Positions 1-64,000 of a stretch of 64,000 bases of DNA are shown in pieces. The DNA is taken from the NCBI GenBank assembly GCA_019244185.1, contig JAFATB010000025.1, positions 192,001 through 256,000 of the forward strand, written 5' to 3'. The notes beneath the pieces are model-generated. The model worked only from the letters and a program-made list of their open reading frames with translations. It ran no database searches and was not told where the DNA came from. Made by a program: the position numbers and the translations under genes. How positions within the stretch are numbered: position 1 is the stretch's first letter; the number at the start of each line of letters is the position of its first letter. This stretch comes from Acidobacteriota bacterium. GTDB lineage: Bacteria > Acidobacteriota > Thermoanaerobaculia > Gp7-AA8.

Positions 1-167
1 CTCTTCTGAACGAGTTCCGACACCGCCTTGCGATCGACGGCGATCGCCACCGGCTCGCGGTGGCCGCCATAAACGACCGCCGGGACTTTGCCTTCGCGGC
101 GCAGCTTCTTCGCCACTTCCTTGCCGGTTTGCTCGCGGCGATTGACTTCCAACGTGACCTCAGCCAT
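1..167 (-). CDS. rplY: 50S ribosomal protein L25/general stress protein Ctc (5' part, truncated by window edge)
   Basis: Manual translation MAEVTLEVNRREQTGKEVAKKLRREGKVPAVVYGG matches the L25 N-terminus; GGAG RBS upstream; follows prs as in the conserved prs-rplY order. Confidence 0.93.
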   Translation of the reverse strand, partial: MAEVTLEVNRREQTGKEVAKKLRREGKVPAVVYGGHREPVAIAVDRKAVSELVQK

Positions 168-235
168 TTGCTGACTCCTGTGCGTAGTTAGACAGAACGC
201 GGTAAAGCGTTGAAAACGGGACGTTATTCCCGCGC

Positions 236-1180
236 TTACATCTCGAAGAGGCTCGAGACGGAATCCTCGTTGTGGATGCGCTTGATGGCTTCGGCCAGCA
301 GGCTCGCGATCGACAGCGTCCGCAGCTTCGGGCAGTCCGCTTCCTTCTCCTGCGTCGGAATGCTGTTCGTCGTGATGACCTGGTCGAGGCTGCACGTGTT
401 GATGCGCTGGATCGCGGGACCCGAGAGCACCGCGTGCGTGCACGCCGCCGAGATCGACTTCGCGCCTTTGTCGAACAGCGCCTGCACCGAGTGAATGAGC
501 GTGCCCGCGGTGTCGATGATGTCGTCGACGATGAAGACGTTGCGCCCTTCGACCTCGCCGATGATGTTCATCACCTCGGTCTGATTCTTCGCGAAGCGCC
601 GCTTGTCGATGATGGCCAGCGACGCGCCGAGGCGTTTCGCGTACGCACGCGCGCGCTCCACGCCGCCCGCGTCGGGAGAGACGATGGTGAGATTGTCGAG
701 GTCCATCGACTTGAAATGACCGACGATGACCGGCGCGGCGAAGAGATGGTCGACCGGGATGTTGAAGAAGCCCTGGATCTGCGCGGCGTGCAGATCGAGC
801 GTGAGCACGCGGTCGGCGCCGGCGGTGCTGATGAGGTCCGCGGCGAGCTTCGCGGTGATCGGCACGCGCGGCTTGTCCTTGCGGTCCTGCCGCGCGTAGC
901 CGTAGTACGGGATGACGGCGGTGACGCGTTTGGCCGAGGAGCGCTTGAATGCGTCGAGCATGATCAAGAGCTCCATGAGGTGATCGTTGACCGACGGCGG
1001 ACAGGTCGGCTGGATCACGAACACGTCGGCGCCGCGGACGTTCTCGTCGATCTGCACGTAATGTTCGCCGTCGGAGAAGCTGTACAGCGTCACGTGCCCG
1101 AGCCCGACGCCAAGGCATGCGCCGATCTCTTCGGCGAGTGCTGGGTGGGATCGACCGGAGAAGATTTTGAGCTCGGTCAA
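236..1180 (-). CDS. prs: Ribose-phosphate pyrophosphokinase
   Basis: Motifs FSDGE, PYYGYARQDRK, DLHAAQIQGFF, VSPDAGG, VDDIIDTAGT. TTG start at 1180 gives 314 aa. Confidence 0.97.
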   Translation of the reverse strand: MTELKIFSGRSHPALAEEIGACLGVGLGHVTLYSFSDGEHYVQIDENVRGADVFVIQPTCPPSVNDHLMELLIMLDAFKRSSAKRVTAVIPYYGYARQDRKDKPRVPITAKLAADLISTAGADRVLTLDLHAAQIQGFFNIPVDHLFAAPVIVGHFKSMDLDNLTIVSPDAGGVERARAYAKRLGASLAIIDKRRFAKNQTEVMNIIGEVEGRNVFIVDDIIDTAGTLIHSVQALFDKGAKSISAACTHAVLSGPAIQRINTCSLDQVITTNSIPTQEKEADCPKLRTLSIASLLAEAIKRIHNEDSVSSLFEM

Positions 1181-1190
1181 AGCGGCGGTG

Positions 1191-1196
1191 ATTATA
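1191..1196 (-). promoter_or_regulatory. sigma70-type -10 box (TATAAT) for prs
   Basis: Perfect TATAAT 10 nt upstream of the TTG start, in a ~70% GC background. Confidence 0.6.
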
Positions 1197-1220
1197 ACGG
1201 TGCGTGCAACGACGGATGCA

Positions 1221-2963
1221 ATGACTGACGAACGCGCGATCGACGTCCTGCTGGAGACGGTTTCCGATGCCGTGTGGATCGTCGCGCCTTCGCTCGAGGT
1301 CGTGCGCGCGAACGCGCCGTTCGCCGCGCTCGCCATCGACATGCGCGAGCCGTGGTGGCGCGACCTCTGCGCGCGCGTGCTCGCCGGACGCGGCGTCGCG
1401 GCTCCCGCACGCATCGGCGAGCGCACGTACGCGATCACGGCTAATCCGCTGCAAGAAAACGCCGGCGCGGTCTTCGTCGCGCGCGAGCTCACCGAGACGC
1501 GCGTCGAACGCGACGACCTGCTCGAGCTCGCGGTCACGCGAATCTTCGCGACGGACAAGCCGCTCGCGGCAACGCTCGTGGACGTGCTCGAGTTTCTCTG
1601 CGAGAGCGACGGCTGGGATTACGGCGCGCTGCGCATCGGAAGCGACGCGGCGCCGCCCGCGGCACCGATTGCGACACCGATAGCGACACCGATAGCGACA
1701 TGGACGCGCCCCGACGCGAACGTCGATCTCGCCGAGGCGCCGGCGACGGTCTCGCTGCGCGCCGCCGACCGGCTCGTCGGCGTGCTCGAGCTGCGGCCGT
1801 CGCGCGGCGGACATCCGCGCGCGCTCGAACGCGCCGGCGGCTCACTCGCGCGGCTCATCGAGCGACACAGACTCCTCGAAGCGATCGAGCGCAAAGGACA
1901 GGAGTGGAGCCTCACCTTCGATGCGATCGAGCTGCCGATCTTCATCACGCGCGTCGACGGCACGATCGCGCGCGTGAACCGCGCCGCGCGCGACCTCGCC
2001 GGCGCGGAGTTCGAGTCGGTCGTCGGACGCCCGATCGCCATCGACGCGCGCGAGCCGTGGCGCACGCTCGCCGACGTCGTCGCCGCCGTGCGCGACAGCC
2101 GCACGCCGTGCACCGCCCAGCTCACCGACAACACGCGCACGTGGGACGTCAGCGCGAGCTGGTTCCGCTCCGCGAGCGACGACGACGAGCGAGTCATCAT
2201 CGTCATGCGCGACGTCACGACCGTCATCGAGCTGCAGGAGTCGGTGCGCCGCGGCGAGCAGCTCGCCGCGCTCGGCGAGCTCGTGGCCGGCGTCGCGCAC
2301 GAGGTGCGCAATCCGATCTTCGGCATGGGCCTCACCGTCGACGCGCTGCAGAGCATGCTGCCGGATGACGACGACTTCAACGAGCTCGCCGGCGTGCTGC
2401 GCACGTGGCTCGACCGCCTCAACCGCCTCATGGAATCGCTGCTCGAATACGGCCGCACGTGGACGCTCGAACTGCGCGGCGGCACGCTCGGCGACGTCCT
2501 GCCGCCGGTCATCGACGGCTGCCGGCAGATCGCCGCGCAGTCGTCCGTCGCCATCGAGACGGCGATCGAGCCCGATCTCGCGATGCTGCTCGATCCGAGC
2601 CGCCTCACGCACGCGTTCGAGAACCTCATCACGAACGCGATCCAGCATTCGAGCGCGGGCGATCGCGTCGTGATCTCCGCGCGCGCGCTCCGCGACGGCG
2701 GACGCGACGTCATCGAATGCGCCGTGCGCGACGAAGGTCCCGGCTTTTCGCCGTCCGATCTTCCGCGCGTCTTTCAGCCGTTCTTCACGCGCCGCCGCGG
2801 CGGCACCGGGCTCGGACTGTCGATCGTGCAGCGGATCGTGGATGAGCACGGTGGCACCGTCAGTGCAGGAAACGCCGAAGGCGGCGGAGCCGTTGTTACG
2901 ATGCGTTTCCCTGCATGGCGCGAATGGTCCACGACACGAACGAACGAACCCACCACATCCTGA
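1221..2963 (+). CDS. PAS/GAF-containing sensor histidine kinase
   Basis: H-box VAHEVRNP, N-box ENLITNA, DEGPG, FQPFFT, GTGLGL; PAS-like segments (VNRAARDL). Confidence 0.92.
   Translation: MTDERAIDVLLETVSDAVWIVAPSLEVVRANAPFAALAIDMREPWWRDLCARVLAGRGVAAPARIGERTYAITANPLQENAGAVFVARELTETRVERDDLLELAVTRIFATDKPLAATLVDVLEFLCESDGWDYGALRIGSDAAPPAAPIATPIATPIATWTRPDANVDLAEAPATVSLRAADRLVGVLELRPSRGGHPRALERAGGSLARLIERHRLLEAIERKGQEWSLTFDAIELPIFITRVDGTIARVNRAARDLAGAEFESVVGRPIAIDAREPWRTLADVVAAVRDSRTPCTAQLTDNTRTWDVSASWFRSASDDDERVIIVMRDVTTVIELQESVRRGEQLAALGELVAGVAHEVRNPIFGMGLTVDALQSMLPDDDDFNELAGVLRTWLDRLNRLMESLLEYGRTWTLELRGGTLGDVLPPVIDGCRQIAAQSSVAIETAIEPDLAMLLDPSRLTHAFENLITNAIQHSSAGDRVVISARALRDGGRDVIECAVRDEGPGFSPSDLPRVFQPFFTRRRGGTGLGLSIVQRIVDEHGGTVSAGNAEGGGAVVTMRFPAWREWSTTRTNEPTTS
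1665..1700 (+). repeat. In-frame 12-bp tandem repeat x3 (CCGATWGCGACA; PIAT x3)
   Basis: ccgattgcgaca ccgatagcgaca ccgatagcgaca read directly. Confidence 0.85.
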
Positions 2964-3319
2964 TCGTCGACGACGAGGAACTGATCGTCCTCGCGATGCG
3001 CAAGTACTTCGAAGGCCTCGGCTACCGCGTCGATGCCGCGCACGAGCTCGAGGAGGCGCAGGCGCTGCTCGCCAACCGCGCCTACGACCTCGTCATCGCC
3101 GACCTCCGCCTCACCGGCATCGGCGGCGTCGAAGGCCTGCAGATCGTCTCCGACGTCCACCAGCGCCACGCGCACACGCGGGTCATCCTGCTCAGCGCAT
3201 TCGGCACGCCGGAGATCGAGCGCGAGTCGTACAACCGCGGCGCCGACGCGTTCCTCCACAAGCCGAAGGCGATGATGGAGATCGCGAACGTGGCCATGAA
3301 TCTGCTCGAGCAGAGCTGA
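2924..3319 (+). CDS. Single-domain response regulator (receiver)
   Basis: ILIVDDE, DLVIADLRL, ILLSA, FLHKP; overlaps the kinase 3' end. Confidence 0.9.
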   Translation: MVHDTNERTHHILIVDDEELIVLAMRKYFEGLGYRVDAAHELEEAQALLANRAYDLVIADLRLTGIGGVEGLQIVSDVHQRHAHTRVILLSAFGTPEIERESYNRGADAFLHKPKAMMEIANVAMNLLEQS

Positions 3320-4068
3320 TGAGCGAATCGGCGCTCAACCGCATCCTGCAACCCGGCGGCATCACGCCCGTCTATCAGCCGCTCTTCCGCGCCGCCGGCG
3401 CGACGATCCGCATGCACGGACTGGAGTGCCTCTCGCGCGGTCCGCGCGGCACGAACTTCGAGTCGGCGAACGTGCTCTTCGAATACGTGCGGCTCAAGCG
3501 CGAGGAGTCGCTCGTCGACCGCGCGTGCGTCGCCGCGGCGCTGCGCGGCGCGTCGTCGCTGCCGCAGGGACTCGCGCTCACGATCAACGTGCACGCGTCG
3601 ACGCTGGGACGCGACCACGCGTTCCTGCCGTTCCTCACGTCGACCGCCGCCGCCACCGGCATCGAGCTCTCGCGCGTCACCGTCGACATCGTCGAGCACG
3701 CGCCGCCGTGGGACGGCGTGAGCTTTCTCGCCGCGATCGCGCAGCTCCGCGACCTCGGCGCCACGATCGCCCTCGACGACGTCGGCCTCGGGCAATCGAA
3801 CTTCAAGATGCTGCTCGACGTGAAGCCCGACTACCTGAAGCTCGACCGCTACTTCGTCGAGTCGTGCGCGCACGACCGCGAGCGTCGCGCCGTCATCGCC
3901 GCGCTGCAACAGCTCGCGCGCGAGTTCCACGCGGAGCTCGTCGCCGAGGGCGTGACGACGAAAGAGGATGCCGAGACGCTGCAGCAGCTCGGCATCACGC
4001 TCATGCAGGGCTTCTTCTTCGCGGAGCCGCTCACGCTCGAACAGGCGCAGGCGTTCTTCCGCGGCTGA
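3319..4068 (+). CDS. Stand-alone EAL-domain c-di-GMP phosphodiesterase
   Basis: YQP, ECL (EAL variant), INV, ALDDVG, LKLDR, AEGV, QGF; TGATG overlap with the receiver gene. Confidence 0.9.
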   Translation: MSESALNRILQPGGITPVYQPLFRAAGATIRMHGLECLSRGPRGTNFESANVLFEYVRLKREESLVDRACVAAALRGASSLPQGLALTINVHASTLGRDHAFLPFLTSTAAATGIELSRVTVDIVEHAPPWDGVSFLAAIAQLRDLGATIALDDVGLGQSNFKMLLDVKPDYLKLDRYFVESCAHDRERRAVIAALQQLAREFHAELVAEGVTTKEDAETLQQLGITLMQGFFFAEPLTLEQAQAFFRG

Positions 4069-4093
4069 CGCGGCGCTCGGCGATGCGCGCCGC

Positions 4094-4366
4094 TTACTGC
4101 GGCATCCACATCGACTGCGCGGCGATCAGCTCCACGTCGCCCGGCAGCGGCAGCAGCGCGGAGGCTTTCGTGAAGAACGCCAGTCCCTTGTAGCTGGTGA
4201 CGTAGCGATGTCCCGGCTGAAAGAAACGCGGCGCGGAGTACACGACCAGCGCTTCCTTCTGTTTCTGCACGAGCCGGAGAAAGGCGTCCGGCTCGACGCG
4301 CACGAGCGTGCCGGACGCTTTGATCGCCGCGATGATCGCGGCGGCGGCTGCGGCTCCCGCGGTCAC
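4094..4366 (-). CDS. Small hypothetical protein
   Basis: 90 aa with natural composition; GTGA overlap with the upstream small ORF. Confidence 0.7.
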   Translation of the reverse strand: MTAGAAAAAAIIAAIKASGTLVRVEPDAFLRLVQKQKEALVVYSAPRFFQPGHRYVTSYKGLAFFTKASALLPLPGDVELIAAQSMWMPQ

Positions 4367-4539
4367 GGTTCCTCGGTGACGACGGGGCCGTCGAGCGGCT
4401 CCATGCCTTCGAGATCGGGATCGCCTCCGGAGGCGATCTGGTTCTTGCGGTCGGCGCGGCGCGCCGCCTTCATCTGCTGCTTCTCGCGTTTGGCTTGTTC
4501 ACGCTGACGCTTCACGACGGACGGTCTCGGTTTTGCCAA
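4363..4539 (-). CDS. Small basic hypothetical protein (58 aa)
   Basis: TTG start preceded by AGGAG; KRQREQAKREKQQMKAARR basic helix plus acidic tail. Confidence 0.7.
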   Translation of the reverse strand: MAKPRPSVVKRQREQAKREKQQMKAARRADRKNQIASGGDPDLEGMEPLDGPVVTEEP

Positions 4540-4559
4540 TGGCGACGTTCTCCTGAAAT

Positions 4560-4589
4560 GCAAAGAGCAGGATCGCTCCTGCTCTTTGC
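4560..4589. promoter_or_regulatory. Perfect 13-bp stem hairpin between divergent genes
   Basis: GCAAAGAGCAGGA-tcgc-TCCTGCTCTTTGC. Confidence 0.6.
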
Positions 4590-4683
4590 TGTGGTTTGTG
4601 CTGCGATTAGATCACGTTTGCGGCATTTCTCCGGAAAAACCGGCGCGCGCGACAGACCAACGGTCGTGAAAGGAGAAACGCTC

Positions 4684-5952
4684 ATGAAAGAAGTGATCTA
4701 CGAGGTCAACGACGTCAACACGACTCTGCAGGCCAACCTGCTCCGCGTCACCGCGGCAGGCGAGACCACGACCACCGGCTGGAGCGGCGGCGAGCTCCGC
4801 TTCGACGGACGGGAAGACGACACCCTCGTCTTCACCTTCGTCGCCACGCCGCCGGAAGGCATCATCATCCCCATCTTCACGCCGATCGAGTCCGCGCCGT
4901 TCGAGATCCCGCTGATGCCGCCGTTCTTCCCGCACTACGTCCGGGTGCGCGCGGCGCACAACGAGATCCGCGTGGCCATCGGCAAGGAGCTGGTCTACGA
5001 GGTGACGAGCGGCACCGCCGTCGGACGCGGCCCCGCGATCGAAGTCTCCGCGAACGGCATGACCACCGAGAACGACTGGACGGATGCGGAGCTCGTGCTG
5101 CAGCCCGGCTGCCGTTACGAGTACTGGTTCATGGCGCGACGCGGCGGCGCGCTTCCCGTGCTGACGCCGATCGCCGCCGGTCCCGAGGAGACGCTCGTGC
5201 GCCTGCCGTATCCGCAGCAGGTCGCGATCAAAGCGCGCACGAACAAGATCGACGTCGGCGTCAACGACGCGGAGAAACAGCGGATCCTGCACGTCGATGC
5301 GGCGCACGCGAAGCTCAGCGGCAACATGCTCGTCGTCGAAGCGCACGGAGAAACCTCGACCGCCGGCTGGAGCGAGCCGGAGCTGCGCCTCGCCAGCAGC
5401 AGCGAAGAGACGTACATCTTCGACTTCGTCGCGCTGCCGCCGAACGGCCCCGTCGCGCAGGTCCTCACGCCGATCTCCGTGCGCGGCGAGTTCGGCCCGA
5501 TGAATCTGCCGTTCAACGCGAAGGTCATCGTGCGCGCGGAACTGAACGAGGTCGTCGCATCCCAGGACGCACAGCGCCCCGCTGATGCGAACGCGCAGAA
5601 GGAGCTCGTCTACCGCGTCGACAGCGTCGAAGCGTCGTGGAACGGGCAGTACGTGGAGACGAAGGCGAACGGGATCGTCGTCTCGAGCGGCTACACGCAG
5701 CCCGAGTTGCGCCTGCTCCGCCGCACGAACGACACGATCTTCTTCTCGTTCCTCGCGCTGCGGCCGCAAGGTCCCGCGATTCCGGTCATCGAAGAGATCA
5801 GCGCCTCCGCGTCGACCGGCCCGGAGATGCCGCTCTTCCCGAGCTTCGTGGTCGTGTTCAGCGCGACGAACGCGAAACGCGTGCGGATCGAGAACGCCGC
5901 CGCCGCAACGGCGAAGAAATCGTCGTCGAAGCAGCCGCAGGCCAGCGCGTAG
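4684..5952 (+). CDS. Hypothetical protein of four tandem ~95-105 aa beta-rich domains
   Basis: AGGAG RBS; recurring pattern KE(L/V)xYxV...A.G.(T)..G(W/Y)...EL....F.F.A.P....V.TPI.....V.V.A..N. Confidence 0.85.
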   Translation: MKEVIYEVNDVNTTLQANLLRVTAAGETTTTGWSGGELRFDGREDDTLVFTFVATPPEGIIIPIFTPIESAPFEIPLMPPFFPHYVRVRAAHNEIRVAIGKELVYEVTSGTAVGRGPAIEVSANGMTTENDWTDAELVLQPGCRYEYWFMARRGGALPVLTPIAAGPEETLVRLPYPQQVAIKARTNKIDVGVNDAEKQRILHVDAAHAKLSGNMLVVEAHGETSTAGWSEPELRLASSSEETYIFDFVALPPNGPVAQVLTPISVRGEFGPMNLPFNAKVIVRAELNEVVASQDAQRPADANAQKELVYRVDSVEASWNGQYVETKANGIVVSSGYTQPELRLLRRTNDTIFFSFLALRPQGPAIPVIEEISASASTGPEMPLFPSFVVVFSATNAKRVRIENAAAATAKKSSSKQPQASA

Positions 5953-6014
5953 CCATCACCACGCAACGTCGTGCGGCGACGCTCGTCGCCGCACGACGGC
6001 ACGCGCGGCGGGTC

Positions 6015-6030
6015 CGGCAGCGCTCTTGCG
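6015..6030 (+). promoter_or_regulatory. Putative sigma54 -24/-12 promoter (flippase)
   Basis: CGGCAGCGCTCTTGCG: GG-N10-GC with TTGC, 18 nt before the GTG at 6049. Confidence 0.55.
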
Positions 6031-6048
6031 TTCGCTCACGCGACGAGC

Positions 6049-7572
6049 GTGCTTCCCGAGGACGAGACTCCCGACCCGAACACCCCCACGAACGCGGCCA
6101 CCAGCGACGTCGGACGCCAGACCTTTCGCGCGGCGGCGTGGGGCTTCGTCGCCGCGGCCGGCAAGCGCGTGTTCACGCTCGTCGGACTGATGCTCCTCGC
6201 GCGCGTGCTCGAGCCGCACGAGTTCGGCGTCATCGGCTTCGCGATGCTCTACCTGACGATGGTCGAAGTGGTCGGCGACCTCGGCACCGGCGAGGCGCTC
6301 GTCTACTGGCCGGAACGACGCGACGACGCAACGCAGGTCACGTTCCTCGTCAACGTCGCTGCCGGCATCTTCTGGTCGCTCACGTCGCTCCTCGTCGCGC
6401 CGCTCGTCGCCGGTTTCTTTCACGAACCGAACGGCGCGATCGTGCTGCGCGTCCTCTCCGTCACGACGCTCATCAAGTTCCTCGGCAACACGCACGACGC
6501 GCTGGCGAAGAAGGACCTTCGCTTCCGCTCGCGCACCGGACCCGAGCTCGCGCTCACCGCCATCAAGTCCGCCGTCGCGCTCGTCCTCGCCTACCTCGGC
6601 TTCGGCGCGTGGAGTCTCGTGTGGGGCCACATCGCCGGCATCGCCGCCTGGACAATCCTGCTCTGGTTCATCATCCCGTGGCGTCCGTCGCTGCGCGTGC
6701 CGACGGACCTCCTCGCGCCGATGCTCCGTTACGGCCGCGGCATTCTCGCCGTCGAGCTGCTGGCCGCCTTCATGTTCTACGTCGACGTCGTCGGCGTCGG
6801 CCGCTACCTCGGCGTGACCGCGCTCGCGCTGTATCAGATGGCCTCGCGCATCCCCGACTCGAGCATCATGGTGCTGATCTGGGTCGCCGCGAGCGCGCTC
6901 TTCCCCGCGTTCGCGAAACTGCACGCCGAAGGCGCCGACATTCAGCGCGCGTACCTCGTCGCCACGCGCTGCATGGCCGCGATGACGCTCCCCGCGTGCC
7001 TCGGCCTCGCGTTCCTCGCGCGTCCGGTGATCCTCGTCTTCTTCGGCTCGCACTGGGCCGCGGCCGCGCCGATCCTTTCGATTCTCTCGATCTACGTCGG
7101 CTTCCGCGGCCTCGACGAAGTCGGCAACGTGCTCAAGGCGACGGGCCGCGTGCAGACGCTCGTCTGGCTGACGGTGGCGAAAGCGATCGCGCTCGTTCCC
7201 GCGATCCTCATCAGCGCGCGCATCAGCGCCCCCGCCGTCGCCGCCGCGCTGGCGATCGTCTACGGCGCCGGCACGCTGGTCACGACGGTGATCGCCGCGC
7301 GCGTCATTCACGTGCCGATCGGCGCGATCGCGCTCGCCTACGCGCGCAGCGCGGAGGCGGCGGCCGCGATGAGCCTCGCGCTGTACGGATGGATGCGCGT
7401 CTGCGGCCGCTTCGACGAGCTCGTGCAGCTCGCCGGAGGACTCCTGATCGGCGCCGCGGTTTATCTCGTCGCGCTGCGCCTCACCGACCCGGAGATTTTC
7501 GAGTGGCTGCGCAACGTGCTCAGGTCGAAGCGTAGCGCCGCGTCAGATGCTCTCGCAGCGACGCAATCATGA
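6049..7572 (+). CDS. Wzx/PST-family polysaccharide flippase
   Basis: LARVLEPHEFG, DLGTGEALV, VGRYLG, LFPAFAK; about 12-14 hydrophobic segments. Confidence 0.9.
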   Translation: MLPEDETPDPNTPTNAATSDVGRQTFRAAAWGFVAAAGKRVFTLVGLMLLARVLEPHEFGVIGFAMLYLTMVEVVGDLGTGEALVYWPERRDDATQVTFLVNVAAGIFWSLTSLLVAPLVAGFFHEPNGAIVLRVLSVTTLIKFLGNTHDALAKKDLRFRSRTGPELALTAIKSAVALVLAYLGFGAWSLVWGHIAGIAAWTILLWFIIPWRPSLRVPTDLLAPMLRYGRGILAVELLAAFMFYVDVVGVGRYLGVTALALYQMASRIPDSSIMVLIWVAASALFPAFAKLHAEGADIQRAYLVATRCMAAMTLPACLGLAFLARPVILVFFGSHWAAAAPILSILSIYVGFRGLDEVGNVLKATGRVQTLVWLTVAKAIALVPAILISARISAPAVAAALAIVYGAGTLVTTVIAARVIHVPIGAIALAYARSAEAAAAMSLALYGWMRVCGRFDELVQLAGGLLIGAAVYLVALRLTDPEIFEWLRNVLRSKRSAASDALAATQS

Positions 7573-9127
7573 CCTCGCGCGTCGCCTTCGACTCGAACGT
7601 ATGCGTCGCGTTCGCGATGCGCCACAACGCGATGCGGCCTTCCTTGCGCAGCGCGCGCACGGTCGGGCCGGCGCCGAGCATGAGCAGTTCGTAGCCGGGG
7701 TCGAATTGGGAGAAGACGAAGGTGAGCTGGCGGCCGGCGCCGACGATCGCGCGGAGGTTGCGCTCGATCGTGGGATCGCCTTTCTTCGGCTTTGCGAGGA
7801 GGCGCGCGCGGTCGATGACGGTGCGCACGATCGTCGACAGCGGCGTCTCGCGGCGGAAGAGGCGCTTCCAGCCGGCCAGCGTGCGCATCGAGCGGAGATA
7901 GCGCTGCCATTCGGAGTAGCTCGTCGTCGGTTGATCGAGCGACATGCCGCGCTGGTAGTCGAACGTCAGCGGGTTGATGACGATGCTCTCGACGATCGGC
8001 GCGCTCGCGAGTCCCGCGGCGGCGTGAAACGACGCGTGCGCGCCGGAGCAGACGCCGGCGAGGACGACGCGCGGCGCGTGCAGTCGCGCGACGACATCGG
8101 CGAGGACGTCGCTCGATTCCGGCAGGTACGGATCGTTTTCGCGCGCAACGTCGTCGATCACGCTGTCGCCGAGTCCCGGCAGATCGAAGCGCAGCGTGCG
8201 GAAGCCGGCCTGCGCGAGCGCGCGCGCGACGTGGACGTACAAGCGATTCGGTCCGACGTGATGCGTCGAGCCGGCGTTGACGAGCAGGATGGCCGGCGCG
8301 TCTGACTTGCGCGACGACGGCTCGCTCGCGATGCCGAAGATGCCGTCGAAACGTACGAACGATTCGCGCGCATCGCCGAAGGTCGCGGTCTCGCGCAACG
8401 CGCCGATTGGTTGCGCGCACTGCATCGCGTCGCCGCTCCACGCGATCAGCTGATCGACCGTGCGCGCGATCGCGTCATGCGGGACGACGGCGGAGTGCGG
8501 CGGCAGGAACATCTCGTCGAACCGTTCGCCGAGCGTCAGCACGCGTGTCGTGCGCGGCGCGCCGGGACTCAACGCGCCGAGGTCGCGCTGCGTCTCCTCG
8601 GTCACGACGAAGCCGCCCGGCTCGATCGAGCCGTCGGTCGACACGGCGTCGCGGTTGATGCCGGTGAGATGCAGCGCCTTCAGCTCGCGCGCGTACGCAC
8701 GGCCGCGCACCGGCGCCCACTGCACGAGGCAGTCGACGTCGTCGCGTTCGGCGGCGACGGCGGCGGCGAGGGTCGCGCCGAGGCGGATGCCGAGGAGGCC
8801 GATGCGCGGAGCGTGCGCGAGCGCGCGCAGCGTCGTCATCGCCGTGCCGATCGACGCGCTCCACGCGGCGACGCGCGCGGGATCTTCGTCGTCGCCGGCG
8901 GAGTCGCCGGTGCCGTCGTAGTCGAAGCGCAGCGCGGGAATGCCCGCGCGCGCGAGCGCGTCGGCGAGATGCCGCTCGGATCGATGACTGTTGACGTACT
9001 CGTGGCCGAGCGGCGGACAGATCACGATCGCGAGCTCGCGCTGCCGGCCGTCCGCCGGCGCGTGATACCACCCGAAGAGCGCGCGCGCATCGGGGCCAAA
9101 GTACAGCGGCGTGCGCGTGACGTTCAT
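7520..9127 (-). CDS. Two-domain alpha/beta-hydrolase (resembles a fusion of exosortase-A-associated hydrolases 2 and 1)
   Basis: Two LRFD(Y/L)xGxGDS motifs; elbows GIRLG and GVCSG; C-terminal ATHTF. Confidence 0.8.
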   Translation of the reverse strand: MNVTRTPLYFGPDARALFGWYHAPADGRQRELAIVICPPLGHEYVNSHRSERHLADALARAGIPALRFDYDGTGDSAGDDEDPARVAAWSASIGTAMTTLRALAHAPRIGLLGIRLGATLAAAVAAERDDVDCLVQWAPVRGRAYARELKALHLTGINRDAVSTDGSIEPGGFVVTEETQRDLGALSPGAPRTTRVLTLGERFDEMFLPPHSAVVPHDAIARTVDQLIAWSGDAMQCAQPIGALRETATFGDARESFVRFDGIFGIASEPSSRKSDAPAILLVNAGSTHHVGPNRLYVHVARALAQAGFRTLRFDLPGLGDSVIDDVARENDPYLPESSDVLADVVARLHAPRVVLAGVCSGAHASFHAAAGLASAPIVESIVINPLTFDYQRGMSLDQPTTSYSEWQRYLRSMRTLAGWKRLFRRETPLSTIVRTVIDRARLLAKPKKGDPTIERNLRAIVGAGRQLTFVFSQFDPGYELLMLGAGPTVRALRKEGRIALWRIANATHTFESKATREVMIASLREHLTRRYAST

Positions 9128-11487
9128 GTGCGCACCGCAACCTTCACCGCGTCGGCGAGGTTCAGCGCCTCGAGGTAGCCATCGAATGCCGCGTTGCCGC
9201 GCAGACGAATCGTCTTCGCGCGGCCGGGCGCGACGTGCACATAGTCGTCGTCCATGGCGAAGCCGCGCGCGTCGATATGCGCGGCGTGGAGAAAGCGATC
9301 GCTCTGCAGCGTGACGAGCCAGTCGTCGCCGTCGCGTGCCGCTTCGGTGATGACGTTCGCGTTCGTCGCGTGCAGCGTTGGTGGCTGGGGAAAGTGAAAC
9401 GCCTCCGCGATCGCGATGTCGTCGACGAGCAGCGTGGCGATGGTGACGTCGTGCTGCGGCGCGCCGAAGCGATACGCGTAGCTCGTGTCGTGGAAGCCGC
9501 CGAGGAGCGCTTCGGCGGAGAACGACTGCGCGCTGCGAGGCGGGAGCGTGATGGGCGTCGACGCGCGTGCGACGACGACGTGGCCGTCGCGCAGCAGCGT
9601 GAGCTCGAGCGTCGCGTCGAGCGGCTCGGACGTTTCGTTGAGCGCGTGCGCGTAGATGCCGTTGAGACCTTCATCCGTCAGCACGATCGTGCGCGGCTGC
9701 CAGACGCGGCGCAGCGCGTAGTAGCACGCCTTCGGCGCGCCGCGGCTGTCGAGGATGCCCCAGCCGGCACCGGGCCAGAGATCGCGGAGGAACCACACGA
9801 GCGCGCCGCGGCACGTGCTGCCCGCGCGGCGCCATTCGGAGTACACCTGCGCCATCACCTCGCCGGTGACGACACGGCTCAGCGCGAGGTAGCGCGGCGC
9901 GTCGGCGTAGCGCAGCGCGTGCGGATCGACGCAGTAGTGCGCGCGCAGGTAGTGATCGCGCACGTCTTCGAAGTCCCAACCCGCGCCGCTGTCGCGCGGC
10001 GTGCGGCGTTTCCAGCGCGCGTCGAGCGGCGCGGGCGTCTCGCCGCCGAAGATTGCATCGACGACGTCACGCTCGGGAACGTTCGCGAAGCCGAGGCATT
10101 CCGGCGTGAAGCGCACGTCCGCGAGACGCACGTCGGACAAAGGCCGCAGGTATGCGCCGACGCCGTAGTAGTGCGCGAGTCCCGTGTTCGTCTGGAACGG
10201 CAGCACGCCTTCGCTGGGCGTCGACGGCACGTACACGGAGTCGTCGTGCAGTTCGGCGCAAAGCGCCGGCAGGACGTCGCCGAACAAGCGATTGCGCCAC
10301 GACTCGCGCGGCATGCCGAGCATCGCCGCCTGCTGTTCGACCTCGCTGTTGCCGCACCAGACGACGACCGACGGATGCGCGCGCAGACGGCGCAACTGCT
10401 GCGCGGCTTCGTCGCGGACGTTGGCGACGAACGTTTCGTCGTCCGCCGGATAGTCGAGATTCGCGAACGCGAAGTCCTGCCAGACGAGGATCCCGAGCTC
10501 GTCGCAGAGCGCGTAGAAAACGTCGTCCTCGTACGGCATCGTGCCGCCGACGCGGATCATGTTCGCGCCGGCGTCGCGCATCAGCGTCAGCGTCCGCGCG
10601 TAGTCGTCGCGCGTCGCGTTGAGCGACACGACATCGAGCGGCGTCCAGCACGCGCCGCGGCAGAAGAGCGGCTCGCCGTTGATGCGCAGGCCGAAGTCGC
10701 CGTCGCGTTCGACGCCGCGAAACCCCACGCTGCCGCAGTCGATCGTGCGGCCGTCGCGCAGCTCGAGGCGGCACGCGTAGAGCGCGGGCTCGCCGTGCGT
10801 GTGCGGCCACCAGAGGCGCGGCGCATCGATGCGCAGTGTCGCCGTGACGCGCTCACCGTCGACGTGCAGTTCCGCGCGCGCATCGCCGGCGACGAACGTC
10901 CCGCGCGCGTCGCCGGCGATCGAACACGACAGCGCGATCGTGCCGTCGACGCTCGTGCGCAGCTCGAGATCCCAGACGTCCGTCACTTCGATTGCGCGCC
11001 ACGGACCGACCGCGGGCACGGGCGGCGTCCAGCCGGGGATGCGTCCCATGAGCGTCGTGCGAACCCAGCGCAGTTGCTGCTGGCGCACGAGCTTCGTCTT
11101 CCAGCGCGGGCGCGGGCGCTTTTTCGCGAGCGCCGCGTTCAGCGAGCGGAAGCAGATCGCGAGCTCGTGCGGCGCGCGTTCGCGCTCGCGCAGATCGACG
11201 CGATGCCGCACGAACATGTTCTCCGACTGCACGACGCGCTCGCCGTCGAGCCACACCTCCGCGAGCGTCGCCAGGCCGTGCAGCACGAGCACCGCGCCGG
11301 CGTCGTCGAACGTCGTCCGATACCACCAGTCGCGGTCGTCGGGATCGAACGGCGGCTCGTAGCCGGTGTCGAGCGCTTGCGCGACCGTGCCGGGGACGCG
11401 CGCGTCGCGCCAGTCCAGCGAGAGCGCGTCGAGTTGTCGCGGATCGCACGCCGCGTTCGGCTCGGCCGGCGCCAGCGACCACCGCAT
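9124..11487 (-). CDS. GH2 beta-mannosidase-like glycoside hydrolase
   Basis: LWWPHTHGEP, ANMIRVGG, CDELGILVWQDFAFA, HPSVVVWCGNSE. Confidence 0.9.
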   Translation of the reverse strand: MRWSLAPAEPNAACDPRQLDALSLDWRDARVPGTVAQALDTGYEPPFDPDDRDWWYRTTFDDAGAVLVLHGLATLAEVWLDGERVVQSENMFVRHRVDLRERERAPHELAICFRSLNAALAKKRPRPRWKTKLVRQQQLRWVRTTLMGRIPGWTPPVPAVGPWRAIEVTDVWDLELRTSVDGTIALSCSIAGDARGTFVAGDARAELHVDGERVTATLRIDAPRLWWPHTHGEPALYACRLELRDGRTIDCGSVGFRGVERDGDFGLRINGEPLFCRGACWTPLDVVSLNATRDDYARTLTLMRDAGANMIRVGGTMPYEDDVFYALCDELGILVWQDFAFANLDYPADDETFVANVRDEAAQQLRRLRAHPSVVVWCGNSEVEQQAAMLGMPRESWRNRLFGDVLPALCAELHDDSVYVPSTPSEGVLPFQTNTGLAHYYGVGAYLRPLSDVRLADVRFTPECLGFANVPERDVVDAIFGGETPAPLDARWKRRTPRDSGAGWDFEDVRDHYLRAHYCVDPHALRYADAPRYLALSRVVTGEVMAQVYSEWRRAGSTCRGALVWFLRDLWPGAGWGILDSRGAPKACYYALRRVWQPRTIVLTDEGLNGIYAHALNETSEPLDATLELTLLRDGHVVVARASTPITLPPRSAQSFSAEALLGGFHDTSYAYRFGAPQHDVTIATLLVDDIAIAEAFHFPQPPTLHATNANVITEAARDGDDWLVTLQSDRFLHAAHIDARGFAMDDDYVHVAPGRAKTIRLRGNAAFDGYLEALNLADAVKVAVRT

Positions 11488-12450
11488 TTACGCGAACCTC
11501 GATCGCAGCGCGCCGATCCCCTGCTCCCACCGCTCGCCCATCGCATCGAGCGGCGCGAGCTCGAGCGGCTTGCGCCGCGCCATCGCCCGCGCGAGCTGGA
11601 ACTGAAACGTCTTGGCCGACTCCGCGATGTCGAGAAACGCGCGCGTCGCCTCATCGAGCTCCGCCTCGCCGTTCGCGGCGAGCCACTGCAGGTACGTCGC
11701 GGAGAGCTCGAAGCACGCGCCGTACTGCCGCAGCGTCGCGAACGAGTACGCGTGAAACGTGTCGAGGCTCTCGTCGAGCAGATGTTCCAGATCGCGTTCG
11801 AAGCGCGCGCGGAACGCCGCGAACGGATTCGCGCGCGGCACGAGGCGCAGGTGTTTGCGCAACAACGCCCGCGACGTTGCGACGAGGTCGCGTTCCGGCC
11901 GCTCGCGCACTTTCACGAACTCCGCGTATGGCGGCAGCACCACGTCGTCGCGCGGGCGGTCGAGGCGCAGCACGTTGACGAAGTCGTCGCCTTCGAGCCG
12001 GTAGTAGCCCTGATTGTGAAAGTAGCCGAGGATGCGCTGCGCGACGTCGATCTCCATCACCGCGACCGTCGACTTCACGTGCGCGGTGCGGTACGCGGTG
12101 CCGGCGGTGTCGGGGAGATGAAAGGAGTCGAGCTCGATGAGCACGGGACGTCCGCGTCCGACCTGCTCCTCGAGGTGCGCGACCGCGGGACGCCACAGCG
12201 CGAGCTCCTGCACGTCGAGTCCGTAGAGCTCGTAGAGATCGAGCAGCGGGAACTTGAAGAACGTCCACTGATCGCCTTCGAAGTCGATGGCGAACGTAAA
12301 CGGCAGCGCCGCGATCGGCTCGTGTCCGAGCGCGTGCAGCAATTCGATCCAAACGTCGACGTAGCAGTTCGTCTCCGCCCAGATGCGATCGCCGCCGTGA
12401 ATGGCGTGGCGCTGGTACGTCGCCGGATCGAGCGGCAGGACCTGCTTCAT
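11488..12450 (-). CDS. DUF1839 family protein
   Basis: WAETNCYVDVWIE, DFEGDQWTFFK, DSFHLPDT, YFHNQGY, FATLRQYGA; typical neighbour of aa:CP ligases. Confidence 0.85.
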   Translation of the reverse strand: MKQVLPLDPATYQRHAIHGGDRIWAETNCYVDVWIELLHALGHEPIAALPFTFAIDFEGDQWTFFKFPLLDLYELYGLDVQELALWRPAVAHLEEQVGRGRPVLIELDSFHLPDTAGTAYRTAHVKSTVAVMEIDVAQRILGYFHNQGYYRLEGDDFVNVLRLDRPRDDVVLPPYAEFVKVRERPERDLVATSRALLRKHLRLVPRANPFAAFRARFERDLEHLLDESLDTFHAYSFATLRQYGACFELSATYLQWLAANGEAELDEATRAFLDIAESAKTFQFQLARAMARRKPLELAPLDAMGERWEQGIGALRSRFA

Positions 12451-13367
12451 AGCTCCAGCACCGCGCGCACCGGCGCCGGCCAGCGCGCCGGCTCGAAGCC
12501 GTGCCGCGCGAAGAGCGCCAGCGCGATGCGCTCGAGGCCGAAGCCGATGCAGGCCGTATGCGCGACCTCGCCGTCCGCGGTGCGGATGTCGAAGGCGCCG
12601 CCGAAGTGATCGAGGTGGTAGTTGCAGGAGACGATCGCGGTCGGCTTGTCGGGATTGGCGACGGTGGCGACGAGCTCGTACTTGAGCGTCTGCTCGCGCT
12701 GCGTCGCGGCCATCACCCGTCCGCCGCGGCCGAAAAACGGATCGTTCGCGACGACCGGCTTCGCGTCGAGGCCGACCGCGTGCAGCATCTCCTCGCCGCG
12801 CGTGAGCCAGAAGTTGCGGTGCGCGAGCGCCTCGTCCGGCGTGCCGAGGCGGACGTACTCGCGCTGTCGGAAACACTGCATGCGCGCGGGATCGTCGGAG
12901 GGTTCGTGCCGGAAGACGAACGACCGCAGATCGACGGTGCGCCCGCCCGGCGGCAACGTGCCGGTCGCCGTCGGGTAGAGCGGATAGCACGCGGCGGGGA
13001 TGAGCACCGTTTCCGCCGCCCGTAACTCTTTGCTCCAATCCTCCCCTGCTTCTTTCCGCCGGGCCAGCTCCATGGCGTGCCGTTCATCCCCCAAAAACGA
13101 ATGCACGGAGCCGAGGAGGTTCGGGAACGTCTCGAGGTGATCGGTCTTGCCGTACGTGTCGCGGCTGAGCAGCGGCGGGAAGCGCATGACTTCCGGCGAC
13201 AGATGCGCGCCCATGCGCGTGACGTATGCCTCGAAGTGTTCGACGACGCCTTCGAAGACGCCGCCCAACCCGTAGAGGCCGCGCACGCCGGAGGGAATCA
13301 GCAGCCGCGCGTCGATGAGGGCCGAGAGATAGCGCTGGTACACGTCGTCGAGCGCATCGGCCGCCAT
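12447..13367 (-). CDS. Amino acid--[acyl-carrier-protein] ligase (stand-alone seryl-tRNA-synthetase-like catalytic domain)
   Basis: PAACYPLY, FRHEPS, RMQCFRQREYV, ANDPFFGRGG, CNYH, HTACIGFGLER; no tRNA-binding domain. Confidence 0.92.
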   Translation of the reverse strand: MAADALDDVYQRYLSALIDARLLIPSGVRGLYGLGGVFEGVVEHFEAYVTRMGAHLSPEVMRFPPLLSRDTYGKTDHLETFPNLLGSVHSFLGDERHAMELARRKEAGEDWSKELRAAETVLIPAACYPLYPTATGTLPPGGRTVDLRSFVFRHEPSDDPARMQCFRQREYVRLGTPDEALAHRNFWLTRGEEMLHAVGLDAKPVVANDPFFGRGGRVMAATQREQTLKYELVATVANPDKPTAIVSCNYHLDHFGGAFDIRTADGEVAHTACIGFGLERIALALFARHGFEPARWPAPVRAVLEL

Positions 13368-13369
13368 CG

Positions 13370-14560
13370 TCAGGCCTCCTTCAGCGCCAGCAGCATCGTC
13401 GCGTTGTGCGCGAGGATGCGGTCGTTGTTCACCATCAGCGCCGCGCCGTACGCGTCGCGCAGGTGCCGGCCGAGGGTGAACTTCGAGTCGTTGCGGTAGC
13501 CGTGCAGGCCGCAGATCAGCATCGCCTTGCCGACGATGTCGACGACGAGCTGCGACGACGAGAGCTTGAGGTTGTTGATGCGCGTGGCGAAGCCGAAGCT
13601 CTTGAAGGCGTCGGCGTCGTCCGCCTCCAGCAGCCGCGCGTATTCGGCGACCGCGCTCTGCACGTTGTTGCGCATGCCGTTGAGCACGATGTCGACTTCG
13701 CCGAGGCGCAGACTCGACATCGGCGGCAGCTGCGGGTTCTTGCGAGCTTCTCCGCGGACGAACGCGCGCGCGCGGCCCACCGCATCCGCGGCGATGCCGA
13801 GCCACAGCGACGACCAGACGATGTGCGAGACGGGATGCATGGTCTGGCTGAGAATCGCGTCGAACGGCGTCGGGATGATCTGCTCGGCCGCGCCTTCGGA
13901 GCTGAGCGTGTAGCCGGAGCTGCACGTGCCGCGGAAGCCGAGCGTGTCCCACGCCGAGAGCGCCTCGAGCTGCGTTTCGCCGCGACGCACGAGCACGTGG
14001 ACTTGATCGCTGGATGCGGCGTCCGGCGTGCGGCGGCTGGTCACGAGAATCGCATCCGCTTGTTCGCCGTACGAAATGACCGGCGCTTTCTTGACGAGGC
14101 GGAAGCGGTCGCCGTCGACTTCGATCGCGCAGATGCTCGAGCGCAGATCGCCGCCGACGCCGAGCTCGGTCGTCGCGGACGCGATGAGCAGCTGCTGATC
14201 GACGAGCTCGCGCAGGTAATGTTCGAAGAAGCGCGAGCCGCGCGCGTGATGCACGATGCACGCGACCTGAATCTGGTGCATCGCGAAGATCATCGCCGTC
14301 GACGCGCAGTAGTGCCCGAGCGCCTCGCACACCTTGCTGATGTCCGCGATCGACAGTCCGAGTCCGCCATACGCCTCGGGCACATACGCGCTGAGCAGTT
14401 GCAGCTCGCGCAACGCGGCGATCGATTCGTGCGGAAACCGCGCGGCGTCGTCCACCGCGTCCGCCGCCGGCGCGATGACTTCCCTTCCGACCCGATGCAC
14501 CTCGGACAGCAGCGCGCCGAACTCGGGGGCCACAGCCGTGCGCGGCCGCAAGCTCGCCAT
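13370..14560 (-). CDS. Acyl-CoA/acyl-ACP dehydrogenase family protein
   Basis: VPEAYGGLG, ASATTE, WDTLGFRGTCS, RHLRDA. Confidence 0.9.
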   Translation of the reverse strand: MASLRPRTAVAPEFGALLSEVHRVGREVIAPAADAVDDAARFPHESIAALRELQLLSAYVPEAYGGLGLSIADISKVCEALGHYCASTAMIFAMHQIQVACIVHHARGSRFFEHYLRELVDQQLLIASATTELGVGGDLRSSICAIEVDGDRFRLVKKAPVISYGEQADAILVTSRRTPDAASSDQVHVLVRRGETQLEALSAWDTLGFRGTCSSGYTLSSEGAAEQIIPTPFDAILSQTMHPVSHIVWSSLWLGIAADAVGRARAFVRGEARKNPQLPPMSSLRLGEVDIVLNGMRNNVQSAVAEYARLLEADDADAFKSFGFATRINNLKLSSSQLVVDIVGKAMLICGLHGYRNDSKFTLGRHLRDAYGAALMVNNDRILAHNATMLLALKEA

Positions 14561-14562
14561 CG

Positions 14563-14817
14563 TCAGACCAGCACGGGCTTCGCGGCGAGCTGTTCGACCG
14601 CGGCGGCGAGCGATGCGATGCTGCCGAACGTGCGGCGGCTGAGCATGTTGTCGGGAAACTCGATGTCGAACCCGTCCTCCAGCGCCAGCATCAATCCGAC
14701 CGTCGCCAGCGACGTGAGCCCCGCCTGATACAGATCGCTGTCATCGGCCAGCTCCGCCACCGGCACGGAGAGACGACCGTGCTGCGAGACGATCTCGCGA
14801 ACTCTCTCGGCGTACAT
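14563..14817 (-). CDS. Acyl/aminoacyl carrier protein
   Basis: 84 aa acidic; DLYQAGLTSL phosphopantetheine Ser motif; LEDGFDIEFP; GGAGG RBS. Confidence 0.92.
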   Translation of the reverse strand: MYAERVREIVSQHGRLSVPVAELADDSDLYQAGLTSLATVGLMLALEDGFDIEFPDNMLSRRTFGSIASLAAAVEQLAAKPVLV

Positions 14818-14869
14818 CCCACCTCCCTCTCAAGAATGCGAACGTACTGCGCTTTGGAAAGGAGGCGAG

Positions 14870-14885
14870 GGCAAGAGTTGTGCCG
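14870..14885 (-). promoter_or_regulatory. Putative sigma54 -24/-12 promoter (ACP operon)
   Basis: Minus strand CGGCACAACTCTTGCC, close to the TGGCAC-N5-TTGC consensus. Confidence 0.7.
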
Positions 14886-14900
14886 GGGAGATTGAAAAGC

Positions 14901-15014
14901 GAATGAAGAATGCAGAACGCAGAATGAAGAATGAAGAATTGTGGTGGGCCGCCGTTCGGCGGCCACGTCTCCCTCTTTCTTCATTCTGCGTTCTGCGTTC
15001 TGCGTTCTTCATTC
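14901..15014. repeat. Heptamer-armed hairpin element, copy 1
   Basis: Left arm (GAATGAA/GAATGCA/GAACGCA)x5, GC core GGCCGCCG-tt-CGGCGGCC, complementary right arm. Confidence 0.9.
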
Positions 15015-16522
15015 ATCTTTTCTACCGCCCACCGCCCTCTCCCCGCGCGCTTCGCCTCGTACAGCGCCGCGTCCGCGCGCTGCTGCAGCGTTGCCGGCGT
15101 GTCGCCTTCGCGCGCGCAGGCGATGCCGCACGAGGCGCCGAGCATCCGCGTCGCGCCGCTGTAGCGGAAGGGAGTCGTCGCGAGACGGTCGTAGACCGAG
15201 GCGATGACCTGCTCCGCTTCGGCGAGGCTCGCGCGCGGGAAGAAGACGCCGAACTCGTCGCCGCCGAGGCGCGCGAAGATATCGGCGGGGCGCAGCTCTT
15301 TCTGGACGAGGCGGACGAACGTGCGCAGCGCGGCGTCGCCGGCGGCGTGTCCGAGCTCGTCGTTGATCGGCTTGAAGTAATCGAGGTCGAGCAGCGCGAG
15401 CGTGCCGCCGTCACCGATGCATTCGGCGAGCAGCTCGTCGAAACGGCGGCGGTTGACGATGCCGGTGAGCGCGTCGTGCGTGGCGAGCCGGCGCAGCTCT
15501 TCTTCGTCCGCGACGTCGTGCAGCGTGAGGATCGTCGACGTCTCGGCCTCGCCTGCAAAGCGGAACGGCACGCCGCTCGCGTCGTAGGGACGTTGCTTCA
15601 GCTCGACGCGCCGCGCCTCGAAGCGTTCCGAGCCGCGCCACCAGTCGCCGAGGAGCGGCGTGACGTCGGCGCCGAAATAGAGCTCGCCGAAGAGCTCCTC
15701 GGCGGCGCGGTTCGCGTAGAGCAGCTTCTGTTGCGCGCTGAGGATCAGCACCGCGTCCGGCACCGCATCGAATGCGGCTTTGAGGTAATGCTGCTCGGTG
15801 ACGTCCTCGAGGATGAGATACGCGTACGACGTCTCCTCGTGCTCGACCGTGTAGCAGCGCACGTTGGCCATGCGCGCGGCGCCGTCGACGTAGTGGACGG
15901 AGTACCACGCGGTGCCCGCGCCGCGCGCGACGAGCTGGTCGATGCGCTCCGGCTGCGAGAACTCGATGAGGCTGAAGAGATTCCGGTCGGTGGCGTAGTC
16001 GCTGCCGGTGACGAACTGCCGGCGGAACGCGTCGCTGCCGTCGACGATCTGCCGCGTCGTGCGGTCGACGAGCACGGACGGCAGCGGCGACGCGCGCAGG
16101 ACGTTCTGGAAGAGATTCTCCGCGTGCCGTTTCGCGCGGCGGTCCTGCGCCTGCTGCAACTCGCGCTCGACCGCGACGGCCAGGCGCGTCAGGCGATGCT
16201 TGAGAAGGTAATCGTGCGCGCCGCCTTTCATCAGCTCGACCGCGGTCTCCTCGCCGATCGCGCCGGAGACGACGAGGAACGGCAGGTCGAGGCGGTGCAT
16301 GCGATAGACGTCGAGCGCTTCCGGCGCGCTGAAGCGGGGCAGGTGATAGTCGCTGATGATCGCGTCCCACGCGGTGCCGTCGAGGAGCGCCGTCTCGAAG
16401 TCGTCGCGCGTCTCGACGCGCGTGACGTTCGGATCGAAGCCGCCGCGGCGCAGCTCGAGCGTGAGATGCGCGGCGTCGAGATCGGAGTCCTCGATGAGCA
16501 GCAGGCGCAGCGGCTTGGTCAT
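14981..16522 (-). CDS. Response-regulator diguanylate cyclase (REC-PAS-PAS-GGDEF)
   Basis: LLIEDS...IISDY; HDALTG, DLDYFKPIND, ARLGGDEFG with an RPAD I-site-like motif; last 11 aa come from the repeat element. Confidence 0.93.
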   Translation of the reverse strand: MTKPLRLLLIEDSDLDAAHLTLELRRGGFDPNVTRVETRDDFETALLDGTAWDAIISDYHLPRFSAPEALDVYRMHRLDLPFLVVSGAIGEETAVELMKGGAHDYLLKHRLTRLAVAVERELQQAQDRRAKRHAENLFQNVLRASPLPSVLVDRTTRQIVDGSDAFRRQFVTGSDYATDRNLFSLIEFSQPERIDQLVARGAGTAWYSVHYVDGAARMANVRCYTVEHEETSYAYLILEDVTEQHYLKAAFDAVPDAVLILSAQQKLLYANRAAEELFGELYFGADVTPLLGDWWRGSERFEARRVELKQRPYDASGVPFRFAGEAETSTILTLHDVADEEELRRLATHDALTGIVNRRRFDELLAECIGDGGTLALLDLDYFKPINDELGHAAGDAALRTFVRLVQKELRPADIFARLGGDEFGVFFPRASLAEAEQVIASVYDRLATTPFRYSGATRMLGASCGIACAREGDTPATLQQRADAALYEAKRAGRGRWAVEKMNEERRTQNAE

Positions 16523-17862
16523 GCAGCCGCGACGTCACCCGTGGTGAAAAACACCGTCGCTCCCTTCTCCACCTCGCCCTCCGCCCACGCCCGCCCGCCG
16601 TGGCGCTCGACGATCTTCTGCACCGTCGCCAGGCCGATGCCGGTGCCCTCGAACTCGCGCGCCGAATGCAGCCGCTGGAACGGGCGGAACATCTTCGCGG
16701 CGTGCGACGGATCGAAGCCCGCGCCGTTGTCGCGCACGTAGTACGCGCCGCCGGCGACGCCGAACTCGATGTGCGCCTCGTCGCGGTTACGCGTGAACTT
16801 CCACGCGTTGGCCATCAGGTTCTCGATGACCGCGCGCAGCAGGCGCTCGTCGCCGACGGCGCGCACGCTGTCGCGGATGTCGAACGTCACCGCGCGCGCG
16901 GGATTCGACTGCCGCAGCGAGTCGGCCACGCTCTGCGCGATGCGGCTGAGGTCCACCGGTTGCCGCTGCACGTCGAGCCGCGCGATGCGCGACATCTGCA
17001 GCAGCCCGTCGATGAGATCGCGCATCTGCCGGCAGCCCTCGCGGATCCAGCCGAGGTATTCGCGCGCGGTGTCGTCGAAGAGCTGCTTGTAGTCCATCTC
17101 CAGCGCCTGCGTGAAGCCGTCGATGGAGCCGAGCGGCGCGCGGAGATCGTGCGAGACGGAGAACGCGAACGCCTCGAGGTCTTTGTTCGCGGCTTCGAGC
17201 TCGATGGTGCGGCGGCGCAGCGTGAGCTCGCGCTCGTGCATCTGCGCGAGCAGGTCGTTGATCGCGCGCGAGAGACGTCCCAGTCCGTCGGGAACGTGCA
17301 GCGAGTACGACTGCTCGTGCGCCGCGCGATCGAGGACGTCGGCGGTCTGCGCGAGCGGCCTCGCCGCGGCGCGCGCGACGAGCTTGCCCGTCAGCACGCC
17401 GGCGAGCAGCGCGCCCAGCGCGGCGATGCCGAGAAGAAGGAGCGAGCGCGCGACCGCGGGCGCGAGCACGTCGGGCGTCGACTCGAGACAGAGCGTCGCC
17501 GGTCCGCCGCCGAACACGACCCCGCTGCAGGCCACCTGCGTCGGGAAGAGGCGCTGCGTGAGCGCGCGGAAGCGCGCCTCGTGCGGCGGGCGCTGGTAGT
17601 CGGCCACGCGCTCGCCGGTGGCTCGGTAGAGCTTCGCGGAGTCGACGACCGGCACCGCGTCGAGCGACGCGAGGAGCGGCGCGGGGTCGGAGCTCGTCGC
17701 GACGGCGGCGGAGACGATCGACGTCGCCGAGGCGAGGTCGCGTTTCGCCGACTGCTTCGCCTCGCCGATGACGAGCAGCGCTGCCGCCACGCCCGCGCCG
17801 AGAGCGATCGTCAGCGCGAGCGCGGCCATCGCGAGCGGAGCGAGTTTGTCGACGGAACGCAT
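16519..17862 (-). CDS. Membrane sensor histidine kinase
   Basis: Two TM segments; VSHDLRAP, ENLMANAWKF, DNGAGF, FQRLH, GTGIGL; ATGA overlap with the DGC gene. Confidence 0.93.
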   Translation of the reverse strand: MRSVDKLAPLAMAALALTIALGAGVAAALLVIGEAKQSAKRDLASATSIVSAAVATSSDPAPLLASLDAVPVVDSAKLYRATGERVADYQRPPHEARFRALTQRLFPTQVACSGVVFGGGPATLCLESTPDVLAPAVARSLLLLGIAALGALLAGVLTGKLVARAAARPLAQTADVLDRAAHEQSYSLHVPDGLGRLSRAINDLLAQMHERELTLRRRTIELEAANKDLEAFAFSVSHDLRAPLGSIDGFTQALEMDYKQLFDDTAREYLGWIREGCRQMRDLIDGLLQMSRIARLDVQRQPVDLSRIAQSVADSLRQSNPARAVTFDIRDSVRAVGDERLLRAVIENLMANAWKFTRNRDEAHIEFGVAGGAYYVRDNGAGFDPSHAAKMFRPFQRLHSAREFEGTGIGLATVQKIVERHGGRAWAEGEVEKGATVFFTTGDVAAA

Positions 17863-17900
17863 GATCGCGGGCGCATGACGCGCGTTTTTCGAGCGTCGCG

Positions 17901-17916
17901 TGCAAGAACTTCGCCG
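17901..17916 (-). promoter_or_regulatory. Putative sigma54 -24/-12 promoter (kinase-DGC operon)
   Basis: Minus strand CGGCGAAGTTCTTGCA (GG-N10-GC), lying inside a 12-bp inverted repeat (17863-17874 / 17924-17935). Confidence 0.55.
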
Positions 17917-17941
17917 CGCACGCGCGCCCGCGATCGTGACC

Positions 17942-18490
17942 CTACGCCGTCGCCGTGACCGTCGCGCCGGGCGACGGGCTGCGCCTCCGCAGAATCGCCG
18001 CCGAGACGAGCGTGATCACGAGCCCCACCGGGAACGGCTCGATGAACACCGCCGCCGCGTTCGTGACCGGGTTGTCGAGCGTGGCTTTCATCCGCGCCAT
18101 CTCGGCGCGCTTCGCCGCGATCTGCGCTTCGGTCGCGCCCGCGCGCTGCATGTCCTTCACCTGGCTCGCGGTGTAGCGCTCCACGAAGTCGGGCATGAAG
18201 TTGAAGTAGATCACCTCCCACGTCGCGACGTAGAAGACGCACGAGATGAGCGTGATCAGGATGCCCACCGCGAACCCTCGGCCGAACGTGATCGTGCCGC
18301 CGTGGTTGTCGCGATACGTGCGGATGCCGAAGAACACCAGCAGCAGCGACAGCACGATGGCCGTGTAGCCGATGACCAGCCCCGTGTCGTTGTTGATGAT
18401 GTCTTTGTGGGCAAGCGGCATGGTGATGCACATCAGGCCGGACGAGATGACGCCGGAGATCAGGCCGAAGATCAGGACGATGCGTTTCAT
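17942..18490 (-). CDS. DUF4199 family membrane protein
   Basis: MKRIVLIFGLISG, GIRTYRDNHGGTITFGRGF, FMPDF; four TM segments; downstream of a TM-LuxR gene. Confidence 0.85.
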   Translation of the reverse strand: MKRIVLIFGLISGVISSGLMCITMPLAHKDIINNDTGLVIGYTAIVLSLLLVFFGIRTYRDNHGGTITFGRGFAVGILITLISCVFYVATWEVIYFNFMPDFVERYTASQVKDMQRAGATEAQIAAKRAEMARMKATLDNPVTNAAAVFIEPFPVGLVITLVSAAILRRRSPSPGATVTATA

Positions 18491-18547
18491 CGGTTTCGTT
18501 TCCTCGCTTTCGGCGCCCATCGTGAGGGCGCGGGCCGCTCGTTGTCG

Positions 18548-18585
18548 TCACCCGTTCGGGTGATTTCGGGTCAACCAACGGGTGA
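18548..18585. promoter_or_regulatory. Tandem palindromic operator upstream of the DUF4199 gene
   Basis: TCACCCG-tt-CGGGTGA (18548-18563) plus degenerate copy TCAACCAACGGGTGA about 22 bp away. Confidence 0.6.
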
Positions 18586-18597
18586 TTCGCACTCGAT

Positions 18598-19071
18598 TCA
18601 CGGGATGAGACCCAGACTCTTCGCCTTCTGCACGGCGTGCATGCGGCGGTTGACGCTCATCTTCTCGAAGAGCCGCGACGAGTGCGTCTTGACGGTGTTC
18701 TCCGAGACGAAGAGCTTCTCGGCGATCTCGCGGTTGCTCAGACCCTCGGCGATGAGGCCGAGGATTTCGTGCTCGCGCTGCGTGATCCCGAGCTCGCGGA
18801 GACGCTCGGCGTTGAGGACGAACGGTTCGCTCAGAGCAGCGGAGACCACCGGCGCCGGCGCCGGCACCTCGACCTCCTTCACCACCACGATCTCCTTCGG
18901 CCGCGTCCAGCGCAGCCCGAAGTAGATGCCGAGGGCCGTGAAGAGGATCGCCACGAGTCCGCCGTACAGCTCGGACGGATACTCGTGGATGAAATGCTTG
19001 TACTCGATGACCTTGAGGAACGCGATCAGCACGCCGCCGACGACGCCATAGAGGAGGACCCGTTTCGCCAC
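18598..19071 (-). CDS. LuxR-family regulator with N-terminal membrane segments
   Basis: ITQREHEILGLIAEGLSNREIAEKLFVSENTVKTH; GTG start 6 nt after TGcGATAAT. Confidence 0.9.
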   Translation of the reverse strand: MAKRVLLYGVVGGVLIAFLKVIEYKHFIHEYPSELYGGLVAILFTALGIYFGLRWTRPKEIVVVKEVEVPAPAPVVSAALSEPFVLNAERLRELGITQREHEILGLIAEGLSNREIAEKLFVSENTVKTHSSRLFEKMSVNRRMHAVQKAKSLGLIP

Positions 19072-19171
19072 GCGGCGATTATCGCAAGGCGCACGCGTCC
19101 GCGCGCGCGTGTTGCATGACATGCTTCTTGCAGCGCCCGCCTCAGCACTTCGGCTCGGGTTGAATGCAGTG

Positions 19172-20098
19172 ATGAACGGATCGCGGGCAGCTCGCCTGCT
19201 TCTCGGCCTCGCAACGAGCGCGCTCGCGTTGCGCTGCAGCGACGAGCGGCAGGCGGTCGCGGCGAATCCGCCGCGCATCGAGCTCCGCGCCACCGTCGCC
19301 AATCCGCAAACCGCCTCCGCCGTCGCGTCGATCGACGGCCGCATCGCGACGCTCGCCGTTGCCGAAGGCGCGCACGTCGAGCAAGGGCAGCTCCTGGCGA
19401 CGCTCGTCAATCCGTCCATCGAACGCGACCTCGCCTACGCGCGCGCGCAGGTCGCCGTCGCCGAACAGCGCCTCCGCGACGCGCGCAAGCCGATCGCCAC
19501 GTCCCTCATCCTCGGCGATGCCGGCGCCCGCGAGCGCGCATCGCAGGAGATCCTCAAGAACCGCGAGGCGCGCCGCGACCGCTACCGCGAGCTCTACGCG
19601 ACGCACGACGTGTCGAAGGAAGAGCTCGAGAACGCGGAGAACGAATACGCCGCCGCGCTCCGCGACTGGCTCGGCGAGCACGAGCGCGCGTCGATGAAGG
19701 TCGTGAGCACCGATACGAGCGTGCTGCAGCTCGAACTGGAGAAGGCGAAGGCGGAAGAGGCGTTCGTCGCCGACCGCAAGACGCTCCTCAACGTGACCGC
19801 GCCCCTCGCCGGCACCGTCACCCGCGTCCCCGTCCACCTCGGCGACAACGTCTTCACCCGCGACGCGATCGCCGACATCGCCAACACCCGCACCGCCGAG
19901 CTCCACGCCCCCATCGCCCCCGAGCTGACGAAGTACGTGCCCCCCGGCACGCTGGTGGAAGTCAAGGTGTTGACCGTCCCCCCTCGCGTGTTTCGCGTGC
20001 CCGTGAAGAGTGCGGCGAATGGAACGCTAGTCGTGGAAGTACCGAACCCCGAAGGGGCGGTGACGGGAGGGATGGGAGCGGTGGTGACGGTCAAATGA
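19172..20098 (+). CDS. HlyD/membrane-fusion periplasmic adaptor
   Basis: N-terminal signal/anchor; lipoyl half motifs GRIATLAVAEGAHVEQGQLL and VTAPLAGTV flanking an alpha-helical hairpin. Confidence 0.85.
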   Translation: MNGSRAARLLLGLATSALALRCSDERQAVAANPPRIELRATVANPQTASAVASIDGRIATLAVAEGAHVEQGQLLATLVNPSIERDLAYARAQVAVAEQRLRDARKPIATSLILGDAGARERASQEILKNREARRDRYRELYATHDVSKEELENAENEYAAALRDWLGEHERASMKVVSTDTSVLQLELEKAKAEEAFVADRKTLLNVTAPLAGTVTRVPVHLGDNVFTRDAIADIANTRTAELHAPIAPELTKYVPPGTLVEVKVLTVPPRVFRVPVKSAANGTLVVEVPNPEGAVTGGMGAVVTVK

Positions 20099-21486
20099 AA
20101 AAGCTGAATGAAGAATGCAGAACGCAGAATGAAGAATTGAGAAAGGGGAGCCCCAAGGCGCGAAGCGTCGTTCCCTTTTCTTCATTCTTCATTCTGCGTT
20201 CTGCATTCTTCATTCAGCTTTGTCTCCTCCCCCTCTCCGCCACAGCCGCTCCCCTCACCTTCCCCGCCGCGCTCGAACGCGCCATGCATCTGCGCGCGTC
20301 TGCTTCCACCTTCGCCGATCATGCGCAGGCGCTCGAGGGGCTGAACTTTCGCACGCTGCCGACGGTTCGCGCGGAGTCGGGGTTCAGCAGCGCGGAGAAT
20401 CTGAACCTCATCGCGCAGAACGTCACGCGCTTCGATGCGTTCACGGCGCTGATCAACGTCGACTATCCGTTGCTCAACGGCGGTGCGGATCGGCGGCATG
20501 TCGACGAGCTGAAAGCGGACGCGCAGATTCTGCGGCGGCGCGCCCTCGATGAGGCCGAGGACGTGTTTCGCGAGACGCTCGAAGCGTTCTCGGAGCTGTA
20601 CATCGCCGAGAAGCGCATGCAGTTGCTCGGAGACGGCTCGAAGCGCGCGGCGGAGCTGCGCGAGCGCGCCCACACGATGCTCGAGGCGGGACAGATCTCG
20701 AATGTCACCGCCGCGCAGTGGCAGGACGCGGCGCTCGCCGCCGAGTCGCAGATGGTCGACCTTCAGCTGCAGCGGCTCGAAGCGGAGACGCGCGTGAAGC
20801 AGCTCATCGGCGACACGGGTCAGGACGCGCTCGAAGTCTCGATCGATCTCGACGACCAGCCGATGCTGCGCGAGATCAAAGTCGACCAGCTCGTCGAGGC
20901 CGACGCCGCGGTCGCGACCGCGGAGCTCGTCGAGAACCGCAAGCGTCTCGCGCTCGAAGAAGCGATGGCGCTGCGCAAGCCGCAGGTGCTCCTCTCCGCG
21001 TTCGGCGGCGTGGCGTCCGTGCCGTCGACGTACAACACCGACGCGTCGAGCGGCACCTTCGGCATCTACGGCATGCGCGTCACGCTCGCCTTGCCGATGT
21101 TCGATGCCGCGGCCGCGCGCCGCGTCGCCGAGGCGCGGCTCGATCTCGAGGAAGCGCAGCGCGTCCGCAACGTCACCGCGGTCGCGACGCGCAACCGCAT
21201 CGACCTGCTCTGGCTCGCGGTCGCCGCGGCGGACCGTCGCATCGCGCTGCTCTCCGAAGCGGTCAACGTCGCACGCGAACGCGAGCAATCCGTCGCGCGG
21301 CTCGTCACCGCCGGCGTGCGTCCGGAAGCCGATCTCGTCGACGCGTCGAACGCGCTGGCGCGGCGCGAGAGCGATCTCCTCGCCGTGCGCGTCGACCGCT
21401 GGAAGCTGCAGCAGCGCGTGAAGTGGGGCGGCGCGGCGGTGTCGCAGGGCAGCTTCCTTGCGAAGACGCCGCCGGGTTTCCCGTGA
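20095..21486 (+). CDS. TolC-family outer membrane efflux protein
   Basis: LTFPAALERA, two repeats ending in VDYPLLNGG and TLALPMFD, coiled coils; ATGA overlap with the adaptor gene. Confidence 0.82.
   Translation: MKKLNEECRTQNEELRKGSPKARSVVPFSSFFILRSAFFIQLCLLPLSATAAPLTFPAALERAMHLRASASTFADHAQALEGLNFRTLPTVRAESGFSSAENLNLIAQNVTRFDAFTALINVDYPLLNGGADRRHVDELKADAQILRRRALDEAEDVFRETLEAFSELYIAEKRMQLLGDGSKRAAELRERAHTMLEAGQISNVTAAQWQDAALAAESQMVDLQLQRLEAETRVKQLIGDTGQDALEVSIDLDDQPMLREIKVDQLVEADAAVATAELVENRKRLALEEAMALRKPQVLLSAFGGVASVPSTYNTDASSGTFGIYGMRVTLALPMFDAAAARRVAEARLDLEEAQRVRNVTAVATRNRIDLLWLAVAAADRRIALLSEAVNVAREREQSVARLVTAGVRPEADLVDASNALARRESDLLAVRVDRWKLQQRVKWGGAAVSQGSFLAKTPPGFP
20100..20221. repeat. 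Heptamer-armed hairpin element, copy 2 (inside the TolC 5' coding region)
   Basis: AAAGCT-GAATGAA GAATGCA GAACGCA GAATGAA...TTCATTC TGCGTTC TGCATTC TTCATTC-AGCTTT. Confidence 0.9.
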
Positions 21487-22961
21487 TGCTCTCGGTGCTC
21501 ATGACCACCGAGGGGACGTACCCGTACAGCGCGGGCGGCGTCAGTACGTGGTGCGATGCGCTGCTGCGCAACACGCCGGAAGTGCGCTGGACGCTGCTGC
21601 CGCTGATGATGAACCCGCACATCGAGCAGACGTTCGAGCCGCCGCACAACGTGCGCAAGGTGCTCGATGTGCCGCTGTGGGGCATCGAAGAGCCGGCGGA
21701 GTTCAGCGACATCCCGTTCGCGCAGCTCTACGACCGCAAGCGCCGCACGACGACGGACGCGATCACGCGCGAGTTCCTGCCACCCTTTCGCGAGTTGCTT
21801 CGCGTCATCTGCGGACATCCCGGCGATGCGCCGGCGTTCGGCCGCGTGCTCGTCGCGCTCGAAGACTACTTCCGCGTCTACGACTACAACGAGACCTTCA
21901 AATCGCGGCCGGTGTGGGACGCGTTCCGCGAATCGGTCGAGCGCTTCAGCCGCGAGCAGATCGTGCGCGAGGCGCGGCCCGGTCCCGAGCATCAGCTGCC
22001 GTCGCTCTTCGATCTCACCGAGTCGCTGCGCTGGCTCTATCACTTCCTCATCGTGCTCAACGTGCGCGTGCCGAAGACGAGCGTCACGCATGCGACCGCC
22101 GCCGCGTTCTGCGGCATCCCGTGCATCACCGCGAAAGTGCGCCACGGCACGCCGATGCTGCTCACTGAGCACGGCGTCTACCTGCGCGAGCAGTACCTCT
22201 TCCTCTCGCGCTTCCGCCGCCTCTTCTTCTGCAAGCAGTTCCTGCTGAACCTCATCACCGCGGTCGTGCGCGCGAACTATCACTTCGCCGATCTCGTCGC
22301 GCCGGTCTGCCACTACAACACGCGCTGGGAAGTCGCGCACGAGACGCCGCCGCAGAAGATCCGCGTGATCTACAACGGCGTCGATCCCGATCGCTTCACG
22401 CCCGCGCCGAAAACGCACGGCGAGCCGCACGTCGTCGCCACGGCGCGCATCGATCCGCTGAAAGACATCGAGACGCTGCTGCGCGTCGCCGCGCGGCTGA
22501 AGACGACGCATCCGCGCGCGCGCTTCACGGTCTACGGCGCCGTCGCGGACGAGGCGTACTTCCGCCGCTGCGTCGCCCTGCAGAAGCACCTCGGCGTCAC
22601 CGACAGCGTGCACTTCGGCTCGGCCACCGACGACGTCGTGGCCGCGTATCGCGATGCCGACGTCGTACTGCTGACGAGCATCTCCGAGGCGTTCCCGTAC
22701 TCCGTGATTGAAGCGATGTCGTGCGAGAAGGCGGTGGTGGCGAGCGACGTCGGCGGCGTCGGCGAAGCGCTCGAAGGCTGCGGCGTGCTCGTGAAGCCGC
22801 GCGACGACGAGACGTTCGCCGCCGAAGTCGGCAAGCTTCTCGACGATCCTTCGCTCCGCACGCGCCTCGGCGCGAAGGCACGCGCGCGCGTGCTCGACGA
22901 GTTCCGCCTCGACCACACCATCGGGCGTTATCTCGAAACGTACCGGAGCCTCGCGGCATGA
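21486..22961 (+). CDS. pelF: GT4 glycosyltransferase PelF (DUF3492 + GT-B)
   Basis: TEGTYPYSAGGVSTW, LLTEHGVYLRE, IYNGVD, RIDPLKDIETL, SISEAFPYSVIEAM. Confidence 0.88.
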   Translation: MLSVLMTTEGTYPYSAGGVSTWCDALLRNTPEVRWTLLPLMMNPHIEQTFEPPHNVRKVLDVPLWGIEEPAEFSDIPFAQLYDRKRRTTTDAITREFLPPFRELLRVICGHPGDAPAFGRVLVALEDYFRVYDYNETFKSRPVWDAFRESVERFSREQIVREARPGPEHQLPSLFDLTESLRWLYHFLIVLNVRVPKTSVTHATAAAFCGIPCITAKVRHGTPMLLTEHGVYLREQYLFLSRFRRLFFCKQFLLNLITAVVRANYHFADLVAPVCHYNTRWEVAHETPPQKIRVIYNGVDPDRFTPAPKTHGEPHVVATARIDPLKDIETLLRVAARLKTTHPRARFTVYGAVADEAYFRRCVALQKHLGVTDSVHFGSATDDVVAAYRDADVVLLTSISEAFPYSVIEAMSCEKAVVASDVGGVGEALEGCGVLVKPRDDETFAAEVGKLLDDPSLRTRLGAKARARVLDEFRLDHTIGRYLETYRSLAA

Positions 22962-24556
22962 GCGCGCATCCGCACGCATCCGCGGATGCCGTGCACGAGC
23001 TCGGGCAGCAGATCCTCGACCTCATCGGCATTCCGAAGGACGCGTGGGAGATCGCCGCGCAGCTCGAAGTCCTCGGCCTCCGCGACGCCGACGCGCGCGG
23101 CGACTACGGCGCGCGCGATCTGTTCGATTTGGCGCGGCGCATTTACGACGCCTTTCAGGAAGGCCGCTTCCGCTGGTTTGTGGAAGGAAGCGATGCCGGA
23201 GACACGGCCTCGCCGGTCGCGCGCTTCGTCCGGAATTACGTCACCGGCCTCACCTTCTCGCTGCCGATGGCGCTGCAGGCCGTGGCCATGCTCGCGTGGG
23301 GTTACGGCGTCTGGGGCGCGATCGACATGGACCTGCGCACCGGCTCGGCCATCGCGCTGGGATTCATCGCCAGCTACATCGTCACCGGCGGCTTCATGCA
23401 GAGCATCGTGCGCCGCGGACTGTTCTACGTCTATCAACAGGAAGAATGGCTCGCGCGCTGGACGGCGCTGCGCGCGTGGTCGATCGCGCTGCGCATCGTG
23501 CTCGGCCTGCTCGTGCCGGCGCTGCTGATCAACTTCCTCTTCGACATGCTGCCGTGGTCGATCGTGTTCACCGCGGCCGGCTACTACACCGCGCTGTCGG
23601 TGCTGTGGCTCAACTGGGCGCTGTTGTATCTCGTGCGGAAGACGTGGCTCTTCCTCGTCACGACCGCGATCGCGCTCGCGGCGGTGCTGGTCGCGGCGAA
23701 GCTGTTTCACGCGACGCCGATCGCCGCGAATGTGGTCGGTCTCACGGTGGCCGACGCGCTCAGCTTCGCGCTCGCGCTGCTCCATCTCAACCGCCTCGCG
23801 AATCGCAGCACGCGCACGAGCGCCGTCAATCCGCCGCGCCTGGCGGTGCTCGTCTACAGCACCTCGCGCTTCTTCATCTACGGCATGCTGTACAACACGT
23901 TCCTCTTCGCCGACCGGATCCTGGCGTGGACGTCGTCGACGGGACGCGAGGACTTTCCGCCGTACGGCTTCTGGCTCAACGTGCGGTACGAGCTCGGGAT
24001 GGACCTCGCGCTGATCGTGGTCATGCTGCTGAGCGGCGTCGTCGAGCACGCGGCGCAGCGCTTCTCCGAGTCGCTGATCCCCGACGAGAAACGCGTGAAG
24101 AGCCTCGACGCGCAGCGCTTCCTCGACGCCGCGCGCGCGACGCACGGCGCGCGGCAGCGCAGGCTCGGCGCGGCGTCCGCCGTCGCGCTGTTCGCCGCGG
24201 CGCTCGTGGCCATCGCGCTGCGCGGCTTGCCGTCGCTGCCGATCTACGACGCGCTGATCGCCACGACGACGACGCGCGTCTTCGTCGCCGCCGCGCTCGC
24301 GTACGTCGTGTTCCTCTTCGCGCTGCAGAACGTGCTCATGCTGCTGACGCTCTCGCGCGTCGAGCTGGTCGTGCGCGCGGTCGGCATCGCGCTCGTCGTG
24401 AACGTCACCGTCGGCTTCATCTGCAGCCGCGCCATCCACTACTCCGCCGCCGTCGCCGGACTCTGCGCCGGCGCGGTCGTCCTCGCCGTGCTCACCGAAC
24501 GCTCGATGCGCGCCGTCCTCGGCGCGCTCGACTATCACTACTACGCGGCCTACTGA
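22958..24556 (+). CDS. PelG-like polysaccharide exporter/membrane protein
   Basis: About 12 TM segments, ATGA-coupled to pelF; IVTGGFMQSIVRR and LFADRILAW resemble PelG-type motifs. Confidence 0.65.
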   Translation: MSAHPHASADAVHELGQQILDLIGIPKDAWEIAAQLEVLGLRDADARGDYGARDLFDLARRIYDAFQEGRFRWFVEGSDAGDTASPVARFVRNYVTGLTFSLPMALQAVAMLAWGYGVWGAIDMDLRTGSAIALGFIASYIVTGGFMQSIVRRGLFYVYQQEEWLARWTALRAWSIALRIVLGLLVPALLINFLFDMLPWSIVFTAAGYYTALSVLWLNWALLYLVRKTWLFLVTTAIALAAVLVAAKLFHATPIAANVVGLTVADALSFALALLHLNRLANRSTRTSAVNPPRLAVLVYSTSRFFIYGMLYNTFLFADRILAWTSSTGREDFPPYGFWLNVRYELGMDLALIVVMLLSGVVEHAAQRFSESLIPDEKRVKSLDAQRFLDAARATHGARQRRLGAASAVALFAAALVAIALRGLPSLPIYDALIATTTTRVFVAAALAYVVFLFALQNVLMLLTLSRVELVVRAVGIALVVNVTVGFICSRAIHYSAAVAGLCAGAVVLAVLTERSMRAVLGALDYHYYAAY

Positions 24557-24558
24557 CG

Positions 24559-26622
24559 ATGTACGTTCTGCTCGGCATCGACGCGGTTTTGCGCATCACG
24601 GCGGCGCTGCTGTTCCTCTTCGTCGCCGTGCCGCGCCTCGCGCGTCCGCGCCCCGCCGCGCTCGACGGCATGCAGTGGTTCTGGTGGTGTCTCGGCGCCG
24701 GCATCACGCTCATCACGCTCGCCGGGCAGCTCTTCACGCTCGTCAACATCTTCTCCGCCGTCACGCTGCTCGTCGCGATCGCGGTGCTGATCATCGCCAT
24801 CCGCGCGCATCGCGGCGGCCGCACGGCGGTCGCGATCGTGCACGATCTCTATCGCGACGTCGTGCTGTTCTCGCTGAACGTCCTCGAAGGCCGCGTGAAC
24901 GTGCGCCGCCGCCTGCGCCGCGCGCGCCGCCGCGCCCGCGCGGCCCTCGGCGAGAACGTCGCCGGCCGGCGCTGGAGCGTCGCCGGCTGGAGCGCGCTCG
25001 TCGTCGTCGCCGCCGCGTTCCGCTTCTCACGTCCCTTCGCCACGCCGAACCTCGGCTTCTCCGACACCTACGTGCACCTCTACCTCGTGCGCCTGCTGCA
25101 GGAAGGACGTCAGGTCGACCCCGCGTGGGGGCCGTATCCGCGCGGCATGCACTTCCTGCTGCTCGCGATTCACGAGCTGACGAACATCGATCCGATCCTG
25201 CTGATGAACTTCTTCGGCGCCGCGGTCGGCGTGCTGATGACGCTCGCCGTCGCCGACGCCGCGCGGCGGCTCGCGCGCAATCTGCCCGCAGGTCTCGTCG
25301 CGGGCCTGCTCTTCGCGACCATGATCGGCGGCGGCCGGCAGTACTTCCTCTTCGGCGGCAGCATCGCCACGGACAACGTGGCTGAGGCGCAGCAGTTCAT
25401 CGGGATGAGCTACGGCCAGATTCCGGCGACGACGGCGGAGTTCGACGTGCTGCTGACCGTCTTCCAGCGCCAGACGGCGACGCTGCCGCAGGAGCTCGCG
25501 CTGGTGCTGCTGTTTCCCGCCGCGCTCTTTCTCTTCGCGTGGCTGACGTCGCGCTCGCGCTGGCATCTGTCGGGTTACGTCCTGTGCACGTCGGCGATCG
25601 CGGCGACGCATCCCGGCGTCGCCATTCCGCTCGTGCTGCTGTGCGGCGTGACCGTGCTCGCCGCGCGCGCGCCGTGGCGCGACATCGCGCGCGCCGCCGG
25701 CGCCGGCGCGGCCGGCATCGCCCTCGGGTCGACGTGGATGTTCGCGTTCCTCTTCTATCACCGCGTGCATGACCCCACGCAGCCGGTCGCGAGCGGCAGC
25801 GGCGTCGGCTCGACGGCGATGTACTACTTCCCGTTTCTGCGCGACGCCGAGAACGCGCGCATCGTCACGTGGGTCGCGATCACGCCGTTCCTCATCGCCT
25901 GCGCCGCGATCGCGGTCGTGCTGCTCGCGCGCGCCGCATTCGTGAAAGAGCATCGCGCGCCGCTCGTCTGGATTTCGGTCGCGTCGCTCGTCTTCACGCT
26001 GACCGAGCTCGCCTCGCGCTGGGGACTTCCCGAGCTCGTCGAGGTGCGGCGCAACGCGTCGTGGCTGGCGATGACGCTGGCGATTCTCATCGGCGTCGCG
26101 ATCGCGGAGCTCGCGCGCACGCGCGTCGCTGAAATCGCGGTGGTCGCGCTTCTCGTCGCGTGGCTATGGCGCGTGCCGTTGTCGGGCATCAACGATCGCC
26201 TGATCAACTACTCCGGCTACGGCGCGACGGCGTACGCGGTGTTGTCGATCGAGCGCTCGCTCGAGCCGTTCACGTGGACGCTCATCACGTACGGCCAGGA
26301 GTTCCCGATGGTCCTCGGCCGCGGCTTCCATCTCGCGGCCGCCGATTTTCTCGAGCAGTACGATCCCGAGCAGCAGCGCCTGCCGATCCCGACGCGCTAC
26401 GTCTTCATCGCCGTCGAGAAAGTGCCGCACCGCTTTCAGATCAACGCGTGGGCGGCGAAGTTCTCGCGCGCGGACATCGAGCAGCGGCTGCAGACGTGGT
26501 GCTTTCTCTACCAGCTCACGCACCGCGACATGCGCGTCTTCCTCGACGACGAGCACGTACGCGTCTACATGATCGAACGCAGTGCGGCGGATGTGCGCGC
26601 AATCGCGGAGAATGCGCGCTGA
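24559..26622 (+). CDS. Large polytopic membrane protein (GT-C-like candidate)
   Basis: 687 aa with many TM helices; SDTYVH...YPRGMH loop after early TMs; soluble C-terminal domain. Confidence 0.75.
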   Translation: MYVLLGIDAVLRITAALLFLFVAVPRLARPRPAALDGMQWFWWCLGAGITLITLAGQLFTLVNIFSAVTLLVAIAVLIIAIRAHRGGRTAVAIVHDLYRDVVLFSLNVLEGRVNVRRRLRRARRRARAALGENVAGRRWSVAGWSALVVVAAAFRFSRPFATPNLGFSDTYVHLYLVRLLQEGRQVDPAWGPYPRGMHFLLLAIHELTNIDPILLMNFFGAAVGVLMTLAVADAARRLARNLPAGLVAGLLFATMIGGGRQYFLFGGSIATDNVAEAQQFIGMSYGQIPATTAEFDVLLTVFQRQTATLPQELALVLLFPAALFLFAWLTSRSRWHLSGYVLCTSAIAATHPGVAIPLVLLCGVTVLAARAPWRDIARAAGAGAAGIALGSTWMFAFLFYHRVHDPTQPVASGSGVGSTAMYYFPFLRDAENARIVTWVAITPFLIACAAIAVVLLARAAFVKEHRAPLVWISVASLVFTLTELASRWGLPELVEVRRNASWLAMTLAILIGVAIAELARTRVAEIAVVALLVAWLWRVPLSGINDRLINYSGYGATAYAVLSIERSLEPFTWTLITYGQEFPMVLGRGFHLAAADFLEQYDPEQQRLPIPTRYVFIAVEKVPHRFQINAWAAKFSRADIEQRLQTWCFLYQLTHRDMRVFLDDEHVRVYMIERSAADVRAIAENAR

Positions 26623-27626
26623 TGGCATCGCGGCTGACGCTCAAGAGACATCCCGGCGCGCACGTGGTGGCGGTCGTGCCGGCGTACAACGTGGCCGAGG
26701 TACTGGGCGGCGTGTTGCGCGCGATCCCGCCGCTGTTCACGTCGATCATCGTCGTCGACGACGCCTCGCGCGACGACACGGCCGCGGTCGCGGAACGCTA
26801 CGCGCAACTCGACCCGCGCATCCTCGTCGTGCGGCACGAGACGAACCGCGGCGTCGGCGGCGCGATGATCACCGGCTTCGTGAAGGCGCTCGAATGGGGT
26901 GCGGATGTCGTGGTGAAGGTCGACGGCGACGGCCAGATGCCGCTGTGGATCGTCACCGATCTGATCGAGCCGCTCATCGACGGCAGCGCCGACTACACGA
27001 AAGGCAACCGCTTCCGCGATTTCGAAGCCATCCGCGCGATGCCGTTCGTGCGCCGCATCGGCAACGTCGCGCTGAGCTTCCTCGCGAAAGCCGCGACCGG
27101 CTACTGGCACTGCTTCGATCCGACCAACGGCTTCGTCGCGATCCGCGCGGACGTGCTCTCGCAACTCCCCCTGCGCAAGATCGACCCGACGTACTTTTTC
27201 GAGACGTCGATGCTCAGCCACCTCTACATCCTCGGCGCCGTCGTGAAGGAAGTGCCGATGCCCGCGCGCTACGCCGGCGAGCCGTCGAGCCTTTCCATCC
27301 CGCGCGTCATCCGCCAGTTCCCCGGACGCCTGCTCGCGTCGCTCGCGCGCCGCATCGTCCTCAAGAACTTCGTCTACGACTTCAACCTCGAATCGTTCCA
27401 GCTCCTCGCCGGCCTCCCCCTCCTCCTCGCCGGCCTCGTCTACGGCGGCTACAACTGGTGGTGGTACACGTCCCACAAGCTCGCCGCCCCCACGGGAACC
27501 GTCGTCCTCCCCGCCCTGGCCATCATGCTCGGCATGCAACTCCTCATCGCGGCCGTGAATCTGGATCTGCAGTCGATTCCGCGCGAGCCGCTGAATCACG
27601 GCGCGATCGGGGAGGGGGGCGGATGA
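26622..27626 (+). CDS. GT2 glycosyltransferase (polyprenol-phosphate sugar synthase-like, C-terminal TMs)
   Basis: VVPAYN, VVDDASRD, NRGVGGA, KVDGDGQ, DPTNGF; TGATG coupling. Confidence 0.92.
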   Translation: MASRLTLKRHPGAHVVAVVPAYNVAEVLGGVLRAIPPLFTSIIVVDDASRDDTAAVAERYAQLDPRILVVRHETNRGVGGAMITGFVKALEWGADVVVKVDGDGQMPLWIVTDLIEPLIDGSADYTKGNRFRDFEAIRAMPFVRRIGNVALSFLAKAATGYWHCFDPTNGFVAIRADVLSQLPLRKIDPTYFFETSMLSHLYILGAVVKEVPMPARYAGEPSSLSIPRVIRQFPGRLLASLARRIVLKNFVYDFNLESFQLLAGLPLLLAGLVYGGYNWWWYTSHKLAAPTGTVVLPALAIMLGMQLLIAAVNLDLQSIPREPLNHGAIGEGGG

Positions 27627-27657
27627 TGGGCGGAAGTTTCATGCGCTGTTTCGTCCT

Positions 27658-28098
27658 TCAGAAGAGTTCCTCGGCCAACGCGACAATGATTCCCGCGGGC
27701 CCTCGCATGTAGCAGAGTCGGTACTTGTCCTCGTACTGAACCACCTCGCCGACGAGTTCGGCGCCGTGGCTGCGCAGGCGAGCGACCGTGTCGTCGACAC
27801 TGTCCACTGCGAACATGACGCTCCGAAGGCCCGGCGCGTTCGGCGGTGCGATCGCCGGTTCGATCCGGATCAGCGGTGGATTGTGAAACTTCGTCAGCTC
27901 GAGGCGGCCATGTCCATCCGGCGTACGCATCATGACGATGTCGACCCGAATGTTTTCGAGCGCGTTGACGCGGTCCACCCACGCACCTTCGATCGGCATT
28001 TCGCCTTCGAGCGTCATGCCGAGCGCCTTGAAAAACGCGATCGCTGCCGTGAGATCGTCGACGACGACGCTGATGTGATCCAGTCTTTTGATCGTCAT
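27658..28098 (-). CDS. VOC/glyoxalase family protein
   Basis: RLDHISVVVDDL, RLELTKF, YMRGPAGIIVALAE. Confidence 0.9.
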   Translation of the reverse strand: MTIKRLDHISVVVDDLTAAIAFFKALGMTLEGEMPIEGAWVDRVNALENIRVDIVMMRTPDGHGRLELTKFHNPPLIRIEPAIAPPNAPGLRSVMFAVDSVDDTVARLRSHGAELVGEVVQYEDKYRLCYMRGPAGIIVALAEELF

Positions 28099-28156
28099 CT
28101 TCCTTGTATAGCAGAGGCCGTGCGGACGCGTGGAGATAGCGTCGCACCGCGGTCGC

Positions 28157-28172
28157 TGGCCACGCTCGTGCA
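28157..28172 (+). promoter_or_regulatory. Putative sigma54 -24/-12 promoter
   Basis: TGGCCACGCTCGTGCA (GG-N10-GC), 12 nt before the ATG at 28185. Confidence 0.45.
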
Positions 28173-28184
28173 CTGAGCGAACGC

Positions 28185-29108
28185 ATGGGACGGGCGGCGA
28201 CGCATGACTCCGGCAGCAGCAACCTCGAGCGCTGGCTCTCGTGCATGCGCCGCGGGGACTTTGATGCGGCTTGGGAGATCAGCGATGTGAGTCTGCGCGA
28301 GCGGGCGGGCGTGCCTTGCTGGCATTTGCCGCGGCATCGGCAGACGGTGTGGAACGGCGCGCCTGTCGATGGGCAGCGCGTGCTCGTCCGCTGCTACCAC
28401 GGACTCGGCGATACGGTGCAGTTCGTCCGCTACATGCCGATGCTGCGCGAGCGCGCGAAGGAAGTGCTCGTGTGGGTACAGCCGTCGCTGATGCCGCTGC
28501 TGTTCGGACAGCCGGGGATCGACGCGCTGTTGCCGCTGCATGACGGCGTGCCCGCGGTCGACCTCGACGTAGACGTCGAGATCATGGAGCTCGCGCACGT
28601 GTTCCGCAGCAACGCGGAGACGCTGCCGTGTGCGATTCCGTATCTCGACGCCGAGCCGGCGACGCTGCCGGAGCACGACGGACTCGCCGTCGGCATCGTC
28701 TGGAAAGCAGGCAACTGGAACTCGAGCCGCTCGCTGCCGCCCGAAGAGCTCGACGCGCTCCTCGGCGTCGACGGCGTCACCTTCTTCTCGCTGCAGCGCG
28801 ACGAAACGCATCCGGACCTCGTCGCGCTTGACGGCGTCGACGATCCGGTCTCGACCGCGCGGCTCATGCGCGCGATGGACCTCGTCATTTCCGTCGACAC
28901 GTTTCCCGCGCATCTCGCGGGCGCGCTCGGCGTGCGCACGTGGACGCTGCTGCCGCTCGCGTGCGACTGGCGGTGGATGGACGCGCGCGACGACACGCCG
29001 TGGTATCCGACGATGCGGCTATTCCGGCAGCAGCGTGAGGGCGACTGGCGCGGCGTTCTCGCGCGGGTCGTGCGCGCGCTCGGTGAGCTGCGCGACGAAC
29101 GGCGCTGA
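28185..29108 (+). CDS. GT9-like glycosyltransferase (type usually fused to TPRs)
   Basis: HGLGDTVQFVRY, VGIVW, DLVISVDT, AHLAGALG, DWRW...TPWYPTMRLFRQ. Confidence 0.85.
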   Translation: MGRAATHDSGSSNLERWLSCMRRGDFDAAWEISDVSLRERAGVPCWHLPRHRQTVWNGAPVDGQRVLVRCYHGLGDTVQFVRYMPMLRERAKEVLVWVQPSLMPLLFGQPGIDALLPLHDGVPAVDLDVDVEIMELAHVFRSNAETLPCAIPYLDAEPATLPEHDGLAVGIVWKAGNWNSSRSLPPEELDALLGVDGVTFFSLQRDETHPDLVALDGVDDPVSTARLMRAMDLVISVDTFPAHLAGALGVRTWTLLPLACDWRWMDARDDTPWYPTMRLFRQQREGDWRGVLARVVRALGELRDERR

Positions 29109-29831
29109 CGCCCGCGCGAACGACTCCCACGACACGCCGAATCGCCGCTCGTAAAACAGCTTCCCCTCGTGCGGCTTCTGCGTGAGCCGCGCGACGTCGA
29201 CGGGACGCGTGTGCTCGCGCTGCCCGAGCGCCAGCCGGATCAGCGCCTCGGGGAGAAGCCCCATCCACGTCGCGCGCTGCGAGTCGTAGAAGCGGCAGAG
29301 CAGCGCGATGCCGAACGCCTCCCGCAGCGTGATCTGCCGTCCCGTCCACGGGCCGCCGACGCGCAGCGGCGCGAGCGTATTGAAGAGCGGTCCCGGCAGA
29401 CGATGGCCGTGATACAGCGGCATCTCGTAGCACTTCGCGAGCACGCCACGCCGCGCCGCGAACGCCGCGGCCACGAGCTGCGACGCGTCGTGATCGGCGT
29501 GTCCGCCTTCCCACGCGAGACAGTAAATCTCGTCGACCGCTTCCGTGACGCGCGCGTCGAGCAGCGCCAGCGCGCGATCGAGCTGCTCGACGAGCTTTCC
29601 GTCCGGAATCCGCTCCTCGGAACCGATGAAGTGCACGCGGGCGAGGTCGACGCCGAGGTGCGCGAGGACGCGGCGGCTCTCGCGGTCGCGGGTGGCGGAA
29701 GGGATGCCCTTCCCTTCTCCGTCGGTGAGATACGCGCAGGAGACCGCCCGGCCGTTGCGCAGCGCGTAGGAGATCCGCGACGCGAACGCGATCTCGTCAT
29801 CCTGATGCGCGAAAACGAACAGTGCGTGCAT
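29019..29831 (-). CDS. PIG-L/LmbE family deacetylase
   Basis: FAHQDDE, YLTDGE, GGHADH, YDSQ; TGATG overlap with the GNAT gene. Confidence 0.88.
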   Translation of the reverse strand: MHALFVFAHQDDEIAFASRISYALRNGRAVSCAYLTDGEGKGIPSATRDRESRRVLAHLGVDLARVHFIGSEERIPDGKLVEQLDRALALLDARVTEAVDEIYCLAWEGGHADHDASQLVAAAFAARRGVLAKCYEMPLYHGHRLPGPLFNTLAPLRVGGPWTGRQITLREAFGIALLCRFYDSQRATWMGLLPEALIRLALGQREHTRPVDVARLTQKPHEGKLFYERRFGVSWESFARASAPFVAQLTERAHDPRENAAPVALTLLPE

Positions 29832-30733
29832 CACAAGTGATCCGTGTCCGCCCACGTGAGCGCCCACCGCGCGTCCTGCAGCGCGGCCGCGGCGCGCGCA
29901 TCGAAGACGTTCACCAGCAGACGAAAACGATACGGCGACGGCATAAATCCCGACTTCACGAAGAACGGTAGTGCCGGATGTGCGCCCGACACCAGTGTCG
30001 CTGCGAGACGGATGCCCGCGGCGCGGCCGCGCGCGAGCGCCCGACGCAGCAACGCGCGCGCGGCGGACACGCGGCCGCGGCGCCACGCGACGTCGACGAC
30101 GGCGAGCGTGTCGTGTCCGCGCAGGCTCGCGCGGCGCGTGACGACGTACGCGTCGCCGTCCGCATCGATCGCGTACTTCCACCGCGGGCTCGCGGCGAAG
30201 CGCCAGGCCGGCTCGCGCTCGACGTGCACGTACGGCGCGAGCAGCGACTCCGCGATGGTTGCGTCGACGGGCGCGCTGACTTCCTCGAACGCGCGCGGCG
30301 TACGCGGCGACAGCGGACGCACGAGCAGCCACGTCGCGAGCGCCGGCGTCCAGCCGTTCGCGGTCATCGGCTGCAGCACGTGACCGCGAATTTGAAACGC
30401 GGTGCTGCAGTCGAGCGATGTGCGCAGCGCTTCGCGCGCGAACGCGGCGACGCGCGTGAAGAGCTGCTGCCGGCGGAACGCGGGATCGGTCATCGCGTCG
30501 ACCGCGAGCATCGAGCGCAGGCGCGCGTCGCCGACGACGAGCGTCTGCGGCACGAACCCCAGGTGCGCGACGGGACGTCCTTCGGCCTCGGCGACGAACA
30601 TCCGTCCGCGGCCGAACTCCCAGTCCCAGAAGCGCGGGTCCTGCTTTTCGATATCTTCGTGCGGAAAGCAGCGGCGGCGCAGCGCGAGAATCGCGTCGCG
30701 ATCCTCCGCGGTCGCCTCGCGGAAGTCGATCAT
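29831..30733 (-). CDS. GNAT family N-acetyltransferase
   Basis: [32 protein letters not shown] acetyl-CoA-binding motif; ATGA overlap. Confidence 0.85.
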   Translation of the reverse strand: MIDFREATAEDRDAILALRRRCFPHEDIEKQDPRFWDWEFGRGRMFVAEAEGRPVAHLGFVPQTLVVGDARLRSMLAVDAMTDPAFRRQQLFTRVAAFAREALRTSLDCSTAFQIRGHVLQPMTANGWTPALATWLLVRPLSPRTPRAFEEVSAPVDATIAESLLAPYVHVEREPAWRFAASPRWKYAIDADGDAYVVTRRASLRGHDTLAVVDVAWRRGRVSAARALLRRALARGRAAGIRLAATLVSGAHPALPFFVKSGFMPSPYRFRLLVNVFDARAAAALQDARWALTWADTDHL

Positions 30734-31839
30734 CGCGCGCGCCTCAGGATCGTCGCGGAGTTCGGCGGAATGACGATCGTGCCGCGCACGCGCGCGCCGG
30801 TCACCGCGTCGACGTACGTCTTCTCGTTTTCGACGCGCAGCGGTTTCGCGCCGCGGTTGATGCCGATGAAGCCGCGCTCGAAAAACCGATATGCGCCGCC
30901 GGGCGTGTCGATGCGCGGCTTCGCGCGTCCGAGGTCGAGGAAGAGCAAGTCCGACTCGAGCGGCGTGGCGAGGTCGGGAGGCGCGACGACCGCGCCGGCG
31001 CCGAAGAGGCGCGAGACGGCGATGAGCTCCGCGGCGAGACGCGGATCGTCGACGTAGTTGATGTGGGCGAAGCGGACGCGCGGATACGCGCGCTGCGCGG
31101 GCGCGATGAGGTGGCGCATGAGATACGACGTACTGTTCCAGCGGTCGCCGGGATCGTTCCACGGCCGCAGCACGAAGCGGCCGTTGCGCGGATACGTGAT
31201 CAGGCTCTCGCTCACGTCCCAGTCGGCGTACGGCAGGAAGTTCGCGGCGTCGCGATAGCCCTGATTCGTGACGATGACGCCGACGCTGCCGCGCAGCGCG
31301 TGCAGGAAGCGCGCGAACGCGACGTCGTAATCGACGTCGGGATGGCGCAGGCGGTACTCCGCGAGCGCGCGCGGATGGACGTTCTCCGCGGTGGTGGTGT
31401 CGAGAAAGACGCCGTCGTAGCCGATCGCGCGCAGGCGTTTCGCGAGCTGTTCCGCGCGTCCGCGCTCGTGCTCGGGCGACGCCGGATCGAAGTAGAACGC
31501 GTCCGCATCCTCCGCGCCGGCGTGGCCGCGCAGCGGCGCGCGGTTCAGCAGCGCCGACGGCGGAAGCGTGTGATGCCACGGCGTCGCGAGCGACGCGTAG
31601 TACGCGACGGACCATTCGTAGAGCGCGAGCTTCGTGCCGGCGCGATGCAGCGCGTCGACCTGCACGCGCGGCAGCGGATCGTGCGTGACGAGCACGTCGA
31701 AGCGCGAATACCACGCGAGCTCGTGCGCGGTGAGCGGCGTGCGGTAGTGAAAGGCGATGCCGCCGCGTGCGGCCGCGCTCGACGGAAACACCGCCGGCGC
31801 CGCGAGAGTGACGACGGCGGTCAATACGAGGGTCCGCAT
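30730..31839 (-). CDS. Secreted PelA-hydrolase-like (GH114/GH166) endo-alpha-1,4-galactosaminidase
   Basis: Signal peptide; [28 protein letters not shown] in the order seen in PelA-type TIM barrels. Confidence 0.75.
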
Positions 31840-31858
31840 CCGGTATCCTTCCGCCACG

Positions 31859-34800
31859 ATGCCGGATACCGTCGAGCAGGACAAGAGGGACGTGGCTGAT
31901 CGCATCGCCGCCCTCTCGCGCGTTTCTGAGCTGTTGCAGAGCGGCGGCACGGCGCGCGAGGCGATGCAGCGCGCGCTCGACGTCCTGCCCGAGATTCTTC
32001 CGGCCGACGCGTACGCGCTGTGGCACCACGATTACCACACCGAGGAATGGCGCGTGACGGTGATGCGCGGGCTGTCGCCCACCTACGGGCAACGCACGCT
32101 GCAGTCGACCGGCACGGAGGAAGTGATCCTCCGCAACCCGTTCTTCGTGCACGATGTCTTCGCCTCGACGCTCCTCACCAAGGAGCTGCATGCGTTCTAT
32201 CGAAGCGAAGGCATCCGCTCGCTGCTGGTCATTCCGCTGCACGTGCGTGGCGGCGCGTCGGGCACGCTCGCCTGCTACTACCGCACGCCGCACGAGGCCG
32301 GCGAGGCCGATCTCCCGCTCGCGCGCGTGCTCGGCCACATCGTCTCCTCCGCCCTCGCCACGCCGCGCTTCGAGCGTTTCGCGGAAGCCGCGCGCGCCGT
32401 CGCCGCGGAGCTCGATCTGCATCGTCTCGTGCAGACGGTGACCGACGCGGCGACGGAGCTGACGAACGCGCAGTTCGGCGCGTTCTTCTACAACGTGCTC
32501 GACGAGGAGCGCGGCTCGTACACGCTCTACACGATCTCCGGCGTGCCGCGCGAGGCGTTCTCGCAGTTCCCGATGCCGCGCAACACCGACGTCTTCGCGC
32601 CGACGTTCGACGGCACCGGCATCGTGCGCAGCGCGAACATCCGCAACGATCCGCGCTACGGCCACAACGCGCCGTACCACGGCATGCCGAAAGGCCACCT
32701 GCCGGTCGTCAGCTATCTGGCCGTTCCCGTGATCTCGCGCACGGGCGAAGTGCTCGGCGGTCTCTTCTTCGGCCACAGCGACGAAGGCGTCTTCACGGAG
32801 AACGAGGAGCAGGTCGCCGCCGCGCTCGCGGCGCAGACCGCGGTCGGCATCGACAACGTGCGTCTCTACGACGCGCTGAATCACGAGCGCCAGCTGCTCG
32901 CGCGCGGCGAAGCGCGCTATCGCTCGCTCGTCCTCGCCGCGCCGACCGATCAGATCGTGTGGGTCACGACGCCGGAAGGCGAGATGAAGACCGATCTCGC
33001 CGAATGGAGCGCTCTCACCGGGCAGCCGCCCGCGGAGGCGCAAGGGCTTTCGTGGACGGAGGCCGTGCATCCGCAGGACCGCGCGCTCGCCGCCGCGGTG
33101 TGGCAGCAGGCGCTGGAGACGCGGAAGCCGTTCTCGGCGCAGTACCGCATCCGCACGCGCGACGACAGCTATCGCTGGTTCGCCGTCACGGGCGTGCCGG
33201 TCATCGGGCCGCACGGCGTGATGCTCGAATGGGTCGGCACGATCATCGACATCCACGAGCGCAAGACCGCGGACGACAGCCTGCGCTTTCTGGCCACCGC
33301 GTCCGACCTCCTCGCCTCGTCGCTCGATTACGAGACGACGCTCAAGAACGTCGCGCAGCTCGCGGTGCCGGAGATGGCCGACTGGTGCACGGTCGACATC
33401 GTCGACGACGAGGCGTCGGACACGTACCGGCGGCTCGCGGTGGCGCATGCCGATCCGGCGAAGGTGCAGCTCGCGCACGAGCTGCAGGAACGCTATCCGC
33501 CGGACCGCGAGCGCGACGCGATCGCGAACGCGATCCGCACCGGCGAGTCGATGCTCGGCAAGCACATCCCGCCGGAGCTGCTCGACGCGGCCGCGCGCGA
33601 CGACGAGCATCGCCGCATCATCCGCGAGCTCGGGCTGCTGTCGTACATCGTCGTGCCGCTGCGCACGCGCGAGCGCGTCGTCGGCGCGCTGTCGTTCATC
33701 TCGTCGTCGGAATCGCGGCGCCGCTACAACGAGTCGGACCTGCGCGTGGCCGAGGAGCTGGCGCGGCGCGCCGCGGTGGCCATCGAGAACTCGCGGCTGT
33801 ACGGCGCGGCGCAGGCCGCCAATCGCGCGAAGGACGACTTCCTCGCCACGCTCTCGCACGAGCTGCGCACGCCGATGACCGCGGTCCTCGGCTGGTCGCG
33901 CATGTTGCACATGGGTCTCGGTCCCGAGGAGACGCTGCAGGCGGTCGATGCGATCGAGAAGAGCGCGACCGTGCAGATGCAGCTCATCGAAGACATCCTG
34001 GACATGTCGCGGATCATGGCCGGCAAGATGCGCATCGAAACGTCGCCGGTCGATCTGCGCGGCGTGGCCGAGGCCGCGTTGTCGACGGTTGCTCCCGCGG
34101 CGGCGGCGAAGAGCATCGAGATCCTCACGAATTTCGATCCGCGCACGCCGATGGTCCTCGGCGATCCCGCGCGCCTGCAGCAGGTCGTCTGGAACCTGCT
34201 CGCGAACGCGGTGAAGTTCACCGATCGCGGCGGCTCGGTGGTGGTGAAGATCACGTCCCGCGGGAATGAGGTCGTGCTGTCCGTGCGCGACAACGGCGCG
34301 GGCATCGATCCGGCGTTCCTTCCCCACGTCTTCGAGCGTTTCCGTCAACAGGACAGCTCGACCACGCGCGCACACGGCGGCATCGGCCTCGGCCTGGCGA
34401 TCGTGCGGCATCTCGTCGAGCTGCACGGCGGACGGATCGAGGCCAACAGTCCGGGCATGGGCTTCGGTGCGACGTTCACGCTCGAGCTGCCCGCGCTCGC
34501 GCGCGGCACCCAGGCGGTCGTCGCAGCCGCGCACGCCGGCGCGCTGCCGTCGCTCACCGGAACGTCGCTGCTCGTCGTCGACGACGAGGAGCTGACGCGC
34601 GACGTCGTGGCCGCGATCCTGCGCCGCGCGGGCGCGAACGTGACCACCGCGGAGTCGGCGCGCGAGGGACTGCGCGCGGTCGACGCGGTGCGTCCCGACG
34701 TCATCGTCTGCGACATCGCCATGCCGGACGAAGACGGCTACGCGTTCGTGCGCGCGCTGCGCGGGCGCGACGGCGTGTCGGGCATTCCGGTCATCGCGCT

Positions 34801-34924
34801 GACCGCGTTCGGCCGTCCCGAGGATCGGGAGCGCGCGCTCTCGAGCGGCTTCGACGCGTATCTGAAGAAACCGGTCGATCCAGCCGTGCTCGCCGCGGCC
34901 GTGCGCGAGGCGACCGCGAGGTAA
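31859..34924 (+). CDS. Hybrid sensor kinase (GAF-GAF-PAS-GAF-HisKA-HATPase-REC)
   Basis: [30 protein letters not shown]; C-terminal VVDDE...VCDIAMP...KKP. Confidence 0.95.
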
Positions 34925-34930
34925 CGCAGC

Positions 34931-35410
34931 ATGCAGCCGAGCAACACGCCACCTCCCGCACCGTCATCGACGACGATTCCGGCACTGGCGCGGCATCGTC
35001 CGTCGCCGAAGTTCGTCATCGCGATCCTGCTTCTGGTGATCGCCGCGTTTCTTCTCGGCTTCATCCCGGAGCGGCTCGCGGCGCGGCGGCTCGCGGCGTC
35101 GCTGCACGAGACGGAGCTCGAGCTGCGGCTGGCGAATCTCCACCGCACGCTCGGCGTCGCCAGTCACGAGGCGATGCGCAACAACTTCTCGTCGGCGGGC
35201 AGCGCCGCGCGCGCGTTCTTCGACGGTTGCCGCACACTCGCCGAACAGGAGCCGATGCCCGATCGTCCGCGCACGCACGGCGCGCTCGTGGCGTACGCGC
35301 AGTCGGCGGACGTCACGATGACGGAGCTTGCGGCGGCGGACCCGCGCGCGAAGGAACGGCTCGCCTCGCTCTACCTCACGATGCAGGGACTGCTCGAGCG
35401 CCGCCAGTGA
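34931..35410 (+). CDS. Hypothetical membrane-anchored helical protein
   Basis: One N-terminal TM segment, then coiled coil; 6 nt after the kinase stop. Confidence 0.65.
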   Translation: MQPSNTPPPAPSSTTIPALARHRPSPKFVIAILLLVIAAFLLGFIPERLAARRLAASLHETELELRLANLHRTLGVASHEAMRNNFSSAGSAARAFFDGCRTLAEQEPMPDRPRTHGALVAYAQSADVTMTELAAADPRAKERLASLYLTMQGLLERRQ

Positions 35411-35412
35411 GC

Positions 35413-35428
35413 GGGCAACCGTTTTGCT
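35413..35428 (+). promoter_or_regulatory. Putative sigma54 -24/-12 promoter
   Basis: GGGCAACCGTTTTGCT (GG-N10-GC, TTGC), 19 nt before the ATG at 35448. Confidence 0.55.
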
Positions 35429-35447
35429 TCTCGTTCGTCGAACCCAT

Positions 35448-35753
35448 ATGCGATTCGCGATCGAAAGCAGACTCCTCTCTCCTGCAGTAGATGCGATTCG
35501 TCGCCGTCCGGACGTCTCGCTCGTCCACCTCGAGGCGCGTGATGAGGCGGAAGCCATCACGACGTATGCGTTCGCCGAGGATGGCGTGATCCTCGAGCTC
35601 GCCAAGCAGCACGTGCACGCGGAGATGGTGGGCACGCTGCGCAACGCGAACGGTACGTACCTGCTGCGCGCGTATCCCGACGCGGAACCGGTGAAGCGCC
35701 CGCGCCTCGACGACGCCATGCCGCACGACGCGGCGTGGTTCGCGATGGCCTGA
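35448..35753 (+). CDS. Small hypothetical protein
   Basis: 101 aa with natural composition, filling the gap up to the convergent stop at 35755. Confidence 0.6.
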   Translation: MRFAIESRLLSPAVDAIRRRPDVSLVHLEARDEAEAITTYAFAEDGVILELAKQHVHAEMVGTLRNANGTYLLRAYPDAEPVKRPRLDDAMPHDAAWFAMA

Positions 35754-35754
35754 C

Positions 35755-36477
35755 TCAGAACAACGGCAGCCGCGACAGCGGCAGGATGGCCATCTTCAGA
35801 TTGAGGCTGATGACCTTGAAGAGATCGGCGGTCTCGGGCGACACCGGCACACGCGTGAAGAGGATCGACGCGAAGAGATCGCCCGTCGTGAGCAGTCCGC
35901 CGACGCCGAGCACCGACGCGATGCCGTACCGCTCGACGAACTCCTGCTGCGCGACGATGTACGGACTCCCCTTCGCCTGCGGGACATAGAAGACGTTCGA
36001 CGAGCGGTCGTTGCGGTCGAGCAGCAGCGCCGGACCGGGACGCACGACGCTGGAGATGCTGAGGCCGAGCTGCGTGATGAGCTGCGCGATCATCGGCGCC
36101 TCGCTGACCATCGACTCGCTCGCGAGCGGAATGGCGAGATGTCCGCGGGAGAGGCGGCGGTCGTTCCAGGCGGGCTCGTCGCCGGCCGTGGCGAGCAGCA
36201 CGAGACAGCGGAGATCGGGCACGGATGCGGCCTCCGGCAGCATCCGCCGCGCGAACTCCTGCAGCTCCGGATCGAGCGCGTCGTAGCGATGCGTCTTGAA
36301 GAGCCGCACGAGCACGCACGCGGGACGCCCGTCCGCGTCGACGAACTCGTCGCGGAAGAAGCGCACGACGCGCGTGGCGGCTTCCCCGAGCGTTTGCGGC
36401 GGATCGTCGAACAGCGACCGGATCGCGCCGCGGCATTCCATGAGGTCGTTGAAGCCGAAGGTGGCGAGATTGAACAC
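35755..36477 (-). CDS. Hypothetical protein (possible GAF-like sensory domain)
   Basis: 240 aa globular ORF; RLFKTH, WNDRRLSRGH, VFYVPQAKGSPYI, YGIASVLGVGG. Confidence 0.75.
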   Translation of the reverse strand: MFNLATFGFNDLMECRGAIRSLFDDPPQTLGEAATRVVRFFRDEFVDADGRPACVLVRLFKTHRYDALDPELQEFARRMLPEAASVPDLRCLVLLATAGDEPAWNDRRLSRGHLAIPLASESMVSEAPMIAQLITQLGLSISSVVRPGPALLLDRNDRSSNVFYVPQAKGSPYIVAQQEFVERYGIASVLGVGGLLTTGDLFASILFTRVPVSPETADLFKVISLNLKMAILPLSRLPLF

Positions 36478-36520
36478 GAAGCGCGCATGCTAACAGGCTC
36501 GCGCCGTCAGGCGACGTCGG

Positions 36521-37201
36521 TCAGGCCGCCTCGAACAGCGCACGCAGCGAGCGCTCGCCGTGCGGCGTGAAGGTCACGGCGCGGCTGTCGGGCTCGCGCC
36601 GCGCCCAGCGGAGCGCGAAGATGCGCGCGAGGATCGCCGCGCCGAGCGCGCCGCCGAGGTGCTGGCGGCGCTCGCTCCAGTCGAGGCAGGGGCGGCAGAG
36701 CGCGCGGCGCGAACGCGCGAGCCCGTCGACGTCGATGCCGAAGCGCGCGAAGAATGCCTCGCCGTCGCGCGAGACGCTGCACGCATCGCGGCCGTCGAGC
36801 AGCTTGCGCGCGCGCAGCGCGTCGAGCAACCACACGCCGCGCTCGCCGGCGAGATGGTCGTAGCAGACGCGCGCGGCGCGCAGCGCGGGATCGGCGGGAC
36901 CGGTGCGGCGGACGGGCGCGCCGCGCTTCGCCGCCAGTCCCATGAGTTCTTCGAGCAGCGACGCGACGTCGGCGTCGAAGAGGCGGAAGTAGCGATGGCG
37001 TCCCTGCTTCTCGATGGCGAGCACCTGCGCGCCCGCGAGCTTCGCGAGATGCGCGCTCGCGGTGGAAGGCGCGATGTTCGCGTCGAGCGCGAGCTCGGTC
37101 GCGGTCAACGCGGTGCCGCGCATGAGCGAGGTGAGCATCCGCGCGCGCGCCGGATCGCCGAGGAGCGCGGCGAGGGCCGCGAGATCAGGAGCGTCCGGCA
37201 T
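36521..37201 (-). CDS. ArsR/SmtB-family transcriptional regulator
   Basis: LGDPARARML, TATELA, STASAHL, QGRHRYFRL, ARVCYDHLAG, CLDWSERR. Confidence 0.92.
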   Translation of the reverse strand: MPDAPDLAALAALLGDPARARMLTSLMRGTALTATELALDANIAPSTASAHLAKLAGAQVLAIEKQGRHRYFRLFDADVASLLEELMGLAAKRGAPVRRTGPADPALRAARVCYDHLAGERGVWLLDALRARKLLDGRDACSVSRDGEAFFARFGIDVDGLARSRRALCRPCLDWSERRQHLGGALGAAILARIFALRWARREPDSRAVTFTPHGERSLRALFEAA

Positions 37202-37589
37202 CGCGTGTCCAGCTCGCCGACACCTCGCGGCCGCGCGCGAGATCGTCGACGACGAGGATGAGGTTGTGCTCGTGATCGCTGTACTGCACGGCGATGTTGA
37301 CGCCCGCGTCGGCCATGCGCCGCGCGATCTTGCCGAGTTGGCCCGGCTCGTCCTGCCGCAGCTTCTGCACGACGACCTCGTGCTCGCCGGCGACGCGGAT
37401 GCCGGCCGCGTCGAGCGCCGCGCGCGCGGCAGCCGTGTCGCGGTCGTGAAAGAGAAAGTGCGCGACGCCGGCGCCGTTCGCGACGAAGACGCCGCCGCCT
37501 TCGATGCTCACGCCGGCGCGGCCGAGCGCCTCGCCCATCTCCGCGAGCGCGCCGGGACGATCGTCGAGCGCGATGGCGAGGTCCTTCAC
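37185..37589 (-). CDS. ACT-domain protein
   Basis: DDRPGALA and QDEPGQLG...AGVNI tandem ACT motifs; GTGA overlap with the OsmC gene. Confidence 0.85.
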   Translation of the reverse strand: MKDLAIALDDRPGALAEMGEALGRAGVSIEGGGVFVANGAGVAHFLFHDRDTAAARAALDAAGIRVAGEHEVVVQKLRQDEPGQLGKIARRMADAGVNIAVQYSDHEHNLILVVDDLARGREVSASWTRDAGRS

Positions 37590-38062
37590 GCGCGCACCTC
37601 CGGCTCGTTGCGAATGGGCACGCTGCACGAGTTGGCGATGAAGCAGAGCTGGTGCGCACGCTCGTGCAGCGCGGTGGCACGCTCCACGTCGGCGCCCTTC
37701 GCGAGCACGACGCGTGGATGCAGCACGACTTCCTCGAACTTGCCGCCGCCGCCCGCGTCCGTCGTCATCGTGCCGGTAGCGGCGTCTTCGTACGAAACGA
37801 CGGCGATCCCTTGCCGCGCGCAGAGCGCGAGGTACGTCAGCATGTGACACGCGGAGATCGACGCGACGAAGAGGTCCTCGGGATTCAGCAGGTCCGCATC
37901 GCCGCGAAACGCGACGTCCGCGCTGCCGGCGAGCTCCGGCTTGCCGTCGACGAGCACGCGGTACTGCCGGCCGTACTCCGCGTACGTGGCCGTGCCGTTG
38001 CCCCGATTGCCGTCCCAGACGAGCCGCATGTGAAAGCGATGTGCGTGTGCGCCGCCTTGCAT
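37586..38062 (-). CDS. OsmC/Ohr family protein
   Basis: NPEDLFVASISACHMLTYL, AHQLCFIANS. Confidence 0.92.
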   Translation of the reverse strand: MQGGAHAHRFHMRLVWDGNRGNGTATYAEYGRQYRVLVDGKPELAGSADVAFRGDADLLNPEDLFVASISACHMLTYLALCARQGIAVVSYEDAATGTMTTDAGGGGKFEEVVLHPRVVLAKGADVERATALHERAHQLCFIANSCSVPIRNEPEVRA

Positions 38063-38125
38063 GTGCACATCCTACGGCGCGCCGCGCGGCGACGCTTCGG
38101 TGCGGGACGAAATGTGGGAGAGGGT

Positions 38126-38202
<77 letters not shown>

Positions 38203-38259
38203 GAGACGCGGCGCGATTATATGCGGAGTCGGCGCGTTCTTCGCGCGCGCGGGACGCGC

Positions 38260-38814
38260 TCAGCCCGCGGTCGCGGACCGCGACGGCGCTTCGCGATGGC
38301 GCTCGATGGCCATCGCGGCGGTGTGCGTGATCATGTCGGTGAGCTCGCGGTCGGCGGGGCTCGGGTCGCGCACGAAGCGGTAGTAGTTGGCGAACGTGCC
38401 GAGGACCTTGCCGTCGGAGCCGTGGATCGGCGTCGACCAGCACGCGCGCAGACCGTACTGCAGCGCGAGGTTTTTGAAGTTGGCCCAAAGCGGATTGTTG
38501 GCGATGTCGAACACGGCCACGATCGTGTTGTGGTACGCGGCGGTGCCGCACGAGCCGACCGCGGGGCCGATCTCGATGCCGTCGATGGCGGCGTTGTACG
38601 CCTCGGGCAGCGACGGTCCGGCGCCGTGCAGCAGGTGGCGTCCCGACTCGTCGAGGATGAGGATCGAGGCGAGCATGCCGGAGTGAGCGATGTTCTCGAC
38701 GGTGCGCACGAGCTCGTCGAGCGTCTCGTGCAGCGGCGCGCCCGAGTCGATCATCTCCGTGATGCGCTCGCGCGCCCGCGCCATGTCCTGACGATCATCG
38801 GCAGACAGAGTCAT
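38260..38814 (-). CDS. Stand-alone GAF-domain protein
   Basis: GAGPSLP, GSCGTAAY, GLRACWSTPI, VLGTFA. Confidence 0.9.
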   Translation of the reverse strand: MTLSADDRQDMARARERITEMIDSGAPLHETLDELVRTVENIAHSGMLASILILDESGRHLLHGAGPSLPEAYNAAIDGIEIGPAVGSCGTAAYHNTIVAVFDIANNPLWANFKNLALQYGLRACWSTPIHGSDGKVLGTFANYYRFVRDPSPADRELTDMITHTAAMAIERHREAPSRSATAG

Positions 38815-38854
38815 TGCGAGCAGCCTCTGCAGAAATCATACCGGCTTCAGCGGC

Positions 38855-40411
38855 CTACTGCGAGGCGCGGAAGAGGACGATCAGCACGCCGAGGCCGATG
38901 AGGATGAGGATGGCCGGTAGGACGATCGAGCGTCCGCGCGACGGTGCCGGCGCGGCCGGCATCGACGCGGTGTCGGACGTCGCGGACGGGGCGGCGGTAA
39001 CGGACGTGTCAGTCGTGGAAGTAGACGAGGTTGTGAAGCTGGTGTCGGTGCTCGCGGTGTCGCTCGGCGCGGTCGTCGCCGAGGTTGACGATGAAGTTGA
39101 CGCTGTTGACGTCGATGACGACGGCTCGGTGGCGGACGGTGACGTGATCGGCGACGGCGTGGTCGCTGCCGTGCTCGCTGCCGTGCTCGACGGGGCGGGC
39201 GGCGGAGTGTTCGGCCGCGACGACGCGGGCGCGGGCGACGGCGCGTGTGTCGTCGTCAAGGGCGGCGCCGCGGGTGCGTGCGTTGCGGTTGCAGGCGGCG
39301 TGACGGGCGCGGGACGCGAAGGCGTGCTCGTGCTGCGCGTCGTGGACGGACGCGTGGCGTCGGCGATCTGCGTCGGTGTCGTGCGCGGCGCTGTGGTCGT
39401 ATGTGACGGCGTCGTCGTACGCGAGGTGCTCGCGGGCGGCGTGAATGTCGTCGTCGTCGTGCTGCGCGTCGGCGACGAACGCGTTGTGTCGGCGACCCGC
39501 GATGGCGTCTTGCGCGGCGCTGCCGAGCGGGACGACGTCGGCGTGCGCGAAGTGCTCGTCGACGGCGCGGGTGTCGTCGTCGTGCCGCGCGAGCTGCGCG
39601 TCGCCGAGGAACGCGTCGCATCAGCCACATGCGTCGACGGCTTGCGCGTCGTCGACGAGCTCGCGTGCGTCGTCGTCTCCGCGCTGCGCGTCGACGACGG
39701 CTTGTGGCTCGTGCCGCGCGGATGCACGGGCGGCAGCGGGACGTACGGCTCGTCGACCACCGTGGTGTGACGCGTGGCCGTGCGCGGCGGCGCGGGCACG
39801 TGGATGCCGAGGCGCGGGAGGCGCGAGGCGGCGAGCGCGGCGAGGAACTGGCGCGTCTCGCGCGCGGGATAGAAACGGCGGCCGGTCTGGTCGGTCAGCA
39901 CGTCGTCCGCGATCGCGTCGCGGTAGCCGGGATACGCGCTCGCGACCGCGTACGCGCCGGAGCTCTCGTCGAAGAACGGCCCTTCGAACTGCGTGGTCCA
40001 GACGCGGGCGATGTCGTCGTAGACGTGCAGCACGTCCTGCGCGGCGGTGCGGTCGCCGCCGGGGGGATAGGCGTCGACGATCTCTTTCGCGCGCTCGAGG
40101 TGCGCCTCGAACGCGGGACGGTCGTCGCTGGTGATGGCACGCTGCGCGAGCTCGAGCTCGGAGCGCAGCTCGTTGCGCGGCGGCGCGACCGGCGGCATCG
40201 CGGGGATCTCCGGCACCGCCTCGAGCTCGGCGAGATCGACGCGCGGCTGCGGCGCGGTGGTGAGTCCCTCTTCGCATTCCGCCGGCGCGGCGCCGCTCGG
40301 CTTCGGATTGCGCACGACCAATGGATTGAGCGGCGCCGATGCGCCGATCAGCGTCATCGCGCCGAGGATCACCAGCAGAAGCAGTCCGACCCCGCGGCCG
40401 CGATGCATCAC
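38855..40411 (-). CDS. Exported protein with Thr/Ser/Pro-rich stalk and C-terminal membrane anchor
   Basis: N-terminal signal, helical domain, about 270 aa low-complexity T/S/P region, C-terminal hydrophobic helix followed by RASQ. Confidence 0.8.
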   Translation of the reverse strand: MMHRGRGVGLLLLVILGAMTLIGASAPLNPLVVRNPKPSGAAPAECEEGLTTAPQPRVDLAELEAVPEIPAMPPVAPPRNELRSELELAQRAITSDDRPAFEAHLERAKEIVDAYPPGGDRTAAQDVLHVYDDIARVWTTQFEGPFFDESSGAYAVASAYPGYRDAIADDVLTDQTGRRFYPARETRQFLAALAASRLPRLGIHVPAPPRTATRHTTVVDEPYVPLPPVHPRGTSHKPSSTRSAETTTHASSSTTRKPSTHVADATRSSATRSSRGTTTTPAPSTSTSRTPTSSRSAAPRKTPSRVADTTRSSPTRSTTTTTFTPPASTSRTTTPSHTTTAPRTTPTQIADATRPSTTRSTSTPSRPAPVTPPATATHAPAAPPLTTTHAPSPAPASSRPNTPPPAPSSTAASTAATTPSPITSPSATEPSSSTSTASTSSSTSATTAPSDTASTDTSFTTSSTSTTDTSVTAAPSATSDTASMPAAPAPSRGRSIVLPAILILIGLGVLIVLFRASQ

Positions 40412-40449
40412 GTCATCACCTCTTCAAAAATCGCCACGTCGCGGTGCCG

Positions 40450-43400
40450 TCACATCGCCGCCTGAACTTCCTGCGGCAGATGTTTCTTGAACAACCGGAT
40501 CAGGTCGTCGACCGCGAGCGGCTTCGCGACGTAGTCGTCGACCTTGAAGTAGTCGAGCGCCTCGTTGCGATACTTCCGGTCCGTGTACAGCCCCGTCATG
40601 ATGATCGCCTTCGAGCGCGAGGTCGACGGATCCTCTTTCAGCAGACGGCACATCTCGCGGCCGTCGAGCTTCGGCATGAACGCGTCGGAGAGAATGAGAT
40701 CCGGACCGTACTCGCGCGCGAGCGAGAGCCCTTCCTGGCCGTTCGCACCGACGACGAAGCCGTAGCCCATCGTCGTCACGACGGTGCGCACGATGAGCTG
40801 CACGTTCTCGTCGTCCTCGACGAGCAGGATGAGCGGGCGCTTCACCTCGTCCGGCGACGGATTGATGCGCGCGCCGAGGGAACGCTTCGAGCCGATCATC
40901 TTCCGCTCGAAGAGCGACGGCGGCGCGTCCATCCAGAAGCGCTCCTTGTACGACGCGGGCGCCTTGCAGAAGCAGTTGCCGCAGTGCGTGCAGAGCAGCG
41001 TGTTGTCGCGGCCGACGCAACTGCACCATTCCGCGCGCGTGGCGTCGAACGACTGCTGGCAGGTGACGCACGTGACCTCGTAGCCGTCGTGCGCGCGCAC
41101 CACGAGGCGCGGCTGCGACGGCTCGGCCAGCACGTCCGCGAGCGGCACGTCGTCCGCGTGCGACTCGTCGTGGCGCTCGTCGTTCGACACGTCCTGGCGA
41201 TGCAGCTCGTGCAGGTCTTCCTGCACCGGCAGTCCGGCCACGCCTTCGAGATGGCGCTGCAAGAGGTTGATGAGATCCGTGATCGCCACCGGCTTGGCGA
41301 TGTAGTCGTCGACGTGGAAGCGCTTGACCGCCTCGCTGCGGTACTTCGTGTCGGTGTAGAGGCCGGTCATCACGACCATCTTGCATTCGGCGCCGAGCGG
41401 CTCTTCCTTCAGCATGCGGCACATCTCGCGGCCGTCGAGCTTCGGCATGAACGCGTCGGAGAGAATGAGATTCGGGCGATAGAGGCGCGCGATGTTGAGG
41501 CCGTCCTGGCCGTTCGTCGCGTAGATGAAGCCGTATCCGAGGTTCGAGCAGACGCGCTGCACGATCGCCTGGATCTCCTCGTCGTCTTCGACGCACAGCA
41601 CCAGCGGACGCGTCACGTCTTCGGGCTGCGCGTTGTCGGGCAGATGTCCCTGCCGCCGCACCTCGGCGCTCTTGCGCTCGAAGAGTCGCGGCGGCGCCTG
41701 CACCCAGAACTTCTCTTTGTATGAGGGAGGCGCCTTGCAGAAGCACGCCAGGCAGTTCGTGCAGACGAGCGTGCGCTCCTTCGTGAGGCAGCTGCACCAG
41801 TCGGCGTCGATAGCGTTGAAGAGCGCGCGGCAGGAGAAGCACGCGACGTCGTATTCGTCGTTCGACGCGTTCGCCGCGCTGGCAGCGCTGATGGGCTCGA
41901 CTTCTTCCGGCTCGTGCTCGCCGACCGGCGCGGGACGCACGATGCCCATCGGCGCCGCGGGCGCGTGCGGCGCCTGCGGCATGCGCTGCGGCGGCGCTGC
42001 GGGAGCCTTCGTCACGCGCGGCAGCATCTGCGTCGCCACCAGCTCTTCCGGTTTCTCGCGCGCCTGCTGCGCGAGGCGCATCAGCTCGTCGACGTCGTAC
42101 GGGCGGACGATGAACGCCGCGTAGCGGACGCTCTGCGGCAGCAACCCGGACGAGCGGCCGGTGACGAGGATCGGCAGGTTCGGCGCCTTCTCCGCGATCG
42201 TGCGATAGATCGTCTCGAATTCCGGGTGCTCGGCGTCGAGACAGATCGCGTCGGGGCGGAAGCGGAACAGCTCATCGACGGCGTCGACCCAGCGCTCGAC
42301 GACTTCGACTTCCACGCCGCGCAGGCGCAGCTTCGGCACCGCGGTGTCGGCGGTGGCGCGGCGGCGCTCGAGCATGAGCAGGCGCGGCTTGCGCGCGTTG
42401 TGCGCCTTGCGGCGCGCGGACGGCGCCGGCGACGAGAGGTTCGTGCGGCGCGGCGGCTGATTGCCGGAGATCTTGCGGTTGTTGAGGTTGACGCCGGAGC
42501 GCTCCTCACCGCGGAAGAGGTCCGCGATCGCGCCGATCCACGACGTGCGTTGCGCGGTGCGCGAGTCGCTCGCCGGGCGCGGTGCGGCCGGCATCTGCAT
42601 CGCGGACGCGGCGGCGCCGGGCGTCTGCTCGTCGCGATTGCGGCGCGCTTCCTCTTCGACTTCGCGGCGCATCTGTTCGACGCGCGCTTCCGCCTCGCGG
42701 GCGATGGCCTCGCGCTCGGCGGCGACTTCTTCTTCGAGCTTCGCCCGCAACGCGAGGCGTTCGGCTTCGAGTCGTGCTTCGAGCTCGCTGGCGAGCCGCG
42801 CCTCGAGCTCGCGGCCGGCCGCTTCCCGCTCCGCGCGCTGCGCCTCGACGGTCAGGTGTTCCGCGGCGAGACGCTCTTCGAGCTCGCGCTCGCGGGCGAC
42901 GCGTTCGGCGAGCTCGCGTTCGAGGCGTTCGCGTTCGACAAGCGCGACGCGCTGGGCTTCCTCGGCGGCGAGACGCGCTTCGAGCGCGGCCTGCTCGGCG
43001 TCCTGCGCCGCGCGTTCCGCTTCGAGGCGCTCCCGCTCGATCCGTTCGAGCTCCGCGACGCCGGCGTGCTCGCCGGTACGCTGCGCGAACTCGCGCTCGA
43101 AACGTTCGGCCAGCTCGCGTTCGCGCTCCGCGAGCTCGCGTTGGGCGCGCTCGCGTTCTTCCCGCGCCGCGGTCTCGCGTGCGACGCGCTCGCGTTCTTC
43201 CGCTTCACGCGCGACGCGCTCCGCGACTTCGCGCTCCATGCGCGCGGCCAGCTCGCGTTCGCGTTCAGCCAGCTCCCGTTCGGCGCGTTCGCGCTCTTCC
43301 CGCGCCGCGGTTTCGCGTGCGACTCGCTCGCGTTCTTCCGCCTCACGTGCGACTCGCTCCGCGACTTCGCGTTCCATGCGCGCGGCGAGCTCGCGTTCGC

Positions 43401-44196
43401 GTTCAGCCAGCTCCCGCTCGACGCGTTCGCGCTCTTCACGCGCGGCCGCTTCGCGAGCGACGCGCTCACGTTCTTCCGCTTCGCGTGCGACGCGTTCGGC
43501 AACTTCGCGCTCCATGCGCGCCGCCAGCTCGCGTTCGCGTTCGGCGAGTTCCCGCTCGGCGCGTTCGCGCTCTTCGCGCGCGGCCACTTCTCGCGCCGTA
43601 CGCTCGCGTTCTTCCGCCGCGAGCCGCTCGCGCAGCGCGCGTTCCTGCGCGGTCCGCTCGGCGAGCTCGCGTTCGAGGCGCTCGCGTTCGACGCGGGCGG
43701 TCTGTTCGGCCTGCGCCGCGCGTTGCTCGGCTTCGCGGCGCGCGGCGTCGGCCTCGCGGCGCAGACGCTCGAGCTCCGCGGCGGTCGAGGCGTCGCGCGT
43801 ACTTTCCTTTTCCTCCGCGAGCGGCAGCACGCCGAGCGGTCCCTGCCGCGCGTCGAGCTGCGGACGCATCGGAGCGCGCGAGCTCATCGCCGCACGCGGC
43901 GCCGTCAGCAGCGTCACGATGCCGCCCGCCAGCGCGCCGGCGACGGTCAGCATCGCCAGATAGACGGCGGAACGGACATCCGGAAACACGAACACCCAGG
44001 CGGCGATGGAAGCGAGGAGGGCCGTCAGGCCGCCCTGCCACCCTCCCTTCCAGGCGGAAAGGGCGATGGCCGCCACGAACACCACGAGCAGCAGGGGTGC
44101 GGATGCCGGCACGAGCAGGCCGGCACCGGTCGCCACGATCACGAGATCGAGCGCAATGCCATATCGGAGGATACGCCGGCGGGTGGCCTCGGTCAT
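40450..44196 (-). CDS. Membrane-anchored coiled-coil multi-receiver protein with two Cys8 domains
   Basis: Four N-terminal TM segments, E/R-rich coil, degenerate REC, then 2x (CxxC..CxC..CxxCxxCxC + REC with VEDD, SDAFMP, KP). Confidence 0.88.
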   Translation of the reverse strand: MTEATRRRILRYGIALDLVIVATGAGLLVPASAPLLLVVFVAAIALSAWKGGWQGGLTALLASIAAWVFVFPDVRSAVYLAMLTVAGALAGGIVTLLTAPRAAMSSRAPMRPQLDARQGPLGVLPLAEEKESTRDASTAAELERLRREADAARREAEQRAAQAEQTARVERERLERELAERTAQERALRERLAAEERERTAREVAAREERERAERELAERERELAARMEREVAERVAREAEERERVAREAAAREERERVERELAERERELAARMEREVAERVAREAEERERVARETAAREERERAERELAERERELAARMEREVAERVAREAEERERVARETAAREERERAQRELAERERELAERFEREFAQRTGEHAGVAELERIERERLEAERAAQDAEQAALEARLAAEEAQRVALVERERLERELAERVARERELEERLAAEHLTVEAQRAEREAAGRELEARLASELEARLEAERLALRAKLEEEVAAEREAIAREAEARVEQMRREVEEEARRNRDEQTPGAAASAMQMPAAPRPASDSRTAQRTSWIGAIADLFRGEERSGVNLNNRKISGNQPPRRTNLSSPAPSARRKAHNARKPRLLMLERRRATADTAVPKLRLRGVEVEVVERWVDAVDELFRFRPDAICLDAEHPEFETIYRTIAEKAPNLPILVTGRSSGLLPQSVRYAAFIVRPYDVDELMRLAQQAREKPEELVATQMLPRVTKAPAAPPQRMPQAPHAPAAPMGIVRPAPVGEHEPEEVEPISAASAANASNDEYDVACFSCRALFNAIDADWCSCLTKERTLVCTNCLACFCKAPPSYKEKFWVQAPPRLFERKSAEVRRQGHLPDNAQPEDVTRPLVLCVEDDEEIQAIVQRVCSNLGYGFIYATNGQDGLNIARLYRPNLILSDAFMPKLDGREMCRMLKEEPLGAECKMVVMTGLYTDTKYRSEAVKRFHVDDYIAKPVAITDLINLLQRHLEGVAGLPVQEDLHELHRQDVSNDERHDESHADDVPLADVLAEPSQPRLVVRAHDGYEVTCVTCQQSFDATRAEWCSCVGRDNTLLCTHCGNCFCKAPASYKERFWMDAPPSLFERKMIGSKRSLGARINPSPDEVKRPLILLVEDDENVQLIVRTVVTTMGYGFVVGANGQEGLSLAREYGPDLILSDAFMPKLDGREMCRLLKEDPSTSRSKAIIMTGLYTDRKYRNEALDYFKVDDYVAKPLAVDDLIRLFKKHLPQEVQAAM
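43090..43590 (-). repeat. Coding tandem repeat, 138-bp unit (46 aa) x ~3.6
   Basis: Unit ExAAREERERxERELAERERELAARMEREVAERVAREAEERERVAR; Met codons at 43239, 43377 and 43515 are 138 bp apart. Confidence 0.9.
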
Positions 44197-44208
44197 GGGT
44201 CTCCGGGA

Positions 44209-45636
44209 TTACTTGGACGCTTGCTGCGCGACCGTCTGTTCGATCTTCGCGCGATAGCGCGCGACGTCGTCGGTGATCTGGATGAACGGCAAGGCGCAGT
44301 TCAGCTCCTTCTGCGCCGCCTCGTAGCTACCTGTCTCGTACAGCGACACCGCATTGTAGTAGCGAAGGTCTTCCTCCCCTTTCGCGAACGGCGCGAGGCG
44401 CTGGAACGCCTGCACCGCCAGCGGGAACGCGCCGGTCTGATAGAGCCCGACCGCCGCCTCGCCGAGGACGTCGCGCGGAATGCCCGCGGAATTCGCGAGG
44501 CGCGTGTAGAGCGTGTTCGCCGCGTCGACGTTCCCGTTCGTCGCGAACGCCTCGGCCTGACGCAGGCTGGCGAGATATCCGCGCCGCGCCTCCGCGTCCG
44601 CATCGGCGACGCGCTGCGCCGCTTCCTTCGCCGCCGCCTCGCGCTCGGTCGCGATCTTCGCCTCCGTCTGCTGCTGGATCTCGGCGATGCGTGCGTCGGC
44701 CTTGCGCTGCGCCTCCGCTTCCGCCGCGGCGATGGCCTGTTCCTGTTCGTGGCGCGCCGCCGCGAGACGCGCGTCGGCCTGCTGCTGCGCCTCGGCGATC
44801 TTGCGCTGCGCCTCGGCCTGCGCCGCCGACACGCGCTGATTCGCGTCCGTCTCCGCCGCGCTCACGCGCTGCTGCGCCTCGCTCTGCGTGGCGGACAGCT
44901 TCTGCGCCGTCTCGCTCTGGATCGCGCTGACCTGCTGCTGCGTGTTGCTCTGCATCTCCGCGATGCGCTGCTCCGCGTCGCGCTCGACGGCGGCGACGCG
45001 CTCGGCCGCGGCCTTGTTCGCGGCGTCGCGTTCCGCGGCGATGCGCGCGTCCGCCTCGCGCTGGATGCGCGCGCGCTCGCGGGCCACGATCTCATCGATG
45101 ATGGCCTGGCGGTCGGCGCGCTCTTCCGCGAGCGTCTTCTTGACCGTCACCTTCTCGGACGGGGCATTCGCGCTCGCCAGCTGCGGCGCGTTCGCGGGGA
45201 GGTTCGCCGTCGGCACGAGCGAGCGCGCGAGGCGATCGAACTCGCTGCCGGTCGTCGGGTCGAGCGGCAGCGTCGCGTACGTCGGCGTGATGCGCTCGGC
45301 CGCCATGAGCCGCACGACCGTCTCGCGCGCATCAGCGGCGCGCCCGAGGTGCGATTGGGAGAGCGCGAGGAAGACGAGCGAGCGCTCGAACGACTGCAGC
45401 TCGGCGAAGCGGCCGGTGTTGACGTACGCCTGCATCTGATCGGGAGAGAGGAAGCCCTGCGCGGCGGCCTGCAGGTCGACGATTGCCGCGGCGTAGTCAC
45501 CCGCGCGATACGACGTCAGGCCGCGGTCGAGCAGTTGATCGGGAGAGATCGCGGCCGCCGGAGCCGCGGCGGCGAACACGGAGGCCGACACCACGGCAAG
45601 CAACGCCGCAACACGCAATAAGGCAGACGTTCGCAC
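44209..45636 (-). CDS. Exported TPR/coiled-coil protein
   Basis: GGAGGG RBS, Sec signal (...APAAA), TPR-like helices at both ends, long A/E/Q-rich coil in the middle. Confidence 0.8.
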   Translation of the reverse strand: MRTSALLRVAALLAVVSASVFAAAAPAAAISPDQLLDRGLTSYRAGDYAAAIVDLQAAAQGFLSPDQMQAYVNTGRFAELQSFERSLVFLALSQSHLGRAADARETVVRLMAAERITPTYATLPLDPTTGSEFDRLARSLVPTANLPANAPQLASANAPSEKVTVKKTLAEERADRQAIIDEIVARERARIQREADARIAAERDAANKAAAERVAAVERDAEQRIAEMQSNTQQQVSAIQSETAQKLSATQSEAQQRVSAAETDANQRVSAAQAEAQRKIAEAQQQADARLAAARHEQEQAIAAAEAEAQRKADARIAEIQQQTEAKIATEREAAAKEAAQRVADADAEARRGYLASLRQAEAFATNGNVDAANTLYTRLANSAGIPRDVLGEAAVGLYQTGAFPLAVQAFQRLAPFAKGEEDLRYYNAVSLYETGSYEAAQKELNCALPFIQITDDVARYRAKIEQTVAQQASK

Positions 45637-45746
45637 GAGGTACCCTCCCGAAACTCGAATTGGCAACTGCTGGCCGTTTCGAGCGTGCATTCAATTTTGC
45701 TGCCGAGTTCGCGGACGGCACGAGAACCGCAGCGGCGAGCGGTGGC

Positions 45747-47978
45747 GTGCACGACAATCTGATCCACTTCCTGCGCGAGCGGCAGGAGGCATTTCCGTTC
45801 CGCCGCGACATCGACCTCCGGCACTTTCTCGCCGACGCGGTCGACCGCGCCGCCCTCTTCCCCGTCCCCGCGAAAATCTTTCTGGCCGACGAACAGCAGC
45901 CGAAGGGCTACGGCTTCGCGCTCGCGAAGTCGCCCGTACTCGACGACGTCGAGTCGAAGTTGCAGCGCTGGCTCGACGCGCAGCTGGCCACGCGCGGCGA
46001 GCGCAGCGAGCGTGCGGAGAACCTCCTCGGCTCGTACACCGACGCCGTCTTCAAGCTCTCGCGCAACGCCACCGAGTCGTCGATCCTCGCCGACTACGAC
46101 GCCGTGTTCTGGCATCTTCACGCGCAGCAGGTCTCGCGCATCTTCAGCCGCTTCGGCCGCGGCGCGATCGAAGCCGATCTCTCGCGCGAGGACATCGACC
46201 GCCTCAAGTACGCGCTGCACGCGCGCTGGCTGACGGCGATCCGCGAGTCGTCCGGCGCGCACGGCTTCCTCGAGCTCGTGCTCGACAACCCGCTCGTCGC
46301 AACCGAGGAGTTCGTCGGGCCCGACCTGCGCGAGCTGCGCGGATACTTCAACGGCTATCTGCAGCGCGACTACACAGCGTTCCGCGATGCGGTGCAGGAC
46401 ATCCGGCAGCAGGCGGCGGACCTCATGGCGAAGGACAAGGTCCTGCGCCGCTCGATCCGGCTCCTCGGCTATCCCGACGCGCCGGCGCTGCACGTGGTCG
46501 CGCTGCTCGATCCGCGCGTGCGGCAGCTGCTCGGCGATCATCCGAAGTTCCGCACGCACGGCGATCATGCGCTCGTCGAGGCGATCGCGCGTCCGCTCCT
46601 CGAGTTCTGGGTCGTGCAGGCGCTGCGGCGCGGCATCATCTGGATGAAGACGACCGAGGAGGGAGAGAACCTCGCGGACGGCGGAGCGAACGTCGTCTAC
46701 TCGCGCGCGATCCGTCCGATGAACTTCGGACGCCGCGGCGTCGTCGAGCCGATCGTCTATCGCTACGGTCTCGTCTACGACATCACGTCCTTCACCGAAA
46801 CCCTCGGCGAGATCGCGCGCGGCGGCAAAGGTGAGGAACAGAGCTCCTACCGGCAGATGCTGTCATTCCAGCGCGAGCTCGCGGAGATCGCACGGCGGCA
46901 CCTGCTGCAGTTCGAGAAGTTCCTCGGCGACGGCGCGTTCTACACGTCGCGCCGCGCCACGCGCATCCTGCAGGCCGCGATCGACGTCCAGCAGTTCTAC
47001 GCCGAGTCGCGACGCAACGGCTTCGCCTTCAACAAAGGCATGCGCATCGCGCTCAACTACGGCTACTACCGCCTGCTGCCGATGCGGATCTCCGCCGACG
47101 GCACGCAGATCATCGAGTTCTACGGCCCCGGCATCGTCGAGCTCTCGCGTCTCACGACCGGCAAAACGACCAAGGAAGTCGAGGACATGCAGCACCTCCT
47201 CCTCGCGCACGGCTACGACCAGAACGACGTCTACCGCTTCTTCGCGCCGCTCTCGCGCAGCGTCGACCGCGGCGGCGTCGAGGAACAGCAGCGCGAGTTC
47301 TTCGCGTACATCAACGAGAACGGGCACCTCATCAACGAAGGCATCGTCGTCTCGGTGCCGTTTCTCGAACAGCTCTCGACCGAGATCACCGAAGACGCGC
47401 AGAAGGTCTATCGCCTGCGCACGAAGTGGAGCGTGTACCTCGGCTTCGCCTCGAATGGCGGTTATGCCGCGATCCGCCTCCTCGGCGCGGTCTCGCTCAA
47501 AGGCCTCGGCCTCCAGGAGATCGGCGAAGTGGTGTGGCTGCGTCCCGACGAGGCGGAGATCTCCGTCGTCGACGAGGCGAAACCGCTGCTGCAGCTGCTG
47601 CAGCAGGAGCGCAATCACAAGGCCGCGCGCAACGTGGCCGCGACGTCGACCCTCGTCGAGTCGGATGCGGGTCTCGCCGATCTCGTCGTCTGCGAGGCGC
47701 ACGCGGAGACGGCCGAGCCGGTGATCCTCGTCGGCGAATGGGATCCGGTGTCGGAGGAGATCCGCCGCCCAATCCGTCTCGACGGCATCGACGCGGAACG
47801 CTACGGCCTCGCGGTGCCGCTGACGGTGCAGGGCGTCGAGTCGCAGAGCCTCGCCTATCAGAAGCTCTATCGGCGCCTGAGCCGCATCGAGACGCTGCCG
47901 AGCTTCTCGGCCGACGTCGTGCGGCACAACACGAACTTCAGCGGCTTCATCATCGGGGCGACGGTCGAACCGCTGTAA
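45747..47978 (+). CDS. Large protein with a divergent class III nucleotidyl cyclase domain
   Basis: VYDITSFT, EKFLGDG, MRIALNYG, EFYGPGIVELSRL in canonical order and spacing; start position uncertain. Confidence 0.72.
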   Translation: MHDNLIHFLRERQEAFPFRRDIDLRHFLADAVDRAALFPVPAKIFLADEQQPKGYGFALAKSPVLDDVESKLQRWLDAQLATRGERSERAENLLGSYTDAVFKLSRNATESSILADYDAVFWHLHAQQVSRIFSRFGRGAIEADLSREDIDRLKYALHARWLTAIRESSGAHGFLELVLDNPLVATEEFVGPDLRELRGYFNGYLQRDYTAFRDAVQDIRQQAADLMAKDKVLRRSIRLLGYPDAPALHVVALLDPRVRQLLGDHPKFRTHGDHALVEAIARPLLEFWVVQALRRGIIWMKTTEEGENLADGGANVVYSRAIRPMNFGRRGVVEPIVYRYGLVYDITSFTETLGEIARGGKGEEQSSYRQMLSFQRELAEIARRHLLQFEKFLGDGAFYTSRRATRILQAAIDVQQFYAESRRNGFAFNKGMRIALNYGYYRLLPMRISADGTQIIEFYGPGIVELSRLTTGKTTKEVEDMQHLLLAHGYDQNDVYRFFAPLSRSVDRGGVEEQQREFFAYINENGHLINEGIVVSVPFLEQLSTEITEDAQKVYRLRTKWSVYLGFASNGGYAAIRLLGAVSLKGLGLQEIGEVVWLRPDEAEISVVDEAKPLLQLLQQERNHKAARNVAATSTLVESDAGLADLVVCEAHAETAEPVILVGEWDPVSEEIRRPIRLDGIDAERYGLAVPLTVQGVESQSLAYQKLYRRLSRIETLPSFSADVVRHNTNFSGFIIGATVEPL

Positions 47979-47996
47979 ACGCGGCGTCGCGTTTAC
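47975..47996. terminator. Hairpin spanning two convergent stop codons
   Basis: GTAAACGCG-gcgt-CGCGTTTAC; no long U tract. Confidence 0.4.
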
Positions 47997-49060
47997 GTCG
48001 CCGCGTCGCGCATCCAGAGCACGACGCCGGCGATCTTGGCGATGTCGATCTGCCGCTCGAGATACTCCCAGATGCCGAGGACTTCCTCGCGCTGGCGGAT
48101 TGGCGCGACGCGGCGGACGTGCTCGTCGGAGAGCGCGAAGCGCGCGCGGGAGTACCAGCGGCTCGCCTCGACCGGATCGCTGGCGAACTTCTGCACGGCG
48201 GAGGTGACGAGCGCGATCTCCTCGTCGGAGACGCCGTCGAGTCCGGCGAGCGAGTCGGCTTCGGTGCGCCGCGGTTTGGCGCGGCGGTCGGGCTGCAGCT
48301 CGTGCGCGGCGTTGAGCAGCTCGACCGCGCGCGCGAGCCGATCGGCGTGCTCGATGATGCGCAGGCCGCTGATCGAGAACGTCTCGTCGCCGGAGCGCGC
48401 GAGGCTCGTCCAGACGACGCGCGCGCGCATGACGAACGAGCGCGCGGGTTTGAGCAGCGCGAACGAGAGCTTCGCCTCGACGCCGGGGACCAGCGGCTCC
48501 GCGTGGCGGATGCGCAGCCCCGTCTGCGAGATCTGAACGATGGAGAACTTCGCGTCGCCGAAGATGCCGCTGATGCGGCGCAACGGAATGAAACGCGGCG
48601 TCGAGCGCATGTCCGGCGTTTCGGCGAGCGTGTGGCGCGGACGCGCGCGTCGCGGCGCGAGAAGCTCGCGCGCAAACGCGGGCTCCGCGATCGGCAGATG
48701 CGGCTCTTCGGCCGGCGTTTCTTCAGCTGGTAGAGCGTCGCCGTTCGCATCGGAGGCGGCTTCGCTCGCCGCGTCCGGCACCGAGTCGGCGCTCGCATCT
48801 GCCGCACTCTCCTCGAGCAGCGGCTGCGACAGCCCGTCCTCGAGCTCCGCCGTCTCTTCGAACCGCAGCCCCGCCTCCGCCCGATAGACGCGTACGAGCG
48901 CATCGCGGAGGAACGTCTCGAGCTGCGCGAGCGGCACGCGCGCCTCGCCGCGCTGCATGCGGCAGAGCACGCGTCCGCTGTCGAGCAGACCTTCCACGAC
49001 GTCGGTCGGAAGCTCGAGAAGCTGGCTGACTTCAGAGAGGGTGAGCGTTCGGTTGAGCAT
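47993..49060 (-). CDS. Excisionase-like HTH + PilZ-domain protein
   Basis: N-terminal LTLSEVSQLLEL...GRV HTH; RSTPRF (RxxxR) and QISQTG ((D/N)xSxxG variant), ARVVW. Confidence 0.75.
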   Translation of the reverse strand: MLNRTLTLSEVSQLLELPTDVVEGLLDSGRVLCRMQRGEARVPLAQLETFLRDALVRVYRAEAGLRFEETAELEDGLSQPLLEESAADASADSVPDAASEAASDANGDALPAEETPAEEPHLPIAEPAFARELLAPRRARPRHTLAETPDMRSTPRFIPLRRISGIFGDAKFSIVQISQTGLRIRHAEPLVPGVEAKLSFALLKPARSFVMRARVVWTSLARSGDETFSISGLRIIEHADRLARAVELLNAAHELQPDRRAKPRRTEADSLAGLDGVSDEEIALVTSAVQKFASDPVEASRWYSRARFALSDEHVRRVAPIRQREEVLGIWEYLERQIDIAKIAGVVLWMRDAAT

Positions 49061-49108
49061 TCAGGCGAGCTGCAATTCGGGGGCGTTTCGCGCGCCCTCG
49101 CGGCCCGC

Positions 49109-49501
49109 TCATGCGACCGATATGCCTGACACGCTTCCGCTGCTCTGGAGGCACCGCCGCAGCGCGGCCATCAGCCGCGACGGCAGCACCGGTTTCGAGA
49201 GCGTCTCGCAGATCGTCGGGAAGAGCTTGCGGATCTCCGCGGCCTCGAGTCCGGTGACGACCACGATCGACTCGAGCAGCGCTGGCGTCGTGCTGGCGAT
49301 GTACTCCATCACGTCCGTGCCGCTGAGCTTCGGCAGCGCGAGATCGAGGATCACGGCCTGGTACTTGGCGTTCGCGAGGTAGTAGACGGCACGCTCGCCG
49401 TCGCCGGCGAGATCGCAGTCGCAGCCGCCGTTCTCGAGGATCCGGCGGAGTCCTTCCCGCGTAGCCGCATCGTCTTCGACGATCAATACCCGTGGACGCA
49501 T
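49109..49501 (-). CDS. Single-domain response regulator
   Basis: VLIVEDD, VILDLALP, VVTG, SKP. Confidence 0.88.
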   Translation of the reverse strand: MRPRVLIVEDDAATREGLRRILENGGCDCDLAGDGERAVYYLANAKYQAVILDLALPKLSGTDVMEYIASTTPALLESIVVVTGLEAAEIRKLFPTICETLSKPVLPSRLMAALRRCLQSSGSVSGISVA

Positions 49502-49552
49502 CTCTTTAACTAACTCTATCAGCAAGGAAGGGGCCACGGGAAGAGTGCAAAA

Positions 49553-50200
49553 TTACCCCAACGCCGTCAGAAATGGCGCGGCCAGCATGACCGCTCGCGC
49601 GAGGTGATCCGCCTCCGTGAAGCCTGACGATTTGCGCGGCTTGAAGGAGTGATCGCCGTCCTCGAGCCACTCGACGCGGATCGAGCGCGACAGCGGATAC
49701 GAGGCGACTTCGTCGGGACCGCCGAACGGGTCGCGCGTGCCTTGAATGATGAGCGCCCGCGTGCGCAGCGTTTCGAGATGCGCGGTGCGAAGTTGCGCGG
49801 GACGTCCGGGCGGATGGAACGGATAGCCGAAGCAGACCAGGCCGCGGACGCCGGCGTCGTCCGCGATCATGCTGGCGATGCGGCCGCCCATCGACGCGCC
49901 GCCGATGGCCACGCGCGCGCCGCCGCCGTGCTCGTCGATGACGCGCCGCCACGTGTCGAGCAGCACCTGCGGCCGGTCCGGCGAGCCGCGCTTCCCGCCC
50001 TCGCGCCGCGCGGCCATGTACGGGAACTCGAAGCGCACCACGCGGATGCCTTCCGCCGCGAGCCCCCGCGCGATCGCGTTCATGAACGGCCGGTCCATCG
50101 GCCCGCCCGCGCCGTGCGCGAAGAGAAAGCGATGCTTCGCGCGCTCGGGTCCGTCGGTGAGGTAGTGCAGTGTCTTCGCAGTCGTCTTGGCCATTGTCAT
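49553..50200 (-). CDS. Alpha/beta hydrolase
   Basis: FAHGAGG, GGASMGGR, GYPFHPPG, QGTRDPFG, DGDHSF. Confidence 0.92.
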   Translation of the reverse strand: MTMAKTTAKTLHYLTDGPERAKHRFLFAHGAGGPMDRPFMNAIARGLAAEGIRVVRFEFPYMAARREGGKRGSPDRPQVLLDTWRRVIDEHGGGARVAIGGASMGGRIASMIADDAGVRGLVCFGYPFHPPGRPAQLRTAHLETLRTRALIIQGTRDPFGGPDEVASYPLSRSIRVEWLEDGDHSFKPRKSSGFTEADHLARAVMLAAPFLTALG

Positions 50201-51300
50201 CACCAGCCGCGCACCGGTTTCCACGCGTCGACGAGCTCGCCGCCGTCGACGACGTGATACGTGTCGAAGAGCGCCGCGGTGAGACAGGAGTGGTTCGGGA
50301 TGATGCGCACTTGCGTCCCGACCGGCACATGCATTTCGGTGCGAACCTTTCCGTGCTCTTGCGACAGCGCGATGAGCGTCATCGGCAGCGGCCGCAGCTC
50401 GAGATCGCACACGAGGCCGTAGCCGAAGCGTGGATCGATGTGATCGGGTCCCAGATCCTTGGACAGCGCCAGCGCGCCGGCGTCGACGATGAGCGACTGG
50501 CGCTCGGGGTACGAGCCGACCACGGTCGCGAGCACCGAGGCCGCGCAATCGGAGAGGGCGCACGAGCCGATCGTCGCCTGGAAGGCGTCGTAGAAAACAT
50601 AATTGCCGGGGCGCACTTCATCGCAGTCATCGAAGCGGTCGACGACCGAGAGCGTCGGCGTCGAGCCGATGCTGCGCAGCGTCTCGCCCAGCCCCTCGCC
50701 GGCGAGCAGCGCGCGGAAGCGCGCCAGCGACCCCGACTCCTCCGCCGCGACGCGCCGGATCTCCGCGACGTCGCGCGCGTTGTACGAATGCCCCGCATGC
50801 GTGAGCAGCCCCTGAAAGCGGATGGTCTCGCTGCTCGCGAGCGCCCGCGCCAGACGCACGCTGTCGGGACTCTCCGGATCGACGCCGGCGCGGTGATAGC
50901 CGCAGTCGACTTTGAGGAACGCGTCGAAAACGACGCCGTGGCTCGCGCCGAACTCCTCCATTGCTCGCCGCGTGGTCTCCGAGTCGACGAGCAGCGCCAG
51001 GCGCTCGACGCGCCCCGCGAGGTCCGCCGCGCGCGCGAGCTTCTCCGGCGCGATCGGCACCGCGTACGTGATGTCGCGGAAGCCGGCGTCGGCGAAGAAC
51101 TCCGCCTCCGCGAGCGTCGACACCGTGATCGCGCCGGCGTTCCCGCCGTGCTGCATCCGCGCGATCTCGCGCGTCTTGTGCGTCTTCACGTGCGGGCGGA
51201 AGTGGACGTTCGATGCCGACGCGCGCTCGCGCATGCGGTCACAGTTGTTCGCGAGCGTTTTCAGATCGACGAGCAGCGCGGGGGTGGTGAGGTTCAGCAT
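50200..51300 (-). CDS. DSD1/D-threonine-aldolase-type PLP enzyme (alanine racemase fold)
   Basis: TPALLVD, RPHVKTHK, HAGHSY, IGSTPT, EVRPGNYVFYD, LSQEHG, PNHSC. Confidence 0.92.
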   Translation of the reverse strand: MLNLTTPALLVDLKTLANNCDRMRERASASNVHFRPHVKTHKTREIARMQHGGNAGAITVSTLAEAEFFADAGFRDITYAVPIAPEKLARAADLAGRVERLALLVDSETTRRAMEEFGASHGVVFDAFLKVDCGYHRAGVDPESPDSVRLARALASSETIRFQGLLTHAGHSYNARDVAEIRRVAAEESGSLARFRALLAGEGLGETLRSIGSTPTLSVVDRFDDCDEVRPGNYVFYDAFQATIGSCALSDCAASVLATVVGSYPERQSLIVDAGALALSKDLGPDHIDPRFGYGLVCDLELRPLPMTLIALSQEHGKVRTEMHVPVGTQVRIIPNHSCLTAALFDTYHVVDGGELVDAWKPVRGW

Positions 51301-51304
51301 GATT

Positions 51305-51391
51305 GAATGAAGAACGCAGAACGCAGAATGAAGAATTGAGAACGGGGCTCGGTTTCTTCATTCTACGTTCTGCGTTCTGCGTTCTTCATTC
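51305..51391. repeat. Heptamer-armed hairpin element, copy 3
   Basis: GAATGAA GAACGCA GAACGCA GAATGAA GAATT...TTCATTC TACGTTC TGCGTTC TGCGTTC TTCATTC; fills the divergent intergenic gap. Confidence 0.9.
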
Positions 51392-51398
51392 GTCTTTC

Positions 51399-52517
51399 AT
51401 GAGAAAGGTTCTTCATATCGACATGGACGCGTTCTACGCCTCCGTAGAACAGCGTGACGATCCTTCGCTGAAGGGCAAGCCGGTCATCGTCGGCTGGGCG
51501 GGAGAGCGGAGCGTCGTCTGCGCGGCGTCGTACGAGGCGCGCAAGTTCGGCGTGCATTCGGCGATGCCGGCCTCGCGCGCGAAACGCCTCTGCCCCGAAG
51601 CTGTCTGGCGGCATCCTGACTTCGAGCGCTATCGCGCGGTGTCGCAGCAGATCCGCGCGATCTTCGAACGCCATACGCCGCTCGTCGAGCCGCTCTCGCT
51701 CGACGAGGCGTATCTCGACGTCACGCACGAGCTGACCGGCATCCCCACCGCGACCGAGGCCGCGGAAATGATCCGCCGCGAGATCCGCGACGAGACGCAT
51801 CTCACCGCCTCCGCCGGCGTCGCGCCGAACAAGTTCCTCGCGAAGATCGCCTCCGACTGGCGCAAGCCCGACGGCATCTTCGTCATCCGCCCGCATCAGG
51901 TCGAGCGCTTCCTCGTCACTCTGCCCGTGCGCAAGATCCCCGGCGTCGGCAAAGCGACCGAAGCCGTGTTGCGCGAGATGGGCATCGTCACCGTCGGCGA
52001 CCTGCAGCGCTTCGAGCAGCCGGAGCTCGTGCAGCATTTCGGCAAGTGGGGCACGCGCCTCTGGGAGCTCGCACGCGGCATCGACGAGAGTCCGGTCGAG
52101 CCGTCGCGCAAACGCAAGTCGTGGTCGAGCGAGAACACGTTCGGCACCGACGTCACGCGCGCCGAAGCCGCGGAATGGATCCGCGAGCAGTGCGAGAAGT
52201 TGTGGAACGCGCTCGAACAGCGCGGCCTCCGCGGACGCACCGTCACCGTGAAGCTCCGCACGCCGCGCTTCGAGACCGCGACGCGCCAGCTCACGCCGCC
52301 GTCGCCGCCGTCATCCGCCGAAGAGATCGCGGACATCGCGGTGGCGCTGCTGGGCAAGTTTGCATTCGCCGAAGACGCGCGATTCCGCCTCGTGGGCGTG
52401 GGGGTGGGGAACTTTGATGAGGAGGAAGAGGAGGGCGGCGGCGGCGGCGAGGCCGAAGAGGCTACGTTGTTCGAAGCACCGATGAATGAAGGACGCAGAA
52501 CGCAGAACGCAGAATGA
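51399..52517 (+). CDS. dinB: DNA polymerase IV
   Basis: HIDMDAFYASVE, SYEARKFGV, EPLSLDEAYLD, NKFLAKIASD, IPGVG. Confidence 0.97.
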   Translation: MRKVLHIDMDAFYASVEQRDDPSLKGKPVIVGWAGERSVVCAASYEARKFGVHSAMPASRAKRLCPEAVWRHPDFERYRAVSQQIRAIFERHTPLVEPLSLDEAYLDVTHELTGIPTATEAAEMIRREIRDETHLTASAGVAPNKFLAKIASDWRKPDGIFVIRPHQVERFLVTLPVRKIPGVGKATEAVLREMGIVTVGDLQRFEQPELVQHFGKWGTRLWELARGIDESPVEPSRKRKSWSSENTFGTDVTRAEAAEWIREQCEKLWNALEQRGLRGRTVTVKLRTPRFETATRQLTPPSPPSSAEEIADIAVALLGKFAFAEDARFRLVGVGVGNFDEEEEEGGGGGEAEEATLFEAPMNEGRRTQNAE

Positions 52518-52594
52518 AGAAAGGGGAACGTGGCCGCCGACGGCGGCCCACCACAATTCTTCATTCTTCATTCTGCGTTCTGCGTTCTTCATTC
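52484..52594. repeat. Heptamer-armed hairpin element, copy 4 (near reverse complement of copy 1)
   Basis: Core ACGTGGCCGCCGACGGCGGCCCACCACAATT matches the copy 1 core on the opposite strand. Confidence 0.9.
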
Positions 52595-52621
52595 AGCTTC
52601 TCCTCTACAATGCCCGCCGCC

Positions 52622-53611
52622 ATGACCACCGCCAGCTCCCGTACTCCCATCACCGTCGCGCAATTCGGCATCGGTCCCATCGGCGCCGAGATCGCGCGCC
52701 TGCTGTTTTCGAAGCCGTGGATCCACGTCGTTGCCGCCGTCGACATCGATCCGGAGAAGATCGGGAAAGATATCGGCGACGTGATCGGACTCGGCCGAAA
52801 GACGGGCGTCGTCGTCACGCGCGAGCTCGACGTGAAGGCCGACGTCGTCTGCCACTCCACCGGCTCGCGCCTGCGCGATGTCGCGTCGCAGCTGAAGATG
52901 CTGCTCGCGCGCGGCTCGCACGTCGTCTCGACCTGCGAGGAGCTTTCGTTCCCGCTCGACGCGGAGATCCGCGAGGAGCTGCAACAGACCGCGCGCGCGA
53001 ACAACGTCGCCATCCTCGGCACCGGCGTCAATCCCGGCTTCGTCATGGACAAGCTGCCGCTCACGATCACCGCCGTCTGCCAGGAAGTGCGCTCCGTCGA
53101 GATCATCCGCATCCAGAACGCGTCCACGCGCCGCGAGCCGCTGCAGCGCAAAGTCGGCGCGAGCATGACCGTCGACGAGTTCCGCGCCGCCGTCGCCGCC
53201 GGCAAGATCAAGCACATGGGTCTCCGCGAGTCCCTCATGCTCGTCGGCAACGGCCTCGGCGTCGAGTTCGACAGCGTCACCGACGAAGTCATCGAGCCGA
53301 TCGTCGCCGACCGCGAGATCGTGACGCAGTACCTGAAGGTCGCGCCGGGCCAGGTCGCCGGCGTGCACCAGACCATCTACGGCAAGGGCCGCATCGACGT
53401 GTCGCTCGAGCTGCGCATGTACGTCGGCGCGGAAGACGTCGCGGCCGATCGCGTGATCGTGCACGGCGTGCCCGACATCGAGCTCGAGGTGAAAGGCGGC
53501 ATTCACGGCGACCGCGCCACCGCGGCCATGGTCGTCAACTGCATCCCGCGCATCATGCAGGCGCGCGTGGGCGTGCTGACGATGGACGACGTCGGCGTCA
53601 GCTTCCGTTGA
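52622..53611 (+). CDS. NAD(P)H-dependent amine/2,4-diaminopentanoate dehydrogenase-like (DapB-like N-domain)
   Basis: QFGIGPIG Rossmann motif, VVSTCEEL, GTGVNPGFVMD, GDRATAA. Confidence 0.85.
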   Translation: MTTASSRTPITVAQFGIGPIGAEIARLLFSKPWIHVVAAVDIDPEKIGKDIGDVIGLGRKTGVVVTRELDVKADVVCHSTGSRLRDVASQLKMLLARGSHVVSTCEELSFPLDAEIREELQQTARANNVAILGTGVNPGFVMDKLPLTITAVCQEVRSVEIIRIQNASTRREPLQRKVGASMTVDEFRAAVAAGKIKHMGLRESLMLVGNGLGVEFDSVTDEVIEPIVADREIVTQYLKVAPGQVAGVHQTIYGKGRIDVSLELRMYVGAEDVAADRVIVHGVPDIELEVKGGIHGDRATAAMVVNCIPRIMQARVGVLTMDDVGVSFR

Positions 53612-53849
53612 CACGAACGCGCAGCGCGCGCCACACCAATGCGATCAGACCGAACGCGATCCAGACCACGATCCACGCTGCGCTCGCCGACTCGTGCCAG
53701 TTCCACCCGGCGAGCGTGAAGGCCCAGAGCGCGTAGACGAGCAGGAAGACGCGGCGGTGATGCGCGTCGTCGTCGACGCCGGCGGCGATGCTCGCGCCGA
53801 GGATCAGCGTGGGGACCAGACCGAGAAGCAGGTTGAGGAAGAGCGTCAA
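53598..53849 (-). CDS. Small membrane hypothetical protein
   Basis: Three hydrophobic segments; start uncertain. Confidence 0.55.
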   Translation of the reverse strand: MTLFLNLLLGLVPTLILGASIAAGVDDDAHHRRVFLLVYALWAFTLAGWNWHESASAAWIVVWIAFGLIALVWRALRVRVNGS

Positions 53850-53868
53850 CGGGCGAACAATATCCGAG

Positions 53869-54702
53869 ATGAACACGCATCGCCGCATCGCCGCCATCGT
53901 CGTGCTGCTGTTCGCGCCGCGCCTCGCGCTGGCGTGGGGAAACTTCGGTCATCAGGTGATCGGCGAGCTCGCGCAGAGCCGCCTGAATCCGAAAGCCGGC
54001 GCACGCGTGCTGGCGCTGCTGCAGAGCGACGAGGACTGTCCGTCGAAGCCGGTCCTGCGCTCGATGGGCGACGTGGCCTCGCTGCCCGATGATTGGCGCC
54101 GGCCGGAAGGCGGCGAGATCACGAGCGACTGGCACTTCGTCAACATCGACATCGCGAACCCGAAGTACGTCGAGGCGCGCGACTGCCCGAGCGGGGACTG
54201 CGTCGTGCGTCGCATCGACCGCATGATGGCCGTCCTGCGCGACAAGACGCGCAGCACGTGCGAGCAGAAGGACGCGCTGATTTATCTGATTCACTTCGTC
54301 GGCGACATCCATCAGCCGCTGCACACCGGCTTCGGCCACATGGCCAACGGCGATCCCGACCGCGGCGGCAATCTCGTGAAGGTCACGCTCGACGGGCAGG
54401 AGACGAATCTCCATTCGGCGTGGGACACGGGTCTCATCCGCCGCCAGCAATGCTCGCTCGCGGAGTGGCTGCGCCATCTGCGCGCGGACGTCGTCCCGAC
54501 GCTCACCGCGGCGCAGCGCAACGATCTCGACGCCGTGCATTGGGCGAACGAGTCGCACGGCGAGGCCATTCGCGCGCACGTCGCGGACAAGACCACGCTC
54601 CGCGACACGTACATCAAGACCGCGAACGCGATCATCGAGAAGCGGCTCGCGCTCGCGGCGGTGCGGCTCGCGAACGTGCTCGACGAATTACTAGGGAAAT
54701 AG
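53869..54702 (+). CDS. Secreted S1/P1 nuclease
   Basis: Signal peptide ending ALA-WGNFGH; WHFVN, HFVGDIHQPLH, DRGGN, NLHSAWD. Confidence 0.95.
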   Translation: MNTHRRIAAIVVLLFAPRLALAWGNFGHQVIGELAQSRLNPKAGARVLALLQSDEDCPSKPVLRSMGDVASLPDDWRRPEGGEITSDWHFVNIDIANPKYVEARDCPSGDCVVRRIDRMMAVLRDKTRSTCEQKDALIYLIHFVGDIHQPLHTGFGHMANGDPDRGGNLVKVTLDGQETNLHSAWDTGLIRRQQCSLAEWLRHLRADVVPTLTAAQRNDLDAVHWANESHGEAIRAHVADKTTLRDTYIKTANAIIEKRLALAAVRLANVLDELLGK

Positions 54703-54715
54703 TTGCCGGCGCGCG

Positions 54716-55642
54716 TCAGCGATAGCGCAGGTCGATGACCTTGCGCACCGCGTCCTTGGCCGCGTTGGGCAGGTTCTGCATGCGCGTGAGCACGTCGTTG
54801 AACGCGTGCGACTCGCCGCCGTGCTTGAAGCATTCGCCGCAGCGCGGCAGGTTCGTGAAGTCGCGGCGCTCGAACGCGGCCTGCATCTCGGCGAAGCGCG
54901 GACTGTCGAGAATCTCGCGCAGCGTCTGGGTCTTGAGGTCGCCGAGGATTTGATCGCCGTGCGCGTCGTAGCAGCAGTGCGTCACGCGGCCGTCGGCGAA
55001 GACGACCACCCACGTGAAGAACGCGCCCTGCACGCAGCCGAAGAACGTGCCGTGCAGGTCGGTTTCCTCGTTGACGTCGAGCGGCTCGCAGGTCTTCTCG
55101 ATCACGCGCGCGTTGCGGAACTGCTTGAGATCGAACAGAGCGCGGAAGTCGTCGACGGTTTCGTCGACCGTGAGGCGCGAGCGCATCTTCTGGATCTCGA
55201 TGCGCAGCGGCGCGCCCTTGGCCTGCACGAGGAACTTGCGCGTGAGGTCGACGAGCTTCTCGAAGTCGCCGCCGGTGCGCAGCTGCGGATAGACCTTCGG
55301 ATCGATCGAGTCGACGCAGATGCGGATGCGGCGCAGCGGCGAGGCGAGCAGCTTCGCGCCGACCTCCGGCGTCAGCACCAGCCCATTCGTCGACAAGCTC
55401 GCCTCGGGGAACAAACGAATCGCATCATCGATGCGCGGGTAAAGCAGCGGCTCCCCCATCTCGTGCAGCCACTTGAGGCGCAGGCCGAGGCCGTGGATCT
55501 CGCGTTCGGCCTTCTCGACGAGCGGCCAGGGCATGTCCTCGTACGGACGGCGCAGCACCGGCAGCGGGCACATGCCGCAGCGCAGGTTGCACTTGGAGGT
55601 GAGCTCGAGGCCGACCTTGATGCGTGAGGGAGAGAACTTCAT
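54716..55642 (-). CDS. Radical SAM / SPASM-Twitch protein
   Basis: CNLRCGMC, MGEPLL, STNG; C-terminal C...DGRVTHCC..D...CGEC. Confidence 0.92.
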   Translation of the reverse strand: MKFSPSRIKVGLELTSKCNLRCGMCPLPVLRRPYEDMPWPLVEKAEREIHGLGLRLKWLHEMGEPLLYPRIDDAIRLFPEASLSTNGLVLTPEVGAKLLASPLRRIRICVDSIDPKVYPQLRTGGDFEKLVDLTRKFLVQAKGAPLRIEIQKMRSRLTVDETVDDFRALFDLKQFRNARVIEKTCEPLDVNEETDLHGTFFGCVQGAFFTWVVVFADGRVTHCCYDAHGDQILGDLKTQTLREILDSPRFAEMQAAFERRDFTNLPRCGECFKHGGESHAFNDVLTRMQNLPNAAKDAVRKVIDLRYR

Positions 55643-55654
55643 GAGAGGACGGAT

Positions 55655-55749
55655 GAAGGCAGAAGGCAGAAGGCAGGAGGCAGAACGATGACCGCCGCAG
55701 GCGCACCGCACTTCTGCCTTCTGCCTTCTGCCTTCTGCCCTCTGCCTTC
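55655..55749. repeat. Heptamer-armed hairpin element, copy 5 (GAAGGCA variant)
   Basis: (GAAGGCA)x3 GGAGGCA GAA...TTC(TGCCTTC)x3 TGCCCTC TGCCTTC. Confidence 0.88.
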
Positions 55750-55754
55750 GAGGT

Positions 55755-56837
55755 TCATTTCGCGTTGACCAAGCGCTTTAGCACCGCCCCATATTCCGCC
55801 CAGGAGAATCGCCGCGCGCTCGCGGCCGCCGCGCGCTCCATCGCCTCGCGGTCGCCGCGCGCGAAAAACGCGTCGACGGCACGCGCGAGCGCGGCGGGAT
55901 CCTCGGGCGCGACGAGCATCCCGTTCACGCCTTCCTCGATGATCTCGGGCAGGCCGCCGACGCGCGTGGCGATCACGGGACGCGCGAAGTGAAACGCCGT
56001 CAGCGCGACGCCGCTCTGCGCCTCGATGCGATACGGCGCGAGCACGACGTCGCACGCGGCAAAGTACGTCGCAATCTCCGCGTCGGGGATGAAGCGGAAC
56101 TCGAGGCGGACGTTCGCGAGGCCGCGCGCGAGCTCGCGATACTCCTCCTCCCCTTTCCACCACGCCTCGCCCGCGACGACGAGCGTGACCTCCGTCTGCA
56201 GCTGACGCCACGCGCGCAGCGCGAGATCGAGTCCTTTGAACGGGCGCACGTGGCCGAAGAAAAGCGCCACGTTGCCGGAGAGTCCGAGCTGCCGCCGCGC
56301 GTCGTCGCGCGACGGAATCGCGCCGCCGAGCTCGTGCACGGGAAGGAACGTCGCCACGATCGGACGCGGCGTGCGCTTCGCGGCGTCGGCCGCCTCGCTC
56401 CGCGCGTGCACGACGAGCACGTCGCCGCGGCGCAGCACGCGATTGGTGAGGAAGCGCTTCCACGCCGCCGGCTCCTTGTCGCCGATGTTGTGACACTGCA
56501 AAACGACGCGCGTCGATTTCGGCAGAAACAGGAGCAGCGTCAGGTACGGCAGCGCCCAGACCCAGATCCACCAGACCAGGATCACCGCGTCGGGACGCTC
56601 GCGCCGCAGCAGCAGCGCGGTGCGTAGCCACGTCAGCGGATTGACGATGTCAAGGAGAAAGCGCGCGTTCGCGCGCGGCAGCGTCGGATCGACGTCGTCG
56701 CCGCCGGGATAGAGAAACTTCGGGAACTGGCGCTTGAACGAGATCACGTCGCACTGCAGCTCGCGAGCGAGTTGGGTCGTGCAGTACGCGATGCCGGCGC
56801 GATACGGAAAGACCGGCCCGATGAGAACGGTCTTCAC
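55755..56837 (-). CDS. GT4 glycosyltransferase
   Basis: IGPVFPYRAGIA, FFGHVRPFKGL, PYRIEAQSG, RVGGLPE; GTGA overlap. Confidence 0.92.
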   Translation of the reverse strand: MKTVLIGPVFPYRAGIAYCTTQLARELQCDVISFKRQFPKFLYPGGDDVDPTLPRANARFLLDIVNPLTWLRTALLLRRERPDAVILVWWIWVWALPYLTLLLFLPKSTRVVLQCHNIGDKEPAAWKRFLTNRVLRRGDVLVVHARSEAADAAKRTPRPIVATFLPVHELGGAIPSRDDARRQLGLSGNVALFFGHVRPFKGLDLALRAWRQLQTEVTLVVAGEAWWKGEEEYRELARGLANVRLEFRFIPDAEIATYFAACDVVLAPYRIEAQSGVALTAFHFARPVIATRVGGLPEIIEEGVNGMLVAPEDPAALARAVDAFFARGDREAMERAAAASARRFSWAEYGAVLKRLVNAK

Positions 56838-57916
56838 GCCGCCGAGAGGAAGTTTACGACCGTCGACGCGAGATACGCGCCCCACGTGCGCACGTCGAAC
56901 ACGAGCGACGACGACATGAAGCAGGAGTGCGTGCAGTGGCACTCCTTCGCGCGGATGGCGCGGCGCTGCTCGTCGGCCGCGTCCGAGAACCAGAGTTGGT
57001 CCCAGTCATAGCCGGTGTCGCGCACGTTGCCGACCGCATCGCGCAGCTCGCACATGCGCACTTCGCCGCGCGCGTCGAGGACGCCCGAGACGCGCCCCGC
57101 GTGGCACGGGCGCACCTGCGTCTCCTGCTCGAGCACGGCCAGCTCCATCTTGCGCGAGTACACCTTCACGAACTTCAGGAACCCGTCGTAGTTGCGGTAG
57201 CCGCTCCAGTACTCCTCGAGCTTCGGCAGCAGCTCGCGGTAACGCTCCGTCGTGATCGGCTGGATGTTCTTGTCCGGCTGATCGCCGCGCAGCATCTCGA
57301 ACGAATGGAACGACACTTCCGAAAAATCGCGCCGGACGCCGTCGAACATTACGTCGAGATCGTCGGCGTTGTACGTGCACAGACACGTGTGCACGTTCAC
57401 GGTGAGATTCGGGTACTTCGCGCGCAGCGGCATGAGCTGCGCGTAGGTCTTCTTCGCCTTCTCGTAGTTGTTCGGCACGCCGCGGATCCAGTCGTGCTTC
57501 TCGCCGATGTGATCGATCGACAGATTGACGACGATCTGCGTGTTCGGGCAGCGCTGCAGCGTCGACTCGACCTGCCGCGCGATGAGATCGCTCGTGATCG
57601 CGCCGGTGGGGATGGTGATCTGCTTGACGTGGTTGTTCGTCGAGAGGAACTCGCACAGCTCCGGCAGATCGCGCCGCAGGAACGGCTCGCCGCCCGACAT
57701 CACGATGAAGAGCAGATCGCCCATCGACGAGAGCGTCTTCTTCAGCTCGTCGAGCGAGAGCTCGTGCTCTTTGTTCTTGCGCAGCTGTTCCCAGTTGAAG
57801 CAGGTGCGGCAGAACGAGTTGCAGTCGTAGGTCAGGCCGAGGATGAGATAGACCGGGCGCATGCCCCGCTTGTCGACGAGGTAGCGCAGGTACGGCAGCT
57901 TGTCGGAGAACTTCAT
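56834..57916 (-). CDS. Radical SAM / SPASM-Twitch protein
   Basis: CNSFCRTC, SGGEPFLR, CHAG, GEVRMCE, CHCTHSC. Confidence 0.92.
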   Translation of the reverse strand: MKFSDKLPYLRYLVDKRGMRPVYLILGLTYDCNSFCRTCFNWEQLRKNKEHELSLDELKKTLSSMGDLLFIVMSGGEPFLRRDLPELCEFLSTNNHVKQITIPTGAITSDLIARQVESTLQRCPNTQIVVNLSIDHIGEKHDWIRGVPNNYEKAKKTYAQLMPLRAKYPNLTVNVHTCLCTYNADDLDVMFDGVRRDFSEVSFHSFEMLRGDQPDKNIQPITTERYRELLPKLEEYWSGYRNYDGFLKFVKVYSRKMELAVLEQETQVRPCHAGRVSGVLDARGEVRMCELRDAVGNVRDTGYDWDQLWFSDAADEQRRAIRAKECHCTHSCFMSSSLVFDVRTWGAYLASTVVNFLSAA

Positions 57917-57960
57917 CGCGCGTCCGTGTCGCTCAACCTGTGGTAAGTGTAGGCAATTCC

Positions 57961-58494
57961 ATGCGTAAGCTCATCGCATATCTCGCCATCAGCGCCGACG
58001 GATTCATCGCCCGCGCGGACCACGACGTGGCATGGCTGCCGTCGCCGGAAGGCGATCAGGACTATGGCATCCGCACGTTCTACGATTCGATCGACGCCGT
58101 GGTCATGGGGCGCGCGACGTGGGAAGTCGGACGCAAGCTCGGCCAGGAGTTCTATCCCGGCCGCAAGAACTACGTCGTCTCGCGCACCGCGGAGTCGACC
58201 GAACACGTCGAAGTCGTCCGCGATCTCGACGCGCTCGTCGCGAAGTTCCGGTCCGAGCCGGGCAAAGACATCTGGATCGTCGGCGGCGCGCAAGTCTTCG
58301 GCGCGCTGGCCGACATGGGCGAGCTCGACGAGTTGCAGATGCACATCGTCCCGACGCTGATCGGCGACGGCATTCCGCTGCTCGCGCCGCGCATCCGCCA
58401 GATTGCGATGGAGCTCATCGACTCGAAGTCGTATCCCGACGGCGTCGTCCAAGTGCGCTACCGGCTCCCGCGACGATCCCCAGCCAGTACGTGA
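57961..58494 (+). CDS. Dihydrofolate reductase family (RibD C-terminal-like) protein
   Basis: ISADGFIA, VMGRATW, DIWIVGGA, PTLIGDGIPL. Confidence 0.92.
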   Translation: MRKLIAYLAISADGFIARADHDVAWLPSPEGDQDYGIRTFYDSIDAVVMGRATWEVGRKLGQEFYPGRKNYVVSRTAESTEHVEVVRDLDALVAKFRSEPGKDIWIVGGAQVFGALADMGELDELQMHIVPTLIGDGIPLLAPRIRQIAMELIDSKSYPDGVVQVRYRLPRRSPAST

Positions 58495-59377
58495 GATGGT
58501 GCGCCGCGAACGCGAGCGGCAGCAGCGGCCACCAGCGCATCGGCAGCCGCGTTGCGCGCGCGCCGAGCACGAACGTCAGCGCGTAATACGGCAGCGCGGC
58601 CAGCGGCGCGAGCACAATCGCGAGGAACCCCGCGACGAGGAACGCCGCGATTTTCGGATTGCGGCGATGCGCGCGCGAGCCGCCGACGAGCAGCTGTCCC
58701 GTCTTCACGCGATAGCGCCAGCGCTGGCGTAAGTACGGGCCGGGAAACGCGCGGCGGCGATGCACGACGCGCACGTGCTCGCTGTAGACGACGCGGCCGC
58801 GTTCCATCAGCGTCTCGATGAGACGCGTGTCTTCGCCGATGTAGCCGATCGACTCGTCGAAGCCGGTGAATGCGCTTCTGCGCACGAAGAGATTCACCAG
58901 CGCGACATCGCTCGCATGACGTACATCGAACACGCCTCGGCGGTTCTCGTGCGCCGCGACGCCGCTTCCGATCCACCGCGCGGCGAGCAGCGTATCGGCG
59001 ACGAGCTCGGCCTCGGACGAATCCTCCGGAGCCGGATCGGGGCCGCCGACGGCGAGCACGTCCGGATGCGCGTCGAGGTACGCGCAGGCGTTCGCGAGCC
59101 AGCGCGGATCGGCGCGCGCATCGTCGTCGAGGAACGCCAGCACCTCCCCTGCCGCGATGGAAGCCGCTCGATTTCTTCGAGTTGCGGGATTACGATCCGG
59201 CTCGACGACGTTTCGTACGCGGGTTTCCGGCAGCAATTCCTGCGACAGTTCCAATGGCGCGGCCGAGACCACAATCAGCTCGAACGGGAACGGCGCTTCC
59301 TGACGCAATACCGAGTCGATGGCGCGCTCCGCGTCGCCGCCGACCCGCTCGACCGGCAGGATCACACTGACTTTCAT
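58415..59377 (-). CDS. GT2 glycosyltransferase
   Basis: MKVSVILP, RNRAA, LAFLDDD, GED; C-terminal TM segments. Confidence 0.88.
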   Translation of the reverse strand: MKVSVILPVERVGGDAERAIDSVLRQEAPFPFELIVVSAAPLELSQELLPETRVRNVVEPDRNPATRRNRAASIAAGEVLAFLDDDARADPRWLANACAYLDAHPDVLAVGGPDPAPEDSSEAELVADTLLAARWIGSGVAAHENRRGVFDVRHASDVALVNLFVRRSAFTGFDESIGYIGEDTRLIETLMERGRVVYSEHVRVVHRRRAFPGPYLRQRWRYRVKTGQLLVGGSRAHRRNPKIAAFLVAGFLAIVLAPLAALPYYALTFVLGARATRLPMRWWPLLPLAFAAHHLTYWLGIVAGAGSALGRRRRDTTSSR

Positions 59378-59380
59378 CGC

Positions 59381-60778
59381 ATGAAGCTCATCATCCAGAT
59401 CCCCGCCTTCAACGAGGAGGCGACGATCGCGCAGGCTCTGCGCGACCTTCCGAAGAAGCTCGACGGCATCACCGCCATCGAGACGCTCGTCATCGACGAC
59501 GGCTCGTCCGACAAGACCGTCGACGCCGCGCGCAAAGCGGGCGCAAATCATATCCTCCAGCTCAAGACGCACCGCGGCCTCTCCGCGGCATTCGTCGCCG
59601 GCATCGACGCCGCGCTGCGCCTCGGCGCGGACATCATCGTCAACACCGACGCCGACAATCAGTACGCGGCCAGCGACCTCGCGCGCCTCGTCACGCCGAT
59701 CGTCAAAGGCGCGGCCGAAGTCGTGATCGGCGACCGCCAGGTCGCGCAGTCGCCGCACATGTCCGCGCTCAAGAAAGCCTTGCAGCGCCTCGGCAGCTGG
59801 GCGGTCGGCAAGGCCTCGGGGCTTTCCGTCGGCGACGTCACCAGCGGCTTCCGCGCGTTCTCGCGCGACGCGGCGATGCAGATCAACGTCTTCAATCCGT
59901 TCACCTACACGCTCGAGACGGTCATCCAGGCCGGCAACCGCAACCTCGGCGTGCAGAGCGTGGCCGTGCGCACGAACGCGCCGACGCGGCCGTCGCGGCT
60001 TTATCGCGGCATGGGGACGTATCTGCGCAAGTCGATCGCGACCATCTTTCGCATCTATACCGTTTATCGGCCACTGAAGACGTTCTTCGCCATCGGCTCG
60101 CTGCTGATGCTCTGCGGCGTCGCACTCGGCGCGCGCTTCCTCGTCTACTTCGCCGAAGGCGATCGCGGCGGCCACGTGCAATCGCTCATCCTCGCGGCGG
60201 TGTTTCTCGTCACCGGCTTTCAGACGTGGCTCATCGCGCTGCTCGCCGATCTCGTGGCCGTGAATCGCAGGCTGACGGAGGACGTGCTCATTCGCGTGAA
60301 ACGCCTCGAGTCGCCGGAACGCGCGACGCGCCGCGATGCGCGTCCGCAGCAGCAGCAACCGCGTGAGCAACAACCGCGCGAGCAGCAACCGCCGCGCGAG
60401 CAACAGCAGCAGCCGCAACGCGACGCGCGTCCGCCGCGACCGCAACGCGAGCCGCGCCGCGAGGCGCCGGCCGCAGCGGCCGCGGAAGCGCAGCCCGCGC
60501 AGGCGCCGACGCAGTGGGTGTGGCTGCTCGACGAGGAGAAGCTCAACGAGCGCGCGAAAGGCGCGTCCGCATCCGCGCCGCCCGCGCCGTCCGCCTCACC
60601 CGCGCCGCCGGCGGAAACCGCCGCGCGCGAGGACGAGGACGACGATGCCGGTGCCGGCGACGACACCGCGCCGTCGCCGAACCCGCGCCGCCGCCGCAGA
60701 CGCCGCGGCGGTGCCCGGCAGCATACGGAACAGCTGCCGGGCAACCGCGGGAAACATCTCGCGGGCGAAGAAGAGTAG
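59381..60778 (+). CDS. GT2 glycosyltransferase with long disordered C-terminal tail
   Basis: MKLIIQIPAFNEE, IDDGSSD, NTDADNQY, DVTSGFRA; two TM segments; Q/P/R-rich tail. Confidence 0.9.
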   Translation: MKLIIQIPAFNEEATIAQALRDLPKKLDGITAIETLVIDDGSSDKTVDAARKAGANHILQLKTHRGLSAAFVAGIDAALRLGADIIVNTDADNQYAASDLARLVTPIVKGAAEVVIGDRQVAQSPHMSALKKALQRLGSWAVGKASGLSVGDVTSGFRAFSRDAAMQINVFNPFTYTLETVIQAGNRNLGVQSVAVRTNAPTRPSRLYRGMGTYLRKSIATIFRIYTVYRPLKTFFAIGSLLMLCGVALGARFLVYFAEGDRGGHVQSLILAAVFLVTGFQTWLIALLADLVAVNRRLTEDVLIRVKRLESPERATRRDARPQQQQPREQQPREQQPPREQQQQPQRDARPPRPQREPRREAPAAAAAEAQPAQAPTQWVWLLDEEKLNERAKGASASAPPAPSASPAPPAETAAREDEDDDAGAGDDTAPSPNPRRRRRRRGGARQHTEQLPGNRGKHLAGEEE

Positions 60779-60783
60779 CGGCG

Positions 60784-61236
60784 CTACTCCTGCTCGAAAT
60801 CGGCGTTCACGTCGCCGTCTTCGCCGCCTTCATCACCGCCCTCGTCACCACCTTCATCGCCGGGATCGCCCATGTGGCCCGGAGGATCGTTGGTCACGTC
60901 GGGATCGGGTGATTCGTAGGGCTTGCCGTTGTAGATCACCGTCGCGGTGTACGGAAAGACGTGTTTGACTGGGCCGGGGTTTTCATTGGTCTCGACCGAC
61001 ACGTACTTGTTGCCGTTCTGCATCGTCGGCGGCGTACCCGGATAGCCTGGCTCCGACGGCTTGAACACGATGCCGTCGGTCGGCGCGAAGGTCGCGCCCT
61101 TGGTCGACTGGTTGCTGAGAGTCCAGAAGAGCTTCGCGTTTTGCGAATGCGGGACAGGTACCGATTCCGGATCGAACTTCCACTGCGGGTTGCCGTCGTT
61201 GTAAAGAAAGGTCACCTCGATCGAATGATCGGCCAT
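60784..61236 (-). CDS. Small acidic protein, DP-EP (DUF1888)-like candidate
   Basis: Strong AGGAGGAGG RBS; beta-rich body ending YESPDPDVTNDPPG; (GDEG)n acidic tail. Confidence 0.65.
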   Translation of the reverse strand: MADHSIEVTFLYNDGNPQWKFDPESVPVPHSQNAKLFWTLSNQSTKGATFAPTDGIVFKPSEPGYPGTPPTMQNGNKYVSVETNENPGPVKHVFPYTATVIYNGKPYESPDPDVTNDPPGHMGDPGDEGGDEGGDEGGEDGDVNADFEQE

Positions 61237-61259
61237 GGGACTACCTCCTCCTTTTTTCC

Positions 61260-63770
<2,511 letters not shown>

Positions 63771-63873
63771 GGCGCGGACCTTCTCCTGCTGCTGATTGGT
63801 GAGACCCGCGGCATTGTAGCGCCTAAAGGAGTCACGCCGGAGGGCGCGTCAGGCGTAGGCCGAGGCGTAAGCC

Positions 63874-63999
63874 TCAGGCATAGGCATTGATGAAGTGCGC
63901 GGTGAGCTCGGCCGCGGCAACCAGTGCGAACGGCACGTCGATCAGCGGATGGATCGCATTGAACGTATGTCCCGCGCCGCCGATCATCGCGAACGACGC
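63874..63999 (-). CDS. 3' end of a probable alpha/beta hydrolase (truncated by window edge)
   Basis: Manual translation ...IGGAGHTFNAIHP...INAYA*, with a His motif typical of hydrolase C-termini. Confidence 0.55.
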   Translation of the reverse strand, partial: ASFAMIGGAGHTFNAIHPLIDVPFALVAAAELTAHFINAYA

Positions 64000-64000
64000 G

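Follow-up and report, generated by a model that had tools for sequence, protein, structure and literature searches.

The question raised by this locus is whether a long hairpin that separates two genes on the same strand is crossed by ribosomes on their way from one cistron to the next. The hairpin lies in a stretch of 64,000 nucleotides of an Acidobacteriota genome (the window), where it is the last of five related copies and stands between a glycosyltransferase gene and a radical SAM gene. The features of this junction are, in window coordinates:

55755..56837, minus strand: upstream cistron, group-1 (GT4-like) glycosyltransferase (Pfam)
55639..55758, minus strand: 39-codon bridging (relay) ORF, enclosing the copy 5 hairpin, with an ATGA overlap at either end
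55648..55749, no strand: copy 5 hairpin, arms of GAAGGCA / TGCCTTC heptamer runs (55648-55685 and 55712-55749), loop of 26 nt
54716..55642, minus strand: downstream cistron, radical SAM / SPASM protein (Pfam Radical_SAM and SPASM)

The coordinates bore out the original prediction that copy 5 sits inside a 39-aa mini-ORF with ATGA overlaps at both ends. On the minus strand, the ATG of the bridging ORF (55758-55756) overlaps the TGA stop of the glycosyltransferase gene (55757-55755), and its own TGA (55641-55639) overlaps the ATG of the radical SAM gene (55642-55640). The radical SAM gene was also said to have no obvious ribosome-binding site, and indeed no Shine-Dalgarno-like 4-mer (GGAG, GAGG, AGGA or AAGG) is present in the 20 bases 5' of its ATG. 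As RNA, copy 5 folds with -74.8 kcal/mol (z = -8.7; 0 of 200 shuffles were as stable), and this fold pairs the left AUGA with the UCAU overlapping the downstream AUG. Judged from the sequence comparisons described below, copies of a mobile hairpin come to lie at stop/start overlaps and a bridging frame is kept there, probably so that ribosomes can pass to the next gene.

In a genome-wide search, 81 hairpins with paired arms were found, together with 28 arms standing alone. Each arm consists of a run of 7-base units (GAANNNN), inverted between the two arms; the stems have a median of 45 pairs and the RNA folds a mean of -65 kcal/mol. The hairpins are copies, lacking the gene, of a mobile cassette that lies 13 kb upstream of the window. 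A model of fixed geometry or fixed length was rejected, the spacer co-varying with the length of the palindrome. Genes flanking the copies are co-directional in 63 of 81 cases (69% genome-wide, p = 0.09) and divergent or convergent in the other 18. In 46 of 59 co-directional copies the upstream stop codon lies inside the 5' arm or at most 16 nt before the first GAA heptamer; the commonest gene junction is a -4 nt overlap, found in 624 gene pairs. Comparison of sense and antisense fold stability showed no bias (34 vs 28), and TTGA units, an ad hoc marker of orientation, gave 24 sense and 10 antisense copies. In the common GAATGAA/GAATTGA type of arm, two of the three frames are closed. The complementary arm had been described as free of stop codons in every frame, which holds for the window copies but not for some copies elsewhere in the genome that contain TTCTAAA or TTCTGAA units. 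An Rfam search of positions 50000-57000 at E <= 1 returned merely sub-threshold microRNA-like hairpin matches, and we found no relevant literature on strings of such heptamer units.

For the frame statistics, we took loop-crossing ORFs whose start falls within -5..+4 of the upstream stop and classed them by their frame relative to the next start. Gene starts were taken from a simple in-house caller that is probably erroneous at the TolC-like gene; counts of ORFs ending on a start depend on the called start, the frame classes do not. Of the 57 usable co-directional gaps with a hairpin, 11 contain a bridging ORF that stops on the downstream start, compared with 10 of the 513 ordinary gaps (70-220 nt; Fisher p = 6e-7); an exact overlap at both ends is seen in 9 of the 57. 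Genome-wide, the arrangement of copy 5 is therefore above chance. The broader expectation of concordance with the frame of the next gene was not borne out, being at chance: of 59 copies, 40 have this frame open back through the loop and 3' arm, and the corresponding counts for the two remaining frames are 40 and 47. Any ORF that leads from the upstream stop across the loop was found in 23 of the 57 usable co-directional copies in the genome of the window (G000) and in none of the remaining 34. The crossing ORFs were distributed as follows:

G000: relay frame 17, in frame 5, overrun frame 3
G011 and G017: relay frame 3, in frame 2, overrun frame 1
G031: relay frame 9, in frame 0, overrun frame 0
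Total: relay frame 29, in frame 7, overrun frame 4

Of the 40 crossing ORFs, 29 are thus in the relay frame (p = 5e-7 for an expectation of one third, although the orthologues are related, so that p-values overstate independence), compared with 29 of 103 in ordinary gaps, where 42 ORFs are in frame and 32 overrun. In a test that is independent of the openness of the frames, the gap length was 1 mod 3 for 23 of the 38 copies with an NTGA upstream stop versus 13 of 47 otherwise. Hairpins whose arms close all three frames showed no frame preference. Contrary to simple expectation, Shine-Dalgarno-like motifs were not rarer before relay-fed genes (8/14 vs 7/43).

The same junctions were compared in related genomes. 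At the copy 5 site, the relay is kept in all five filled genomes (G000, G031, G017, G043 and G034). Gaps of 112, 103, 97 and 82 nt in the first four of these are all 1 mod 3; in G018 and G035, which are free of the hairpin, the junction is a plain ATGA overlap. At a second site (C4:644858), all seven open-arm hairpins combine a relay ORF with a gap length of 1 mod 3, compared with none of five GAAAATT-type hairpins, which contain a TGA in each unit (p = 0.001 for open versus closed arms). Of 16 published genomes compared at a third (C4:257558), 15 have a gap of 1 mod 3, with 10 gap lengths and no fewer than 8 unit types represented, and 14 show the exact NTGA...NTGA ORF. Hairpin-free relatives have ATGA overlaps at all three sites. 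The conserved open frames comprise 29-46 codons, and unit types differ between genomes at orthologous junctions. Peptides encoded by different unit types are unrelated, which argues that the act of translation is conserved and not its product. The ATGA on both sides could in part be a target-site duplication instead of the outcome of selection.

The sequence arrangement, the frame bias and the conservation across orthologues are direct observations. They answer in part the prediction that the element is built or selected for read-through and hence is non-polar or tunes downstream translation: a relay under selection is seen at former ATGA overlaps (the three orthologous junctions), but read-through is not a general property, given 11 of 57 copies. 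The evidence is of selection on which insertions survive and not of an element built for translation. From it we infer that ribosomes initiate at the bridging ORF, unwind the hairpin and re-initiate. Cassette copies would settle directly 3' of stop codons, very often on an ATGA stop/start overlap, and the insertion would leave the old start codon behind at the upstream stop, where ribosomes ending the upstream gene could re-start. An insertion might then survive by one of three routes. In the relay, the orphan frame would cross the hairpin and stop on or just before the downstream start, so that the ribosome would melt the hairpin and arrive at the next gene. Alternatively, an insert that is a multiple of three could be tolerated by the protein, as in the TolC-like signal peptide, or the 5' arm could shut all frames together.

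The other copies in the window illustrate these different outcomes. Their features are:

14901..15014, no strand: copy 1 hairpin, GGDEF gene stop within the arm
20080..20241, no strand: copy 2 hairpin with units GAATGAA/GAATGCA/GAACGCA, inserted in frame (117 nt) into the TolC-like signal-peptide region
20095..21486, plus strand: TolC-like (OEP) gene with revised start, ATG overlapping the HlyD-adaptor stop (Pfam OEP)
51305..51391, no strand: copy 3 hairpin, filling the intergenic region of dinB (start 51399) and a divergent racemase-like gene (start 51300)
52483..52595, no strand: copy 4 hairpin, contributing the final 11 codons and stop of dinB
55648-55758: copy 5, extent as listed with the other four copies

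All five copies lie between or within protein-coding genes, and Pfam confirmed the flanking IMS family (DinB), HlyD, OEP (TolC-like), GGDEF and acyl carrier protein genes. The loops (7-40 nt) are without an S23p / PF05635 ORF. Copy 2 had been proposed to be read through in frame into TolC from an ATG that overlaps the stop of the adaptor gene, and this was confirmed. The start at 20284 given by the simple gene caller is probably wrong: the TolC-like gene starts at the stop overlap in the hairpin-free relatives G015, G038 and G045, and its frame is open through differing inserts at the loci of all 10 relatives and of G000. Copy 2 would accordingly be translated in frame as a piece of the TolC-like signal peptide.

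The relay-like arrangements at copies 1, 3 and 4 are coincidence or otherwise explained. Beyond copy 1, the acyl carrier protein gene begins 77 nt further on with a GGAGG-like ribosome-binding site of its own. The TTG at 51303 of copy 3 does open an ORF into dinB (51303..52517), as had been noted, but the flanking genes are divergent, so this frame is without an upstream cistron; the site is empty in 7 relatives and filled with other heptamer arrays in 4. An ATG at 52514 in copy 4 likewise reads into the next gene (ORF 52514..53611), but that gene has its own TAnAAT-box promoter, as can be concluded from conservation of the box about 10 nt 5' of the ATG in 7 of 7 relatives aligned there. In G000 the box is TACAAT (52606-52611) and the probable true start is at 52622; in the relatives dinB ends with ...LFA*, and the TAnAAT-N10-ATG arrangement is retained.

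Several other explanations of the hairpins have to be weighed against the relay. If they were purely selfish palindromic repeats with nothing translated, the overlaps and open frames would be by-products of tight gene packing, of the ATGA in GAATGAA, of the stop-free 3' arm and possibly of an ATGA target duplication. The gene contexts given above, which are like those of all intergenic gaps, the roughly equal openness of the three frames through the 3' arm, copy numbers that vary across 35 congeners between 0 and 338 per strand and NTGA starts in 42% of called genes regardless of hairpins all fit this explanation. It does not predict the accumulation of crossing ORFs in one frame, the multiple-of-three length changes at three orthologous sites or the contrast of open and closed arms at one junction, and we consider it unlikely. 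Selection might also act solely against out-of-frame overrun, but in-frame TGAs have been removed at site C4:257558. That the mini-ORFs are functional small peptides is highly improbable: the length of their conserved open frames would be compatible with this, but they are mere translated repeat units, wholly different between unit families at one site, and the copy 5 peptide had 0 NCBIfam matches.

Two further explanations are concerned with the RNA. As RNase III processing sites, the stems would be cut to split the operon transcript or to set its stability, with reading frames being irrelevant. Stem lengths of about 45 pairs and the one RNase III gene encoded by the genome are consistent with this, as are the layout that the gene-bearing copy shares with the intervening sequence of Coxiella 23S rRNA (a terminal stem, a loop with an S23p ORF, and heptameric repeats before the ATG) and the cleavage of Correia elements by RNase III described in PMC10969869. 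Cleavage alone leaves the frame conservation unexplained and is a rather unlikely account of the hairpins; processing may coexist with the relay, and translation would block stem formation. Transcription terminators or attenuators between genes, with translation through the stem serving as anti-termination or Rho protection, are very unlikely. The consensus of a long stem followed by AGCTTTT and the C-rich, G-poor 3' arm resemble such signals, but the base of the stem is AT-rich without a real U-tract, and the elements lie within operons and even within a coding region.

The principle of the relay is already known from the mycobacterial MIRU repeats (Supply et al. 1997), described in PMC12548453 as short mobile repeats that insert at start codons in operons and whose ORF couples to the gene at -4 nt spacing with minimal effect on expression. 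Insertion at a start codon within an operon is likewise indicated here by the hairpin-free ATGA overlaps at three sites, and an ORF overlapping both the upstream stop and the downstream start is found in copy 5 and the other copies with exact double overlap, but not in most. Unlike MIRUs as described there, the hairpins are long and perfect, consist of inverted arrays of 7-base units, are tied to a PF05635 gene-bearing copy and occur in Acidobacteriota-like genomes, their unit strings being found in many phyla; in some families all three frames are closed and an ORF is absent. Judged from the heptamer architecture, and with MIRUs compared by their description, homology is unlikely. Rickettsia palindromic elements (Ogata et al. 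2000) are reported to lie in frame in protein-coding genes and to be translated within the product (PMC10969869). Copy 2 is the only window copy of this kind (a multiple of three with the host ORF open); in-frame coding inserts are a minority (2 in G000), most copies being at junctions, and no conserved element-encoded peptide is present. Correia/NEMIS and ERIC repeats are co-transcribed hairpins beside genes that alter the fate of the mRNA (PMC10969869, PMC2649163). They differ in acting via RNase III or RNase E cleavage and promoters, and a relay ORF is not among the features described in these sources. MITEs have terminal inverted repeats and a target-site duplication. In the hairpins, the inverted repeat makes up the entire element. 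The copy 5 site has ATGA or ATGAA at either side, which is also expected from selection; no general target-site duplication was seen in the hairpin flanks, and the literature searched yielded no report on MITEs with translational coupling.

A selfish repeat can persist in tightly coupled operons if a throw-away frame hands ribosomes across, and such a relay is detectable by sequence comparison alone, with insert lengths fixed modulo three and closed-arm hairpins as an internal control. Gene starts beside such repeats are easily mis-called, as for the TolC-like gene, and bridging ORFs are best left out of protein annotations.

The gene-bearing copy of the cassette (G000:C2:178732-179174) encodes a PF05635 protein (73 bits; TIGR02436, 89 bits; PDB 2rld, E = 7e-22) and is the only copy with an S23p / PF05635 ORF in its loop. 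The intervening sequence in the 23S rRNA of Coxiella burnetii is described as having an S23p ORF in the loop of a long stem formed by terminal inverted repeats, with tandem heptameric repeats of variable unit number directly 5' of the ATG; its excision by RNase III was demonstrated experimentally, and ORF-bearing intervening sequences are considered selfish and horizontally spread (PMC4990558). The gene-bearing copy has the same stem, heptamers before the ATG and ORF, the last being absent from the window copies. In contrast to the Coxiella element in rRNA helix 45, the hairpins lie between or inside protein-coding genes and include about 80 gene-less copies per genome. This Coxiella work was the only report of heptameric repeats together with S23p in the literature searched. 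In REP/REPIN-RAYT systems, a single-copy gene is flanked by inverted repeats that are also dispersed genome-wide (PMC3116915, PMC2817692). Similarly, the gene flanked here occurs at a syntenic site in relatives, with repeat sequence and abundance varying between genomes, but it encodes a four-helix-bundle PF05635 protein and not a Y1 transposase, and a search of the 98.9%-complete genome for PF01797 (Y1, RAYT) gave no match. We tentatively suggest, as a possibility that is open to doubt, that the heptamer hairpins and the PF05635 (S23p/Avd-like) protein form a REPIN-RAYT-like partnership without a transposase, in which recognition of its own 7-base unit would let the protein drive the spread or homogenisation of the junction-homing hairpins; rRNA intervening sequences would then be rRNA-resident members of a larger family. 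The PF05635 link offers a testable route to the nature and movement of these intervening sequences and of S23p proteins.

Across phyla, a matching PF05635 ORF piece was found in 1 of 94 loci (L058), using flanks of 200 nt and a narrow profile that recovered 11 ORF pieces from the 30 congener loci, so that the low count is not informative. Among the 30 best loci from 30 congeners, inverted arrays flank the PF05635 gene on either side in 25 (by our own tally), and the flanking unit sequence varies from one gene to another. Arms of the syntenic orthologues are GAATGAA/GAACGCA in G000, GAATGCA in G011, GAAGGCA in G031 and G034, and GAATGAA/GAATTTC in G042. In G000, G011, G031 and G034 the arm type is the abundant dispersed type of the respective genome, and G042 is mixed.

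Five hairpins of one kind, with arms of inverted 7-base units, are present in the window:

14901-15014: copy 1, before an acyl carrier protein gene
20080-20241: copy 2, at the start of a TolC-like gene
51305-51391: copy 3, between the divergent racemase-like and dinB genes
52483-52595: copy 4, at the dinB stop
55648-55758: copy 5, between a glycosyltransferase and a radical-SAM gene

The open reading frames (ORFs) named in the original prediction were all found in the window sequence. The minus-strand order at copy 5 is ...GCGAA-ATGA-ACCTC, (GAAGGCA)n, loop, (TGCCTTC)n, ATCCGTCCTCTC-ATGA-AGTTC. In the first ATGA the stop of a group-1 glycosyltransferase gene overlaps an ATG, in the second a TGA overlaps the ATG of a radical-SAM/SPASM gene (both assigned with Pfam), and an open frame of 39 codons spans the two. 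The hairpin folds with -74.8 kcal/mol (z = -8.7), and the predicted fold pairs the left AUGA with UCAU overlapping the downstream AUG. We call such a bridging ORF, which starts at the upstream stop, crosses the hairpin and ends on or just before the downstream start, a relay; its conservation suggests that it is translated.

Orthologous junctions were compared in related genomes, which are therefore not independent of one another. At the copy-5 site, the hairpin-free relatives G018 and G035 showed a plain ATGA overlap (six further hairpin-free loci were left out of this comparison). Bridging ORFs were retained across gaps of different lengths, and also in G034.

Gaps and bridging ORFs at the copy-5 site
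Own genome (G000): 112 nt, 39 codons
G031: 103 nt, 36 codons
G017: 97 nt, 34 codons
G043: 82 nt, 29 codons

The site C4:644858, on another contig of the genome, is an ATGA overlap in G045. Open-arm hairpins carried a relay in 7/7 cases there (gaps of 115, 85, 97, 94, 88, 103 and 88 nt), versus an ORF in 0/5 for GAAAATT-type hairpins (104, 114, 98, 92 and 99 nt), in whose arms TGA rotates through all three frames; the unpublished genome G032 is a sixth case of this type (137 nt). At C4:257558, an ATGA overlap in G001, the gap was 1 mod 3 in 15 of 16 published genomes, as in unpublished G032, and 14 of the 16, with at least 8 unit families, contained an exact NTGA...NTGA ORF. Here the GAAAATT-type copies have irregular units that remove the in-frame TGA, and the bridging peptides are unrelated between unit types.

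A regular-expression scan of the genome (5.30 Mb, 26 contigs, 67% G+C) revealed 81 paired hairpins, together with 28 lone arms. Tandem GAANNNN units make up the arms; GAATGAA, GAACGCA, GAATGCA and GAATTGA predominate, GAAGGCA, GAACGAT and GAATTTC are minor families, and the extended consensus of the hairpin ends is AAAAGCT|GAATGAA...TTCATTC|AGCTTTT. RNA folds averaged -65 kcal/mol, and the median number of pairs was 45; sense and antisense stability did not differ (34 versus 28, p = 0.40), and no Rfam family matched the hairpin. Some loops share a conserved TTGTGGTGG tag, or have its complement CCACCACAA, beside a short GC-rich hairpin of variable stem (window 14938-14976 and 52522-52556, plus further copies in the genome); this part looks like a REP-type sequence nested inside the heptamer hairpin. 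At C12:146269-146548 two hairpins 181 nt apart have identical left flanks, a local duplication taking in the element. The 24-base unit string GAATGAAGAAYGCAGAAYGCAGAA matched exactly at at least 94 loci in many phyla (genomes labelled Acidobacteriota, Planctomycetota, Verrucomicrobiota, Chloroflexota, Cyanobacteria (Moorena), Clostridia, Ignavibacteriales and a Peribacteria genome), with an inverted array within about 424 nt in 31/94 among the matches listed.

Genes were called with our own codon-statistics caller (4504 genes, 92% coding). Hairpins lie between co-directional (63/81), divergent (11) and convergent (7) gene pairs, near the mix of all gaps. After leaving out four copies inside a called gene, 59 of the 63 co-directional copies were retained; in 46 of these the upstream stop lies within the 5' arm or at most 16 nt before the first GAA heptamer. 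The idea that hairpins are read through in frame into the next gene did not hold genome-wide: frame concordance was 40/59 versus 40/59 and 47/59 for the other frames, not above chance. We then classed crossing ORFs, defined as starting within -5 to +4 of the upstream stop and passing the loop, as relay, in frame or overrun relative to the next start, with the relay total tested against one third. Among 57 usable copies (two were dropped, with a stop or start within the arms), 23 had crossing ORFs, 25 ORFs in all: 17 relay, 5 in frame and 3 overrun. Eleven end on the downstream start, nine as exact ATGA, and an artificial loop shift reduced these to 3 (+1 nt) or 0 (+2 nt). The 513 ordinary co-directional gaps of 70-220 nt used as a control gave 29 relay, 42 in-frame and 32 overrun ORFs, and ten of these gaps held an ORF ending on the start. 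Loci of G011 and G017, taken as replicates (14 usable copies), gave 3 relay, 2 in-frame and 1 overrun ORFs, and those of G031 (14 usable copies) nine ORFs, 9/9 in relay frame; pooled over these related, non-independent genomes the counts were 29/7/4 (p = 5e-7). When ORF openness was ignored, the gap was 1 mod 3 in 23/38 copies with an NTGA upstream stop versus 13/47 other copies.

The predicted reading through copy 2 into TolC was borne out, the frame being open in our genome and in 10/10 relatives' loci shown, with differing inserts. Copy 2 adds 117 nt, in frame, behind the second codon of the TolC-like gene. In G000, G011, G005 and G039 this gene can be seen to start at the adaptor stop; in G015, G038 and G045 the gene starts at an ATGA or TGATG overlap and has a normal signal peptide. 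The same site holds a heptamer-free REP-like GC palindrome in frame within the TolC-like gene in G005 (locus L240), and the copy-5 site a heptamer-free unrelated insert in G014 (L223), an approximately 100-nt spacer bounded by ATGA and GTGA. Both sites have the look of general insertion hot spots or refuges.

Copy 4 has taken the place of the dinB stop region: the gene ends in ...LFA* in relatives, and our genome runs 11 codons into the arm. The gene after it would have its own promoter, because each of the seven aligned relatives keeps TAnAAT-N10-ATG, with the box about 10 nt ahead of the start codon; the window has TACAAT in the region 52606-52624 and the ATG at 52622. The in-frame ATG at 52514, proposed as a restart, is best read as coincidence. 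The gene probably starts at 52622, not at the caller's 52610, with a leaderless or very short-leader transcript. Copy 3 fills a divergent gap of only 7-25 nt in seven relatives; four others (one, G002, unpublished) have other heptamer arrays there, including a CGACAAC-type hairpin. Since the racemase-like and dinB start codons lie 7-25 nt apart in hairpin-free relatives (window 51298-51401, loci L097-L107), the promoter of each gene must be located within the other. As second dinB codon, the two genomes whose hairpin is of the GAATGAA type have AGA, and the others shown have CGG or CGC. Copy 1 is followed by 77 nt with a GGAGG-like site and then the acyl carrier protein gene.

A search of the genome with PF05635 gave exactly one match (C2:178776-179087), lying exactly between two lone arms identical to window hairpin arms:

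C2:178732-179174 (locus L095, 233-675): PF05635 cassette, 13 kb before window base 1

The start codon of its 120-codon ORF directly follows the final GAA of the 5' arm, and the stop falls within the opening unit of the 3' arm; the ORF encodes a TIGR02436 four-helix-bundle protein (89 bits) related to PDB 2rld. Each of 35 genomes searched across the genus has 1-9 PF05635 genes, and array counts per strand ranged from 0 to 338. By reading of the output, inverted arrays flank the gene on both sides at 25 of the 30 best loci (23/28 without unpublished G002 and G032), their unit sequence varying from gene to gene. The cassette is syntenic in four relatives with other arm unit types: GAATGCA in G011, GAAGGCA in G031 and G034, and GAATGAA/GAATTTC in G042. 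The cassette arm type is the abundant dispersed type in G000, G011, G031 and G034. No Y1 transposase was found in G000.

The layout is shared with the Coxiella 23S rRNA intervening sequence, where the loop contains an S23p ORF, the terminal stem is 28 bp long, 2-3 tandem GACAGAT heptamers precede the ATG and excision by RNase III has been demonstrated (PMC4990558). PMC11270868 describes the PF05635 family as functionally uncharacterised, and PMC10969869 reports in-frame palindromic inserts in Rickettsia and RNase III cutting of Correia elements. The literature searched contained no description of dispersed gene-less heptamer hairpins. New here are the heptamer architecture, in which open-arm and closed-arm families (the latter closing all three frames) serve as a natural control, the connection with a gene-bearing PF05635 copy, and comparative sequence evidence pointing to selection.

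Genome-wide, a Shine-Dalgarno-like 4-mer precedes only 34.5% of called genes and the commonest junction is the -4 overlap (624 gene pairs); heavy use of coupled or Shine-Dalgarno-independent initiation seems likely in this organism. Within the long minus-strand ORF 40450-44196, a 138-nt tandem repeat at 43079-43675 (about 4 copies, 86% identity) probably encodes a repetitive region of coiled-coil type.
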